A stretch of DNA of 64,000 nt from an uncultured Planctomycetota bacterium (GCA_963845755.1 CAWJTV010000005.1:32001-96000), one strand, 5' to 3'; positions 1 to 64,000 are shown, counted from the stretch's first letter. Numbers and translations: made by a program. Notes: generated from the sequence alone by a model not told the origin.

Positions 1-612
1 ATTGGCAGCGTTGAAGATGCCGCCGCCAAAGCCGTAGTCGAGATTGGAGCTCGTGGCGATGTTGCCCGAAATGGTGCAGTCGGTCAGCGTCAGCGTTCCG
101 TTGTTGTCGATCCCGCCGCCATATTCAGTCATACCACTCGCGATGGTAAGACCCGAGATCGAGGCGGTCGCGCCTGGGAGCCCGGGCGTCGGTCCGAAGA
201 CCGAGAACACCCCAACGGCATTATTTCCGCTGATCGTCACGAGGCTGGCGCCGGGGCCGTCGATCTCCTCCGGACCGGCGGTTTCCGAGAGCGACAGCGT
301 ACTGGACAGCGTGATGGTCTGCGGCGTGCCGAAGACCGTCGGGTCGAACTGGATCACACTGCCGTCGGTGTTCGGGTTGGCGTTGGCCTGGTCGATGCAA
401 TACAGCAGGTCGCCCGTGGTCCCCGAGCCGGCGCCGGTGTCGGTGGTCGCGTTGACCGTGTAGATCGTCGCCGCCAGCAGGCGCCGGTTCTCCAGGCTCT
501 CCAGTGCACGGAGGCGGCGGCGCTGGGGGCGCGTGCGTGTGCGCTTGCGAGCGCTCGACGGCGTGACAATCGAGAACAAAGCCGAAAACGGTCGAGACCT
601 GTGGCGCAACAT
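1..612 (-). CDS. Planctomycete secreted/surface protein with LEPR-XLL-type leader and beta-helix-like repeats; 3' end runs off the window
   Basis: Translated by hand from the ATG at 612: MLRHRSRPF...RRRLRALESLENRRLLAATIYTVNATTDTGAGSGTTGDLLYCIDQANAN...GGGIDNNGTLTLTDCTISGN...GGGIFN; open to base 1. Confidence 0.85.
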   Translation of the reverse strand, partial: MLRHRSRPFSALFSIVTPSSARKRTRTRPQRRRLRALESLENRRLLAATIYTVNATTDTGAGSGTTGDLLYCIDQANANPNTDGSVIQFDPTVFGTPQTITLSSTLSLSETAGPEEIDGPGASLVTISGNNAVGVFSVFGPTPGLPGATASISGLTIASGMTEYGGGIDNNGTLTLTDCTISGNIATSSNLDYGFGGGIFNAAN

Positions 613-1084
613 GGTGTAGCCCCTTCCAATAGGACCAAAACCAGAGATTTCCCGTGGAAACCCAGGCGTGAAGCGACTCACGATCGACGATCTTCGATGC
701 CAACGTCAGAAACACGAGGAGAGTGGGCGGGAATCGTCTTGTAACCGGCCCATCCGCATCGGGAGGCCGTATCGTCCGTGAAGGCGCGCGAAGCCCAGCG
801 TCGCACGATGAAACCGGTTCGCGCGGTCACCAAAGACGGACGTTCGAAAACGCTGTGGTGGTTGTGTGCTCCTCTTACGTCCCCAAAAATAAGTTGTGAC
901 TCCATTTCTTCAATAAGTGTGGCGAAAAATCAACTAAGTTGGTCCTGTTTTACATTTCTTTACAATGCTGAGCCCTGCGGGGCGATCATCTCGGGTTCGA
1001 AAATCCCCTGTGCGGGAAGAAAATGACCGAATATGATGCAAACTTCTTGGCAATGTGCTCTGTCAGGTTTCTCGCCGCGTTGCT

Positions 1085-1270
1085 AAGGGGCCGCAGGAGC
1101 AAAGCCCCGGGTGAAACCCGGGGTCCGCGGCAAGGCAGCCCCATCCCGGCGGCCTGCAGGGCCGCAGGAGACTTCCGGCACCCCGTCGGGGTGCACGAGG
1201 AAGGTGCAGGGTGCACGAGTCCCAGGGTTTCACTCTGGGCGGGGCTCCCGCGGCCCGTCAGGCCGCAGAA
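1085..1270. repeat. REP-like palindromic doublet
   Basis: GGGGCCGCAGGAGCAAAGCCCCGGGTGAAACCCGGGG is mirrored by CCCAGGGTTTCACTCTGGGCGGGGCTCCCGCGGCCC, with internal hairpins (CACCCCGTCGGGGTG). Confidence 0.7.
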
Positions 1271-1310
1271 CCTCGGTTGACAGTGTATGCGCAACCCATC
1301 TGTTTTGCGC

Positions 1311-1458
1311 TCTGAGGCGGCGTTCGGCCGCAACCAAAAGAGGGATTCCGGATTCGAGATTCCGGATTCCAGAACGGAATGATTCGGGAATGCCGAGTCG
1401 GGAATTCGCAATCCTCAGATGCGTGCAGGGTGCAGGGATCCTACCGAAAAAGTCTCTA
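1311..1458 (+). repeat. Dispersed hairpin/heptamer element, copy A
   Basis: GCGGCGTTCGGCCGCAACC, GATTC heptamers, GGAAT heptamers, tail GCAGGGTGCAGGGATCCTACCGAAAAAGTCTCTA; same layout at 5395, 56044, 56476. Confidence 0.8.
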
Positions 1459-1721
1459 GAAGCCCGACTCGCCCGCGAGTGGATTCCGGCAGGGAAGATC
1501 GCTTCACTCGCTGGCACTTCGGGCTCGTATCCGATCGCGGCAGTGGCCACGCCTATTGGCCCATGAGCCAAAAAGTCAACGATGTGTTGCCGGTCCGCAT
1601 CGAACCCTTGATTTTCCCGTCGCGGCGAGTTTAGCCTGGTGAAGTTTGTATCGCTTCGGGTACCGGGGCACTGCCGCCCTTCTCGCCCATCACCCTGACT
1701 TCGCCTTAGAAAGGTCCAAAG

Positions 1722-2429
1722 GTGCGCCTAAAATATTATTTAACTGGCATAGTATTGTTTGTTTCCGCCATGATTTGCATGCCCGGTGTTCCGGTTCGCG
1801 GAGAAGTCATCCTGAACTTCAACGATGTGCCACCTGGCACGCTCGTCGTCCCCTCCCCTTACGTCAGCCAGGGGTTTACCCTGACCAGTAGCAGCAGCGG
1901 CTGGGTCTTCAATAGCCCTGACACAGGCAATGGGAGTTCGCAACCGGTAGGCGCCAATGACTTCTATGCCGGAGAGAACGCCCTGGCCGCATTTGCACCG
2001 GCGACCATGACCCTGAGTCAAACCAACGGTGATCCGTTCTCACTCCTGTCGATCGACCTGGCCCGGAATTTCGCATTCGACCCGGCCCCGTCGGTCACCT
2101 TCACGGGGACGCAGGTCGGCGGGGGACAGGTGGTCGATACGGTTACGGTGACCGAACCCGCGGGATTCCCCCAGACCTTCACCACGTTCGACCTCCCGGG
2201 CTTCACGAATCTCGTCTCGGTGAGCTGGGACCAGCCCGACCCTTCGGCTGGCCTTAACCAGTTCACCAACATCGTGCTTACCGCCGGGGCCGTACCCGAA
2301 CCCTCCACGCTGATCATGCTGGGCCTGGGGCTTCCGCTGGTGCTGGCCTATACGCAGCCGCGCCAGGAGGCGACGGGCGTGAGTCGTCGCATTCGGGATT
2401 CGTCACCCGACCCGGGACGAGTATCTTGA
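1722..2429 (+). CDS. PEP-CTERM sorting-domain surface protein
   Basis: N-terminal signal peptide, Thr/Ser/Gly-rich body, C-terminal VPEPSTLIMLGLGLPLVLAY plus basic tail. Confidence 0.85.
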   Translation: MRLKYYLTGIVLFVSAMICMPGVPVRGEVILNFNDVPPGTLVVPSPYVSQGFTLTSSSSGWVFNSPDTGNGSSQPVGANDFYAGENALAAFAPATMTLSQTNGDPFSLLSIDLARNFAFDPAPSVTFTGTQVGGGQVVDTVTVTEPAGFPQTFTTFDLPGFTNLVSVSWDQPDPSAGLNQFTNIVLTAGAVPEPSTLIMLGLGLPLVLAYTQPRQEATGVSRRIRDSSPDPGRVS

Positions 2430-2479
2430 CACACGCCGCCATGGAGTGGAATCGAGAGTCTGTTCCCTAAGTCCCTTCC

Positions 2480-2982
2480 TGAGCCCCTGGATGGGGGCGG
2501 AAGCACGTAGCCAGGGGCGTGAGCCCCTGGACGAGGGGGGTTCCCCCGATTCGGGGAGCCCCGGAGGGGCGACAGAAACCCTGTGGCCCTGAGGACGTCT
2601 GTCGCCCCTCCGGGGCTCGAAGGACGGTCGAGGGGGTCGCGGTCGATCGTCCAGGGGCTCACGCCCTCGTTGTTCTACACAAGTCATAGATCCATAGGGA
2701 ACAATGGGTTCCGTCAAGTTGCCGTGGCCAAATCGATCATTTTATACTAATAATGCTATATGTGCACTAGATAATTTATCGGTTTTTCGCGGGAAATCTC
2801 AATATCGGCGAAATCCTGATAAAAATATGCGTCGCAGGTGTATATACTGTACATGTAGTGTACACTGCCCGCGCGTGGCCCTGTTTCCCATTGCAACTCA
2901 TTACTTCAAAATGGGTTACGACTTGTGTAGATGACCGAGGGCTCACGCCCCTGGCTACGTCCGGTCGCCCCTCTGGGGCTTT
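2480..2982. repeat. GTAG-type REP cluster (REPIN/BIME-like) interrupted by a MITE
   Basis: GTAGCCAGGGGCGTGAGCCCCTGG at 2507-2530; inner inverted pair AGCCCCGGAGGGGCGACAGA (2557-2576) / TCTGTCGCCCCTCCGGGGCT (2598-2617); the inverted REP copy is split between 2651-2664 and 2941-2958. Confidence 0.8.
2665..2940. mobile_element. Non-autonomous MITE (276 bp) with terminal inverted repeats and 8-bp target-site duplication
   Basis: Left end CCTCGTTGTTCTACACAAGTCATAGATCCAT; right end reverse-complement CCTCGGTCATCTACACAAGTCGTAACCCAT; GCTCACGC repeated at 2657-2664 and 2941-2948; AT-rich interior. Confidence 0.85.
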
Positions 2983-3248
2983 TGGAACAGACTCTCGAGT
3001 CCCGGATCGCTGTCCGGGGCCGATTCCGCCCCTCGGGATCCTCATTCTGGGCCCGAGAGGACCGCACGGGGCTTGGCCGCGAATGTCTTGAAACGCGGGC
3101 GGCTTTTCGAGTTCGGCGCGCCCGCCTCGTCATGCTGGATGATTTCACCCCGTTCTCCCCGGCCCACCTGGACCGACGCCTGATCCGTTCACTCATCCCA
3201 ACGTCCCCCACAGGTGCTCGCCACAGCGGTCGCGTGTATGATGTTGCC

Positions 3249-4838
3249 ATGGGATCACTTTCACGTGGCGAGAACCTGGATCGGCTCCGCGCTGGTGGCA
3301 CCTGGGACGTCGTGGTGATCGGTGGGGGCGCCACCGGGTTGGGTTCCGCGGTCGATGCCGCGGTGCGCGGGTATCGCACGGTCTTGCTCGAGGCGCGCGA
3401 CTTCGCCCAGGGGACTTCGAGCCGAAGCACCAAACTCATCCATGGCGGTGTCCGCTATCTGGCACAGGGAGATATCCCGCTGGTCCGCGAGGCGCTTCAC
3501 GAGCGAGGTGTCCTGTTTCGCAATGCGCCGCATCTGGTCCATTCGCGCGAATTCGTCGTGCCGGCCTACCGATGGAGAGAGATCCCCTTTTACGGGATCG
3601 GCTTGAAAGTCTATGACCTGCTGGCGGGACGTTACAACCTCAGGCGTTCGCGGTGGATCGGCCCGGCCGACGTGGTGGTGCGCATCCCGAGCCTCGTCCG
3701 AACCGGATTACGCGGGGGGATTGTCTATACTGACGGCCAGTTCGACGATGCGCGGCTGGCGATCGCCCTGGCCCGCACGCTGGTTGACCTCGGTGGCACC
3801 GCTCTCAATGGGGCGCCAGTCACGGGCTTTACCAAGCGCGGAGGACGGATCACCGGAGTCACAGCCCGCGATGCGGAGACCGGCGAGGAGTTCGCCCTCG
3901 AGGCGCGCGGGGTGATCAACGCGACGGGCGTGTATGCCGACGCGGTCCGGACGATGGATGATCCGGCGGCCGAGACCGCACCGTTGCTGAGCCCCAGCCA
4001 GGGGACACACCTGGTGCTCGACCGCGACTTCTTTCGCGGTTCGAGCGCGCTCCTCGTCCCGCACACCAAGGACGGCCGCGTCCTGTTCATGATCCCCTGG
4101 CATAACCGGATACTCGTCGGCACGACGGATACGCCGGTCACCGAGATCGCGCTCGAACCCCGGCCGCGTCGGGAAGAGATCGCGTACCTTCTCGATCACG
4201 TGGCCCGGTACCTGGAACCGAGCCCGACCGCGGGGGATGTCCAGAGCACATTTGCCGGGCTTCGGCCGCTGCTCCGGGGCCAGAACGGCAAGGTCGCCGG
4301 CTCGACGGCGAAACTGTCGCGCGAACATGCCGTGGTGGTTTCCGACTCGCGCCTGGTCACGATCACGGGCGGGAAGTGGACGACCTACCGACGGATGGCA
4401 ATCGATGCCGTGGACCACGCGGCGCAGATCGGCGGTCTCCCCGATCGTCCGTTGACCACGCATCAGCTCCGGCTTCATGGCTGGGAGGTTGACCCCGACG
4501 AACGAGACGAAGCGCTCCTCATGTACGGGTCGGACGCCTCGCAATTGCGAACGCTCGGCTCAGAACGCCCCGAGTGGGGCCAACCGTTGCATCGGAGGCT
4601 CCCCTACTGGACGATGGAAGTCGTCTGGGCCGCCCGACACGAGGCGGCGCGGACCGTCGAGGACGTCCTGGCGCGGCGGACGCGGGCCCTCTTCCTCGAT
4701 GCCCACGCGAGCATCGAGATCGCTCCTCAGGTCGCGGCAATGCTGGCGTTCGAGCTAGGGCGAGACCCTGCCTGGCAGGGAGATCAGGTCGCGCGGTTCC
4801 GCGAGCTGGCGGAGCGCTATCTGGTCCCGCCGCAGTGA
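3249..4838 (+). CDS. glpD: FAD-dependent glycerol-3-phosphate dehydrogenase
   Basis: DVVVIGGGATG, GTSSRSTKLIHGGVRYL, DGQFDDARL, GTTD, ITGGKWTTYR, EDVLARRTR; start placed at MGSLSRGE. Confidence 0.92.
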   Translation: MGSLSRGENLDRLRAGGTWDVVVIGGGATGLGSAVDAAVRGYRTVLLEARDFAQGTSSRSTKLIHGGVRYLAQGDIPLVREALHERGVLFRNAPHLVHSREFVVPAYRWREIPFYGIGLKVYDLLAGRYNLRRSRWIGPADVVVRIPSLVRTGLRGGIVYTDGQFDDARLAIALARTLVDLGGTALNGAPVTGFTKRGGRITGVTARDAETGEEFALEARGVINATGVYADAVRTMDDPAAETAPLLSPSQGTHLVLDRDFFRGSSALLVPHTKDGRVLFMIPWHNRILVGTTDTPVTEIALEPRPRREEIAYLLDHVARYLEPSPTAGDVQSTFAGLRPLLRGQNGKVAGSTAKLSREHAVVVSDSRLVTITGGKWTTYRRMAIDAVDHAAQIGGLPDRPLTTHQLRLHGWEVDPDERDEALLMYGSDASQLRTLGSERPEWGQPLHRRLPYWTMEVVWAARHEAARTVEDVLARRTRALFLDAHASIEIAPQVAAMLAFELGRDPAWQGDQVARFRELAERYLVPPQ

Positions 4839-4893
4839 TCCTCGCTCTCGCGAGCGAACTCATTGTGTGGACGCTCTGCCGCGAGTCGCCCCC

Positions 4894-5259
4894 TTATCGC
4901 CAGAAGCAGTCCATGGGATCCTCGGCGATAAACTCCAGGGCATCATCCAGGGAGAGAGCCGTGCCAAAGTCACCGACGGGTCGCCAGCGATCTTGATAGG
5001 GGTTCCAGTAGAGGACCTCGAACAGTCCCTCTTTTCCGGGGCGGAGCCGCGCGACAGGAACCCCGTCGTCTTCCCGGATCAGGGTATAACCCCGCGCGTC
5101 CTTGCGGACGAAGATGCCGCCGCCGTGTTGCTCGTCGAACGCCTCGATCTGGCCCTGCACGAAATCGAGGATGACGGCACGCCTCCGGCGACCCGGGGTC
5201 TCGACTGCGGCGGTATTGTCCTGTCGGACGCGTCGGTCAGGCGGACTCTTGAATTTCAT
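4894..5259 (-). CDS. Hypothetical protein, DUF3024-like
   Basis: PVARLR...LYW...RW and C-terminal LDDALEFIAEDPMDCFW resemble DUF3024; GGAGG upstream. Confidence 0.6.
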   Translation of the reverse strand: MKFKSPPDRRVRQDNTAAVETPGRRRRAVILDFVQGQIEAFDEQHGGGIFVRKDARGYTLIREDDGVPVARLRPGKEGLFEVLYWNPYQDRWRPVGDFGTALSLDDALEFIAEDPMDCFWR

Positions 5260-5394
5260 AAACCCCTCCTTCGCTACGCCTCAGACCCGGACGCATCGAT
5301 CCAATCACTCCTTCGAATCTCTTCTCAGCAGTCCCGACGCCTGTCATCATACCCGAATCGGGAGCCAAAAGTGAGAAGTCAGCGGTCGGATCCC

Positions 5395-5546
5395 CTAATG
5401 CGGCTCGGCCGCAACCCAATCGGGATTCCCGATTCGAGATTCCGGATTCCCGAAGGAGAATAATCCGGGAATCGGGAATCTCGAATCCGGAATTCGGAAT
5501 CCCCAGAGGCGCGCAGGGCGCAGGGATCCTACGGAGGAAGACTCTA
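5395..5546 (+). repeat. Dispersed hairpin/heptamer element, copy B
   Basis: CTAATGCGGCTCGGCCGCAACC, GATTC heptamers, GAATC heptamers, GCGCAGGGCGCAGGGATCCTACGGAGGAAGACTCTA. Confidence 0.8.
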
Positions 5547-5677
5547 CGCTTGTTCCGGGACTGCGCCGGAACAAGTGGCCCCGGCGGGGCAGTTGAATTA
5601 AAAGTCAACCATCGACAACAAATTGTCGATGCGCGGCCCATAAGGGCCTAGTGGGCTCCTGTCCGGTGGGTGCGGTC

Positions 5678-5686
5678 TGGTAGAAT
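5678..5686 (+). promoter_or_regulatory. Possible extended -10 element for the TPP-enzyme gene
   Basis: TGGTAGAAT about 40 bp upstream of the ATG at 5726. Confidence 0.3.
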
Positions 5687-5725
5687 CCCCGGGGTCGAAT
5701 CCGTTGACGAAGGAACCCAGGAACG

Positions 5726-7342
5726 ATGCCGAACGGCGCGGATGTACTCGTTGAGGGATTGGTTCGATGGGGAGTGCGGCACCTCTTCGGGATGCCGGGT
5801 TCCCATTCCACGACCATCTACGATGCACTCGCCCGGTCGGGTTCGATCCGTACGATCCTGATCCGCAACGAGCAGGCCGGCGCCTTCGCGGCGGACGGCT
5901 CGGCGCGCGTCACGGGTGAGCCCGGGGTGGTGTGTACTACCGCGGGGCCCGGCGCGACCAACGCTTTGAGCGGGGTCGCCGAATGCTGGGCCGACTCGAT
6001 CCCCATCCTTCTGCTAGCGGGCCAGGTTAATTCCGATGCGATGGATCGGGAATGCGGCAATTATCATGAGATCGACCTCGAGGGGATCTTTCGTCCGGCG
6101 ACGGCCTGGTGCGGGACGGTCCGGCGAGTCGATCGAATTCCCGCCATGCTGGGCCGGGCGTTTCAGGCGATGACATGGGGACGGCCTCGGCCCGCCGCGC
6201 TGTTCCTCCCTCAAGACCTGATGCGCGCGCCGTGGGAGGATTCTGCGGGGTGGCCTTCGTTTCCACCAGCGCCGCGACCCGACGTGCCGGACGATGCGAT
6301 CGAACAGGCCGCCGAGCTCCTGGCGAACGCGAGTCAACCGGTCATCCTGGCGGGTGGCGGAGCGCTCTGGTCGGGCGCGGCCGAGGCGATCGAAGATCTG
6401 GCCCGGCGGCTCGGTGCGCCGGTGATCACCACGCTCAACGCCAAGGGCCTTCTGGACGAGCGCCACCCACTCTCACTCGGTCATGCGCGGTCGGTCCGAG
6501 CGAAGGCCGTCCTTCCGCACGCCGACGTCATGCTGGCCGTCGGCTGCCGATTCACCGAGGTGCTCACGGACTGGAGGCGGATGCCGGTCCCGAGCCGTCT
6601 GATCCAGATCGACATCGAACCGGACCAGATCGGCATGAATCACCCGGTGGTCGTGGGGATCGTGGCCGACGCGGAGGCCGCCTGCCGCGCCCTCGTTGCG
6701 GCGCTGGCAGACCTACCAGTTCCCCAAGGCTCAGGTTGGGGTACTCTCTGGGACGAGGCACGCACTGCGCGGCATCCCCGACCCGAGTGGCTGATCGAGA
6801 CCCTTCGCAGTGCTCTCCCCGACGATGTCCCGGTCTTCACCGACGCCTGCGAGATCGGCTATCGCATGCATGCGGACTGGCCGTCCTACGGCCCTCGACG
6901 GTTCTTCTACCCGTCCAATTACATCACCCTGGGCTGGGCCTACCCGGCGGCCATCGGAGCGGCCGTCGGGCTGGGCGACCGTCCGGTCGTCTCCGTCAGC
7001 GGCGACGGCGGCTTTGTCATGACGGCTCAGGAACTGGCAACCGCGGCGCGATACCGGCTCCGCGTGATTGCCCTGGTCCACAACGACTCCACTTATGGGG
7101 CGATCAAGAACATCCAGGACCGGGCCCATGAGGGCCGCCATCTCGATACCGATCTCAACAACCCGGACTTCCCTCGCCTCGCCGAGGCTTACGGCGTCGC
7201 CGGTCGCCAGGCCCGCAAGCCCGACGAGCTACTCGCCGCGATCCGCGAGGCGCTCGACCGGGATGGGCCAACTCTGATCGAAGTCCCGGATCAGTGGCGA
7301 TTCCTCCGGGACCTCGCGACGCCGGTCCGCAAGAATGGATGA
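5726..7342 (+). CDS. Thiamine pyrophosphate-binding enzyme (acetolactate synthase large subunit-like)
   Basis: FGMPG, RNEQAGAFAADG, TAGPGATN, and the TPP motif SGDGGF...N. Confidence 0.9.
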   Translation: MPNGADVLVEGLVRWGVRHLFGMPGSHSTTIYDALARSGSIRTILIRNEQAGAFAADGSARVTGEPGVVCTTAGPGATNALSGVAECWADSIPILLLAGQVNSDAMDRECGNYHEIDLEGIFRPATAWCGTVRRVDRIPAMLGRAFQAMTWGRPRPAALFLPQDLMRAPWEDSAGWPSFPPAPRPDVPDDAIEQAAELLANASQPVILAGGGALWSGAAEAIEDLARRLGAPVITTLNAKGLLDERHPLSLGHARSVRAKAVLPHADVMLAVGCRFTEVLTDWRRMPVPSRLIQIDIEPDQIGMNHPVVVGIVADAEAACRALVAALADLPVPQGSGWGTLWDEARTARHPRPEWLIETLRSALPDDVPVFTDACEIGYRMHADWPSYGPRRFFYPSNYITLGWAYPAAIGAAVGLGDRPVVSVSGDGGFVMTAQELATAARYRLRVIALVHNDSTYGAIKNIQDRAHEGRHLDTDLNNPDFPRLAEAYGVAGRQARKPDELLAAIREALDRDGPTLIEVPDQWRFLRDLATPVRKNG

Positions 7343-8494
7343 CTAACGCCGCGTGTAGGCCAGTGCCAGGAGGGCATACGCGGTCACCAGGTTGGCGTCT
7401 CCTTCAAGGAACCGATCGGCCGAGTTGACCCAGCTCCCGTCGGCCTGCTGGCGCTTGGCCAGGGCCGCGATCAGCTCCGGCTTCCAGGTATGCGAGGCAC
7501 CCGCGGCGTCGGTGAGGGTCGGCTCGCCGAGCACGGCCATGGTCTTGGCGAACGTGTGGTAATAGTAGTAGAGCCCCTGTTGCCCGAGTCCCGGGTTTTC
7601 GTCGAGCGTGTAATGCCCTGTGATGTAGGTCAGGGCCGCCTTGACTCGGGGGTCGTTCTTATCGAGCCCGGCGTAGATCATGCTCTTGAGCCCGGCGTAC
7701 GTCATGCTGGCGTACGATCGAAGTCCGCCATCAGGAGTCTTGCCGGCCATGGTCTCGCCGCCGTTCGCGGCCGTGTAGACGAACCCGCCGTCGTTGACCT
7801 TGGCGGACCACGCCTGATCGTTGAACTCGCCCTTGAGATTCTGGCACCTCGACACGAAGACGAGGGCCTTCGTCAAGTTCGGGTCGTCCGGGGGCAGGCC
7901 GGTCTCGCGTAAGGCTTCCATGAAGAAGGCCGTATTGGAGAGGTCGGGCCGGCTGTTTCGGCCGCCATATCCGGCTCCGCCGTAGAAGGCATCCTCGCGC
8001 GTCTTCCCCTCGGTCTCGTCCCATTGCATCGTCTTGAGGAAGTTCTGGCCGGCCTTGATCGTGCGGTCATAGCGGCCCTTCCGATTGGCTTCCTGAAAGG
8101 CGATCAGGGTGATCGACGTCGAGTAATTGGCATGGGGTGCCTCGGAAAGCCCTCCCTTGGGCCCGATGAAGCCTTCCAGGTAGGTCAAGGCCCGGGTGAC
8201 CGCGGGATCGTCGGGAGTGACCTGTCCGGATCGCAGCAGCGCCGTGACCACCAGGGCCGTGATCCCCGGCTCGCGCTGGGTGGACCAGCCGCCCTTGGCG
8301 TCTTGCCGGGGTCGCAGAAAGGCGATTCCGCGTTCGGTCAGCTTCGCCGCCGAGGTCGCGTCAGCCGCCGTACCCTTGGACGGCTCGTCGGCGGCGCCGG
8401 CGCGATTCGACAGGCCTTGCGACCACGCCAGCAAGCCGAGGGTTTGCGCGCCACGGTCGAGGAACTGCCGGCGGGAAGTCGTTCTGGACGTCAT
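7343..8494 (-). CDS. Prenyltransferase/squalene oxidase repeat protein with probable Tat signal
   Basis: SRRQFL twin-arginine motif; QW-like repeats (RQDAKGGW, RQQADGSW); DLSNT; GGFVY. Confidence 0.8.
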   Translation of the reverse strand: MTSRTTSRRQFLDRGAQTLGLLAWSQGLSNRAGAADEPSKGTAADATSAAKLTERGIAFLRPRQDAKGGWSTQREPGITALVVTALLRSGQVTPDDPAVTRALTYLEGFIGPKGGLSEAPHANYSTSITLIAFQEANRKGRYDRTIKAGQNFLKTMQWDETEGKTREDAFYGGAGYGGRNSRPDLSNTAFFMEALRETGLPPDDPNLTKALVFVSRCQNLKGEFNDQAWSAKVNDGGFVYTAANGGETMAGKTPDGGLRSYASMTYAGLKSMIYAGLDKNDPRVKAALTYITGHYTLDENPGLGQQGLYYYYHTFAKTMAVLGEPTLTDAAGASHTWKPELIAALAKRQQADGSWVNSADRFLEGDANLVTAYALLALAYTRR

Positions 8495-8740
8495 GCGTTC
8501 GTTGTCCTTTCGCCTGGAGTCTGGTTTCGCCCAACCTTCGCCCGGGATGGCGCGACGGCCCGTGCCTGCTGGTGGATTCCCCTGCCCATAGACGGTAGCC
8601 GTCCTCCATGTCGTATTATAGCGACGATTCCCGCCACACGTCCCGGGGGCTGCGCCGTTATCTTGCGTCCGTTAGGCTCGCGCGGTGAAACTGGATCCGA
8701 GCGGGACCCGGACTTTCAAGAGGTCGGAGGGAATGGCTCG

Positions 8741-9910
8741 ATGCGAGCACGGATCGTTGCGTACCTGCTGCTGGCCGTCGCCGTGACCGGATGCGGAGGG
8801 ACGGTCAGCCAGGAGTATACGTCTCCGGAAGGGAAGTTCCGCGCCCTGTTTCCCGGGAGACCGAACCTGAGTGAACAGACGGTCTCGACCCCGATCGGAC
8901 CGATCGTCTTGAAAATCGCATCCAGTTCGGACTGGTCGCGAACCGAACGTTTCGTGTCTTATGCCGATTATCCCGTCGGGCTGATTCACACCGGCAACCG
9001 GGACTCCATGCTCGACGACGCCTGCCAGGGGATGGCGACCGAGGCGCGGCTGGTCATCCTGAGCAAGATGCCGATCACCATCAAGGGTCATCCGGGCCGC
9101 GAGGTAAGCTTTGAAGCCCAGCCCGGGCACCCAGCCGGGAAGATCTCGGGTCGGGCACGCGTCTATCTGGTGGGCGCGCGACTTTACCGGGTCTTCATGG
9201 ACGGACCTAGTGGGACGATGACCCCGGAGAAAATCGACGGGTTCCTCGACTCTTTCGCCCTGGTGGATCAGGATCCGCAGCCGACGGTGGTCGCGTCCGG
9301 ACCGCCGTCGAAGTTGGTCCGGCATCCGGCCCCGCCCCGGGGAGCCGACCGATCGCCGCTGGGGTTCTACGCGATCCCGGAACCGGCGACCGAGCCGATC
9401 GTGGCGGATCCGTCGCCGCCCGAATCCGAAGGAGGAGATCGACCAGGGGATTCCCTTCCGCATGATCTCGATGCCGACTCGGAAGGGCGCGCCTCGACCG
9501 ATGGGGCCAGGATCCGGGGCTTCACATGGATCGACGGGGATATGGACGTTGTCAGTGGCGCCGGCGGCCGCGGAAAGTCCGACGGAACGCCGGATCACCA
9601 CTTCCGGCTGTCGGTCGAGCTGCCGCCGAACACGATCGTCGAGGCGCTCGTCATCACCAGCACCGGCTCTCACCGTTGGGTAACCCAGCCGAGCGATCGC
9701 GATGGCCCGATCGCGATCTCCCAGAACGGCCGGCCAGTCGCCCGGACGTATGCCGCCCAGGTCGGGGCGTACTCCGGGCCGCAGGACTTCGACCTTTACG
9801 TCAACACCGTCGATGGCGACGGGCCGGGAGCGTCCTTCGACGTTCAGCTCGTTCTGTCAGTCGACGGCAAACCGATCACGCTGAACTCTCGATGCCGGCG
9901 GCCTGGTTAA
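8741..9910 (+). CDS. Putative lipoprotein: two domains joined by a Pro-rich linker
   Basis: MRARIVAYLLLAVAVTGC lipobox; YTSPEGKFRALFPG N-domain; GGAGG upstream. Confidence 0.7.
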   Translation: MRARIVAYLLLAVAVTGCGGTVSQEYTSPEGKFRALFPGRPNLSEQTVSTPIGPIVLKIASSSDWSRTERFVSYADYPVGLIHTGNRDSMLDDACQGMATEARLVILSKMPITIKGHPGREVSFEAQPGHPAGKISGRARVYLVGARLYRVFMDGPSGTMTPEKIDGFLDSFALVDQDPQPTVVASGPPSKLVRHPAPPRGADRSPLGFYAIPEPATEPIVADPSPPESEGGDRPGDSLPHDLDADSEGRASTDGARIRGFTWIDGDMDVVSGAGGRGKSDGTPDHHFRLSVELPPNTIVEALVITSTGSHRWVTQPSDRDGPIAISQNGRPVARTYAAQVGAYSGPQDFDLYVNTVDGDGPGASFDVQLVLSVDGKPITLNSRCRRPG

Positions 9911-9973
9911 CCGGCCGGAGGTCGGGTTTCAGGGCGGATACCGGAGTCGATCTCTTTCCCGAGGGGCGCACCA

Positions 9974-10246
9974 TCAGGCCAGTTTCGCCCCGCACTCCGG
10001 GCAGAACCTGGCGGCGCCGGTAAGCCCATGGCCGCAGCTCGTGCAGCGCTTGCCGTTCGTCTGGGACTGGGGCGTGGGCGCGGCGACGCTCGCGACCGTG
10101 GTCCGGGAGCGCGCCGATAGATTGCGTTCCACGACCGACAGGGCCTTCCATGAATCGCGGTCCTGGATGCGTGAGGGGTGCCGTTCGTCGGTAAAGTCTC
10201 GTCTTGACGACACCTGGGCGTTAACATTGGATGAAGAGCGTCTCAC
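9974..10246 (-). CDS. Small zinc-ribbon protein (start uncertain)
   Basis: C-terminal CTSCGHGLTGAARFCPECGAKL. Confidence 0.55.
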   Translation of the reverse strand: MRRSSSNVNAQVSSRRDFTDERHPSRIQDRDSWKALSVVERNLSARSRTTVASVAAPTPQSQTNGKRCTSCGHGLTGAARFCPECGAKLA

Positions 10247-10398
10247 TTGACCCCGGTCTTACGACACGAAGGCTCGGGCCGAAGCGGTCGGGTATGGCGT
10301 TGCCCGCGCACGATGCTGCCGATGGGACATTCGCAGGCGCTATGGGTCTTGCGGACAGTCCCGTCGGGACCAATCTCTCGCGGAGAGACGGGGGAAGC

Positions 10399-11315
10399 AT
10401 GAGCGGGTCGAGTAGCGAGGGCCAAGCCTTGGAGCAACAGGGGACGGTGGCGGTCATCGGCGTCGGACTGATCGGAGGCTCGATCGGCCTGGCGCTCCGG
10501 TCGCGGAAGATCGCTTCCGAGGTCATCGGAGTGGGACGCGATCCGGCGACCCTCGAGCAGGCGGTCCGGCTCGGTGCCATCGACCGGGGCACGACCGAGG
10601 TTCGAGAAGGCGTGGCTGCCGCGAATATTGTACTGATCTGCACGCCGGTTAACCGGGTAGCGGACGATGTTCGGCGCGCTTCCGAGGGCGCACGGGCCGA
10701 CGTGCTGATCATGGACGTGGGCAGCACGAAGCGGCAGATCGTCGAGGCCGTGGAGCGCCAGGCGCGGGCGGCGTCGATGTTCGTGGGTGCCCACCCGATC
10801 GCCGGTTCGGAACGCCGAGGCGTGGCCAACGCCCGCGCCGAGCTGTTCGAGGGTCGCCCTTGCGTCTTGACGTCCACGCCGCACACCCGCGCCGAACGGT
10901 TCGGCGCGCCCGGACCTTCTGGACGGCCGTCGGCTGCCGGGTACTGGAAATGGGGCCTGCCGAGCACGACGAGATCCTCGCTTATACCAGCCACCTTCCA
11001 CACGCGATCGCCGCCGCGCTTGCGTCGTCCGTGCCGTCCGACTGGCTCCCCCTGGCCGCGGGCGCATTCCGTGACGGCACGCGGGTCGCCGCCGCCGACA
11101 CTGGGCTGTGGACCGCCATCTTTCGGGAGAACCGGGGGTCCTTGTTGAAAGCCCTCGATTCGCTCCAGGATCGACTGGCCCACTTCAAGTATGCCTTGAT
11201 GACGGATGACGAGGAGGCCATCCGACATTGGTGGGACCAGGCCAAACAGCGTCGCGATGTGTTTGACTCCTTGAGTCTCGAAAGAGATTCTCCGAGAACC
11301 AAGTCGGGTGGGTGA
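10399..11315 (+). CDS. tyrA: Prephenate/arogenate dehydrogenase (frame break near 10895)
   Basis: [27 protein letters not shown] in the first frame; [13 protein letters not shown] and FRDGTRVA in the second. Confidence 0.88.
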
Positions 11316-11362
11316 GACCGCCCGAGAAGCCGACCGTTCCCGGTGGGTTTCACGCAGACTAC
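11305..11362. repeat. Degenerate REP pair (GGGTGAAACCCACC family)
   Basis: GGGTGGGTGAGACCGCCC ... GGTGGGTTTCACGCAGACTAC, similar to copies at 48300-48462. Confidence 0.45.
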
Positions 11363-11398
11363 CAATACAAAGACTCGAGGACCCGAGAGTCAATCTCC

Positions 11399-14279
11399 AT
11401 GCTCTGGCACATCGAGATCGAACCGGTCGATCGGCATTCCGATCATGTCGGCGAACGACTGGCTACCGAGGCCGAAGAACTCGGCCTGGCCGGGCCCTGG
11501 ACGATCCGGGCCAGCCGGGGCTTCCTGGTCGAGGGGGACCTCTCGGAGGCGGCACTCGGGCGCACGGCGACGGAGATCCTGAGCGATCCGGTCGTCGAGA
11601 CCGCCACGCTCCGCCCAGTGCCATCGCGCATCGACGGAGCGTCCGCCGCCGTGTACGTGCTGCCGAAGCCCGGAGTGACCGATCCCGAGGCGGAGAGTGC
11701 CTGGGCGCTCTTGAGAGACCTGGGTCACGCGGTGACCAACGTCCGCACGATCCGGACCTATCGGATTGATGGGCCCGCGGATCGCCTGCCCCGCCTGATC
11801 GATCGACTGCTGGCCAATGACGCCGTCGATCAGGCCGTCGTTGGCGACCTGGCGATCGATCATCTCGGCCAGGGCCACTCCTACCGCTTCCGCCGGGAAG
11901 AAGTGCCAATGCGCGGGCTCGACGACGACGCACTTCGGGAGCTGAGCCGATCGGGACAGCTCTCGTTGAGCCTCGCCGAGATGAGAGCGATCCAGCAACA
12001 CTTCGCGGCGATCGGCCGTGACCCCACCGACTGCGAGCTCGAGACCCTCGCCCAGACCTGGAGCGAGCATTGTTCTCACAAGACCCTGAAGGGGCGAATC
12101 GCGTTCGAGGGCCGGACGATCGACAACCTCCTGAAGGAGACGATCTTCCGCGCCACGCGGGAACTGGCCTGCGACTGGCTGGTGAGCGTCTTCAGCGATA
12201 ACGCCGGGATCATCCGATTCGATGAGGAACACGACGTCTGCTTCAAGGTCGAGACCCACAACCACCCTTCGGCCATCGATCCTTACGGCGGTTCGAACAC
12301 TGGCCTGGGCGGCGTGATCCGCGACGCGTTGGGGACCGGACTCGGGGCGAAGCCGATCTGCAACACGGATGTCTTTTGCGTGGCCTCGCCCGGATGGAAT
12401 CCGGAACAGCTCCCGGCCGGGGTGCTTCACCCGAAGCGCGTCCTCAAAGGGGTGGTTGCCGGCGTGCGCGACTACGGCAACCGCATGGGAATCCCCACGG
12501 TGAACGGGGCGCTCGCGGTGGATCCCGGCTACCTTTCCAACCCGCTGGTCTTCTGCGGGACCGTCGGGGTCCTGCCCCGTGGCATGTCGAGTAAGCACGT
12601 CAAGCCGGGCGACCGGATCATCGCCGTGGGCGGGCGTACGGGGCGAGATGGGATCCACGGAGCCACCTTCAGCTCGGCCGAGCTGACCGCCGAGAGTGAG
12701 AGCGTTTCGGGCGGAGCGGTCCAGATCGGCAACGCCATCACCGAGAAGATGGTCCTGGACGTGATCGTCCAGGCGCGCGATCAGGGCCTGTTCCACGCGA
12801 TCACCGACTGCGGTGCCGGCGGCTTCAGCTCGGCCATCGGCGAGATGGGGGCCGACCTCGGAGCCGATGTCGAGCTGAGCCGGGCCCCGCTCAAGTACGC
12901 GGGACTGTCTTACACGGAGATCTGGATCTCCGAAGCCCAGGAACGCATGGTCCTGGCCGTCCCGGACGACCGATGGCCGGCGCTCGAGGCGTTGTGCCGG
13001 CAGGAAGGGGTGGAGGCGACCGACCTCGGCCGGTTCGTCGAGACCGGCCGGCTGACCCTTCGCTATCAGGGTGAGGTCGTCGGTGACCTGTCGATGCAAT
13101 TCCTTCACGATGGACGGCCCACCGTCGTCCGCGAGGCGACCTGGTCGCCGGTCGAGGAGCGGGCATCGAGCCAACCGGCCAGGATGAATTCACGGCCGAC
13201 CTGATCGCCATCCTCCAGCATGGGGACGTCTGTAGCAAGGAATGGATCGTCCGGCAGTATGACCACGAGGTCCAGGCGCGGACGGTCGTCAAGCCGCTCG
13301 TGGGCTCGTGCGATGACGGGCCCGGCGACGCGGCCGTCGTCCTGCCCATGCGCAGGTTAACGCGCGGTCTGGCGGTCGCCTGCGGGATCAATCCGCGCTT
13401 CGGCAAGATCGACCCCTACGCCATGGCCGGCTGCGTGATCGATGAGGCCGTCCGCAACTGCGTGGCGGTGGGCGCCGATCCGTCGCGCATCGCGATCCTG
13501 GACAACTTCTGCTGGGGGAACACCGAGCGGCCTGAGACGCTCGGCTCCCTGGTCCGCGCCGCGCAAGCCTGCCACGACATCTCGCTGGCCTATGGAACCC
13601 CCTTCATCTCGGGCAAGGACAGTCTCAACAATGAATTCACTCACGACGGGCGGAGCCTGTCAATTCCCCCGACGCTGCTGATCAGCGCCATCGGGATCGT
13701 GCCCGACATTCGCACTTGCGTGACGATGGACCTCAAGGAAGAAGGAAACCTGTTGTACGTCCTGGGGACGACCCACCGCGAGCTCGGCGGCTCGCTCTGG
13801 TCGGAGGTTCGTCGACGGCCCGGGGGCCGCGTACCTCGGGTCGATCCCGATCGAGGACCGCGCCTCTTCCGGGCCCTCCATGCGGCGATCTCGGACGGCC
13901 TCGTCCGGAGCTGCCACGACCTGAGCGAGGGAGGTCTGGCGGTCGCCCTGGCGGAGATGGCGCTGGCCGGGGGTCTCGGGGCCTGGATCTCGCTGGGTCC
14001 GGCACCCCGCGAGGACGACGCCTCCGAGGATCACGTCCTCCTCTTCTCGGAATCCGCCACCCGCTTCCTGCTGGAGGTGCGGCCCGGGAATGCCGGAGTG
14101 CTCGAGCGCGACCTCGCCGGGCTCCCGCTCGGCCGGCTCGGCACGGTCACGCACGTGGATTCCGGCGCGGGCATGCCCGCGCCCGTTTGATCATCGAGGG
14201 ACTCGACGGGAAGACGATCGTCAACGCCCTGGTGGATGACCTGAAGACCGCCTGGCAGATGCCTTTACGATGGCCCTGA
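11399..14279 (+). CDS. purL: Phosphoribosylformylglycinamidine synthase PurL with N-terminal PurS-like extension (frame breaks near 13180 and 14185)
   Basis: [64 protein letters not shown]. Confidence 0.93.
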
Positions 14280-14340
14280 CCCGGCGCCGGTCGGGGACCG
14301 CGTAAATGGCCCGGCCGGAGGAAGGAGATCGCATGGAACT

Positions 14341-15216
14341 ATGGATTTTGGAGACCTACGTACATTTTCATTGAAGGACCCGATGATGCTTCGTTTCGTG
14401 ACATTCGTGGATGGTTCGAATCTGGATGGTGTACTTAAACATTTAAATTTACGGGTTGATGATTATGGCGCGTTTTATCGCCATGTCTTCGAACAGAGCG
14501 TCCATTACTGGGGCCGGACGTTCGCGGAGGGTGCGCGATGGCCCACCGCCCAGCATTCCCGGATCTACTGGTACGTTGTGGGCAAGATGGACGAGTGGGA
14601 CCTGAACGACCCCAAGGCGGAGGCGCGGCTACGGGCTCGGTTCGAGATGAACCCGCGGTTGCGCGATGCCTATATCGAGGACGCGAGCCGCCGCAATCCC
14701 GACCTGTCCATGGACCGGCGCATCGACGAGGCCTGGAACCTCTGCTTCAACGAGACGCGCGAGTGGTATGAGGGGAAGCGGCGCGCCCTCGAGCGGAAGA
14801 AGCGGTTCTACCACGGCGTCCAGGCCGCGACCGACTTCGTCGAGATCCGTCAAGAAGGACACTGGAAGGTCGATCTGCTGCATCATACCGTCAACGAGAA
14901 GGGGCTCGACACCAGCCTGGCGGTCAACATGGTCGCGCTCCAGGAGACCTACGACATCGCCTTGCTGATTTCCGGGGACGCCGACGGAATCCCCGGTATC
15001 AATTACGTCAAGAGCCGCTCGAAGCATGTCGGAGTGGCCGAGTTCCGCCGTGGCTCGCCGGCCGACTTCCCCGCCAAGGGAACGTCGTCGCGGCTCAAAA
15101 TCGCGGCGGACTTCGTCGTCCAGGTCTACGAGTCGGAACTGCTGAGGCGGAACCTCGCCTATCGTTCCGAGTCGGACTTTGGATCCCAGTTCGGTCCCAC
15201 CGAGGCGCCTTACTAA
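14341..15216 (+). CDS. NYN (LabA/DUF88-like, PIN-fold) domain protein; start may be 14383
   Basis: FVDGSNL, EKGLDTSLAV, LLISGDAD, LKIAADFVV. Confidence 0.85.
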   Translation: MDFGDLRTFSLKDPMMLRFVTFVDGSNLDGVLKHLNLRVDDYGAFYRHVFEQSVHYWGRTFAEGARWPTAQHSRIYWYVVGKMDEWDLNDPKAEARLRARFEMNPRLRDAYIEDASRRNPDLSMDRRIDEAWNLCFNETREWYEGKRRALERKKRFYHGVQAATDFVEIRQEGHWKVDLLHHTVNEKGLDTSLAVNMVALQETYDIALLISGDADGIPGINYVKSRSKHVGVAEFRRGSPADFPAKGTSSRLKIAADFVVQVYESELLRRNLAYRSESDFGSQFGPTEAPY

Positions 15217-15225
15217 CGCTTCTCG

Positions 15226-15331
15226 TAGCGGTCAGTAGTCGGTGGTCAGTGGTCAGGAACGAAGAGTCATCGAGTCGCTTTCTTCATTCTTCCTCATCCC
15301 CACCGACCACCGACCACCGACCCATGACCAC
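15226..15331. repeat. Inverted heptamer repeats (GGTCAGT/GGTCGGT versus GACCACC)
   Basis: GGTCAGTAGTCGGTGGTCAGTGGTCAG ... CCACCGACCACCGACCACCGACC, able to form a long hairpin between the NYN gene and purQ. Confidence 0.75.
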
Positions 15332-15341
15332 AGGGGCAAAC

Positions 15342-16126
15342 ATGGCACGACCACGTGCGATCGTCCTGCGAGCACCAGGCACCAATTGCGACGAGGAGAC
15401 AGCCGCCGCGTGGGATCGGGCGGGTGCCGATGTCGAGACCTGGCATGTCGGCCGATTGATCGAGTCGCCGAGCGGTCTCGATCGCTTCCAGATCCTGACG
15501 ATCCCGGGGGGGTTCTCCTACGGAGACGACCTCGGCGCCGGCCGGATCCTGGCTACCCGGCTGGGCACGGTCCTGAGCGACGCGCTGCGGCGGTTTCACG
15601 ACCGCGGCAGCTTGATCCTGGGAATCTGTAACGGGTTCCAGGTGCTGGTCCGCAGCGGTCTCCTGCCCGGAGGGAGTGCACCGTGCCCGGCGACGCTCGC
15701 CCGGAATGAGTCGGGACGGTTCGAGGCCCGTTGGGTGTGCCTTGCTACGCGCCGGGGATCTCCCCGTTTGTCTCATCCCGGCTCTCCACGACGATCGAGC
15801 TCCCTGTGGCTCACGGCGAGGGGCGCTTCGTGACCCGTCATCGTGCCGACCTCGACGCGATGGATGATGCCGGGCAGATCGTCCTGGTGTATGCCGACCA
15901 GGCGGGCCGCCCCACCGACGAGTATCCGGCGAACCCTAACGGCTCGGTCCGGGCCATTGCCGGCATTTGTGATCCCACGGGACGGATCTTCGGATTGATG
16001 CCCCATCCGGAACGATTCATCGATCCCTGGCACCATCCTCGATGGACGAGGCGCGATGGCCCGCTACCCGACCACGGCGACGGTCTGGGCATCTTCGCCG
16101 GTGCCGTTGAAGCCCTGCGCGGATGA
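15342..16126 (+). CDS. purQ: Phosphoribosylformylglycinamidine synthase subunit PurQ (frame break near 15750)
   Basis: APGTNCD, PGGFSYGDDLGAG, LGICNGFQ, AHGEG, NPNGS, GLMPHPER. Confidence 0.93.
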
Positions 16127-16252
16127 GCGAAGATCGCGCTCGAACGGATTCTCATCCGCCAGCCGGCCGATTCTTGGAAAATTTGGACTTGGAAGAGTCG
16201 GCCAATCCGGGTTTACTTCGGGCATTCTGCCAGGAGTACCGGAGGGTGACCC

Positions 16253-17857
16253 ATGGAAGGCGTCTTGGACGGTGCGAGGACCGCTGCGGTGTCGAGCCGT
16301 GGGGGGTCGCAAGTCGCGAATCAGAATCTGGCGACAACCTACTATCAGCACGCCGAGCTGTTCCTGCGGCGTCAACAGTTTGCCGAGGCGGAATCGCTCT
16401 TGCAGGAGGCGTTTCGACTCCGGCCGAACGATCCGGACATCATGAATAAGCTGGGCTCAGCCTTCTGGGAACTCGGCCGGCCCACGGAGGCCGAGCCGTT
16501 GTTCAGCCGTGCGCATGGGCTCCGACCCGAGGATGCGGAGATCCTGAACAACCTGGGACTGGCGCGCTGGGACCTGGGGCGGCCCGGCGACGCGGCCGAG
16601 TGTTATCGGCAAGCACTGGAGATCCACCCGGACTCGATCGATGCCCGGATGAACCTTGGCGTTGTCCTGTCCGACCTGGGGCAATTCGACGAGGCCCTGG
16701 AATGGCTTCGTGGCGTGGTTCGGCTACGGCCTGACCTCGCCGATGGATTGCAGAACCTCGGTATGACCCTCGCCCGGCTGGGGAGGTGGGACGAGGCGTT
16801 GGAGTACTACGATCGCGCCTTGAGTTTCAGTCCGCAGTATGCCGAAATCCACCGCAATCGGGCTTATGCCCGGCTCTATCTCGGAGATTTCGAGCGCGGC
16901 TGGCCGGAGCACGAGTGGCGACTGAAATGCCGCAGGCATCTCGGTTTTCGGGTCGATCGGCCGTGCTGGAACGGTGAGAGCCTGCCGGGTAAGATCATCG
17001 TCCTGCATTTCGAGCAAGGCTACGGGGATACCCTCCAGTTCATCCGGTTCGCTCCGCTGGTCAAGGAGCGAGTCGGCCTGGTCGTGGTGCTCTGCCAGAC
17101 ACGGTTGCTCCGGATCATCTCTCGCGTCCCGGGAGTCAACCTGGCCTTCGATGGTTCGACCGAGTCACCGAACTGCCACGTACATGCGTCGCTCATGAGC
17201 CTGCCGGCCATCTTTCGGACCACGATGGCGACGGTTCCGTGCCGCATTCCTTACCTCTCCAACGATCCAATCCTGTTGCAGCGCTGGGAATCGTCACTGG
17301 CCGAAGCGATCGGGATCGGGGAGACCCGTGCGGAAGGTACGTGGGAGCCGTCCGGCGGCGGACGGCGGAGAAAGCCCTTCCTGATCGGCGTCGCCTGGCA
17401 AGGGAGTCCAACCCACCTGAACGATCACTGGCGATCGTTCCCGCTCGCGAAGCTGGCTCCCCTGGCAAATCTACCGGGGGTCCGGCTGGTCAGCCTCCAA
17501 GCCGATCACGGCCTGGATCAGATTCCTTCGTTTCCAGGGCGGCTGCCGGTTATCGAACTCAAGAGCAACCGTCCCCGCGACTTCCTCGATACGGCGGCGA
17601 TCGTGAGTCAACTTGATCTCGTCGTCACTCCCGATACGGCGGTCGCGCACCTCGCGGGCGGCCTTGGTGTTCCCGTCTGGAATGCGCTCTCCACGGTGGC
17701 CGAATGGCGCTGGATGCTCGACCGGGCGGACAGTCCGTGGTATCCCACGATGCGGCTGTTCCGTCAGACCCAGCTCGGCGACTGGGACGACGTCTTCAAT
17801 CGCATGGCGAGAGCCCTCGAAGTGGAGTTGGAGCGGCGTGCGGCGTCCGCAGCCTGA
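16253..17857 (+). CDS. TPR-repeat protein with C-terminal GT9-like glycosyltransferase domain
   Basis: Several TPRs, then EQGYGDTLQFIRF, IGVAWQG, DTAVAHLAGGLG, DSPWYPTMRLFRQ. Confidence 0.88.
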   Translation: MEGVLDGARTAAVSSRGGSQVANQNLATTYYQHAELFLRRQQFAEAESLLQEAFRLRPNDPDIMNKLGSAFWELGRPTEAEPLFSRAHGLRPEDAEILNNLGLARWDLGRPGDAAECYRQALEIHPDSIDARMNLGVVLSDLGQFDEALEWLRGVVRLRPDLADGLQNLGMTLARLGRWDEALEYYDRALSFSPQYAEIHRNRAYARLYLGDFERGWPEHEWRLKCRRHLGFRVDRPCWNGESLPGKIIVLHFEQGYGDTLQFIRFAPLVKERVGLVVVLCQTRLLRIISRVPGVNLAFDGSTESPNCHVHASLMSLPAIFRTTMATVPCRIPYLSNDPILLQRWESSLAEAIGIGETRAEGTWEPSGGGRRRKPFLIGVAWQGSPTHLNDHWRSFPLAKLAPLANLPGVRLVSLQADHGLDQIPSFPGRLPVIELKSNRPRDFLDTAAIVSQLDLVVTPDTAVAHLAGGLGVPVWNALSTVAEWRWMLDRADSPWYPTMRLFRQTQLGDWDDVFNRMARALEVELERRAASAA

Positions 17858-17983
17858 TCGGAGAATTGCACACGGGCCAGTAGCGTGGTCTGCGAGGACC
17901 GATCCGCGTCGCGGGCCCTACACAGTGCTCACGGTGCGCCCTACTTTACCGTCTTGAGGCTGGTGTGCCGCGTTGGGTCAGAA

Positions 17984-18940
17984 CTACGGTACCGCCGGCA
18001 GGAATTCGTCGATGAACTTCACCACGGCCTTGTCGATCTCGTTCCCTCCGACATGATATATGTCGTTGTGATCGGCCTCGTCGATCCAGAGGATCGTGAC
18101 CGGGCCTTTGGCTGCCGCGGCCAATCGCTGCCCCATCTCGAAGGGGACGATCCGGTCGCGTCGGCCGTGGCCGATCAAGATCGGGCATTGAATCCGGGAG
18201 ATCTTGCGCAGGTTGTCGAAGCGATGCCGCAGGAGCAGTGACACGGGCAGGAAAGGGGTCATGCGACGGCCCATGTCGACCCCGCTGGTGAACGCGGAGA
18301 GTACGACGAGGCCGGCGACCGGCTTGCGGTCGGCCAGGTCGATGGCCACGGCGCCGCCGAGCGACCATCCGCCCGCCACGATTCGTGAAGGCGGGACGCC
18401 GCGTTTCGAGACCAGGTAATCATAGGCGGCATCGGCCGTCGCTTGACAGCCCCGCTCCGAAGGACTGCCCCCGCTCATGCCGTATCCGACATAGTCGGGG
18501 ATCAGGACGTTGAGACCCAGACGCCGAAATCGATCGAAGTCCTCCATGGCGTACTTCAAACACATGGCATTGCCATAGAAATAGATCAGCGTGGGACGTG
18601 CGACGGCCTCGGGATCCGGCCGGCCCTCGGCCGTGAGTGCCGGACCGAACAGGGCGACGATGGGCTCACCTTGTTGGGACTCGAGGCGAAGCAATTCTGT
18701 ACCCGGCCGTGGGCGGATCCGGGCGAACTCCTGACCCTGGGTCTCGTGGCCCGGGAAGATCAACCGTGTCTGGAAGGAGAAGAGCAATGTGAGATAACCC
18801 AGGTAAGACAGGGAGGCAATTCGTACCATCCTCATGATCCGTTTCCTCCATCGAGAAAGGAGGGGGCGCGATCGTGTGGGGGCGTGCGGCTCGGTTCCGG
18901 GCGAATCGGGATGGGATCGTTCCTGCACGACGTCGCTCAT
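17984..18940 (-). CDS. Alpha/beta hydrolase (ABHD/Bem46-like), membrane-anchored
   Basis: YFYGNA, DYVGYGMS, GWSLGG nucleophile elbow, HGRRDRIVP, ADHND. Confidence 0.85.
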   Translation of the reverse strand: MSDVVQERSHPDSPGTEPHAPTRSRPLLSRWRKRIMRMVRIASLSYLGYLTLLFSFQTRLIFPGHETQGQEFARIRPRPGTELLRLESQQGEPIVALFGPALTAEGRPDPEAVARPTLIYFYGNAMCLKYAMEDFDRFRRLGLNVLIPDYVGYGMSGGSPSERGCQATADAAYDYLVSKRGVPPSRIVAGGWSLGGAVAIDLADRKPVAGLVVLSAFTSGVDMGRRMTPFLPVSLLLRHRFDNLRKISRIQCPILIGHGRRDRIVPFEMGQRLAAAAKGPVTILWIDEADHNDIYHVGGNEIDKAVVKFIDEFLPAVP

Positions 18941-19135
18941 GGCGGGGCTTTCGCAGGGGGCGCAGGCGATCGACCCGTGCGCGGGTGAGGTCCCTCGTGC
19001 GCCGGGTCGGATCGGAGTGAAACCCATGCACTTACAGTCGATGCCTCGGGATGAGATGACTCCGGATGCGTTCAGATCAAGAAGCAGCTCGGGAAGACGG
19101 GAACCTGTAAGGAACGGCTGAGGACAGCCGCCGCA

Positions 19136-19786
19136 TCAAAGACCGCTGCCGAAGGGTGATGAATCGCCGCGATGATGGTGGTCGGATCCGACGCTTTCCG
19201 ACGCTGGCTCCTTGCGAGCGGAGAGATGGGGCCCCCGAAGCACGGACTGGCCGCCGCGGGCATGATGAGTGTGGCCCCGAAGGGGCCCGCGACGCAGGGG
19301 CGGCTCGCTGGAGGCCGAGATCGGTGGGGCGGCATGCGGGTCGTACTGCAGGTCGAACTCGTCGCTCTCGTATTCGTCGTACCTCGAGACGTAGCCGGGC
19401 ATCTTGGATCGTTCGAGCTCTTCGGCGTAGGAGGCCAGGACGGCCCCCTGGATCTTCTCGCGACACATCGAGTTGATCGGATGGGCGATGTCGGCATGGA
19501 GCTTGGCGCGCCCGTCGGCGTCACGCAGGGCACGATTCTCGTCCAGTCGGCAACCGCACTGGTTGCAGAAGCGGCTGCGAAGGTGATTCTTCGTGCCACA
19601 GTTGTGGCAGCGATCGGTCAGCTTTCGCGACGGCATCGCCACGAAGAATCCCTTGGCGCCTTCGATGATTTTCAAGTCGCGGATGACGAACATGTCGTCA
19701 AACGTGATACTGCAAAAGGCTTGCAACCGTTCGTTGCTGCCCGAGTTGTCTTCCATGAGCTTGATGCGGACTTCAGTGATCTCCAC
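19136..19786 (-). CDS. spoVG: SpoVG family nucleic-acid-binding protein with zinc-ribbon insertion
   Basis: EITEVRIKL...[21 protein letters not shown]...FVAMPSRK...DIAHPIN; AGGAG upstream of the GTG start. Confidence 0.92.
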
Positions 19787-19816
19787 AGCCGTACTCCTTT
19801 ACGAGGCGTTCGCTGC

Positions 19817-20695
19817 TCAGGGGCCGCAGGTCACGACCCGGACCCATCCTAGTCCGAGAGGTTGAAGGATCTTCGCGGCTTGTTGGGCCGCGACCGAACT
19901 GCGGCACAGCCCGAAATAGGCCGAGCCACTGCCACTCATCGAGGACCCGTCGAGCAACGGGCCCAGGTCCGCCAGGGCGTTTCGAACCCGAAGCAATTCG
20001 GGCCGCATCGCCTCGGCAAACGGTTGGAGGCGGTTGAACAGGCGTGGTCCCAGGTCGGGTGGTCCACCGTTCGCCAGCGCCTCCAGAACGGATCTGGCCG
20101 ACTGGGGCGAGTTGGGGGGAACCACGCGACGATAGACGTCGGCCGTGCTCATGCCGACTGCCGGACAAACCAGGACAAAGTGATAGTGATCGTTAAGCGG
20201 CACCGCCTCCACCTGCTCGCCCCGACCGCGACAGACCGCGGCGGGGACATGATTGAAGAAGGAGACATCGCTGCCGATCTCCGCCGCCAGGGCATCCAAC
20301 CGCGGACCGGAGATCTTCAGATCCCAGACCCGATCGAGTCCGGCCAGGGTTGCCGCGGCATCGCTCGAGCCTCCGGCCAGCCCGGCCTGGGCCGGGATCG
20401 CCTTGATTAACTCGATCTCCGCTCCGCGCCGACACCCGGTCGCCACCCTCAGCCGATCGGCCGCCTGGATCACCAGATTGTCGCTGCCGACCGGTAAGGT
20501 CGGATCGTTGCACCTCAGGCGGATCTCGCCCGACGGCTCGTCCCGGATCGTCAGGGTATCGTACAGGTTCACGGCGACCATCACACTCTCGATCTGGTGA
20601 TAGCCATCCGGCCTACGTCCCACGACCTCCAGAAACAGGTTTAACTTCGCCGGTGCGAGGATCTCCACGCCGCCAGCGATCGAACGAATGATCAT
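19817..20695 (-). CDS. ispE: 4-diphosphocytidyl-2-C-methyl-D-erythritol kinase
   Basis: APAKLNLFL, KAIPAQAGLAGGSSDAA, GSDV, MSGSGS. Confidence 0.95.
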   Translation of the reverse strand: MIIRSIAGGVEILAPAKLNLFLEVVGRRPDGYHQIESVMVAVNLYDTLTIRDEPSGEIRLRCNDPTLPVGSDNLVIQAADRLRVATGCRRGAEIELIKAIPAQAGLAGGSSDAAATLAGLDRVWDLKISGPRLDALAAEIGSDVSFFNHVPAAVCRGRGEQVEAVPLNDHYHFVLVCPAVGMSTADVYRRVVPPNSPQSARSVLEALANGGPPDLGPRLFNRLQPFAEAMRPELLRVRNALADLGPLLDGSSMSGSGSAYFGLCRSSVAAQQAAKILQPLGLGWVRVVTCGP

Positions 20696-21009
20696 AAGAC
20701 CCAGCCCTCGAGCCGGCTCGGGCGTGGTGGGAACCCCATCTCACCACGAAACGACTCGAGAATAACACGAACACTTCCCTCATGAAACCGGTGCTGATCG
20801 ACGATCCGCTTCCTTGCGTCGGCACAAGGATAACGGACGTGAGTGACGGCACATTCCTCGGGTTTGTGGGCCTCATTCTGCGGTGGTTCTATCCCGATCA
20901 GCCGATCCCTGCAAGGCCGAAAAATCTTCAAAATCGAAAAAGCTTCCCAGGTCCCGCCAGTGTTCTTCCCCGGCACGCAACGTGTTCTTTCCCAACCCGT
21001 CGCGTCCGT

Positions 21010-21528
21010 TCAGGACGGCGCCGACGAGAGTCGATCGCGGAGTGCACCCAGGCATCGACGATCCTCGATCCGGCCGAGGGCTTCCAGGCATCGCATTAAC
21101 CCATCAACGGCGTCGTAGAAAGGCCGATTTGCCGGTCGTTCGGGGGGCAATCGCCCCGAGAATGGTCGCGGCAGCGCCTTCCGGCCGAGTTCGACCGCGT
21201 AGCCGAAATGCCCGCTGGCGAGACTGGGGTCGCGGAATTCCTCGAGGGCGATCCGCCCGAGCGCGTTGTGAACCCAGAGATTGTCGTGGCAGGCGGAGAG
21301 TGCGTAGCGCAGGGCGTCGCGTGCGGCCTCCGGGTCTCCGGCCTTCCAGATCTCCAGACCTTCCTCGTAGTCGAGCTCGGTCTCCTGGACCCCCCTGGGA
21401 TGAACCAACTCGAAGTCATTCCCTCCAACCCGCGCCAGGCGAATCGATCCGGGCTTCTGCCGCGGTCGCCGGGACGGTGGCCGGCCCTCTTGCCGCGCCG
21501 GTCGTCCGTCGGCGCGGTTTGTCGTCAT
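21010..21528 (-). CDS. Hypothetical protein with a TPR-like helical region
   Basis: Coding-like helical sequence (EAARDALRYALSACHDNLWVHNALGRIA...HFGYAVELG); GGGA upstream. Confidence 0.65.
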   Translation of the reverse strand: MTTNRADGRPARQEGRPPSRRPRQKPGSIRLARVGGNDFELVHPRGVQETELDYEEGLEIWKAGDPEAARDALRYALSACHDNLWVHNALGRIALEEFRDPSLASGHFGYAVELGRKALPRPFSGRLPPERPANRPFYDAVDGLMRCLEALGRIEDRRCLGALRDRLSSAPS

Positions 21529-21785
21529 CCCGCCGTCCCATCCCGTTCATCGCGAAGCCGCCTCTCCTCGGGGATGAATCTCAGTTGCAAGAACCACGCT
21601 ATCCCAATGACGCTAATCGGCTTCGTCCCGGCTTGCAAGCGATCTCCAGGACGTCATTGGAGATTGGGCCTCCACCGCGAGCGTCGAGGGGCGGCGCGAG
21701 GACGTCCCTTCGGCGTAACCTTAATCATCTGGAGGGCCGAACGCCCGAGCGGGGCTCAAGGCCTAGTTTCCGAGGGCCGGCGGCC

Positions 21786-22516
21786 TTATTCGATTCCAAA
21801 CGTCGCCTTGCCGAGAATCTTGGTATTACTCACCTGGGTCACCTTGAGGATCTCGGCCCCGCCCTTGCGGAACGTGATGCCATCGGCGAACTGATGGGTC
21901 CCTCCATCGGCCGGCGTGAAGGTGTACTTCTTGACCGGGAACTTGGCCGCGTGATCTGTAGGACTGTACAGTTGAATGGTGCCCGCGTAGTCGGTGACAG
22001 GCTGACCTGCGCGATCGAGGGCGGTCACCGAGAAAGTCACGGGAGTCCCCGGGCGCCGAAGTGTTGGGGTGCGGTAATCCGGAACGATGTTGCCCTGGCG
22101 GGTGCTACGGAGACGCTGACGCTGGCCTCGCTCCGCCCGACGACTCGCTCGGCGGGAATGAACTCGGCCTGGATTTCATAGGTGTCTCCACCCTGGAGCC
22201 GGCCGGTGCCGAGCTGCGCGACGCCCCGCGGGTTCAGATGGGAGGAGCCCAGCACCTCCGTTGTGGGGGAAACGATGGAGAATCGCACTCGTCCGGTGGT
22301 CACAAGCCGGCCATGCGGGAAGGCATTCACCGTCGCAACCAGGATTACCCGCGATCCGGTCGCCGTCGTATTGGTCGAGGCCTGGAGCGAGGTGACCGTC
22401 GGCCGCTTTCCGGCAACGGTTTCGATCTGGGCGGAGGGCGATGAAGTGGTTGGGTGGGTCACACCGCTGAGCAAGACCCGCCCCTCCAAGGTCTCCACCG
22501 ACCAATTCCCGATCAT
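21786..22516 (-). CDS. Planctomycete secreted Ig-like domain protein (frame break near 22040)
   Basis: VETLEGRVLLS leader; Ig-like strands; second part TFSVTALDRAG...YAGTI...YTFTPADGGTHQF. Confidence 0.7.
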
Positions 22517-22928
22517 CCGGCGCTCGGTTGCGCACGGGCCTGCACTCCTCTCGATTCCTATGCGACATCCTGGCCTCCCCGGCCGAATCGCAACTCGTCC
22601 CAGAATGAGTGTCGGTCAGAGAACCCGCAGCGCTTTCGCGCTCGCCGATTTCTCGTCAATCGAGCACCGGAACCCATCGCGAATTGTCGCACCAGGCTGA
22701 AGTGAGATTAGGAAGACGGGGCAGAATTGAACGGAGGACCACCCCATCAAGGTACGGACAGTACCACGAAACCGCGACACCTGGCAAGATCCATCGGATC
22801 GGAGCAAAGGGGATCGCAACAATCATCGGCGCCCTTGAGTGCGCCACGGACGCGTCGATAACATGCTTTGACTCGGTCCCGGCACCTTGTGTTGACTTCG
22901 CAAGTTCCTCGAGGGCAGACTTTCAGCC

Positions 22929-23957
22929 ATGGCGAACGATTACGATGCGATCCTGGTCGTCGGTTTCGGAGGCCCGGAACGACCCGAGGACGTCATGCCG
23001 TTTCTCGAGAACGTCACGCGAGGTCGGAACGTTCCCCGGGAGCGACTGCTCGAGGTGGCCGAGCATTATCGTCATTTCGGTGGAGTCAGTCCGATCAATG
23101 CTCAGGTCCAAGAGTTGATCGGTGTCTTGAGGACGGAACTCGACCAATCCGGCCTCTCGCAGCCGATTTACTGGGGAAACCGGAACTGGCACCCGATGCT
23201 CGCCGACACGCTCAGCGCGATGGCTGCGTCGAGCGTAAAGCGGGCGCTGGCGGTTGTGCTGGCGGCGTATAGCTCGTACTCCAGTTGCCGCCAGTATCGA
23301 GAGGACATCGAGCGCGCGCGGGAAGTGGCCGGGCCGCACGCGCCTCCCGTTAACAAGGTGCGGGTGTTCTACAATCATCCCGGCTTTGTCCTGGCAAACG
23401 GGGAGCGTGTTCGGGAGGCGCTGGGCTCGATCCCTGCCGAACGGCAGAGATCGGTCCACGTCGTCTTCACGGCGCACAGCATCCCGCTCTCCATGGCCCG
23501 GACTTGCGACTACGAACAACAGCTTCTTGAGACGTGCCGCCTGGTTGCGGAAGAAGTTGGGATCAGCGCGGATCGTTGGGCGACGGTCTACCAGAGTCGA
23601 AGCGGCCGGCCCGGAGATCCCTGGCTGGAACCGGATATCCTGGATTATCTCAGGGACTTACATCGATCGGGTGTCCAGGATGTCCTGATTCATCCCGTCG
23701 GATTTCTGTCCGATCACGTCGAGGTTCTCTACGACCTGGACGAGGAGGCTCGCCACATCTGTGAAGAACTCGGTATGGGGATGGTCCGAAGCCGGAGCGT
23801 CGGCTCTCATCCCCTTTTCGTGGCGATGCTTCGCGAGCTCATCGAGGAGCGAATCCGAGGCGTCCCCGAACGGACTCGCCGGGCGATCGGTCAGTTCGGA
23901 CCCAGCCACGATCTGTGTCCGGAGATGTGTTGCCTCCCACCCTCCCGGCCGCGCTGA
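22929..23957 (+). CDS. hemH: Ferrochelatase
   Basis: FGGPE, HFGGVSP, FTAHSIP, YQSRSG, WLEPD, GFLSDHVEVLYDLD. Confidence 0.93.
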   Translation: MANDYDAILVVGFGGPERPEDVMPFLENVTRGRNVPRERLLEVAEHYRHFGGVSPINAQVQELIGVLRTELDQSGLSQPIYWGNRNWHPMLADTLSAMAASSVKRALAVVLAAYSSYSSCRQYREDIERAREVAGPHAPPVNKVRVFYNHPGFVLANGERVREALGSIPAERQRSVHVVFTAHSIPLSMARTCDYEQQLLETCRLVAEEVGISADRWATVYQSRSGRPGDPWLEPDILDYLRDLHRSGVQDVLIHPVGFLSDHVEVLYDLDEEARHICEELGMGMVRSRSVGSHPLFVAMLRELIEERIRGVPERTRRAIGQFGPSHDLCPEMCCLPPSRPR

Positions 23958-23988
23958 GAGTCTCGAGCGCATGTCCCCCGGGTTGCGG

Positions 23989-24513
23989 CTAGACTTCCAG
24001 GTCCACGGGTTTCGGTTTCTCCGTGTTGGCGCACCAGGAACTGGCTCCGACACCGCGAGCCGGGTCGGTCCAATGCCAAGGCGTGCCGCAGGATTTCCTC
24101 GAAGATTCCGCGAACCGGATCCGCTCGACAGAGACCCATTCGTTCTCTGACATCTCACCACCCACGTAGTGGACGAAATATCGGTCGCCGTCGCGTTTCA
24201 GGACGAAGCCAGGATGCCACTCTTCATCCCTCTCGATCACGATCTCGCTGGCACAAGGGTGGTCAACGACGCTGGTGGCCGAACCGGGCGGACCCAGAAG
24301 ACTCAAAATCTCTTCGGCAGACATCCCGCGCTCGAGCATCTGTTGCTTGAGGGCCGTCTCCATCCGGACTTTGCTCACGCTTGCCCAGGCTGGGACGATG
24401 ATCCCTGCCAGACTGATAATGACGCAAAGGCCTACACCCATCCCCACGATGGCCAGGGCTAGAATCTGTGCGGAGCTGAAGTCGGCGGGGACCGGGACGA
24501 GATGATTGACCAT
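23989..24513 (-). CDS. Membrane protein with C-terminal Tudor/SH3-like beta-barrel
   Basis: TM helix, LKQQMLERGMSAEEI, then WHPGFVLKRDGDRYFVHYVGGEMSENEWVSVERIR. Confidence 0.65.
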   Translation of the reverse strand: MVNHLVPVPADFSSAQILALAIVGMGVGLCVIISLAGIIVPAWASVSKVRMETALKQQMLERGMSAEEILSLLGPPGSATSVVDHPCASEIVIERDEEWHPGFVLKRDGDRYFVHYVGGEMSENEWVSVERIRFAESSRKSCGTPWHWTDPARGVGASSWCANTEKPKPVDLEV

Positions 24514-24848
24514 CAGCTATCTCCTTGCGGCAGAGGATACGAGGTATTCGAGGTGGGGATCGAATCGCGAGTTATCTGGAATTCGGAGGATACGGGTTTT
24601 TATTGTGGATCGGAGCCGATTGATTGACATGCGAGCAGTAGGAGACCTCTCGACGGCCCTAGACAGCCAACCCAGCCAGCACGTATCGTGATACGTGGTC
24701 CATAGAAACGAATGGGGAGACGTGGCGTTCTCGGTGCCAACCGCGGCCGCGGAGAAAAACCCCGTAGGGAGCCGCTTCCCGGAGGATTCGGTCAGGTCCC
24801 GGTGGGACGGCGTCCCACGCGGCGAATGTCAAAGAGGAGAAAGGGTTG

Positions 24849-26015
24849 ATGGCTCCGCGTCGTATCTTGCTGGTCGAAGATAGCTCCACCATGCGTCGAA
24901 TGCTCTCGATGAAGCTCGTCGCGGAGGGGTACGACGTCTCCACCGCCAATGACGGTGTTGAGGGCCTGGGCAAAGCCCGCGAGGAGCCACGGCCGGAGTT
25001 GATCCTGACGGACTACGAGATGCCCGAGATGGACGGAGCGGGATTGTGCAAGGCCCTCAAAGCGGACAAGGAAGTACGCTCGATCCCGGTCCTCATGCTG
25101 ACGACGCTCGCCGAGACGGACAACAAGGTCGCAGGGCTGGAGGCCGGGGCGGACGATTATATCGTGAAGCCGAAGAGCCCCGATGATTTCCGTGAGCTGT
25201 TCGCGAAGATCCGAGCCCACTTTCGGATCGCCGACCTCAGTCGGGAACTCGCCGATCGGAATCGGTTGTTGGAGGCCGCCCACAAGAAGTTGATGTTCGA
25301 GCTGGTTCTGGCCCAAAAGGTCCAGCTTGCCCTGATGCCCCGTCCACCCAAGCCCCGAGGCGTGCTGCGACTGGCGGTCCGATACAAGCCGGCGAATCAG
25401 TTGGGTGGAGATGTCTACGACATCTATCGCCTGGACAACGACCGCCTGGGAATCCTGGTGGCCGACGTCTCGGGCCATGGCGTCAACTCGGCGATGCTAT
25501 CGGGCATGGTCAAGGCCCTGGCAGCTCCGCTGTCGATCGCGGTACTTGAACCCGGCGAGCTGCTGGCAGGGCTCGACGTGGCGACCGAGCAGTATTTCCC
25601 CGAGGGCTATTTCTGTACGGGGTTCTATCTGATCGCCGATGAGGAGACGGGATTGGTGCGGTACGCCGGGGTCGGCCATCCTCCCGCCATCATCGTCGGA
25701 CCCAACGGGCCGCGCACGCTCCCGTCGAATCCGGGGATGCTGGGAATCGGCATGGTCAACGGCACTGCCGGAGATGCGGATCGCATCGATCCGGGCGAAT
25801 CCCTCGTCATCTACACCGACGGCCTGACGGACGCCATGGACCCATCGGACGCGCTCTTCGGCGAGGAACGCCTCAAGACCGTCCTCCAGTCCCACTACGG
25901 CGCCGATCCCAACGAGATTCTCAACCAGGTCAACGCGGCACTCGAGCGCCATACGTCTCCCGGCACTCCGTCTGACGATATCAATATCATCGTGCTCCAG
26001 CATCCCTCGGAGTAG
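24849..26015 (+). CDS. Response regulator-PP2C (SpoIIE/RsbU-type) phosphatase
   Basis: REC domain (LLVEDS, TDYEMP, DYIVKP) plus GGDVYD, ADVSGHG, YTDGL, DDI. Confidence 0.92.
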   Translation: MAPRRILLVEDSSTMRRMLSMKLVAEGYDVSTANDGVEGLGKAREEPRPELILTDYEMPEMDGAGLCKALKADKEVRSIPVLMLTTLAETDNKVAGLEAGADDYIVKPKSPDDFRELFAKIRAHFRIADLSRELADRNRLLEAAHKKLMFELVLAQKVQLALMPRPPKPRGVLRLAVRYKPANQLGGDVYDIYRLDNDRLGILVADVSGHGVNSAMLSGMVKALAAPLSIAVLEPGELLAGLDVATEQYFPEGYFCTGFYLIADEETGLVRYAGVGHPPAIIVGPNGPRTLPSNPGMLGIGMVNGTAGDADRIDPGESLVIYTDGLTDAMDPSDALFGEERLKTVLQSHYGADPNEILNQVNAALERHTSPGTPSDDINIIVLQHPSE

Positions 26016-26331
26016 CTCCGCACAAGGAATGCCAATACGCTGCGACCCAACGTTCCGCCGGTTTCCCTTCGACGTTTTTCTGGACGCTCCCCAAGCCCCT
26101 AGGGGCATGTTAAACTAATGGGGTAGCGGGGATTGTCTCCGAGCTCGAATCCCGCTTCTCCGGCTCGCCAGAAGATGCGTTCCGATCCAGGCATGATAAG
26201 CTAACTCGACTGCACCACTCGACGAGTGGGTGAGCGTATGGTGCGCCATACCGAGAGCAAGTGCACGTAGAGCCTGGCCATGAAAGACTTTCGGGAGAAT
26301 GAGCTGTTAGGGTTCCAGGTCCGGAATTGGA

Positions 26332-26685
26332 ATGAGGGGCCGAATTCGGCCTCGCCGGTTCCTGTCAGGCCGCCTGCCGGTGGGGGGCGAGCGAGTGGTT
26401 GAACCGATCGACGCGACGATTCTGGTAACCGGACCGGTCACGGTCTACGAGGTCGGAACGATCCGCGAGACATTTCGGGCCGCTCTGTCGGAAAGGACGG
26501 CGGTTCGAATCGATCTATCGGATTCGGGTCCATGGGACGTCGCTGGTCTCCAGCTCCTGATTTCCTGCGTGAAGTCCGGATGGGAACGGGGGCAGTCGGT
26601 GCTGTTGGTGAATCCTCCGCGAGTTTGTGCTGATCTGGCCGATCGATCCGGCTTGTTGGATTGGCTGCGTTCCGTGGAAGGCTGA
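26332..26685 (+). CDS. STAS domain protein; true start probably near 26395
   Basis: GPVTVYEV...IDLSDSGPWDVAGLQLL. Confidence 0.8.
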   Translation: MRGRIRPRRFLSGRLPVGGERVVEPIDATILVTGPVTVYEVGTIRETFRAALSERTAVRIDLSDSGPWDVAGLQLLISCVKSGWERGQSVLLVNPPRVCADLADRSGLLDWLRSVEG

Positions 26686-27098
26686 GAGGACGTGAAGGAT
26701 TCGGATGGATGATCCCAAATTCAAAACTCAATGAACGCAATTCCCTATGCGGGAATGACTTGCTTCCCCTTTGAATCTTGAATTTGTGATTTTGGATCGA
26801 TCTTTTACGGCCACAGAATCATCCCGCAACTGGAAGAGGTCCGTGAATCGCTGTCCTTCGAGGCGATCGGTAGGCTCCTCAGAAACCGTGAACGTATCGA
26901 TTTTAGGGCACACGATAAAGACAGACTATGGGTGTAACTCCTGTCAACACAGAGCGTTAAGCTCGTAGAATCCGAGATTCTCTGGTCGATTTCTTCACGT
27001 GTTGTTAGCGGAGAGCCGGGGCACACGAAGAACGCCTGGGACAAAGGAGCTGGCTCTGGGCCACACGACATCGGACGGCGGACGTTGGACAACGGACT

Positions 27099-27464
27099 AT
27101 GAGCAAGACCATCGTTCATGCGGATGATAGCGCCTCGGTGCGTCGGTGGGTGGCCGAGCAACTCAGCGACATGGACGTCAAGGTCGTCTCGGTCGCCGAT
27201 GGAGAAGCAGCGCTTCGAGTCCTGAAGGAATCGCCCTGCGATCTCCTTCTGACCGATCTCGAGATGCCCAACCTCGACGGCCTTCAACTGGTTGCGGCCG
27301 TTCGTGATCTCCCCATGCATCGCTTCCTGCCGGTCCTCGTCTTGTCGTGCCGACTGCCCGAAGAATTCGAATCCCAAGACCGCCAGGGTGTCACCGGTTG
27401 GCTGGTCAAGCCGGTCGCCCCGGACAACCTGCGACGCTGGGTCCGGCGGGCCCTGCCACGATGA
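27099..27464 (+). CDS. cheY: Single-domain response regulator, CheY-like
   Basis: ADDSASVR, LTDLEMPNLDG, GWLVKP; lies directly before cheA. Confidence 0.8.
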   Translation: MSKTIVHADDSASVRRWVAEQLSDMDVKVVSVADGEAALRVLKESPCDLLLTDLEMPNLDGLQLVAAVRDLPMHRFLPVLVLSCRLPEEFESQDRQGVTGWLVKPVAPDNLRRWVRRALPR

Positions 27465-27807
27465 AGGTCTCGCGAGGAGTTTGTGTTCGATTTCGGGAAT
27501 CACGGTAGAATTAGGATGATCAAGACAAAACGTTACCGGCCCCTGAACTCACCGGCACACTCGGAATCGGAGCCGCGTTCGGGCGGAACGGAGGCGTAGG
27601 TGTTGCCGCAGGCTCGATCGAGTCAGAGGCACTAGACGGGCCGCCTCAAAGTTACAGATTCCGACTAGTGGATGGATATTACGCCTTTTCCAATTGGCAC
27701 TTGCATTCGTTGAGACTTGACCTGGAAGAGCTTCGATCCGCTGGTCTTCCCAGGCGTTGGGCGATGCTACTTAGGGCTTCTGGGACCATTCTCGAGGACA
27801 GACGCCA

Positions 27808-30273
27808 TTGACTGAAAGTGCGGATGATCGATTCCGCGAGATGTTTTTCGAGGAAGCGCGTGAACTCCTGATCGGCCTCGAAGAAGGCCTGATGGATCTG
27901 GAGCGGCGTCAAGGGGATCGTGCGCATCTGGATAAAACGTTCCGTGCGGCCCACAGTCTCAAGGGTGCTGCCGGTATGGTGGGCTTGATGGCCCTCGCCG
28001 AGTTCACGCATGGTATCGAAGCCGTGCTGGATCGGATCCGCGCCGGCGCACTGACGGTGGATTCCGACATCATCACGACCCTGCTCGAAGCGCGCGATCA
28101 CCTGGCGGCGATGGTGGAAGCCGAGTCGGCCAAGTCGCCCATTCCCCCCTCGACCGAGCTCTCCCAGCGGCTCGGCGCGCTGCTGCGCGGGATGTCCCAA
28201 ACCCCGAAACCGCCAGGAAAAGGCGGTGGTCCCTCATCGCCACCACCAGCTCCCGACGTTCCGCCTGCCGCTCCACCTCGTTCAACATCCCCGGCGGAAT
28301 CGAATACGTCCCGAGCGACCCCGGAAGAGCCTCGGCGTCAAGCGAGTGCCTCATCAGGTCCACCCGAGCCGAATCCGGCGGAGGCGAGAGCTCCCGAAGA
28401 TCCTGGCAAACCGAGCCGTCGGAAGGCTCCGAAGGGGAGTGGTGGGGACTCGGCCTCGAAGTCACGACCGTCCCGCGGGAAGACCCAGAAGATGGGCCGG
28501 TCCGCCAATTCACCGACATCCCCACCTTCAGGAGTGGGCTCGGGGGCCAAGGGTGAGGGGTCGGAGTTCCATGACTACCGCATCACCCTCTCTCCAGGCC
28601 CCGACATTCTCCGCCGCGGGATCAATCCGCTCGGCGTCTTCGACGAGCTGCGCGAGCTCGGCACGGCGACGGTCTCCACGGATGTTGAGCAGGTTCCCTC
28701 GCTCGACGTGATCGACCCGGAGCGCTGTTATCTGAACTGGACTATCCACGTCCACACCGACGCGGAACCCGATCGGCTCAACGAGGTGTTCCTGTTCTTT
28801 ACGGAGGATAGTTCCGTCATCATCGAACGTCGAGCCGATGATGGCCGTTGGGTGCGCGTAGATACGGACGAGAGGGCTGCACCGCCGCCAGTCACTCTCC
28901 CGGGGAATGGGGCCGCGAGCGTCGTGCTCCCGGACGAATCTCCCGCTGTGACCGAAGTGGCGATCCCGCAGTTGCCACCGGCGCCCGTCTCAGTCCCGAC
29001 TTCACTCTCGGTTTTGCCACCTGCCGCGGCGGGAAATGGCGCACCGCACACGCGTGTCACGCCGCGCCCGCACTCTCGAATCCGGGTCAACGCCACCCAA
29101 CTCGACGAACTGGTCGGGCTCGCCGGGGAACTCGCCGTCCTGTCGGACAACCTCATGGGCTTGCGTGAAGTCCATGGCGTGGAATCCTGGTTGCATGCGC
29201 TTGAGTCGCTCCAGCGGGTGAGTCGTGAAATCCGAGATACGACGCTCGACTTGCGGATGGTGCCCGTCGACGAGCTGTTCTCGCGGTTTCCGCGAGTGGT
29301 CCGAGACCTGGCCGATCGCTCGGGCAAAGAGATCGACCTGCGGATCGTCGGCCAGGAGACGCGCCTGGACCGGACGATTGTCGAGCGGCTGAGCGATCCG
29401 ATGGTGCACCTGATCCGCAACGCCGTGGACCATGCGTTGGAACATCCGAAGGACCGCCTCGAGCGGGGAAAGCCGCGCGTCGGCCGGATCACGCTCTCGG
29501 CCGGGCACGAGGGAGATCGGGTCGCCATCCGGGTCGAGGACGATGGTCGGGGGCTGGACCGCGAGAAGATCGTCCGCAAGGGAATCGCTCTGAAGATGAT
29601 CGCGCCGGGGACCGCCGCGGAAGACCCTCGGGTCGTCAGCCTCATCTTCGAGCCGGGTTTTTCGACGCGCGACACGGTCAACGAGCTCTCCGGCCGCGGA
29701 GTCGGCCTGGACGTGGTCCGCGACGCGGTCCGGGCTCTGCGGGGCACCGTGACGGTCGAGAGTACGCCCGGCAAGGGGACCGCCTTCATCTTCCGATTGC
29801 CCCTGACCCTGGCCTTGATCGACGGACTGCTGATCGAGACGGCCGGTGGGAAATACGTCGTCCCTCTGGCCCAGGTCGAGGAATGTGTGGCGCTCAATGG
29901 GACGCGTTCGGCCCTGGCGGAAGATCGGCCCTGCGTGTCGGTGCGCGGCGACCTGGTCCCGATGGTCTCGCTCCGCAAACTGTTCCAGACCGACGGCCCT
30001 TTGCCGGCGCGACAAGAGCTACTCCTCACGCGACATGCCGGTCAACGGGTCGGAATCGCGGTCGATCGGCTGCTGGGACGCGTCCAGGCGGTCATCCAGT
30101 CCCTGGGCGAGGGACTCCATGGCATCAACCGCTTCTCCGGAGCCACCATCTTGGGCGATGGCTCCGTCTCCCTTATCCTCGATTTGTCGGCCCTGGTGTC
30201 GGAATCACGATTCGCCGAGCAGAGCGCACGTTTCACGCCCTCGGCCGGTGGCAGGGCGGAGGGTTTTCGATGA
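27808..30273 (+). CDS. cheA: Chemotaxis histidine kinase
   Basis: Hpt [38 protein letters not shown]-terminal CheW-like domain. Confidence 0.95.
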
Positions 30274-32120
30274 GACTCACTCTGAGAAAAAAGCTGACAA
30301 CTGCCCTCGTTCTCTTCGGCGTGGTGCCCGCGGCTTGCGTCGCCGCGTTCGCGTTCCGGGCCATGGACGATTACAAGGACAAACAAAGGATCCTCATCCG
30401 CCAGGCGGCGGCCTCCATCGCCACTCACCTTCGGCCGGAATTGGAGACCCATCTCAAGGACCTCAAGGCGGGGGCGAGCCTGACCTTTGACGATAATGAG
30501 CGGCTCGTGATCGAACAGCGGATCCGAGCAATCCTCGACAACTACAAGCTCGAGACGGCCAAGGTCTATCTGGTCGATCCCCGCAGCAAGGTCCTCCTCA
30601 AGCGGCAGGATACCGGCTTCTTCGACTTCAACCAGCAGAATCCCTCCAATTACCTCGGCCGATACGACAGGGTCGTCAACAACGCCAAGAACCGCCCTCA
30701 TTTCGAGGAGGTCGAGGCGTCCGAGAACCCCCTGGAGAAGATACCGGCCGAGGTCGTGGGTACCTCGCCCGTTCCGCTGACCACATTCGATCCGAAGCAG
30801 GATAATCAGGGCTACAATGTGCTGACCATCGTCCCTCGCAAGGACGCTTACCAGATGATGTATAACAACCAGATTCTCATCGGCTGGATCCTGGGTTTAT
30901 CATTGACCCTGACGCTGGTCCTGGGCTGGTTCATGGGGCTCTGGTTCGTCCGTCCGCTACACCAGATCATCGACGTCACGCGGAAGCTCCAGGAGGGCCA
31001 ACTTTACAACCGTACCGAGGTCCGACGCGACGACGAACTCGGCGAGCTGGCGACCCAGGTGAACTCGGTCGTGGACAAGTGGGCCGAGCTGATCAGCCAG
31101 ATCCGGACCATGACGGCTTCGGTGTCAACGGCCAGTAACGAGCTGAATTCGAGCGCACATCAGTTGGCTCAAGGTTCCTCGGAGCAGGCGGCCACCCTCC
31201 AAGAGATTGCCGGCAGTCTCCAATCGGTGGACGCTTCGGTCGGCCGGAACGCCCAGCACGCCCGAGAGACCGCGCGCATGGCCAACGAGGCGAGTGGTCA
31301 GGCGGAGAAAGGCGGCGAAGCGGTCCGCGAGACCGTCGTGGCGATGCGCGAGATTACCCAGAAAATCCTTATTGTGGATGATATCGCCTATCAGACCAAT
31401 CTCCTGGCACTGAATGCGGCCATCGAAGCGGCTCGTGCCGGGGCGCATGGCAAGGGATTCGCCGTCGTTGCGGGCGAGGTTCGAAAACTCGCCGAACGGA
31501 GTCAGGCCGCCGCTCAGCAAATCAGCGACCTTGCCAAGAAAAGCGTCGCCGTGGCCGAGAATGCCGGCATGCTCTTGGATAAAACCGTACCCCAAATCCG
31601 GGATACCTCCCACCTCATTCAGGAGATCGCCGCGGCATCCCAAGAGCAAATGTCGGCCATTCGCGAAATCAACCTGGGCGTCAGCCAGTTGGAGGAAGTC
31701 GTGCAACAGAATGCCGCGGCCAGTCATGAACTGTCGGGGACGTCCAATGACCTGGCAGCGCATTCCACCAGCCTGCAGCAGAAAGTCAACTTTTTTCAGC
31801 TTGATACGACGGGTAACGGATACTTCGGGGGGGGATCGACGAGCCGGCCCTCGCTGAGTTCCGGCCTGCGCCGACCCGCTCCGGCGCCCCGGCGGCTCAC
31901 CGCGCCTCGACAGCGACCCAATCACGGCGGTGTGGTTGATGGCCAGCACGGGAGCATCCATGCATCCGCTCCAATGCAGGCACCTGCGTCCGCCTTGTCG
32001 CAGAATACAGGGTCCTCAGCCGGCACCGGGGGTGCATCCAATAACCTGGGGACGCCGCAAAGGGGAGGCGTGGTCGTAAACCTTCTTGACGATGACGACA
32101 ACTTCGAACGATTCTCATAA
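30270..32120 (+). CDS. Methyl-accepting chemotaxis protein (2 TM, HAMP, signalling domain)
   Basis: [37 protein letters not shown]; start ATG overlaps the cheA stop; C-terminal NFERF pentapeptide-like motif. Confidence 0.95.
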
Positions 32121-32242
32121 GAAGTGGCCTCATTACGCCGTCAAAGTCGCTTATCAATTGCGGGCGGCTTTCCATCGGCAACCGGAATAACAGAGGAGGC
32201 GCGGAAATCCCGTCTCTGGGTGGACGTCAAGGTGAAGGTGGG

Positions 32243-32752
32243 ATGATGGTTGATGTCGTCATGGAAACTAGCGTGGACACCGAGCGGGATCACACGCAAT
32301 CGTTCGTGGTCTTTCGGCTGGGAGGGGAAGGCTATGCTTTGGAAGTCATGCGCGTCCAGGAAGTCCTGGACATGCAGTCCTTGACGGAGGTCCCCGGCGG
32401 CCCAAGATTCATGCTGGGAGTGATCAATCTCCGGGGTCGCGTGGTTCCAGTCTATGATCTACGGATGCCTTTTGGATTGGCGAGAGATTCCAAGTTGACA
32501 CGGGCCCCTTGCGTCCTGATCGTTGAATCCTCGTCGAACGGCGTCGACCAGATCACGGGTTTGTTGGTGGACAGGGTATCCGACGTCCTTGAGTTCTCGC
32601 CGGACGAGGTGCAACCCCCTCCTCAATTAGGACTTGGGAAAGCGACTCCATTTGTTCGCGGTCTGATACGTCACCAGGACGGCTTCCTGCTCGTATTGGA
32701 TGTAGATCGTGTCTTTTCGACCCTCGGGTCGTTGAACGGTGAGGGAGTGTGA
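32243..32752 (+). CDS. cheW: Chemotaxis adaptor
   Basis: VVFRLGGEGYAL, GVINLRGRVVPVYDL, GLLVDRVSDV. Confidence 0.93.
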   Translation: MMVDVVMETSVDTERDHTQSFVVFRLGGEGYALEVMRVQEVLDMQSLTEVPGGPRFMLGVINLRGRVVPVYDLRMPFGLARDSKLTRAPCVLIVESSSNGVDQITGLLVDRVSDVLEFSPDEVQPPPQLGLGKATPFVRGLIRHQDGFLLVLDVDRVFSTLGSLNGEGV

Positions 32753-32753
32753 C

Positions 32754-33614
32754 GTGGCAACATCGGGCACGCCGTCACTCCCGCCGGAGATTGAAGCCTG
32801 GTCCGAAAAGGACTTCGCTCCGATCATGACCTTCCTGCGCAACCAGATCGGGATTACGCTGGAAAGTCATCGAATGGGGTTGATGCAGGCTCGATTGCGA
32901 TCACGCCTTCAAGTCAAGAATCTCCATAGCTTCACACAATTTCACGAACAGGTCCTCAGGGTCGAGCCGACGGGGTGGGGCACCCAGTTGTTGATCGACC
33001 TGAGCACGGTGAATCACACCGCGTTCTTTCGCGAGCCGGCCCATTTCACCTTCATGGCCGAGAAAGTCGCGGCATGGCTCAGGGAGTCGCCGAGCACGCC
33101 GATCCGGATCTGGTCGGCCGGGTGTTCCTCCGGCCAGGAGCCTTACAGCATGGCCATGGTCCTGGCGGAGAGCGTCCCCGCCCCAGCGTTACAGAAGATG
33201 GAGATTTGGGCCAGCGACCTTTCCCTGGAGATGCTCAAGGTGGCCGCCGGCGCCATCTACACGACCCGGGACGTCCAGGGAGTCTCACCGCAACGATTGC
33301 GTCGGTTTTTTCTCCTGGGGCGAGGCCCGCGTGAAGGCTCATTTCGGATCGTCCCCGAGATCCGGGACCTCGTGAAGTTCCGACACGTCGACTTGCGGAA
33401 CCCGGCCTGGCCGGTGCCCACGGATTTTCCCTTGATCTTCTGCCGGAATGTATCCATCTATTTTGCCGAAGACGAGCGGATGGCACTCATGAATCACCTG
33501 TCACAGCACCTCCGACCCGGCGGGTGGCTGGCGATGGGCAACGGGGAGATCCTTCCGGGGGTCACTACGTCGCTCCGCAAGCACTCTCCGTCGTTGTTCC
33601 AGAAGGAGGGATGA
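32754..33614 (+). CDS. cheR: Chemotaxis methyltransferase
   Basis: TAFFRE, IWSAGCSSGQEPYS, IFCRNVSIYF. Confidence 0.93.
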   Translation: MATSGTPSLPPEIEAWSEKDFAPIMTFLRNQIGITLESHRMGLMQARLRSRLQVKNLHSFTQFHEQVLRVEPTGWGTQLLIDLSTVNHTAFFREPAHFTFMAEKVAAWLRESPSTPIRIWSAGCSSGQEPYSMAMVLAESVPAPALQKMEIWASDLSLEMLKVAAGAIYTTRDVQGVSPQRLRRFFLLGRGPREGSFRIVPEIRDLVKFRHVDLRNPAWPVPTDFPLIFCRNVSIYFAEDERMALMNHLSQHLRPGGWLAMGNGEILPGVTTSLRKHSPSLFQKEG

Positions 33615-33620
33615 CCTTCC

Positions 33621-34735
33621 ATGGGTCCTCGCGAACGCCCCGGTCCGGTGCCGCCTTCGGGGGAGCCCGACCCGATCGAGGTCCTGATCGTCGACGATAG
33701 CGCCGTGATCCGGCAACGACTCAAGTCGATCGTCGAATCCGACGCGCGATTCCGCGTGGTCCTCGCGGCCGATCCGTTCGAGGCCGTGGAGCGGCTCAAG
33801 CGATCGGTTCCCGGCGTGATCGTGCTGGACGTCGAGATGCCGCGAATGGACGGATTAACCTTCCTCCGCAAACTAATGCGCCAGCATCCCATGCCGGTCG
33901 TCCTCTGCACGACGCAGGCGGAGCGGGCCGTCACCGCACTGGAGATGGGCGCCCTCGAGGTGATCGCCAAGCCCGACTGGAACAACGCAGGCCGGATGAC
34001 GGAATGGTCGCAAAACCTGCTGGAGAGCATCCGCAACGCCGCTCACGCCGGTCATCTGCCGCTTCGTGAGGATCGTCCGTCGGGGATGGTCGAACGTCGC
34101 TATACAGCCGATGCGATCCTGCGCAGCACCCGTACTCGCGCCACGCCGGGATCAGCGAGCAGATCATCGTCGTGGGCGTCAGCACCGGCGGCGTCCAGGC
34201 GCTCCACCAGTTGCTCCCCGGTTTTCCGGCGAACAGCCCCGGAATCGTCATCGTGCAGCACATGCCGTCGGATTTCATCCCCGCGTTCGCCCAGCGACTG
34301 GATAGAGATCCGACGATCGAAATGGAAGTCGTCGTGGCGCGACAGCATGAACCGATCCGCGCGGGACGGGCACTCGTGATTCCCGGCGACCAACACGGTC
34401 TGATTCGACGGGCGGGCGGCGGCTACCGCGTCGAGTTAGTGGATGGTCCTCCGGTCAGTTGGCACCGTCCCAGCGTGGATGTGCTTTTCCGTTCGGCCGC
34501 GCAGGCTGCCGGGCCGTTTGCTGCCGGCGCAATCATGACCGGAATGCGGGACGACGGAGCCGAAGGGCTCGTCGAGATGCGCGAGGCCGGCTCGTTCACG
34601 ATCGCCCAGAACGCGGCGACCTGCATCGCCTTTGGTATGCCCCGCGAGGCCATCCGCCGTGGGGCCGCGAAAGTGGTGGTGCCCCTCGACTCCATCGCCG
34701 CCACCATCATGGCCTGGGTTGCCAGCACTGCGTAG
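33621..34735 (+). CDS. cheB: Chemotaxis methylesterase with REC domain (frame break near 34125)
   Basis: REC LDVEMPRMDG; GVSTGG, VQHMP, HRPSVDVLF, MTGMRDDG, FGMP. Confidence 0.9.
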
Positions 34736-34792
34736 CAGTGTTCAGTCGTCTCTTGAACGGGCTGAGTTCGAGAGAAACTGAACACTGAAAAA
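34734..34792. terminator. Inverted repeat between convergent cheB and the DUF1559 gene
   Basis: CAGTGTTCAGT ... ACTGAACACTG. Confidence 0.45.
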
Positions 34793-34802
34793 CGAACGCT
34801 GA

Positions 34803-35953
34803 TCAGTACGAATCCGAGCTGATGACCTCGCCACCACTGATCGACCCGAGTTGGACCCAGGTCAGCGGAGAGATCGTATTCTTCATGAAGTGGACCGAGC
34901 CGTCGCCGAAGAGGGTGTTGACCCCGCCGGGATGTTAACTTCGGGTACCGGCCCATTCAGTTCCCTCATTTCCCTGGTTGTTGCAGAGTAGCCCGTTCCC
35001 TTGACTGTCGCAAAGTGAGCCGGGACTCGGAGGGCTGGTGCCTAGTCCCGAACTGCCGAACGACGCGATGTTGTCCGCGGAATTATACTGCACCGCGTTG
35101 GTAGGAGGCGACGTCGCCCAGGGTTGAATCAGCGGCACATAGTCCTGGTAGCCGTTGGGCCGGAACCGCGTCATGTACGAACCCGCGCCGGGATTGTCGA
35201 CCCACATGGTTCCGCGGAGGTCATCCGCCGCCCCTTGCAAGAGCTCCGAGACGAACTGAGTATTGCTGGTCCCGTCCGTGATCGAGGCGATTCGGATCGT
35301 GATCGGGCCACTGCCGGACGTATTCACTCCGAAGGGAGATTGCAGGAATAAGCTTCGACCGTTGGTAACGGAACCCCAAGCCCCGAAGACCCCCTGGCCG
35401 TAATCGAGGTTGCCCCAATTCACACCGTAATTCCCTTTGGACGGCGACCACGGAAGGGCGGGAAACTGGCCGAAGGTAGCGGCGGAGAGTGCGGCAAAGC
35501 TGAAGATCTGCGGGTTATCGCTCGGGCACTGAAAGGAATTGATACGTGCGGTGAACACTGTGCTGTTGATGACGAACCCTAACACGGCAGGCCCCTCCAT
35601 CCCAATCGAGAAATTGAAGGAGTTCGAAAGGGGTCCCTGATCGATATACGGAAGCATCAACGTGAACCACGGAGTGTTCTGGCAGTTGTTATTGAAGCCG
35701 GGACTCGAACACATGGCTCCCGGCATACCACCGGCGCCAACCCCAAAGATGGAACCGCAGGGCAAACAATTATTGGCCGATTCGTAGTTTGCAATGGCCA
35801 GCCCAAGCTGTTTGAGGTTGTTGGTGCACTGGGCCCGTCGGGCCGCCTCGCGCCGGCTTGAACGGCGGGTAAAAGCAAGGCGATCAACACGGCGATGATC
35901 GCGATCACGACCAGAAGCTCGATCAACGTGAAACCGCGGCGTCGTTCTGACAT
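34803..35953 (-). CDS. DUF1559 prepilin-type protein; frame break near 35855 and in-frame TAA at 34935
   Basis: [79 protein letters not shown]. Confidence 0.88.
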
Positions 35954-36258
35954 GGTTTAACCCACCCCTGAAGTCAATCGGTGAATTCTGGATGAGAACG
36001 GGCGTACTCCCGCCCAGGGAACGAGAAGGGCAGCGACGTTCAGTCGGTCTCCCATCGACCAATCCGTCGCCACCATCACACTAACATGACTCTACGCAGT
36101 TTGCGAGAGGTTCCCTCGGAAAAACCAGGATTCCTCCTCGATCCCAGGAATTAAGATGAATCCCCGCGTCGTCGAATTCAAGGACCGACTCGAAATATGG
36201 ACAAACTTCATGTGTAGGACCGTACTTTGAGGCCAGCGAGGCCTTGTTTTCGAAGGGT

Positions 36259-39228
36259 CTATCCGGCCGCAGGACCGCTCTCGGAGTGACGAAGTTGTTC
36301 GGCGAGGATCTGGATCGGGTGCCACGCCGGAATGTCCGCCAGGCCGTGGAGTTGGCTACGGCACGAGAATCCTGGTGCGATCAGCCGGGCTGTGGGATCG
36401 GCCCGGGCGGCCGGGATCAAGACGCGATTGGCCAGCGCCTCGCTGACCTCATAATGGCCCACCTCGTACCCGAACGAGCCGGCCATACCGCAGCATCCCG
36501 AGTCGAGTTCCTTGACTTCGAGTTCAGGGATCCGGCGCAAGGCCGCCAGGGTACTGGCGGTGCCGAGCAATGCTTTCTGCTGACAGTGGCCGTGGACGAG
36601 CACGCGCCCCGGCCGTGGGGCCATCGGCAGTTCGGGTACGCACGCCGGGTCGGCGACGAACGCCTCGACGAGCTGTGCCGCCGCGGCGACCTCGACCGCC
36701 TCGGCACCGAGGTGAAACTCGCGGTACTCGTCGATCAGCGTCACCAGGCAGCTCGGCTCACAGCCGAGGATGGGCATCCCCGAACGGACCGAGGAGAGCA
36801 ACTTCCGGACATTCGCCGCGGCCAGACCGCGCGCCAGGGGCAGCAGTCCCTTCGAGATCGCGGGGCGGCCACAACACGCCAGACCCGCTAGCTCCACGCG
36901 GTATCCCGATGCCTCCAGTACCTCCACCGCCGCAGTGCCCACTTCGGGATTATTGTAGGTCGTGAAGCAGTCGTCGAGCAGCAGGATCGTACCGCGCGTT
37001 CCGGCGCGCGCGTTGGGCCGATGGCGCCGGAACCACTTGCGGAAATGGTCTCTGGCGAACGTCGGCAGTGTCCGCCGCCGGTCGATGCCGGCTGCTTTCT
37101 CCAGCACCCATTTAAAACCCGCGTTACGGAGCATCGCGTTGGCCAGCGGAGCGGTCGCGGCGGCGAGCGGGTTGAGCCGGAAGATCTGGCCGAGCAGGAG
37201 ATGGCCCAGGGGACGCGCCCGGCCCTGATAATGCTGATGGAGTACCTCGGCCTTGAGCTTGGCCATGTTGACTTTCGAGGGGCACTCGGTCTTGCACGCC
37301 TTGCACTGGAGGCACAGGTCGAGCGCTTCGTGCAGGCTTTCGTCGTCGAGCCCGCGATTTTGGCTTTGCAACTCGCCGGTCATGGCCAGGCGGAGCAGGT
37401 TGGCGCGCCCCCGGGTCGAGTGCATCTCGTCGCGGGTGACCATGTAACTCGGGCACATCGTGCCGCTCGAGGTCTTGCGGCAGGCACCGACGCCCGAGCA
37501 CATCTCCACCGCACCGGCGAATCCCCCCTGCCCCGAGAAATCCAGCATCGTGGGATCGGGCTCGTGAGGGAGATAGTTCGGACCGATGCGGAGGTTATCG
37601 CCAGGGTCCGCATCGCCCAGGACCTTGCCCGGATTGAGCCGGTTTTCCGGGTCGAATGCGTGCTTGATCGTCTCGAATGCGGAATACACCTCGGGCCCGA
37701 ACAGTTTGCGGTTCCAGAGGCTGCGGGCCAGGCCATCGCCGTGCTCGCCACTCATCGACCCGCCATACTCGACCACCAGGTCGGAGACCTCTCGGGCGAT
37801 CAGTCGAAGCGTCTCGAGGCCTTCCCAGGTCTTCACGTTGATGATCGGCCGGATGTGCAAGCAACCGACATCAGCGTGTCCATAGCATGCGGCCGCAACC
37901 CCTCGGCGCGATACGATGGCACGGAAACGGCTGTAGAATTCGGGCAGCCGAACGGGGTCGACGGCCGTGTCCTCGACGAAGGCGATTGGCTTGGCATCAC
38001 CGACCATTCCCATGAGCAGCGAGAACCCGGCCTTGCGGATCTTCCAGAAGTCGTCCTTGTCGGCGTTGACGAGGCTGGTCCGAACCCCCAGCACGTCCGG
38101 CCGCCCTTCGAACCGCCGAACGAGGTCTTCGGTCCGGGCGGAGAGGACGTCGGTCGAATCGGCGTAGAACTGGGCGGCCAGGACGGCTGCGGGTCGTCCC
38201 TCGGTGAAGTTCAGGTGCCTGGCAAATAGGGGATTCTCCGCGGCCAGGTCGAGGATCATGCGGTCGAGCATCTCGACGGCCACCGGTCCGGTTTCGACGA
38301 TCTCGGCCAGGCGAGCGAGTGCAGCGGGGATCGTGGCGAACGAGATGACGACGAGCCCCTGCGCGGCCGGCAGCGGGACCAGTTTCAGCTCGGCGGCCGA
38401 GACGACCGCGAGAGTCCCTTCCGCGCCGACGATCAGTCGCGCCAGGTTGAACTGCCAGGGCTCCTCCTGCCACCCCATGGGCCGGACCGGCAGTCCGGGC
38501 ACGAACTCGTCGAGGTTATAGCCGCTGACCCTCCGCAAGATGTGGGGGAACCGTGCTCGGATCGCCGGCTCATGCTGGGCGACCACCTCGCGCACCACGC
38601 GGTGCAGGGCGCCGACCCTGTCTGTTCGCTGGCAGATCCCATCGAGCTGATCGCCCGCAATGGGGCCAAAGCGTGTGGTTGTCCCGTCGGCGAGAACGAC
38701 CTCGACGGCCCCGACGTGGTCCACCGTCTTGCCGTAACGTAGCGAGCGCGCACCTGCCGAGTTGTTGCCGATCATCCCGCCGATGGTGGCCCGGTCGCTC
38801 GTCGAGACGTCCGGCCCGAACATCAGTCCCATCGGCTTGAGGTGGCTGTTGAGTTGATCCAGAACCACGCCCGACTCGACGCGAACCGTCAGAGCATCGC
38901 GGTCCACGATGCCGATCCGATTCAAGTATTTCGAGAAATCGATGACGAGGCCAGCCCCCACAGTCTGGCCCGAGAGGCTGGTTGCGGCCCCGCGGGCGAC
39001 GATCGGGACGTGCTCCTCGGCGGCGATCGACACGGCGGCCCTCACGTCGTCGGCCGTCCTCGGCACGACGACGCCGATCGGTTCGATCTGGTAGAGGCTG
39101 GCGTCAGTCGCGTAGAGGCCGCGTCGTCCCGTGTCGAAATACACCTCGGCGCGGGTCTCGCGGCGCAGACGATCGGCGAGATGGTTCAGTGCGAGAGAAG
39201 GAATCGGGCTCGGCTTGGGGTTCGGCAT
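36259..39228 (-). CDS. FAD-linked oxidase/Fe-S oxidoreductase fusion (GlcD/YdiJ-like)
   Basis: YATDASLY, ATIGGMIGNNSAG, SGEHGDG, CLQCKACKTECP, CCGMAGSFG. Confidence 0.9.
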   Translation of the reverse strand: MPNPKPSPIPSLALNHLADRLRRETRAEVYFDTGRRGLYATDASLYQIEPIGVVVPRTADDVRAAVSIAAEEHVPIVARGAATSLSGQTVGAGLVIDFSKYLNRIGIVDRDALTVRVESGVVLDQLNSHLKPMGLMFGPDVSTSDRATIGGMIGNNSAGARSLRYGKTVDHVGAVEVVLADGTTTRFGPIAGDQLDGICQRTDRVGALHRVVREVVAQHEPAIRARFPHILRRVSGYNLDEFVPGLPVRPMGWQEEPWQFNLARLIVGAEGTLAVVSAAELKLVPLPAAQGLVVISFATIPAALARLAEIVETGPVAVEMLDRMILDLAAENPLFARHLNFTEGRPAAVLAAQFYADSTDVLSARTEDLVRRFEGRPDVLGVRTSLVNADKDDFWKIRKAGFSLLMGMVGDAKPIAFVEDTAVDPVRLPEFYSRFRAIVSRRGVAAACYGHADVGCLHIRPIINVKTWEGLETLRLIAREVSDLVVEYGGSMSGEHGDGLARSLWNRKLFGPEVYSAFETIKHAFDPENRLNPGKVLGDADPGDNLRIGPNYLPHEPDPTMLDFSGQGGFAGAVEMCSGVGACRKTSSGTMCPSYMVTRDEMHSTRGRANLLRLAMTGELQSQNRGLDDESLHEALDLCLQCKACKTECPSKVNMAKLKAEVLHQHYQGRARPLGHLLLGQIFRLNPLAAATAPLANAMLRNAGFKWVLEKAAGIDRRRTLPTFARDHFRKWFRRHRPNARAGTRGTILLLDDCFTTYNNPEVGTAAVEVLEASGYRVELAGLACCGRPAISKGLLPLARGLAAANVRKLLSSVRSGMPILGCEPSCLVTLIDEYREFHLGAEAVEVAAAAQLVEAFVADPACVPELPMAPRPGRVLVHGHCQQKALLGTASTLAALRRIPELEVKELDSGCCGMAGSFGYEVGHYEVSEALANRVLIPAARADPTARLIAPGFSCRSQLHGLADIPAWHPIQILAEQLRHSESGPAAG

Positions 39229-39589
39229 CGCGCTCGCTCCGCCTCAGTGGTCGACTTCGAAGTGCGCGGCGAGAGGCCGTCGAAAGCCTGGTGATCGATC
39301 GCCGCCGGCTAGCCTGGTCGGCGATCGTTGACGATGCGGGCAAACGGGTAGCGGGACTCATCGTTTCCTCCCCTCGCCGCGGGCTCGGCCGCCGGTCCGA
39401 CGGCGCGTCCGATTGTACCATAACGCATTCGATCATCGACTTCGTCCAATTGCATGAGGCCATTCCAGGCCATCGCTTTCACAGCCTCTCAATAATCGGA
39501 CTCCCGACGCGAATACGGGATAGTGCGAACTCTGCTCGGCGATAGATCACCGACTTACAAGCCAACGCCTGCGTGCGAGGAGCGGCCCG

Positions 39590-39970
39590 ATGGCATTGCA
39601 TTATCAAACCGAATATCGGCTCGGGAATCGCGGACGAATCTGTCGCTCATACACCGGGTTCCAGGCGTTGATTGCCATCGTCCTGGACCTGGTCTTCGGT
39701 CTCGCCTTCGAGCTGATCACGATGGTGTTTGCCCTCGCAGTTCGCCTGGTGATTCTGACCACTCGTCTTGCTGTTCGCGTCTTGACGGTCAACTGGCAGC
39801 TCCTGGTTGCTGCAATGACCCTGCTCGTGTATCTCCTCACCCTTCCCTTTGCTCTGTTGCACAACGCCGTTCATCGATTCCGGTCGCGGGGCGAGAACGA
39901 GCCGCACGATCGCGACGCCTATCCCGCCGCAATCCTCAAACCGACCTGGGCACTTAGCCGCGAGGTTTGA
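39590..39970 (+). CDS. Hypothetical membrane protein
   Basis: GAGGAG RBS; long hydrophobic stretches. Confidence 0.6.
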   Translation: MALHYQTEYRLGNRGRICRSYTGFQALIAIVLDLVFGLAFELITMVFALAVRLVILTTRLAVRVLTVNWQLLVAAMTLLVYLLTLPFALLHNAVHRFRSRGENEPHDRDAYPAAILKPTWALSREV

Positions 39971-39983
39971 GAGGAGCGATCCG

Positions 39984-40472
39984 ATGGAGGTTTTCGCCTT
40001 CGCGGGGTTCATCCTTCTCGATCTGCTCGCCTTCGCGTTTCTCCGCTTGAGGCTCGCCTCGAACGGTTCGGAGAAGCGACTGGCCAAGGGCTCGCCGAGT
40101 GTTATCGACTACCGGAAGATCATCCGGATTGCGTCCTTCTTGACGCTCGGAATCGCGAACGCGTGTCTCCTGATCGGTCTCTCGTTCCTTATCGGCTCGA
40201 AAACGGACGCCTCGCCCCTCCCGAGATCCGACCCCTTCCCCATCATGACGATCACAGGGATTGGCTTTTTGCTGACCCTCGCCACCTGGGTCGGTGCGCT
40301 CGTCGTCGCCGCACTCGTCGCAACGATCCGAGCCGTCGGGGAATTCATCGACGCGGCGCTTGGCTTGTTACTCCTGCACATGCAGCGAGATGGACGACGA
40401 GCCTCACCAAAGCCGCCTCGAATCACGTGTCGGAGCGGCGGCGTTGTGGACGAGTGGCTCGATGGTCCATGA
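39984..40472 (+). CDS. Hypothetical membrane protein (about 3 TM)
   Basis: GAGGAG RBS before MEVFAFAGF; hydrophobic segments; C-terminal GGVVDEWLDGP. Confidence 0.55.
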   Translation: MEVFAFAGFILLDLLAFAFLRLRLASNGSEKRLAKGSPSVIDYRKIIRIASFLTLGIANACLLIGLSFLIGSKTDASPLPRSDPFPIMTITGIGFLLTLATWVGALVVAALVATIRAVGEFIDAALGLLLLHMQRDGRRASPKPPRITCRSGGVVDEWLDGP

Positions 40473-40487
40473 CGGACCATCGTCACG

Positions 40488-42038
40488 TCACGGCATCGGC
40501 CCTCTGCCTCGACTGGTTGAACAAAATTCTCAGCAGATGCATCGAGCATGCGGCCAGGGCGTCCCCGCGCCGGATGGATGTAAATCGACCTCGGGTCGAT
40601 CACGTCGATCGGAGGCGGGGGAGGTGCCATCTCGTAGCGGACGGGTTGCTGGTGGTCGGAGATCTGGAGCTGGGGGTTATAGACGCTGTTGAATTTCCAG
40701 AGCATCTTGAGAGTGTTGGTCTGGCCGCGGGCGAGGTTGCCGGCCAGGATGCCGGCCAGTGCCTTGACGGCCGACCAGCCCAGGTGCTTGCGGTTGAGCA
40801 CTTGCTGGGTGCGGACAAGCTCCCCGTAGAACTCGGCAAGCGGGAGTCGCGTCGGCAAGACCGCGTGCTGGATGTCGAAGAGCCGATAGTCGCGCGAGGT
40901 GATTCGCCGCGACTCGGTCAGCCAGCTCTCGGTTCCGGGATACGGGGTGTTCACGCTGATATTGACGATCTCGGGGATCTCCAGGCACCATTGCCGGATC
41001 ACCTCGAACTGACGGTGGTCCCAATCCGGGTCGGCGATGATATTGAGCGCGACCATGATGCCCAGTGAGCGGGCGAACTCGATCGCCTCGAAGTTCTTCG
41101 AGAGTGTCACCCGCTTGCGGAACCGCTTCAGGCCCTCCTCGTCGATGGCCTCGACGCCCAGGAACATGTACTGGAGGCCCAGGGTCTTCCAGAATCGGAA
41201 AACGTCCTTGTTTCGCAGGAGGACATCGCCGCGGGTCTCGAGGTAATACTGCTTGCGGATCCCCCGGCGGGCGATGGCCTCGCCGATGGCCATGCCATGT
41301 TCGCCCTGGATGAAGGCCACGTCGTCGACGATGAAGACGCCGGGCTCTCGGATCCGGGCCAGCTCGTCGGCGGCCGCCTCAGCGTTCTTGATGCGGTAGC
41401 TCCGCCCATAGAAGGTCCAGGCGCGTACAGAACGAGCAATCCCACGGACAACCGCGGCTGAACTCGATCGAGGCACAAGGGTCGAGGACCCCGATGAAGT
41501 ACTTGCGGCGATGGCGCAAGAGATCGCGCGCGGGGAGCAGGTCCTCGAGTCGTTTGATGAAGCCTGGCGCCGGCCCCTGGCCTTCCGGCGTCACCACGCC
41601 GGGCACTTCGAGCAAACTGGGGCCGTCGCCGTGGGCGGCCGCATCCAGCAGCGGGACGATCGAAGCTTCGCCCTCGCCCTTGAGAACGCAATCGATGGCC
41701 CCTCCAGCGTGATCGAGCAAATCCGGCGCGACGAACGATGCACTATGACCGCCGACGAACACGAAGGTTTCCGGTCGAATCGATTTCGCCGACTTCGCCA
41801 GGTCGATGACTTCGGGCACGTTGGCGAGGTAGTTGTTCGAGATCGCGACGGCATCCGGCCGCCATTCCCGCACCATTCGCGCATAATTCTCGACCGGTTC
41901 CACCTGGAGGTCGATCAACCGCACGTCATGCCCCGCGCGCCGCGCCGATGCAGCGATCAGCTCGATCCCCAGCGGCTCCAGCCGCAGGAAGATCTTGGTG
42001 TACATCAACGGACTGGGATGAACGGCGAGGATTCTCAT
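40488..42038 (-). CDS. hpnR: Hopanoid C-3 methylase, B12-dependent radical SAM (frame breaks near 41425 and probably 40520)
   Basis: MRILAVHPSPLMYTKIFLRLEPLG, YLANVPEVIDL, RRKYFIGVLDPCASIEFSRGCPWDCSFC, YYLETRGDVL, VNTPYPGTE, DYRLFDIQHAVLPT. Confidence 0.88.
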
Positions 42039-42863
42039 TGTGATTCGTGGCAAGTGGTTGGTGGCTCGGGAATGCGTGGCCACGAACGCTCTCCGGCCAT
42101 TCCCTGGCCGGAGACCAAGAACGCGATCCTTCCGGAAGCGAGCTTGTATCAGGAAATCGTCAGGCCGGCTATAAGAAGGCAGCGGCTTTCGCTGAATTCC
42201 CCGTGGTTTTGACGGTACTCGCAAAGCAAACGCCGTCAAAGTCTTCTCATCTTTCGAGAGTTCTCACCGACCGGCTCCTGTGCTCGAGGGCGGTGCGGTG
42301 ACCCGCTCCGGACCGCGGGGATTCTCCGGGACGATCCGCGCACTCGTCTCGTTCGTCGCCGAGCGGTCGCATCCACCCCGGATCTCGGCACGGGTTGGCA
42401 CTCATGGACTGTTATTTGACAGGCCGCCCTCGCCGATCTCAGTGGCCCGAACCGATTTCGGGATATGTGCGTCCTGGCGCGGTCCGGTCCGGTTTTTGAC
42501 CCGCGGCTTTCAAAGGTCGAAAGGTGGATTGTTCAGGTTTGTGCACTTGATCTGTCTCGGAAGGCCGAAGGCGGAGAGTGGGGATCGTGCAGAATAGCGC
42601 CCTATGAGATAGGATGCCTCAACTTGGGAAAAACGTTAATGCACCTAGTCCCGAAATCGAGGATTTCGACTTCCGAACTCTCAATCGCAGAAGGAGTTAC
42701 GAAAAGTGAAAAAATATTTTTGATGGGGGATTGCGCATCGGCTACTTCTGCACAAATGAATAGAGAATTGAGGCAGGTAAGGAGCACACCGACGGACCCA
42801 CGTCACTTCCCATCCCGCCACCGCGAACGGCGCGGTCATCGGTGTTTCCGCTTTGGCGAGTAA

Positions 42864-43025
42864 GAACCTCTGGTTGTCCAGGGGAGGTCCGGGTTCAGAC
42901 CCACAGGAACCAGCGTTCACACCCCTTGAGGAGGCACCTTCGGCAGCCAGGATGCCCTCGTCGAGAACCGGATGGTTGACCCGGTAGCAACGCCCGAGGA
43001 GACTGGAGACGGCCCACGAAAGGTC
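42864..43025. ncRNA. Candidate structured RNA (long imperfect hairpin)
   Basis: Nested complementary segments ACCT/AGGT, TCCAG/CTGGA, CCGGGTTCAGACC/GGTTGACCCGG, GAGGAGGCACC/GGATGCCCTC in a 1.2-kb intergenic region. Confidence 0.3.
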
Positions 43026-43287
43026 GCGCTCCCGAGCGGTCCGGCGGCGGGAACGTGAGATTCCCCGACGCCCCTCTGCGCCGACAACTTGGATCAGGAT
43101 CGTCGGCAACCGATTAGCGCGCATCAGTCGAATGACTTGCCCAGACTCATGCGTGCCAAGGTGGGAGGGACTGGAAGAAGAGCGAGCCAGGACCGCGATC
43201 GACCGATCACGGAATGGCTCAACTGGCTCTCCGACAATGACTCGCTTCCTGACCGCTGCCGACAACTTGATCGCAAGGAGTTTGCCC

Positions 43288-45302
43288 ATGTCGAACAGTC
43301 CGGTCCAGAGACTGTCGGCCAGTCCCGGGAATCGATGTCGGAGCCGGGTCATCCCGGCTGCACTCCTCCTCTTGATCCCCGGCGTGTTCGTCGTGAGGGG
43401 CGACGAGGAGGCCAACTCGGTTTGGCCGAACACCCTTCGGTTGCAGCCGCTCGCCCCGGGGAGCCAGGGCCGCGACATCATCAAACTTCGGGCCTATGAC
43501 CATATCGGCTCCCCCTCATGCTCTCATGACGGCCGCTGGGCGGCCTTCGATGCGTTCAAGATTGTTTCCCCGGAAAAGGTGAGTTCACCGGAATGCTTCA
43601 TTGTGCGGTTGGACGGTACAGGGTTGAGCAAGCTGGCGGAGGGGACAACCCCGCGGTGGTCCCCTGATGGAAAGCGATTATTGTTCATGCGTGAGGGCCA
43701 AGGCGACCCCGATAAGGACCTGGGCGTCTTCGTGATCGACCGCGACGGCACTGGCAAGCGGCGGATCGGTCCGGGACGCTGGCCCGACTGGTCGCCCGAC
43801 GCATCGCAAGTCGCCTATTCACGAGGTGGTCCGGATGGCGGCGGTGCGCGACCTGGGGCCCGGATCTATATCGCCAAGATTGACGGATCCCGCCCCAGAC
43901 AGCTCTGCGATGGAGATTGCCCAAGCTGGTCGCCCGACGGTCGGAGGATCGCCTGTTGCCGCGTTGATCCAGGCCGTCCGGCGCCCGAGATCCGAGTCGT
44001 CAACGTCGAGACCGGCAAGGGATCGACCGTGGGAACCGGATGGTACCGCCCCGACTGGTCGCCCGACGGGAAGAGCCTGATCTGTAACGGGCAGGTGGAT
44101 CGGGATCAGGTCATGGTCAAGCTCTCGCCAGACGATCCCGGAATGCCACCTGTAGCACTCCCAGCAGGCAAAGGACACGGAACGTCCCCCTGTTATGCCG
44201 GCGAGGCGAGCGCCTGGGTCTTCGTCGATGAGCGCTCGCGGGCCGGGAATGCCGATCCACCGCATACCTTCGACGGGAGATATGATATTACGACGATCGA
44301 TTTGACGGTTGTTTACCTCGTGCCCAAGGACCGGCGGGCGTTGGTTGACTGGCGCGAGCGAGTTCGACTACTTCACGAGGCGCATCGCGGCGTTCCACCA
44401 TCGAGAGTCGGGGGGCCGATCGACGCTGCGGATCCATGTTCATCCCGATCCGCTGGTCGCTCCACGGACCGCGCGGGAAATCCGCGGCGACGACCCCGAC
44501 CAGACCTTTGATCACTCGCTCCATGAGGCGCGATCGGCTCTCGGCTGGCCGCGAAAACGGGATGGATTTCCCATCCTGTTCGTCCTGAGTGACATCAACT
44601 GGCGCGAACTCGACGATTTCCATCGGACGATACTCGTCGATCGTGTTCCGCAGTTCGAGGGATCGGTCGATGCGGAAGGACGCCATTTTCCTGGTGCGCC
44701 GTCAGGTGGCTCTCGGGCGATGTACCTTCCGGATGAGGGGATTGGGCTCGGTCTGATCAGCGGCGACGGCTGGCGCGTGCCGTACAGCGGTTCGGACAGT
44801 GCGGTCTATCACGAGGCCATCGGCCACCCGATCGGCCTGCCACACCCAGAGCCGATCGATGATTCGGTGATGGGCGTGGCCCAATACCGGTACTGGATCA
44901 ACCAGACCTGGCTCAATGATTCGCAGAAGCGGGCTCTGGGCTTCTTGGTCCGCGAGGAGCCCGGCGCCGCGAAAGCGGCCCGGCCAACGGTGCGCGACGA
45001 CCTCTTCACGGCCTTCACGGCGTTGCAGAACCCAGTCGTCCCGAGGACCAACGAGCCCGTGACGCTTCGGCTCCGTTGGCCCGAGGGCGTGAAGGTGCGA
45101 GAGCTGAAAGCTGCGCGTGCAAACCGAGCTGTCAGGGCCGTGGCTGGCCCTCCCCATCGGTTCTCCGGATCGACTTCCGTCCACTTTGGATGTGGGACAA
45201 TTCGACCGTCCCACGCCAGTGAGCTATCGCCTTGATGCGACCCTTGAGGACGGACAGTCGGTTGAGCTTTGGGGTTATTTCCAGGTCGTGTCACCCAAAT
45301 GA
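43288..45302 (+). CDS. Secreted TolB-like (PD40) beta-propeller fused to a zinc-metallopeptidase-like domain (frame breaks near 44365 and 45110)
   Basis: AAGGAG RBS; repeated PxWSPDG; YHEAIGHPIGLPH...DSVMG. Confidence 0.75.
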
Positions 45303-45469
45303 CACACAACCGGGGTTACGCCCAAGCTCGGCGGCCCGCGCAGCCGGTCCGCTGCATCGCCTCGTTAGAGACGATGTCCGGAGCGACCGGGCAGAAAACT
45401 GTGAGCTGCTGATGGCCGGCTCCTGAGAAGAGGTCGTTCACCAAATCCCTCTCGACCAGGAGTCTCACC

Positions 45470-45705
45470 CTGTCAGCGACCCACGACCTTCATCCTACCA
45501 CCACCGGCTCGAACCCGTTCTACCTCGCGTTCGACCTCGGCTGGATTACCTGGAGCCTCGCTCTCACCACCGCCATGGCCCAGAAGCCTCGGCTCCGGAC
45601 CATCCCCGCTCTCGAACTCGACGGACTGGAGCGGGAGATCCTCTGCGCCCGGCACCGTTTCGCCCTCCCCGGGGACGCCGCCGTCCTCTCCTGCTACGAG
45701 GCCGA
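45470..45705 (+). mobile_element. IS110-family transposase N-terminal remnant
   Basis: FYLAFDLGWITWSLALTTAMAQKPRLRTIPA...RFALPGDAAVLSCYEA matches the start of IS110 DEDD domains; CAGGAG RBS, start codon reads CTG; truncated after CYEA. Confidence 0.75.
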
Positions 45706-45819
45706 CAATACCAGGGGAGCCACTTCCCGATCTCCGTTGCTGAATGCCGGTCGATCGACAACCACTCTCACCAAGGTCTCTCCAACAGTGAGAGGCTCCG
45801 TCCCGGCCGACCATAAACT

Positions 45820-45860
45820 GGGAGGGATGAAGAGGCTCGGAAGGAGCCTCGCCCTCGCAT
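45820..45860. repeat. Degenerate REP-like palindrome
   Basis: GAGGCTCGGAAGGAGCCTCGCCCTC. Confidence 0.4.
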
Positions 45861-46075
45861 TCACGGACGAGGTCGAGGATCAAAGGTCCCGTTAATGATC
45901 TCCAGGCGCGGTTTTCAGACGGATGGGTGCTCTGGTAAGATGGATCTCTCATGGGGATGAGGGAGCCGGCAGCTTGGCTCGACCGAGCGGACAATGGTCC
46001 GGGTCGGGTTCGATGGATTGCCGACGGATGGGATGCTCCATCCCCAGGGCCATCGCCTGCCAGGGAACCGCAATA

Positions 46076-47516
46076 ATGTCCGCCGATGCTCCCTCACCCA
46101 CTACCAAGAAAAAGCTCTATATCGAGACGGTGGGCTGCCAGATGAACTTGCTGGACAGCGAGCTCGTGGTCGCCAAGCTGCGCCAGGAGGGTTACGAGCT
46201 GACGGACGACATCAAGCAGGCCGATGCCATCCTTTATAATACCTGCTCGGTCCGACAGCACGCCGAGGACAAGATCTACAGCGCTCTGGGACGGATCAAG
46301 CGGATCAAGGAGAACAAGCCCGAGGTCGCTATCGGTGTGCTCGGTTGCATGGCGCAGAAGGATCAGGAAGACATCTTCCGGCGCGCTCCCCATGTAGACA
46401 TCGTCGTGGGACCCGGTCAGCTCGCCCGTGTGCCGGAACTGCTGGCAACGGCGCGGGACGAAGGTGCGACAAGACTGGCGGTGAGCCGGGCGCGGCATGA
46501 TGGCTCCCTGGAAGTGGTCACGGCGAGCTTTGAGAGCTACGACGCTGATCGCGAGCCGGCGATGCGCCCGACCCCGTTCCAGGCGTTTGTTCGGGTCATG
46601 ATGGGCTGCGACAAGTTCTGCACCTACTGCATCGTCCCCTCGGTTCGGGGGCCGGAACAGGGGCGATCGCCCGCTGCGATCCTGGCCGAAGCTCGGCTGC
46701 TGGCCGACCAGGGCGTCAAGGAAATCACGCTGCTCGGTCAAACGGTCAACAGCTACCGGTTCCGTCATCCCGACGGCCGGACCTGGCGCCTCTCCGACCT
46801 GCTGGCGGAGATTCACGACGTTCGACGGCATCGAGCGGATCAAGTTCATCACGAACTTCCCCAACGACATGACCGACGACCTGCTCCAGGCGGTTCGGGA
46901 CCTCTCGAAGGTCTCGCGATACCTTCATGTCCCCGCCCAGAGTGGCTGCGACGAGGTCCTCAAGCGGATGAAGCGCATGTACACAGTGGCATCCTACGAG
47001 GAGATGCTCGCTCGGACTCGCGAGACGATTCCGGACGTGGCCGTCTCGAGCGACTTCATCGTCGGTTTCTGCGGCGAGACCGAGCCCTCCTTCGAGCGGA
47101 CCGCCGAGCTGGTGAAACGGTCCCGGTTCAAGAACAGCTTCATCTTCAAGTACAGCGCGCGGCAGGGGACCAAGGCCGATCAGTTGTACGCGGACGATGT
47201 GCCCGAGCCGGTCAAGAAGCGGCGGAACAACGAGCTACTTGCGCTCCAGACGGCGATCAGCCTGGAGGACAACCGGTACTGGATCGGCCGGACGGTCGAG
47301 ATCCTCGTCGAGGGTGCGAGCCGATCGACGACCCGCCGGGAGGGCTGGGACGGCATCGATCAGCTCATCGGCCGGACGGCCTGCGACCGGATCGCGGTCT
47401 TCGCCGGTGCTGAGCGGTTGATCGGCCAGGTGGTGCGGGTGGTTGTGGAGGATGCCAGTGCGGTCACACTGTTCGGTCGGGTGGAAACGACCGAGTGTGT
47501 TGCCACCCCGGCTTGA
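46076..47516 (+). CDS. miaB: tRNA-2-methylthio-N6-dimethylallyladenosine synthase (frame break near 46822)
   Basis: TVGCQMN, NTCSVRQHAE, LGCMAQ, GCDKFCTYCIVP, SDFIVGF, C-terminal TRAM domain. Confidence 0.93.
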
Positions 47517-47528
47517 AGGGGAGAGCCG

Positions 47529-48278
47529 ATGGCCGTCTCGCTCGGGGATCTGGTGAGGTGCTGGATGGCCTGGGGAGGGATCGACGCCCGCCTGGCGCCC
47601 GACCCGGCCGTGCTCGCATCGGGATTTCCGGACGACGGCAACCCCTGCCGTCCCGGAGCCGAGCCCCAGTCGATCGCCGCCTGGGAGGAGCGGCATGGCT
47701 ACGCCCTGCCCGCCGGTCTTCGGGCCTGGCTCATGCTCTCCAACGGCCTCTATCGTAACAGTCCGCTCATTCATCCCATCTCGGCGATCGGGCCCATGAT
47801 CCCGTTCGCGCGCGTGCCCGGGATGATCGTGCAGCCCGAGAGCTGGTTCGAGCTGGGCAATCCCAATCTCCAAACGGTCTGTATCGATCTGGCCTATCAA
47901 CTCCCCGGGGCCGGGAACCCGATCTTCACGTCGGGTGACGATGCCCGCGGCAGCACCCCTCGGATCATCGCGCAAAGCTTCGCGGAATGGTTCCTCGAGC
48001 TGCTGAGGAATGGGGGCCGCGAATACTGGTTCGATCCCGATTTCGAGGACTTCGGTGACCCCTGGGCGTCGCATCGGCGGCATGCCCCGAGTCCCGAGTT
48101 GTGCGATTGGCTTCGGCCATTCGCCGACCGGGTCGGGCCCTTGCTCGACAAAGGAGCCGATGAGCGGGACATCGCGACCCGACTGGGACTCAGCCGGCCA
48201 GACGTCGAGTTGATCTTCCGCCATCTTCAGCATGTCGGGGAGGTGCCGGCGTCTCCGGTGGAGCGGGCCCAGGACTGA
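47529..48278 (+). CDS. SMI1/KNR4 (SUKH) family protein with possible C-terminal HTH
   Basis: PGAEPQSIAAWEERHGYALPAGLRAWLMLSNG...IIAQSFAEWF. Confidence 0.75.
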   Translation: MAVSLGDLVRCWMAWGGIDARLAPDPAVLASGFPDDGNPCRPGAEPQSIAAWEERHGYALPAGLRAWLMLSNGLYRNSPLIHPISAIGPMIPFARVPGMIVQPESWFELGNPNLQTVCIDLAYQLPGAGNPIFTSGDDARGSTPRIIAQSFAEWFLELLRNGGREYWFDPDFEDFGDPWASHRRHAPSPELCDWLRPFADRVGPLLDKGADERDIATRLGLSRPDVELIFRHLQHVGEVPASPVERAQD

Positions 48279-48483
48279 CGCTGTAGCGTAAGGACCTCTG
48301 TGGAGTGGGTGAAACGCACCAAGAAGTGACCCGATCCGGGTGGGTTTCATCCACCTTACACAGGCACCTGGAATAGGACTGACGTTGCGGCGTACGGGTC
48401 TCCGTGGATTGGGTGAAACCGAACAAGACGTGCTCCGATCCTGGTGGGTTTCACCCACCCGACACGGGAAACTTGGACTGACG
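48272..48483. repeat. Two tandem ~100-bp units, each with an inverted REP pair
   Basis: GGACTGACG at 48272, 48376, 48475; each unit has GGGTGAAAC... and GGTGGGTTTCA(T/C)CCACC. Confidence 0.75.
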
Positions 48484-48509
48484 CCTGCAAGGCCAGCATG
48501 AGGGTGGGG

Positions 48510-51500
48510 ATGAACGCGGGTTGGTTCTCGACCTATCACGAGATCCCCGAGCTGGTCCAGAACTGGCTGGCCGGGCTAGGCGTTCGCGACCCGGAGCGGG
48601 GCGCGCGCGATCTTGCCGACCTCACCCGGAGGGCTGGCCTGGCGCATCGGGATCAGGTGGACCGGATCGCCGTTCAGCTCGACACGGTCCTTCCGGGATG
48701 TCCCGACCCGAGCATGGCGCTGACCAATCTCGAGCGGTTCCTCGCCGCCGTTCCCCGGCTCGATCGGACGCTCGCGGAGCTGGCCGGCGATCCACGGACG
48801 ACCGAGATCCTGCTCCAGGTCTTCAGCACCAGCCAGTATTACAGCGAGGTCCTGATCCGCGATCCGGAGCTATTCGACTGGCTCCAGACCGGCGCCGACC
48901 TTCGCGACCGGACCATGCTCGTCGATCAGCTCTGGGAAACGCTGTCCGCCCTGACGGCCGAGGAGGAACAGAAACTGGCCTTGCGCCGGTTCCGACAGCG
49001 CGAGAGTCTCCGCATCGGCTATAACGACATCGTTCGCGGGCTTCCCCCTCGAGTTGATCACGCAGGACCTCTCCCACCTGGCCGATGCCTGCGTGGAAGG
49101 CGCCGTGCGTCTAGCCCGGGCGCGGGCTGAGGCGCGGTTCGGCGAACCGACGACATCGCGGGGCTCGCCCGCTCGGTTCGTCGTCCTGGGCCTGGGAAAG
49201 CTCGGGGGCATCGAGCTGAACTACAGCTCGGACATCGACCTCGTCTTCCTCTACGATGAGGACGGCCAGACCACCGGGCCCAAGGTCATTTCCAACGCCG
49301 AACTTTTCGCGCGGATGGGGAGCGAGGTGGTCCGCCTGCTGGCCGAGCACACCGCGCTGGGGATGGCCTACCGGGTCGACATGCGCCTCCGTCCGGACGG
49401 GGAACAGGGGGCGATGGCCCGCTCGCTCAATGCGACGGTCGACTATTACGTGACCCGAGGGCGGACCTGGGAACGCCAGGCGCTGCTCAAGTGCCGGCCC
49501 ATGGCCGGCGATCTGACGCTGGGCGGGACGTTCCAGGAGGCGATCACCCCGTTCGTTTATCGCCGATACCTTGCCGCGGCCGAGATCGCCGAGATCAAGG
49601 CCCTCAAGCGCCGGATTGAGCAGCGCACCGTCTCGGCCGGCACGGCGGAGGTCGAGGTCAAGACGGGGCGGGGCGGCATCCGCGACGTCGAGTTCGTCGT
49701 CCAGTTCCTCCAGCTCCTCCATGGCGGCGAATACCCCGAGGTACGAGGCGGCAACACGCTCCACGCCATCGCGCAGCTCGAGCGGGTCGGCTGCCTCAGC
49801 GCCGAGGAGCGGTACATCATGGACGACACATACCGGTTCCTGCGGAGGGTCGAACACCGGCTCCAGATCGTCTTCGACCGGCAGACACACGAGATGCCCC
49901 GTGAGATGGAGTCCGTGCGCACACTGGCCCTCCGGATGGGCTACGCGCCGGCCAGTGCCTGGGAGGAGCGGACCGGACCCGCGGTCCGCTTCCTTGGCGA
50001 CTACAAGAGCAAGACCGAGCTGAACCGGCGGATCCTCAATCATCTGTTGCACGATGCCTTCAGCGGCGACGATGGCGCGGCCGCCGACCCGATCGTCAAC
50101 CTCGTACTCGACCCCGATCCCGATCCCGAGCTGATCGTGGAGGTCCTGGCCCGATACCCGTTTCGCGACCAGTCGACGGCTCATCAGAACCTCCTGGCCC
50201 TCGCCCGCGAGGACATTCCGTTCCTGTCCCAGGCGCGTTGCCGGCACTTCCTGGCCGCGATCGCGCCCCGGCTGCTCGACGCCGTCGGCCGCACACCCGA
50301 CCCCGACATGACGCTGACGAACCTGGAGAAGGTGTCGGCATCGCTGGGCGCCAAGGCGGTGCTCTGGGAGCTATTCAACTTCAATCCGCCGAGCCTGCGT
50401 CTGTATGTCGAGCTGTGCGCAACCAGCCAGTTCCTCTCCGAGATCCTGATTAACAACCCCGGCATGATCGACGACCTGGTGGACTCGCTGGTCGTGGACC
50501 GGCCCTCGCCGGGAACGGCGATCGCGGCGGAACTGCAGGAACTTTCCGCGGGGGCGGAGGATCCGGCCCCGATTTTATGGAGCTTCCGGAACAAGGAATG
50601 GGTGCGAATCGGGACCCGCGACATCCTGGGTCGGGAACCGGTCCGCGAGGTGACGCGCGAGCTGGCCGACGTCGCCGAGGCCGTGGTGACCCAGGTGGCG
50701 CGCGACCAATGGGAGCGACGCGGAGCGCTACGGGACGCCACGAGGATCGACCGGCGGCCGCCCCGACCGCTGGGCGATCGTCGGTCTGGGAAAATTCGGC
50801 GGGCGCGAGCTAAACTATCACAGCGACCTGGACCTCGTCTTCCTCCACGAGTCCGACGGAATGACCGCCGGTGGACCTACGTCGATCTCGAACGACCAGT
50901 TCGTCACCGAGGTCGTGCAACGGGTACTCAAGGCCCTGGGGAGCGGCTCGGACTCCGGCCCGTTATATGTCGTCAACGCCCGGATGCGGCCTCACGGTGC
51001 CTCCGGGCCGCTGGTCTTGACCCTCGATGCCTTTCGCGATTACCTCGAGCGTTCGACGCAGCCCTGGGAGCGGATGGCATTCAACCGGGCGCGCGTGGTC
51101 TTCGCGACGGGCGGATTCGGGCGAAAGGTGACCGAGGTCATCCGTTCCATGTTGTCGGCCCCGGCCGATCCCGTGCAACTGGCTGCGCAGGCGCTGGCGA
51201 TGCGCCGGAGACTCGAGTCCTCGCGCCCCCGACGGCATCTGAAGCGCGGGTTCGGCGGTGTGGCGGACATCGAGTTCATCGTCCAGTACCTCCAGCTTGC
51301 CCATGCCGCCACGCTACCGGATCTGCTCCTTCCCAATCTCTGGGACGCACTCGACGCACTGAGGCGCCACGGCCTGATCGGCGACCAGATCCACGCGGAT
51401 CTCCGCGATGCCTACGACTTCCTGCGCGCCGTCGAGGGCCGGCTCAGGCTCATCCAGAATCGCAACGTCGGATCACTCCCCGAGCTCCCCGATGACCTGG

Positions 51501-51676
51501 AGCGCCTGGCTCGCCGGTTCAACGACGAGGACCCGGCCTGCTCCGTCGCGTCGTTCCTGGACGACGTCGATCGCACGACCCATCGCACGCGAGCGATCTT
51601 CGATCAGATTATTACGGCGCAGGCTCAGCAGGCAGTTCGAGCCGTTCCTGGTCAAATGTCCGCCGCGAACCCCTGA
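48510..51676 (+). CDS. glnE: Glutamine synthetase adenylyltransferase (frame breaks near 49045 and 50725)
   Basis: Two nucleotidyltransferase domains: LGKLGGIELNYSSDIDL / GKFGGRELNYHSDLDL; VDMRLRPDG; WERQAL; KTGRGGIRDVEF. Confidence 0.92.
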
Positions 51677-51710
51677 GCGAACGACTTGCCTCTTCAGGAG
51701 CAGCCCGTTG

Positions 51711-54700
51711 ATGAACGAATCCGGCGATCAGCGCAGCCTCATCGATCTACTCGCGGAGGAGTTCCTCGAGCGGAAGCGTCGCGGAGAAGAGCCCTCGGTC
51801 GCCGAGTACGCCGTACGTTTTCCGGAGCTTGGGGACGATATTCGGAAGGTTTTTCGCGCGATCGCCATGATCGAATCGCTCAAGCCGGGGTCGAAGGAGT
51901 CGATCGACGCGATCTCTCCCGTCATACCGGGGGGCCGCGGAGCCATCCCCGAGCGTCTGGGCGATTTCCGCATCCTGCGATTCGTGGCCGAAGGAGGAAT
52001 GGGTTATGTCTTCGAGGCCGAGCAGGAGTCGATGAACCGTCATGTTGCGCCTCAAGGTCCTGAAACCCCAGGCCCATAGTCCGAAGATGCTGGCCCGGTT
52101 TCTCCGCGAGTCGAAGGCGCCGGGCCGTCTGCATCATACGAACATCATTCCGGTTTTCGGCATCGGCGAGTGCGACGGTCTCCACTTCTACGCGATGCAG
52201 TTCATTCACGGCAAATCCCTCGAACGAGTCATCTCCGACCTTCGTCGCCTCCAGAATCGCGACGATGAGACGGTGGCACGAAGCGCCACGGGCTCGGGAG
52301 CCGAGAGATCGTCAACCCTGGCTTCAATCTCTCAAGGACTGAGGACCGGGGTCTTCGGTGGCACCGTGCTGATCGAGGCGTGGCGGCAGAACGGGACTGG
52401 CGCGGACGACTCCGGGTCGGCGGGCCTATCGCCGACTCAGCTTTCCGACGGCGCGATCGCTCGACCAACTGAGGCGGAGAATCACGCCGACCCATCAACA
52501 GCCACGGACCAGTCGGGCTTGAGTTCCTCCGCCCGTGACACGTTTTACAAGAGCGCCGCGCGAATCGGCGAGCAGGCAGCCCGCGCGCTGGGAAGCGCCC
52601 ACCGCAACGGCATCCTCCACCGAGATATCAAGCCATCCAATCTTCTGATCGACCTCCAAGGCAATGTCTGGGTCGCTGACTTCGGACTGGCGTATGAAGA
52701 AGACGCCGAAGACATCTCCCACGGCGACGTTGTCGGAACCCTCCGGTTCATCCCACCCGAGCGGTTCAGGCAAATGTCGTTGCCGCAGGGCGACGTGTAT
52801 TCGCTCGGTCTGACCCTCTACGAGCTCGTCACGCTTGAGCCGGCGTTCCGGAGCAGCCATGCGCGTCACCTGCTGCGGTCGCTGGAGTACGAGCAGCCCA
52901 AACCTCCGCGGGCGATCGATGGGAGAATCCCGAAAGACTTCGAGACGATCATCCTGAAGGCGATCGATAAGGACCCCGCTCGTCGTTACGAGACGGCCGA
53001 CGCGATGGCCGACGATCTGCTCGCGTTCCGTGAGGACCGGGAGATTCGGGGCCGGCGCGTCCGATGGGATGAGAGGCTTGCGCGATGGTGCCGGCGCAAT
53101 CCCGTCATGGCCGTCCTCGCCGCCTCGGTCTTGTTGCTGTTGTCGACGATCGCCGCGGGCATGTCGCTCTCGGTGGTCTGGCTCAGGAAGGAGCGCCAGG
53201 CCACACTCCAGCAGCTCAGCCTGACCCGCGAGGCTGAGGACCTCGGCCACCGCCGCCTGTTGGACTCGCTTCTGGCGCAGGCGCAAGCACGTCGGCGGGG
53301 AGTCGAGGTCGGCCGCAGGTCCCAGAGTCTGGATGCGGTCGCTCGAGCCGGCCGACTCATGCGGGATCTTGGCCTGACCACCGAGAAACAGCTCCTCTTG
53401 CGTAATGAGGCGATCGCCTGCATCGCGCTGGTCGATCTCTTGCCCATTCGAACCCTTCCCGAGCTGCCGGGAGCGGATCGCGGCCCTGGCGGGGAGCTGT
53501 CCGATATCTATCTCCCGTTTGATGCCGATTTCAGTCGCTGCGCCCGCATGATCGAAGATCGATGTCTCGCGATCCTCGACACGACACAGGGGACAGTCTT
53601 GAGGCGGCTGGCAGCACCCCCAGGGATTTTCGCCGGTGGATTCAGTCAAGATGGCCGATATGTCCTGGCTACGGCCTCGGAACCGACCGCGGGACCGACC
53701 CTTGCCGTGTGGGATCTGACCCGGGACGGGTCGGCGCCGACGATCCTCATGGAGCGTTCCGTGATCTCCTGGGCATTTCACCCAGACGGCCATCGGCTGG
53801 CGATCGGCCGGCCACAAGACGGAGTGATTACTCTGCTCGAACTCTCCTCCGGACGCCAGTTGGGCCTGATCGGATCGGGCCCGGCCCCGACGCAAAATGA
53901 GCAGGCGATGGCCTTCTCGCCGGACGGGACGCGTCTCGCCGTGGGGACCGATGAGGGGGAATCCGTTCGGATCTACGACCTCGCGAGCGGCGCCCTCGCG
54001 GACGAGTGGCACGTCGGAACCTCGGTCTCCTCCCTGGCCTGGAGCGACGACGGCCGACTGCTGGCCGCGGGCTGCGACGACCTGCAAATCTATCTCAGAG
54101 ACATGGCCCCCCTGCACGGTGCCCCTCCGGTTGTCGTCTCCACCTTGTCGGGACACAAGAACAACGTGTTCAAGGTGGCGTTCGTCGGCGGGCTCCTCGT
54201 ATCGACGTCACATGACGAGACCGTGCGCATTTGGGATCCGATCCGTGGGGCCGAATTGACCTCTTGTCCGGGTCAGTACTTCCATCGGGGGCCCGACAAG
54301 ACGGTCCTGATCGAAGCACCCTCCTTGAGGTTGAAGTACGAGGTGATGTCGATTGTCGGAGGCGAGTTCCGATGGATTCCGCAGGGGTTGTTCGGCAACC
54401 GGATGGCCCGGCCTTCGGGCATAACGTCCGCAGTGAGCTTCCATCCGAGTGGCGGTTGGCTAGCAACAGCCAACTCGGATGGGGCCAGGCTCTACGACAC
54501 CGAGAAGGGCATCGAAGTCGCCTGCCTGACTGGTAGTGATCCGAAGTTCAGTAGTGTGGCGTTTCACCCCGAGGGCCGTGAATTATTGACCCACGGCGGT
54601 GCCGGGGTTCAGCTCTGGCCGATCCGCATGGAATCCGGTCCGGCGGCAGGCTTACGGGTCGGAGTACCAAGTCTCGTGGCGTCAACAGGTTTTCAGGGTC

Positions 54701-55404
54701 CTTGCAAAGCACCCTACCGCGCCGATGGTCAGGCGCTGGCCTTTGCCGTACCCAGCGAGGGCTGGGTCGGCGTGATTCCCGATGGCAAACCGGATCGTTT
54801 GGTGCGCCTCGGTCCCCATCCGAGGGTCCGGCACGTCAGCCTCAGTACCGATGGGCGTTATGCGGCCACCAGCACCTGGAAGGGTTCCGGTGTCAAGATA
54901 TGGGACCCGCTCGGAGGCTCCCTGCTCCATGAGATCACCAGCCATTCCGCGCGCTGCGAATTCAGCCCGGACGGCCGTTGGCTGGGCACCTCGTTTCATG
55001 GCAAGTACCAGCTATGGCAGGTGGGATCCTGGCGGTCGGGTCCCGTCATCCACAGCGAGGATAGCGACAGCCACGGACCACTGGCGTTTTCACGCGACGG
55101 AACCCTCGTGGCGGTGAGCGTCGATTTTAGCCGCCTGATCAAGCTCGTCCGCCTCGATACGGCCTCCGAGATCGCCACGCTCGAGCCGCCCGACCAGGCC
55201 ACGATTCACGATCTCGCGTTCAGCCCCGATGGCGCCCTGCTCGCCGCAGCGACCAGCGACCACGCCACTCATCTCTGGGACCTTCGTGCCGTTCGTCTCG
55301 AACTGGCACGAATCGGCCTCGACTGGGACCTGCCCCCACACTCCTCCCCGCGCTCGGCCATGACCCTCGGCCCGCGCCGGGTGACGTTCAATCTCAACGA
55401 TTGA
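51711..55404 (+). CDS. Ser/Thr protein kinase with TM segment and WD40 repeats (frame break near 52048)
   Basis: EGGMGYV, HRDIKPSNLL, DFGLA, GTLRFIPPE; many FSPDG/WD repeats; N-terminal LAEEFLER...PEL segment. Confidence 0.9.
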
Positions 55405-55993
55405 TCGGAGGATCGTCCGACACCCTTGCCGAGCCCGATTCCGGTTTGACGGTCCTCAATGCGCGGTAAAGGACATGGCGTCGGAGTGGATGGCCTTCGG
55501 GAAGGAGCGGATGATCGTAATCGTCGGCGGGCGAGTGGGTCATGCCGATCCGCTCCATGACACGCCTCGATCGCAGGTTTGCCGGCACGGTGAATGAGAC
55601 GATCTCATCGAGGGCGAGGTCCTGGAATCCGAATTCGAGAACGGCACGGGCCGCCTCCGTGGCGTAGCCGCGCCCCCAGTGCTCGCGGGCCAACCGCCAG
55701 CCGATCTCCACACACGGCGTGAAGTGCGCCTCGAAGGCCGGCACCGAGAGTCCGACGAAGCCGATGAAGCCGGCGACACCCGGCACTTCCACGGCCCAGA
55801 GTCCGAAACCCCGACGCGCCAAGCCGTCGCGGATTCGGGTTGCCAGGGCATCGCTCTCCGAGCGGTCGAGCGTCTTCGGGAAGAACTCCATCACGTTCGG
55901 GTCGGCATTCATCGCTGCGAAGACCGGTAGGTCCTCATCGCGCCAGGTGCGAAGGTGGAGACGGGTTGTGCGGGGCGTCGAGTCATCTGTCAT
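55394..55993 (-). CDS. GNAT family N-acetyltransferase (RimJ/RimL-like)
   Basis: TTRLHLRTW, EIGWRLAREHWGRGYATEAA, NLRSRRVMERIGM. Confidence 0.9.
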   Translation of the reverse strand: MTDDSTPRTTRLHLRTWRDEDLPVFAAMNADPNVMEFFPKTLDRSESDALATRIRDGLARRGFGLWAVEVPGVAGFIGFVGLSVPAFEAHFTPCVEIGWRLAREHWGRGYATEAARAVLEFGFQDLALDEIVSFTVPANLRSRRVMERIGMTHSPADDYDHPLLPEGHPLRRHVLYRALRTVKPESGSARVSDDPPINR

Positions 55994-56043
55994 CGGTCGC
56001 GATCTCCCGTTTCCTGGCGGAGGGCGTCTTTCGTCAGGGGAAC

Positions 56044-56478
56044 CTGGCGCGGCCTTCGGTCGCTACCAAGAAGGGATTCGGGATTCCGGATTCGAGATTC
56101 GAGATTCCGGATTCGAGATTCGAGATTCGGGATTCGGGATTCGAGAATCGGGATTCGAGAATTCGGGATTCCGGACTCGAGATTCGAGATTCGAGATTCG
56201 AGATTTGGGACTCGAGATTCGGGATTCCGGACTCGAGATTCGGGATTCGAGATTTGGGATTCGAGATTCGGGATTCGAGATTCGGGATTCCGGACTCGAG
56301 ATTCGGGATTCGGGATTCGAGATTCGGGATTCGGGATTCGAGATTCGGGATTCCGGAATTCGGAATTCGGAATTCGGAATCCGGAATTCGGGTTCCGGAT
56401 GAAAAAGGAATAGGGAATCCGGAATCAAGGATTCCCAGTTGTGCGCACGGCGCAGGGATCGTACGGAGATCGGCTCTA
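56044..56478 (+). repeat. Dispersed element copy C with an expanded heptamer array (about 46 units, 56073-56400)
   Basis: GCGGCCTTCGGTCGCTACC head; GAGATTC/GGGATTC/CGGATTC/GGAATTC units; tail GCGCACGGCGCAGGGATCGTACGGAGATCGGCTCTA. Confidence 0.9.
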
Positions 56479-56616
56479 ATGCGGCGATCGGGCCGAAGAG
56501 AATCCGGATTCGCCATTCGCGATTCCAGATGAGCGATGACTCGGGAATCTGGAATCGCGAATCTTGAATCTCCAGGATACGCGCACCGCGCAGGCATCCT
56601 TCGGAGGAATACTCTA
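56476..56616 (+). repeat. Dispersed element copy D, in tandem with copy C
   Basis: CTAATGCGGCGATCGGGCCG head; ATTC/GAATC arms; tail GCGCACCGCGCAGGCATCCTTCGGAGGAATACTCTA. Confidence 0.75.
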
Positions 56617-56638
56617 TCCAAAGTGGCCTGAGAACGCC

Positions 56639-57338
56639 TCAGGACAGCTCGAACAACAAGACTTCGGAAGGTCCTTCGGCCCGGAACCTGGACACCGGGC
56701 TCGTCACTGATCGCCGCGCCATCCCCGCTCGCGAGAGTTTTCCCACTCAGTGCGACCGCTCCGCGCAAGACTTGCAGCCAGCCATGGCGTTGTCGATCCA
56801 GACGGTGCGTGATCTCGGTGCCCGCGTCGATCGAAGCCAGGAACAGTCGCGCATCCTGCCGGATGATCAACGAACCGTCCTCCCCATCCGGCGAAGCGAC
56901 CACGCGAAGTCGATTCCGTCGTTCCGCTTCGGGGAACGTCTTCTGTTCGTAAGACGGATTCAGTCCCTCCCGCTCCGGCAGCAGCCAGATCTGGTAGAGG
57001 TGGATCGGCTCGGTCTCGGACGCGTTGAACTCGCTGTGAGTGATGCCCGTGCCGGCCGTCATCCGCTGGAGCTCACCCGGCCCCAGGACTCCGCCGGAGC
57101 CCAAACTGTCCCGATGCGCCAGGGCACCCTCGAGCACGTACGTCACGATCTCCATGTCGCGATGCCCATGCGTCCCAAATCCCTGCCCCGGTGCGATCCG
57201 ATCTTCATTGATCACACGGAGGGCGCGGAAACCCATCTGCTCCGCATCGAAATAACGGCTGAACGAAAACGTGTGGTACGTGTCGAGCCAGCCGTGGTCG
57301 AAATGGCCCCGCTCGACTCCCCTGCGAACCCGGATCAC
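56639..57338 (-). CDS. Pirin family protein (YhhW-like); frame break near 56685
   Basis: HGWLDTYHTFSF, LRVINED, HGHRDMEIVTY, MTAGTGITHSE, QIW; shifted C-terminus AEGPSEVLLFELS. Confidence 0.92.
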
Positions 57339-57642
57339 TGCCGACTCCTTGGTTTTTCCCTAAACCGTTGAGATCCCACGAATCCGGCCAGGCAAACTCC
57401 TCGATCGCTGCCTGGTCCGTGCACCGGCGAACGACTCGTCAACACCCTGATAGTTTACATCTAAACCAAATTCTGTCAAGGGATCGAGGCGCTGAAATCG
57501 AGAGGCGTCGAACCGGAGTGAGTGGACCACCCGTTTTCCTGATAAGCGAGTCGGGCTATAATCTCCTTGCATGCGCGTCAGGATGTAAGTGGCCGAGGTC
57601 AGATTGGCCGAGAATTGTTGCATCAATGGAGTCCGCTAACTC

Positions 57643-59275
57643 ATGGCAGCCCTGCGGATGATCGAAGGCGATCGGCCTGGCACGGTGTACCGGCTGGAGA
57701 AAGACGAGACAGTGATCGGGAAAGCCGCGGAGTGCGACATCCCGCTGTGCGACGTGCACGTTTCGAAGTCGCACGCGAAGATCGTCCGCCAAGCCGACGG
57801 CTTCTACCTCGTAGACCTCGACAGCACGAACCATACGAAGCTCGAGGGGGAGCGTCTGCCGGCGATGCAGCCCCGCCGCCTGCTCGACGGCGACACAATC
57901 AAAATATGCAGATTCACATTTGTCTATAGTGGGGGCGATCTGGCCCAGGAAGGGGCGCCCGACGATCCTCGACTCGATCGAGGTGCTATCGTCCGGCGGC
58001 CGGCCGCGTGCCGGGGCCAAGGCGGAAGAAAAACTCCGGGTCGTCATGGATATCGTCAGGGAGCTGGTCGGGGTCCTGGAGCTTTCGGCCGTGCTCGAGA
58101 AGGTGCTGGAGGCATTATTCCAGATTTTCCCCCAGGCCGAGCGCGGGTTCGTGCTGTTCCAGGAGTCGCGGACGAATCAGTTGCAGGTCCGCGCCAGCAA
58201 GTTCCGGCATCGCGGGACGGAGCGATCGGCGCCCAGCCGCACGGTTTACGATCACGTCACGAAGGAGGGCCTGGCGATCCTCTGCGAGGACGTCCCCGCC
58301 GACAGCCGGTTCGGCTTGATCCATAGCCTCGAGATGAACCAGGTTCGGACGATGATGTGCGTACCGCTCTGGGATCACCAGCACCGGGCGATCGGTGCCC
58401 TCCACGTGGATACTCGCGATGGACGGAGCCGGTTTACCCAGGACGACCTCGATTTCGTCGTCGCGCTGGCCGGCACGATCAGCATGGGCGTCGAGAACGC
58501 GCAACTGCATGAATGGGACGTCATCATGGAGCGCCGCAAGCAAGAGGCGCGAGATGCTCGTGCGGTGCAGTTGTCCCTGATCCCGGTACGATCCCCGGAC
58601 CTACCCGGGTATGCATTCTGGCACGACTACGAACCGGCGGAATTCGTCGGCGGCGATTACTTCGACTATCATCCGCTGCCAGGGGCGGATGCTTCGGCGC
58701 CGTCGAGACGATGGGCCGCCGCCGTGGGTGATGTCGCCGGCAAGGGGATGCCGGCCGCGCTGATGATGGCCCGTCTTTCCGCCGAGGTGCGACTCCTCGT
58801 CCAGGTGGAGCCCGACCCGGTCCGGTTGGTCCGTCGCCTGAATCGCAACCTGTGTGAGGTCGGTGGCGAGAAGTTTGTCACGTTCCTGCTCGTGATCGTC
58901 AACGCGGACCGTCACAGCCTGACGGTGATCAATGCGGGTCATCCGTCGCCGATGATCCGTCGGGCGGACGGACGCCTCGATCTCGTCACGGCGACCAGGG
59001 CCTCGATGCCCCTCGGGGTGAAGGACGACGAGACCTACCATGCCTCAACGACCCCGCTGGCGCCCGGTGATGTTGTCGTGCTCTTCACCGATGGGGTCGA
59101 GACCATGAGTCGAGAGGGCGAACTTCTGGGAATGGAACGACTGAAGCGGATCATCGCCGAGGCACCTCCGGTTGTTGCGTCGGTCGGCGAGGCCATCCGC
59201 GACGCGGTTCGACTCCATTCTGCGGGGCGAAGCCAGTTCGACGATATCACCATCCTCTGCTTCGGGCCGGTGTGA
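57643..59275 (+). CDS. FHA-GAF-PP2C (SpoIIE-type) phosphatase, copy 1 (frame break near 57950)
   Basis: FHA IGK...VSKSHAKI...DLDSTNHT; GAF MCVPLW...FTQDDL; GGDYFD, GDVAGKG, FTDGV, DDITIL. Confidence 0.88.
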
Positions 59276-59343
59276 CCCGCGCTCGCCTGTGATCACCCCG
59301 GGAGCCCCGGTCGTGATTCGAGCGCTTAACGCTTGAATGACGA

Positions 59344-59423
59344 TCGCCGGACGGAGCCGGCTCCTACAAAACGACGTTGGTCCGGCTTGCGGTCCGGGTG
59401 TAGGAGGGGGCTCTGTCCCCCGA
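59344..59423. repeat. GTAGGAG-type REP pair, divergent
   Basis: TCGCCGGACGGAGCCGGCTCCTAC (59344-59367) and GTAGGAGGGGGCTCTGTCCCCCGA (59400-59423). Confidence 0.65.
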
Positions 59424-59590
59424 CCCTCAGCTCCAGCCGATCCCCCTCCCGGACCATTACCCGTTTAACATGAGAAACTCAGCCGGGTAAAATGCAAGGA
59501 AATCGCGCCCGAGCGTCGATCGCGATTGGAGAAGTGAGGAAGGCTTCCTGTCGCTGAGTGCTCGCATGGATCAGCGAGGAGTACGACTCC

Positions 59591-61241
59591 ATGCCGACGT
59601 TGCAGATGATCAAGGGAGAGTGGCCACAGAAGCTGTATCGACTCGCTCAGGAGGAGACGGTCATCGGCAAAGGGCCTCATTGCGACATCATCCTTCCGGA
59701 TGAACATGTTTCGACGCTGCACGCCAAGGTCGTTCGTCGCCAGGACGGCCTCTACATCGAAGACCTCAACAGCAAGAATGAAACGAAGGTCGGTCGAGAC
59801 CTCCTGGAAAAGGTCACGGAACCGCGGCGTCTGACACATGGCGATGAGATCAAGATCTGTAAGTATCGGTTCATTTATCTCGAGGGCGAGCCGATCCCGG
59901 GTGAAACGCTGACGGTGCTGGAAACGATCGGCGTGTTGACGGCCGACGTGCGCAGCCCCGGTGAGTTCGAGTTCCGAGGAGAAGCTTCGGGTTGTCGAGG
60001 AGATGTGCGGCGAGTTGATGGGGGTGCTCGACCTCGACGCGGTGCTGGGGAAGGTCCTTGAGGCGTTATTGCGCATCTTCCCGCAGGCCGAGAGGGTCCT
60101 GCTCGTGTCGCAGGATGGGGATACGCGAGAGCTCCGAGTCCGGGCGAGCCGTATCCGGCACGCCGATCGGGACCGAGCGGCACCCAGTCGTACAGTCTTC
60201 GATCTGGTCACTCGCGAGGGCCACGCAATCCTCTGTGCGGACATCAGCGCGGACGTTCGACTCTCCGAGAGTGACAGTCTCGGCAAAGCCCGGGTCCGGA
60301 CGATCATGTGCGTTCCAATCTGGGACACCGAACGTCGCCCGGTCGGCGTACTGGAACTCGACGCGGAACATCGGCAGGGCCGGTTCACCCAGGAGGATCT
60401 CGACTTCCTCGTCGCCCTGGCGACCACGATCAGCATGGCGCTCGAGAACGCTCGGCTGCACGACCTGGCCCTGAGGCTTAGAGAGTGGGATCGGGAGGGG
60501 CAGGATGCCAGGGTGGTGCAAGACTGCCTGATCCCGGCGCGACCTCCGGAATTGCGAGGCTATGAATTCTGGCATTACTACCAGCCGGCTCGCTTCGTCG
60601 GCGGAGATTATTTCGACTATCGTCCGCTGCGCCGGCAGCGCGCTCTCGCGGCGGCCGCGACGGCGAGACGATGGGCCATCGCGGTCGGTGACGTCTCGGG
60701 CAAGGGGATGCCTGCGGCCTTGCTCATGGCCGGGCTCTCGAGCGAGGTTCGACTCCTGCTCGACACCGAGGCTCGGGCGATTGGTGTGATGGGACGACTC
60801 AATCGAAGCCTCTGCGAGACAAACGTGAGCGGGAGGTTCGTCACCTTCCTGCTGGCCATGCTGGATGGAAAACGTCACGAGCTGACGGTGCTCAACGCCG
60901 GCCATCCCTGGGCGATGATCCGTCGCGCCGATAAGACCGTCGAGCTGATCGGTGAGGGGCTACAGTCGATGCCCCTGGGTATCCAGGATGATGACGATTA
61001 CCAGACGGTCCCGACCGCGATCAAGCCGGGCGATGTGGTGGTCCTCTGCACGGATGGCGTCACGGAGGCGATGAACTCTGACCTCGAAACGTTCGGCATC
61101 TCGGGCCTGAAGCGGTCGCTCTCGGAGGCACCCGCCGGGGCGGCCGCGGTCGGGGCGGCGATCCTCTCCGACGTCCGCCGCCATGCCGCCGGCCAGGATC
61201 CGAACGACGATATTACCCTCCTCTGCTTCGGACGGCCATGA
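59591..61241 (+). CDS. FHA-GAF-PP2C (SpoIIE-type) phosphatase, copy 2 (frame break near 59960)
   Basis: Same architecture and clear similarity to 57643-59275 (ETVIGK, EEKLRVV, IFPQAER, GGDYFDY, GDVSGKGMPAAL, DDITLLCFG). Confidence 0.88.
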
Positions 61242-63748
61242 TCCTGGACAGGCACGAACTTGAATCGACACCCCCCTGGCACTCGTCCGGTGAAACAACC
61301 ACGGATTCCCCGTCGCTCGACCCCGGCCGGGGGATCGGCTGGTATCACCTGGAGAGCGTCTTGGGCGAGGGTACGTTCGGACGGGTCTACCTGGCCCAGC
61401 ATGAAGTCCTGGGCCGGCGAGTGGCGATCAAGGTGTTGAATCGACGGCATGGGTCCGGGCGACAGGAAATCCGTGCCTTTCTCAACGAGGCCCTCATTCT
61501 GGCCGAATTCAACCATCCGGGCATCGTGCCGGTCTTCGACGCCGGCTGGACGGAAGATGGTTTGTACTACATCGTGTCGCGTTATGTGGAAGGGGGCGAC
61601 CTGCGTGGCGTTCTTGCGCGAGGCCGGCAGCCCGCCCGGCGCACCGCCGAGATCACGATCGCGGTCGCGGAGGCGCTGGCCTACGCCCATGCTCACGGCC
61701 TGGTCCACCGCGATATCAAGCCGGCTAATATCCTCATGGATCTCGACGGCAAGCCGCTGGTGGCCGACTTCGGGGTGGCCCTCCGAGACAAGGATTTCGG
61801 CCGAGGGACCAGGCTTGCCGGCACACCCGCGTATATGAGTCCCGAGCAAGCTCGGGGCCAGGGGCACCGGGTGGATGTCCGATCGGACATCTTCAGCCTG
61901 GGCGTCGTCTTGTATGAGATGCTGACGGGCCGACGTCCTTTCCGGGGCGCGGACCCGCGCGAGCTCTCGGAGCAGATCATTCGCGGGCCGGCCGTTCCTC
62001 CCCGTGAAATCGACGGGACCATCTCCGAGGCCGTGGAGCGGGTTTGTCTCAAGGCCATCGAGAAGCGGCCCGGAGATCGTTACACGACGGCGCTCGATCT
62101 GGCGAGGGATCTCCGGGAATACCTCGATACCGATGAGGTCCACCTCGGGACGAGCGTCGCGGTCGAACCCGACCCGGATGATCCCGACACCGTCTCACCC
62201 TCGCGGCCGAGCCCCACGTCGTCGGCCGCGAGCCGAGAGATCGTGTTGATCTCGACGAGGACGGGATACTCGACTACGGACTTGCACGCGCTCAAACTTC
62301 GACCGCGCGGATTGCGGCCTTTCGGGCGAAAAGACGCCGGTTTTTTCCAGGACCTGCTCCCCGGGCCTCGCGACCAGAACGGGTCGCCCGAGATCCTGGG
62401 CTTCTGGCGATCTCGGATCGAGGGCTCAGACGGCCGAGAACCCCTCCGGCTCGGTCTCGTGTTCGGCCCCTCTGGCTCCGGCAAGTCCTCGATGGTCACG
62501 GCTGGCCTCCTGCCGCTCCTGTCCGAGCGCATTTCCGTGGTTTCCATCGAGGCGACAGCCGCCGATACCGAGGGCATCCTCCTGACGAAGCTGCGGTCTC
62601 GATATCCCCGCCTGCTCGCCGGATTCAACCTCGCTGCCTCGTTCATCGCGGCCCGGAAGGGCCTTATCCTCCCGCTCGGAAGACGTCTGCTCATCGTCAT
62701 CGATCAGTTCGAGCGCTGGCTGCGTACCGCGCGACCCCGAGACGAGCAGGGATTGCTGGCCGCATTGCGACAGTGTGACGGCGAGCACGTTCAGGCCCTC
62801 CTCGTGGTCCGGGACGACTCCTGGCTCGCCGCCAGCCGGCTCCTGAGAGATCTGGGGGATCGCCTGATCGAAGGGGAGAATATTACACCTATTGATCCGT
62901 TTGATCCGAGACATGCCCGGGCGGTCCTGTCGGCCTACGGCAGGGCCTTCGGGGGCTTGCCCGAGGATGCGACACTCCTCACGGAAGAGCATGAGAAGTT
63001 CCTCGACGATGCGATCTCGGCGTTGTCGAGGGACGGTCCGCTTATCCCCATTCGACTGGTCCTCTTCGCAGGGCTGCTCGGACATCGGGTCTGGAACACG
63101 TCGAGATGGGAGGCCATCTCACGATTGGGAAACGACGATGCGGCCTATCTCGAAGCAGCCTTCGACACGGAAACTGCGCCCGCCGATCGCCGTGCACATC
63201 GACAGGCCGCCCGCTCGGTGCTAAAGGCACTCTTGCCGGCAAACGAGGAGAGGGCCCCGTTGCCAATCCTCTCGTATCGCGACATCGTCGAGGCATCCGG
63301 TCGTGCAACTCAGCCCTTCGAATGCCAGGCCCTCTTTCGCATCCTCGAGGAGGAGCTACGGCTCATCACGCGAGTCGATGTCGCGAGTCGAGCCGAATCC
63401 GAAGGGCCGCCCGCGGAGAGGGAGAGTTTCACCTACCGCCTGGGTCACGACTATCTCGTCGGACCCCTCTCCCTCTGGCTAGCCCGTGATCGAACCTCGC
63501 CATCATGCCATGTTCGAGGAGAGCATCATCCCCGACAAGAACTTACGGATCCCGGCAGGACGCGGAACCAGCCGATCGATCTGAATACGGCCAGCGAGTC
63601 GGAATTGAGGAGCCTGCCGGGCGTCGGACCGGTAATCGCTCACCGAATCATCGAGGCTAGACCTTGGCGGTCGGCCGCCGATTTGTTGAGGATCAAGGGT
63701 ATCGACGAGAAGCGTCTCGAAAGGCTTCAACCCCTGATCCGGCTGTAA
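61238..63748 (+). CDS. Ser/Thr kinase - nSTAND1-like NTPase - ComEA-type helix-hairpin-helix fusion
   Basis: LGEGTFGRV, VAIK, HRDIKPAN, DFG, GTPAYMSPE; PRGLRPF, GPSGSGKSS, LLIVIDQFE, LGHDYLV; C-terminal IDLNTASESELRSLPGVGPVIAHRIIEARP...DLLRIKGI. Confidence 0.88.
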   Translation: MILDRHELESTPPWHSSGETTTDSPSLDPGRGIGWYHLESVLGEGTFGRVYLAQHEVLGRRVAIKVLNRRHGSGRQEIRAFLNEALILAEFNHPGIVPVFDAGWTEDGLYYIVSRYVEGGDLRGVLARGRQPARRTAEITIAVAEALAYAHAHGLVHRDIKPANILMDLDGKPLVADFGVALRDKDFGRGTRLAGTPAYMSPEQARGQGHRVDVRSDIFSLGVVLYEMLTGRRPFRGADPRELSEQIIRGPAVPPREIDGTISEAVERVCLKAIEKRPGDRYTTALDLARDLREYLDTDEVHLGTSVAVEPDPDDPDTVSPSRPSPTSSAASREIVLISTRTGYSTTDLHALKLRPRGLRPFGRKDAGFFQDLLPGPRDQNGSPEILGFWRSRIEGSDGREPLRLGLVFGPSGSGKSSMVTAGLLPLLSERISVVSIEATAADTEGILLTKLRSRYPRLLAGFNLAASFIAARKGLILPLGRRLLIVIDQFERWLRTARPRDEQGLLAALRQCDGEHVQALLVVRDDSWLAASRLLRDLGDRLIEGENITPIDPFDPRHARAVLSAYGRAFGGLPEDATLLTEEHEKFLDDAISALSRDGPLIPIRLVLFAGLLGHRVWNTSRWEAISRLGNDDAAYLEAAFDTETAPADRRAHRQAARSVLKALLPANEERAPLPILSYRDIVEASGRATQPFECQALFRILEEELRLITRVDVASRAESEGPPAERESFTYRLGHDYLVGPLSLWLARDRTSPSCHVRGEHHPRQELTDPGRTRNQPIDLNTASESELRSLPGVGPVIAHRIIEARPWRSAADLLRIKGIDEKRLERLQPLIRL

Positions 63749-64000
63749 TGGCGGCGCGATCGACCATCACGCCCGCTCATTCGAGCCTGTTCCCATCCGG
63801 GATCCCGTCAGGGAATCCTCGAGCCTCGACGTTACGTGGGGCCCTGGGGCCGAACTGGTCCCGAGAGTGATCCATGGGGGGATTCTGGAGACATCAGGTT
63901 GGCGCGAAGGTATTCTCGATGGGGTGGCGAAGGATTGCAAATTCGAGGGACACGAAGGTGGTCGACGTCATCGAGGATGGTGTGGCGACCTGGGTGGACA

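Follow-up and report, generated by a model that had tools for sequence, protein, structure and literature searches.

What might a protein kinase joined to a STAND NTPase do with a carboxyl-terminal helix-hairpin-helix (HhH) domain of the ComEA type, and is such a fusion real? The question is raised by a gene in a stretch of 64,000 nucleotides (the window) from an uncultured Planctomycetota bacterium (GCA_963845755.1 CAWJTV010000005.1:32001-96000). As the preliminary description stated, a single uninterrupted ORF codes for 836 amino acids that comprise a kinase, an NTPase and a tandem HhH domain of about 60 residues. The ORF starts with ATG and is free of internal stops. The Pfam profiles Pkinase, nSTAND1 and HHH_3 all score above their gathering cut-offs in this protein, whose features are the following:

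61238..63748, + strand, whole gene: Hanks kinase, nSTAND1 NTPase and (HhH)2, 836 aa plus stop
61343..62089, + strand, Ser/Thr protein kinase domain, residues 36-284 (Pfam Pkinase, E 6.7e-49)
62138..62272, + strand, Ser/Thr/Pro-rich disordered linker, residues ~301-345 (pLDDT, composition)
62273..63505, + strand, STAND NTPase module, residues ~346-756 (Pfam nSTAND1, model pLDDT 88.9)
62465-62491, + strand, Walker A motif GPSGSGKSS, residues 410-418
62687-62713, + strand, Walker B motif LLIVIDQFE, residues 484-492
63440-63460, + strand, motif LGHDYLV at the end of the winged-helix domain, residues 735-741
63506..63568, + strand, flexible linker, residues ~757-777 (pLDDT <50 at 756-775)
63569..63745, + strand, ComEA-type tandem HhH domain, residues 778-836 (HHH_3, fold)

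The predicted structures are confident (pLDDT 86.3 and 88.9; pTM 0.80 in both models). The kinase domain (PF00069, residues 36-284, 167.1 bits against a cut-off of 31.7) retains the full set of catalytic motifs: GEGTFGRV (43-50), VAIK (62-65), HRDIKPANIL (157-166), DFG (177-179) and GTPAYMSPE (195-203, with SPE at 201-203). Its model superimposes on Mycobacterium tuberculosis PknB (1mru_A) with a Z-score of 32.3 and an rmsd of 2.4 over 254 aligned residues, 40% of them identical. The linker that follows has pLDDT values below 50 at residues 320-325 and 327-341, and is a putative site of autophosphorylation and FHA docking.

The STAND module is composed of the NOD, a helical domain and a winged-helix domain, in this order. 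The nSTAND1 profile (PF20703) matches residues 404-565 of the window protein (55.0 bits, cut-off 27.1) and covers profile positions 34-197 of 379; in the ortholog P0002 the coverage extends over positions 34-364 of 379 and the match stops about 20 residues before the HhH domain. The latter comes directly after a complete STAND module. In an alignment of 68 rows, conservation reaches at least 90% for the elements G-P-x-G-x-G-K and D-Q-F-E. The modelled NOD-HD-WHD unit resembles NLR and MalT-type STANDs: the fold matches are NRC2 (8rfh_A, Z 17.0), in second place a chain that we take to be MalT from its entry description, 'negative regulation of the maltose system' (8bob_D, 303 residues, Z 15.1), NLRP9 (14.9), NLRP3 (14.6) and Apaf-1 (13.7).

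A trivial origin of this architecture would be an assembly chimera, or the decay of a truncated paralog that has no function of its own. The junction between NTPase and HhH domain is spanned at 63473-63623 by a 151-nt short-read contig (run X1) with no differences and no gaps, while a second one at 63654-63888, across the stop codon, has three substitutions and no gaps; the short-read runs possibly derive from the same sample as the assembly of the window. The same junction is present in P0130, a 96% identical fragment of 148 aa that belongs to a different assembly, with four amino-acid differences over about 100 residues. Signs of decay are found elsewhere. Several paralogs in the same genome are split by frame changes, and the G010 ortholog is interrupted by an in-frame stop and by two changes of frame, which reflect either decay or indel error. 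A genome of the same genus (G001) carries no kinase-STAND-HhH gene at the syntenic site, which shows that the gene is dispensable.

These signs are outweighed by conservation of the fusion. Altogether the architecture was found in ten sequences, which are 35-60% identical to the window protein. They include three other intact full-length proteins, P0027 (822 aa), G069 (823 aa, 50.7% identical to the window protein) and P0002 (831 aa), which are 45-59% identical over the NTPase module; P0002 aligns with the window product end to end (59% identity, 838 columns), and Pfam finds Pkinase, nSTAND1 and HHH_3 in all four full-length members. The fusion is also seen in the fragments P0018, P0022, P0024, P0038, P0056 and P0130, and in G010/P0016. 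A tree of 91 rows, built on the NTPase module only and including those fused sequences that were long enough (n=5), separates five out of five from the other rows by a branch with SH-aLRT support of 100 and a stem length of 0.69, and the clade so defined has deep internal branches behind its long stem. The HhH fusion arose once and constitutes an old, conserved lineage. The preliminary description had considered that the fusion might be confined to this genome, as a recently truncated protein that had acquired a piece of comEA; this does not hold, because the fusion is conserved and old. Between STAND module and HhH domain the linker, about 20 residues long in the window protein and roughly 25-50 among the fused proteins, varies in both sequence and length and has no conserved column in the ten-sequence alignment. 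The HhH domain is conserved where this linker drifts and appears, from the alignment, to be under selection. Together with the intact ORF, the complete catalytic motifs and the confirmed junction, these data already contradict a decaying or chimeric gene, an explanation that can be given very little credence.

The closest relatives are kinase-nSTAND1 proteins, with 41-48% identity in the NTPase to about 10 paralogs encoded in the same genome and to hundreds of proteins elsewhere. Typical members are single-pass proteins whose kinase and STAND module are cytoplasmic and are followed by a transmembrane helix and an outside tail, often made of HEAT repeats and a FGE-sulfatase/C-type-lectin-like domain. 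A TM-like segment lies within 200 aa past the STAND module in 74 of 86 non-fused relatives and an FGE-like tail is found in 54 of the 86. The fused proteins share with these TM/HEAT/FGE (PF03781) proteins the kinase, the STAND module, the conserved segment that precedes the NOD and the closing HDYLV..WL motif, but they have a 60-aa (HhH)2 tail instead of TM helix and ectodomain, and form a separate long-branch clade. In the window protein no transmembrane segment is detected (the highest Kyte-Doolittle mean over 19 residues is 1.44), in agreement with the preliminary description, and the winged-helix domain is followed by the short linker and the HhH domain, with no C-terminal repeat-type sensor (WD40, TPR, LRR or HEAT). 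As typical relatives have the TM segment and the FGE tail, one lineage has swapped membrane anchor and ectodomain for a cytoplasmic HhH domain, yielding a soluble product of some 830 aa; all that lay past the winged-helix domain would have given way, in a single event, to a flexible linker and an (HhH)2 domain of the ComEA type. The proposal that the HhH domain occupies the sensor position is correct for its location after the STAND module. It does not extend to a like-for-like exchange of sensors: the tail is normally found beyond the TM helix, so that the replacement amounts to a change of topology.

How close is the tail to ComEA? HHH_3 (PF12836) matches residues 778-835 with 56.5 bits (cut-off 27), with the first hairpin LPGVGP at 793-798 and the second, KGIDEK, at 820-825. 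The nearest solved relative is 2DUY (E 7.3e-16), and the tail model superimposes on 2duy_A (Z 11.9, rmsd 1.5 A, 64 aligned residues) and on ComEA 8dss_B (Z 10.9, rmsd 1.1). Identity to ComEA or ComEA-related domains (2DUY, 8DSS) is about 47-48% over the domain, including LPGxG in hairpin 1 and a conserved Arg before Pro. The assignment is valid at the level of the domain and fails for ComEA as a whole protein: TIGR01259 gives 36.6 bits against a cut-off of 152.35, and the ComEA HhH repeat model TIGR00426 gives 21.5 against 53.1. Unlike ComEA, the fused protein has no signal peptide, membrane anchor or ComEA amino-terminal domain; its amino terminus is the kinase and the hydropathy profile reveals neither export signal nor anchor, placing the HhH domain in the cytoplasm rather than in the periplasm. 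The closest HhH domains in related genomes (41-62% identical, tblastn) belong to secreted metallo-beta-lactamase-fold proteins of the same planctomycete family, which are a plausible donor; Lactamase_B and HHH_3 were confirmed by Pfam for one such ORF (L025). These proteins differ by an amino-terminal hydrophobic or signal-like segment and a hydrolase in place of kinase and STAND.

Sequence hints on the predicted non-specific dsDNA binding by the tail are mixed. According to PMC3879209, the HhH of ComEA contacts the DNA backbone and binds DNA in vivo as well as in vitro, and binding by the Vibrio cholerae protein requires a Lys pair, K62/K63, after hairpin 1. In all ten fused members the equivalent residues are hydrophobic (V799/I800 in the window protein), an equivalence that rests on the register G60 to R71 = G797 to R808. 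Five of the ten have another residue in place of the second Gly of hairpin 2 (Asp in the window protein, Ser in three, Thr in one), the other five having GIG. As this Gly is present in all seven Lactamase_B-type ORFs that were read, which have GIG where the window protein has GID, its loss suggests relaxed or altered binding. Such a tail might not bind DNA but act as an adaptor for a protein or ligand, docking the kinase-STAND protein on a partner, or autoinhibit the NOD by folding back on it. The Pfam PsbU profile, of the same fold, also matches the tail (E 1.3e-5), and ComE1 is reported to bind fibronectin via its HhH motifs (PMC2601033). ComEA-type relatives are nonetheless the best by both sequence and fold (PsbU follows 2DUY at E 2e-6), and the hydrophobic pair is found as well in 2DUY, a ComEA-related protein from Thermus. 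The domain is basic in nine of ten members (pI 8.5-11.1), with a basic residue at +2 past hairpin 2 in all ten. No member departs from N-x-A, E-L, L-P-G-x-G, R-P or the hairpin-2 Gly; hairpin 1 is intact, as are the conserved Arg residues. The predicted disorder of the linker would also fit a tethered domain rather than a docked one. An adaptor that does not bind DNA is accordingly rather improbable.

The upstream region provides a further element. Two genes for FHA-GAF-PP2C phosphatases, each split in two frames, precede the kinase gene:

57643..59275, + strand, partner copy 1, FHA and GAF-SpoIIE/PP2C in two frames (ORFs)
57643-58326, + strand, FHA ORF of copy 1
57920-59275, + strand, GAF-SpoIIE/PP2C ORF of copy 1
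59558..61241, + strand, partner copy 2, FHA and GAF-SpoIIE/PP2C in two frames (tblastn, ORF)
59591-59986, + strand, FHA part of copy 2 (tblastn)
59961-61241, + strand, GAF-SpoIIE/PP2C part of copy 2 (ORF)

The stop codon of copy 2 overlaps the kinase start codon (ATGA). Copy 1 is present also in the same-genus genome G001. In G069 the partner ortholog is one ORF of 546 aa with FHA, GAF and SpoIIE domains. An FHA-GAF-PP2C gene lies directly upstream in three of three genomic loci (G000, G069 and G010), with a 4-nt overlap with the kinase gene in G000 and G069. The conserved phosphatase neighbour is most likely a signalling partner. Mycobacteria associate the Hanks kinase PknB with a PP2C phosphatase (PstP) and FHA proteins (FhaA-B). 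The present pair is similar in its kinase domain, closest to PknB, and in the co-transcribed FHA-bearing phosphatase of the PP2C family. It differs in that the phosphatase is of the SpoIIE type with a GAF domain and the kinase is soluble, being putatively gated by the STAND NTPase and not by PASTA or other extracellular sensors.

A quite different role would be immunity. Foreign or abnormal DNA (for instance that of a phage or plasmid on injection, free ends or uncoated DNA) would cause NLR-like oligomerization and unleash the kinase as an abortive-infection or alarm effector, which the phosphatase would keep off in uninfected cells. The distribution is patchy, as the fused form is rare (3/121 genomes of the family and 3/401 of the class; any kinase-nSTAND1 family member at E <= 1e-40 is found in 102/401), and two species of one genus differ in the segment that contains the gene. 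The STAND fold is NLR-like, with Avs3 (Z 11.2) and Avs4 (Z 11.1) among the matches. In the literature, nSTAND1 is named in connection with predicted counter-invader systems (PMC8195603), and a putative role as antigen sensors is discussed for related nSTAND1-FGE proteins (PMC10907252). The kinase matches the PADLOC models PD-T4-6 and mad6, but such models match any Hanks kinase: the 25 families listed of 36 (PD-T4-6, mad6, MkoA etc.) all align to the kinase domain, and no STAND match is among them. The neighbours code for a pirin, a GNAT acetyltransferase, a kinase-WD40 protein, a TauE-like membrane protein and a dehydrogenase-like product, with no defence gene among them. The GC content of the gene equals that of its flanks and no mobile-element genes were seen. 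The pairing of kinase and FHA-GAF-PP2C genes is widespread in the same genome, at least one paralog (C11:652154-654328) having the phosphatase gene upstream as well, and looks like ordinary signalling. Furthermore, a non-specific dsDNA binder would be blind to the distinction of self from non-self with the chromosome present, and no discriminating element is evident in the protein. An immune sensor is thus unlikely.

Comparison with other STAND proteins bears on what the HhH domain might do. Avs proteins and NLRs have the same NOD-HD-WHD fold (from NRC2, Z 17.0, to Avs3) and the same order of effector, NTPase and C-terminal module. The fused protein differs from them by having no repeat-type sensor, a nucleic acid rather than a phage protein as putative ligand, and a kinase as effector. 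STAND transcription factors of the MalT/LAL and AfsR/SARP types join the NTPase to a DNA-binding domain, a precedent for such a domain as output or localizer and not as sensor. Their DNA-binding domain is a sequence-specific HTH, their repeat sensor is a separate part and a kinase is missing; the fused protein combines a predicted non-specific DNA binder with a kinase effector and is devoid of a repeat sensor. The full-text literature search found no published description of the kinase-nSTAND1-HhH architecture, in keeping with the remark that it was not recognized from a described system, and the terms 'HhH' and 'helix-hairpin-helix' are absent from the main texts of two papers on such conflict systems, of which one names nSTAND1.

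The reading tentatively preferred, at somewhat less than an even chance, is that of a STAND-gated kinase/phosphatase signalling pair, whose kinase represents a branch of the planctomycetal Hanks-kinase/nSTAND1 family that is cytoplasmic and associated with DNA. The (HhH)2 domain would hold the protein on the dsDNA backbone with no sequence preference, and DNA might serve as a platform that raises the local concentration for NTP-bound STAND modules to oligomerize. The kinase domains could then trans-autophosphorylate in the activation loop and the Ser/Thr-rich linker 301-345. Phospho-threonines would recruit the FHA domain of the co-transcribed phosphatase, resetting the switch, while its GAF domain may provide a second, small-molecule input. 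The output would be phosphorylation of substrates that are probably DNA-associated. DNA is favoured as platform or co-factor over a presence signal because chromosomal dsDNA is always found in the bacterial cytoplasm; a non-specific binder always sees the chromosome, so that the presence of DNA alone is no discriminating signal.

It is doubtful that the protein is instead an NLR-like cytosolic nucleic-acid sensor, in which the binding of (HhH)2 to a particular state of DNA, proposed to be incoming, naked, broken or unusually exposed dsDNA, would trigger NTP-dependent STAND oligomerization and turn on the Hanks kinase, with the dedicated phosphatase fixing the threshold. If true, prokaryotes would possess a logical equivalent of DNA-activated kinases and DNA-sensing inflammasomes, and the protein would be the first STAND to have DNA itself as ligand. 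With DNA as its putative platform, the kinase-STAND-HhH protein is a candidate DNA-associated kinase switch in planctomycetes.

The gene at 61238-63748 (+) encodes P0001, a protein whose parts belong to known families. Its single ORF opens with ATG and has 836 codons, and each part passes its own membership tests:

Domains and motifs of P0001 (residue positions; gene on the + strand)
36-284: Hanks-type kinase, Pfam Pkinase, E 6.7e-49, above the curated cut-off
404-565: STAND NTPase, Pfam nSTAND1, 55.0 bits (cut-off 27.1)
410-418: Walker A motif, GPSGSGKSS
484-492: Walker B motif, LLIVIDQFE
735-741: motif LGHDYLV
778-835: helix-hairpin-helix (HhH) tail, Pfam HHH_3, 56.5 bits (cut-off 27)

The kinase domain has the complete catalytic set (GEGTFGRV, VAIK, HRDIKPANIL, DFG, SPE). 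The ORF reading, the Pfam matches and the motif positions bear out the uninterrupted 836-residue ORF, the three domains and the motifs quoted in the preliminary description. Its statement that no transmembrane (TM) segment is apparent holds as well: no TM helix is predicted in P0001, whose highest 19-residue hydropathy mean is 1.44. Judged by its sequence, the protein is not a ComEA, scoring 36.6 bits against the NCBIfam comEA model (cut-off 152) and having no export signal. It also differs from classic STANDs, which feature a repeat sensor, in having none. A motif T-P-[PL]-W-H-S preceding the kinase domain (residues 8-16 of P0001) is common to three full-length fused proteins, P0001, P0002 and P0027.

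The full-length model of P0001 (68-row alignment) has a mean pLDDT of 86.3 and a pTM of 0.80; residues 320-341 and 756-775 fall under a pLDDT of 50, while the HhH domain stands at 93-95. A fold search with the whole model gave kinases only, and the STAND and HhH modules were therefore modelled (residues 346-836; mean pLDDT 88.9, pTM 0.80) and searched apart. The kinase best matches Mycobacterium tuberculosis PknB (1mru_A; Z 32.3, rmsd 2.4, 254 aligned). Best matches of the STAND module are NRC2 (8rfh_A; Z 17.0, rmsd 5.0, 303 aligned), a chain of the maltose-system entry 8bob that is presumably MalT (Z 15.1), NLRP9 (Z 14.9), NLRP3 (Z 14.6), the archaeal TPR-STAND 6mfv (Z 14.5) and Apaf-1 (Z 13.7), and with Foldseek ZAR1, ORC/Cdc6, CED-4 and Apaf-1 (E 1e-8 to 1e-6). 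The tail superimposes best on the ComEA-related 2duy_A (Z 11.9, rmsd 1.5, 64 of 65 residues aligned, 48% identity) and on ComEA 8dss_B (Z 10.9, rmsd 1.1).

The source genome G000 (14.27 Mb in 49 contigs, 87.9% complete) has several paralogs split by frame changes, and a fusion made by an indel had therefore to be excluded. At least five of its kinase-nSTAND1 paralogs are split between frames or carry a stop (C11:830827-832003, C20:417241-418471, C35:43253-44541, C25:54775-55741 and C25:236164-237407); they are either pseudogenes of an expanded family or products of assembly indel errors. The P0001 junction is backed by a 151-nt short-read contig of run X1 that aligns with 0 differences and 0 gaps to 63473-63623, a region that runs from the last part of the STAND module through the linker into the HhH domain. 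A second short-read contig (63654-63888) crosses the stop codon with 3 substitutions and 0 gaps. The four read runs, all from one study, consist of short Logan contigs that leave 62900-63065, 63371-63472 and 63624-63653 without cover; they may derive from the sample of origin and hence back the base calls, not an independent occurrence. P0130, a 148-residue sequence from another assembly, has the same junction and tail as P0001 with 4 amino-acid differences, and the metagenomic protein P0002 (831 aa) aligns with P0001 end to end at 59% identity and has the three domains in common. Together, the X1 contig, P0130 and the orthologs rule out an assembly chimera or a frameshift fusion.

The fused form is rare and its hosts are uncultured soil planctomycetes. 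A query with residues 700-836 (STAND end and HhH) retrieves it from 3 of 121 same-family genomes, G000, G069 and G010. Profile A1, built from residues 560-836 of these three fused sequences, finds it in the same three among 401 genomes sampled across the class, 102 of which have some member of the kinase-nSTAND1 family at E <= 1e-40. Searched against 1.84 billion cluster representatives, A1 gave 60,453 matches at E <= 0.001; the best 150 include at least eight with the STAND end and HhH in one stretch, namely P0016 (a piece of the G010 protein), P0018, P0022, P0024, P0027 (full length, 822 aa), P0038, P0056 and P0130. A scan of genome contigs with two peptide patterns only gave full-length matches in the G069 and G010 records alone. 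The G069 ortholog is an intact ORF of 823 aa with 50.7% identity to P0001. The G010 copy, 62% identical to P0001 in the kinase, 49% in the NTPase and 36% in the tail, is broken by two frame changes and one in-frame stop. Pfam recognizes Pkinase, nSTAND1 and HHH_3 in all four full-length members (P0001, P0002, P0027 and the G069 protein). An HhH-only query (residues 770-836) against a set of 5.8 billion proteins gave 138 candidates, none at E <= 0.001, and ESM Atlas look-alikes of residues 560-836 were nSTAND1 fragment clusters only (0.86-0.87, under the 0.9 level). A match at G018:C106 that seemed to extend into the HhH domain proved to be an ordinary TM-type paralog.

Only the NTPase module (P0001 residues 396-757, HhH excluded) went into a quick IQ-TREE tree with SH-aLRT support. 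Its 91 rows are the five fused sequences of sufficient length and 86 non-fused relatives, drawn from similarity-search matches and from the intact G000 paralogs. A branch with a support of 100 and a stem length of 0.69 sets all five fused rows apart, and paths within the clade measure 1.3-2.0 substitutions per site, showing that the fusion is old and was retained. Since the rows were picked by likeness to the fused family, the tree is silent on the root of the wider family. The case considered in the preliminary description of a recent truncation occurring only here is contradicted by the age of this clade and by the orthologs in G069, G010, P0002 and P0027.

Within 200 residues past the STAND module, 74 of the 86 non-fused relatives have a TM-like segment (19-residue hydropathy 1.6 or higher), and 54 of the 86 have an FGE-sulfatase-like tail, scored as a BLAST match to the end of a G000 paralog; PF03781 in the precomputed Pfam labels of 8 of 14 matches agrees with such tails. 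The family consensus runs from HDYLV..L..WL through an Arg-rich helix to ~23 non-conserved positions where the TM-like segments fall. These counts and the consensus point to a usual family member that is single-pass and receptor-like, with its tail outside the cytoplasm. The fused clade diverges from the family directly past WL-x-x-x-R, where a non-conserved linker (~25-50 residues) leads into the HhH domain. In P0002 the nSTAND1 profile match extends to position 364 of 379, and the STAND module is thus complete. The (HhH)2 domain of ComEA type is tethered at the end of the winged-helix domain, and the fused proteins form a soluble variant, conserved and monophyletic, of a kinase-STAND family whose members mostly span the membrane.

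Recent capture of G000's own comEA is ruled out, the sole other HhH match in this genome (C41:173765-173947) being 38% identical. The closest HhH domains in related genomes are 41-62% identical by tblastn. At seven of the eight loci examined they form the C-terminal end of a protein (~390-525 codons between stops) that begins with a hydrophobic segment and has a body resembling metallo-beta-lactamases, and Pfam confirms Lactamase_B and HHH_3 at one of them (L025). Domain shuffling from a gene of the Lactamase_B-HhH type would be a reasonable origin for the tail. The Lactamase_B-like HhH proteins are encoded at L025-L032 in genomes G102, G110, G113, G103, G134, G006 and G080; they recall the nuclease domain of ComEC coupled to ComEA as DNA binder, and may be enzymes that process DNA in the periplasm or after secretion. 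ComEA-type HhH units also make up long tandem arrays in many proteins (among them P0017, P0020, P0025 and P0026, and those at G031:C231 and G080:C13/C28); P0017 (2806 aa) has 21 matched stretches, and many proteins 350-800 aa long have 4-12.

Invariant in ten fused sequences are N-x-A, E-L, L-P-G-x-G, R-P and the first Gly of hairpin 2. The HhH domain has a pI of 8.5-11.1 in nine of the ten (6.5 in P0024), and a basic residue is found two positions past hairpin 2 in all of them. Its best solved-structure relatives by sequence are the ComEA-type 2DUY (7e-16) and 8DSS (2.5e-10), PsbU being weaker (2e-6). Vibrio cholerae ComEA depends on K62/K63, right after the GIG of hairpin 1, to bind DNA, both in vivo and in EMSA (PMC3879209). 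With ComEA G60 and R71 (PMC3879209) set in register with P0001 G797 and R808, this pair corresponds to V799/I800; every one of the ten fused members has hydrophobic residues at these positions, as has 2DUY. In place of the second Gly of hairpin 2, P0001 has Asp (as does P0130), three fused members have Ser and one has Thr, while five keep Gly; P0001 differs here from the Lactamase_B-like HhH ORFs of the same planctomycete family, whose hairpin 2 is GIG in all seven examined. The HhH motifs of Pasteurellaceae ComE1 bind fibronectin as well as DNA (PMC2601033). Conservation, pI and likeness to ComEA make it likely that the P0001 tail binds DNA, yet the absent Lys pair, the replaced hairpin 2 Gly and the ComE1 precedent keep this from being certain.

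The neighbourhood of the P0001 gene has the following organization:

Genes upstream of the P0001 gene (window coordinates)
52042-55404 (+): 1120-aa ORF with WD40 beta-propellers; Pkinase match to the C-lobe only, in one stretch (171-324, profile 99-260), with an N-lobe that may be divergent or have an insertion
56034-57338 (-): pirin-like bicupin (Pirin + Pirin_C_2, residues 12-227) with a ~200-aa C-terminal extension giving weak coiled-coil-type matches
57643-59275: FHA-GAF-PP2C (SpoIIE-type) phosphatase gene, copy 1; change of frame at ~57902-57936
59558-61241: FHA-GAF-PP2C phosphatase gene, copy 2; change of frame at ~59973-59986

The stop codon of the GAF-SpoIIE (PP2C) gene overlaps the start codon of the P0001 gene (ATGA). 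The G069 kinase gene is preceded, with a 4-nt overlap, by one uninterrupted ORF of 546 aa (FHA, GAF and SpoIIE); G010 has an FHA-GAF-PP2C gene upstream as well, but split. The pair is kept in all three genomic loci, farther flanks not being in common, and its two genes are predicted to be co-transcribed. The one terminator-like match downstream (L001 3927-3944) was set aside as it sits within a coding region. The tandem phosphatase copies of G000 share 55% identity. Pairing with a phosphatase extends beyond the HhH clade, an FGE-type paralog at C11:652154-654328 also having an FHA-GAF-PP2C gene upstream; of the further G000 copies, that on C20 adjoins a plain kinase and that at C11:1377127-1378764 has no kinase within 10 kb. 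FHA and GAF-PP2C parts lie in differing frames in both tandem copies. The ortholog in the same-genus genome G001 (G001:C21, L059) changes frame at the same FHA/GAF boundary, and the G069 gene (L033 8745-10385) is continuous. These frame changes could reflect two overlapping genes, a recoding site or recurrent indel error.

G001 (87% complete; flanks about 82% identical in DNA, range 80-85%) retains the pirin gene, phosphatase copy 1 and the downstream genes. At the position of 59276-64933 (to G000:C5:96933, ~5.7 kb), a segment coding for phosphatase copy 2, P0001 and a TauE-like protein, it has instead ~1.1 kb in which a MarR-like ORF lies on the other strand (C21, L059). The STAND-HhH and A1 queries used did not find the fused form elsewhere in G001. 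GC content is 0.631 in the segment and 0.628 in both flanks, a composition without signal for or against recent horizontal arrival. The cassette is accessory, with a patchy distribution that is compatible with repeated losses as well as with occasional transfer.

In the proposed mechanism the HhH tail would keep the kinase-STAND protein on dsDNA, which would concentrate it and scaffold NTP-dependent oligomerisation of the STAND module. The kinase would then trans-autophosphorylate, including in the Ser/Thr-rich linker 301-345. The phosphatase FHA domain would bind the phosphorylated sites and reset the switch, with GAF as a second input. A role of DNA as platform or co-factor is preferred over sensing of its presence because the chromosome is always reachable for a non-specific cytoplasmic binder. 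The NLR-like, DNA-triggered kinase put forward earlier could hold if it responds to one particular state of DNA. The version of it that serves in defence appears improbable. The other neighbours, none of them a defence gene, code for a pirin-like protein, a GNAT acetyltransferase, a protein with kinase and WD40 parts, a TauE-like membrane protein and a secreted protein of dehydrogenase-like type. Among the PADLOC matches listed (25 of 36), every alignment is confined to the kinase domain.

STAND/NLR switches are usually described as an effector, an NTPase and a repeat sensor, with proteins or small molecules as ligands. The name nSTAND1 comes from PMC8195603, and PMC10907252 treats related nSTAND1-FGE proteins as putative sensors of antigens. 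The terms 'HhH' and 'helix-hairpin-helix' are absent from the main texts of PMC8195603 and PMC7159879, whose supplements may list architectures. Full-text searches on nSTAND1 and on STAND, helix-hairpin-helix and kinase in Planctomycetes found no description of the fused architecture, consistent with the initial remark that it was not recognised from a described system.

The fused proteins are a natural, conserved case in which the whole post-NTPase region, including the membrane anchor, was swapped for a minimal module of the non-specific dsDNA-binding type; their effector is a kinase, and a dedicated phosphatase is encoded alongside. They offer a clean, testable example of a STAND switch joined to such a module. 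That these kinase-nSTAND1 proteins are mostly transmembrane receptors bears on the interpretation of their FGE-type tails. Should the tail of the fused proteins not bind DNA, the ComEA-type HhH domain would have been re-employed as an adaptor. If DNA gates or scaffolds the switch, these proteins would provide a compact (~830 aa), soluble system for STAND oligomerisation on a polymeric ligand and would tie Hanks-kinase signalling to the nucleoid in Planctomycetota.
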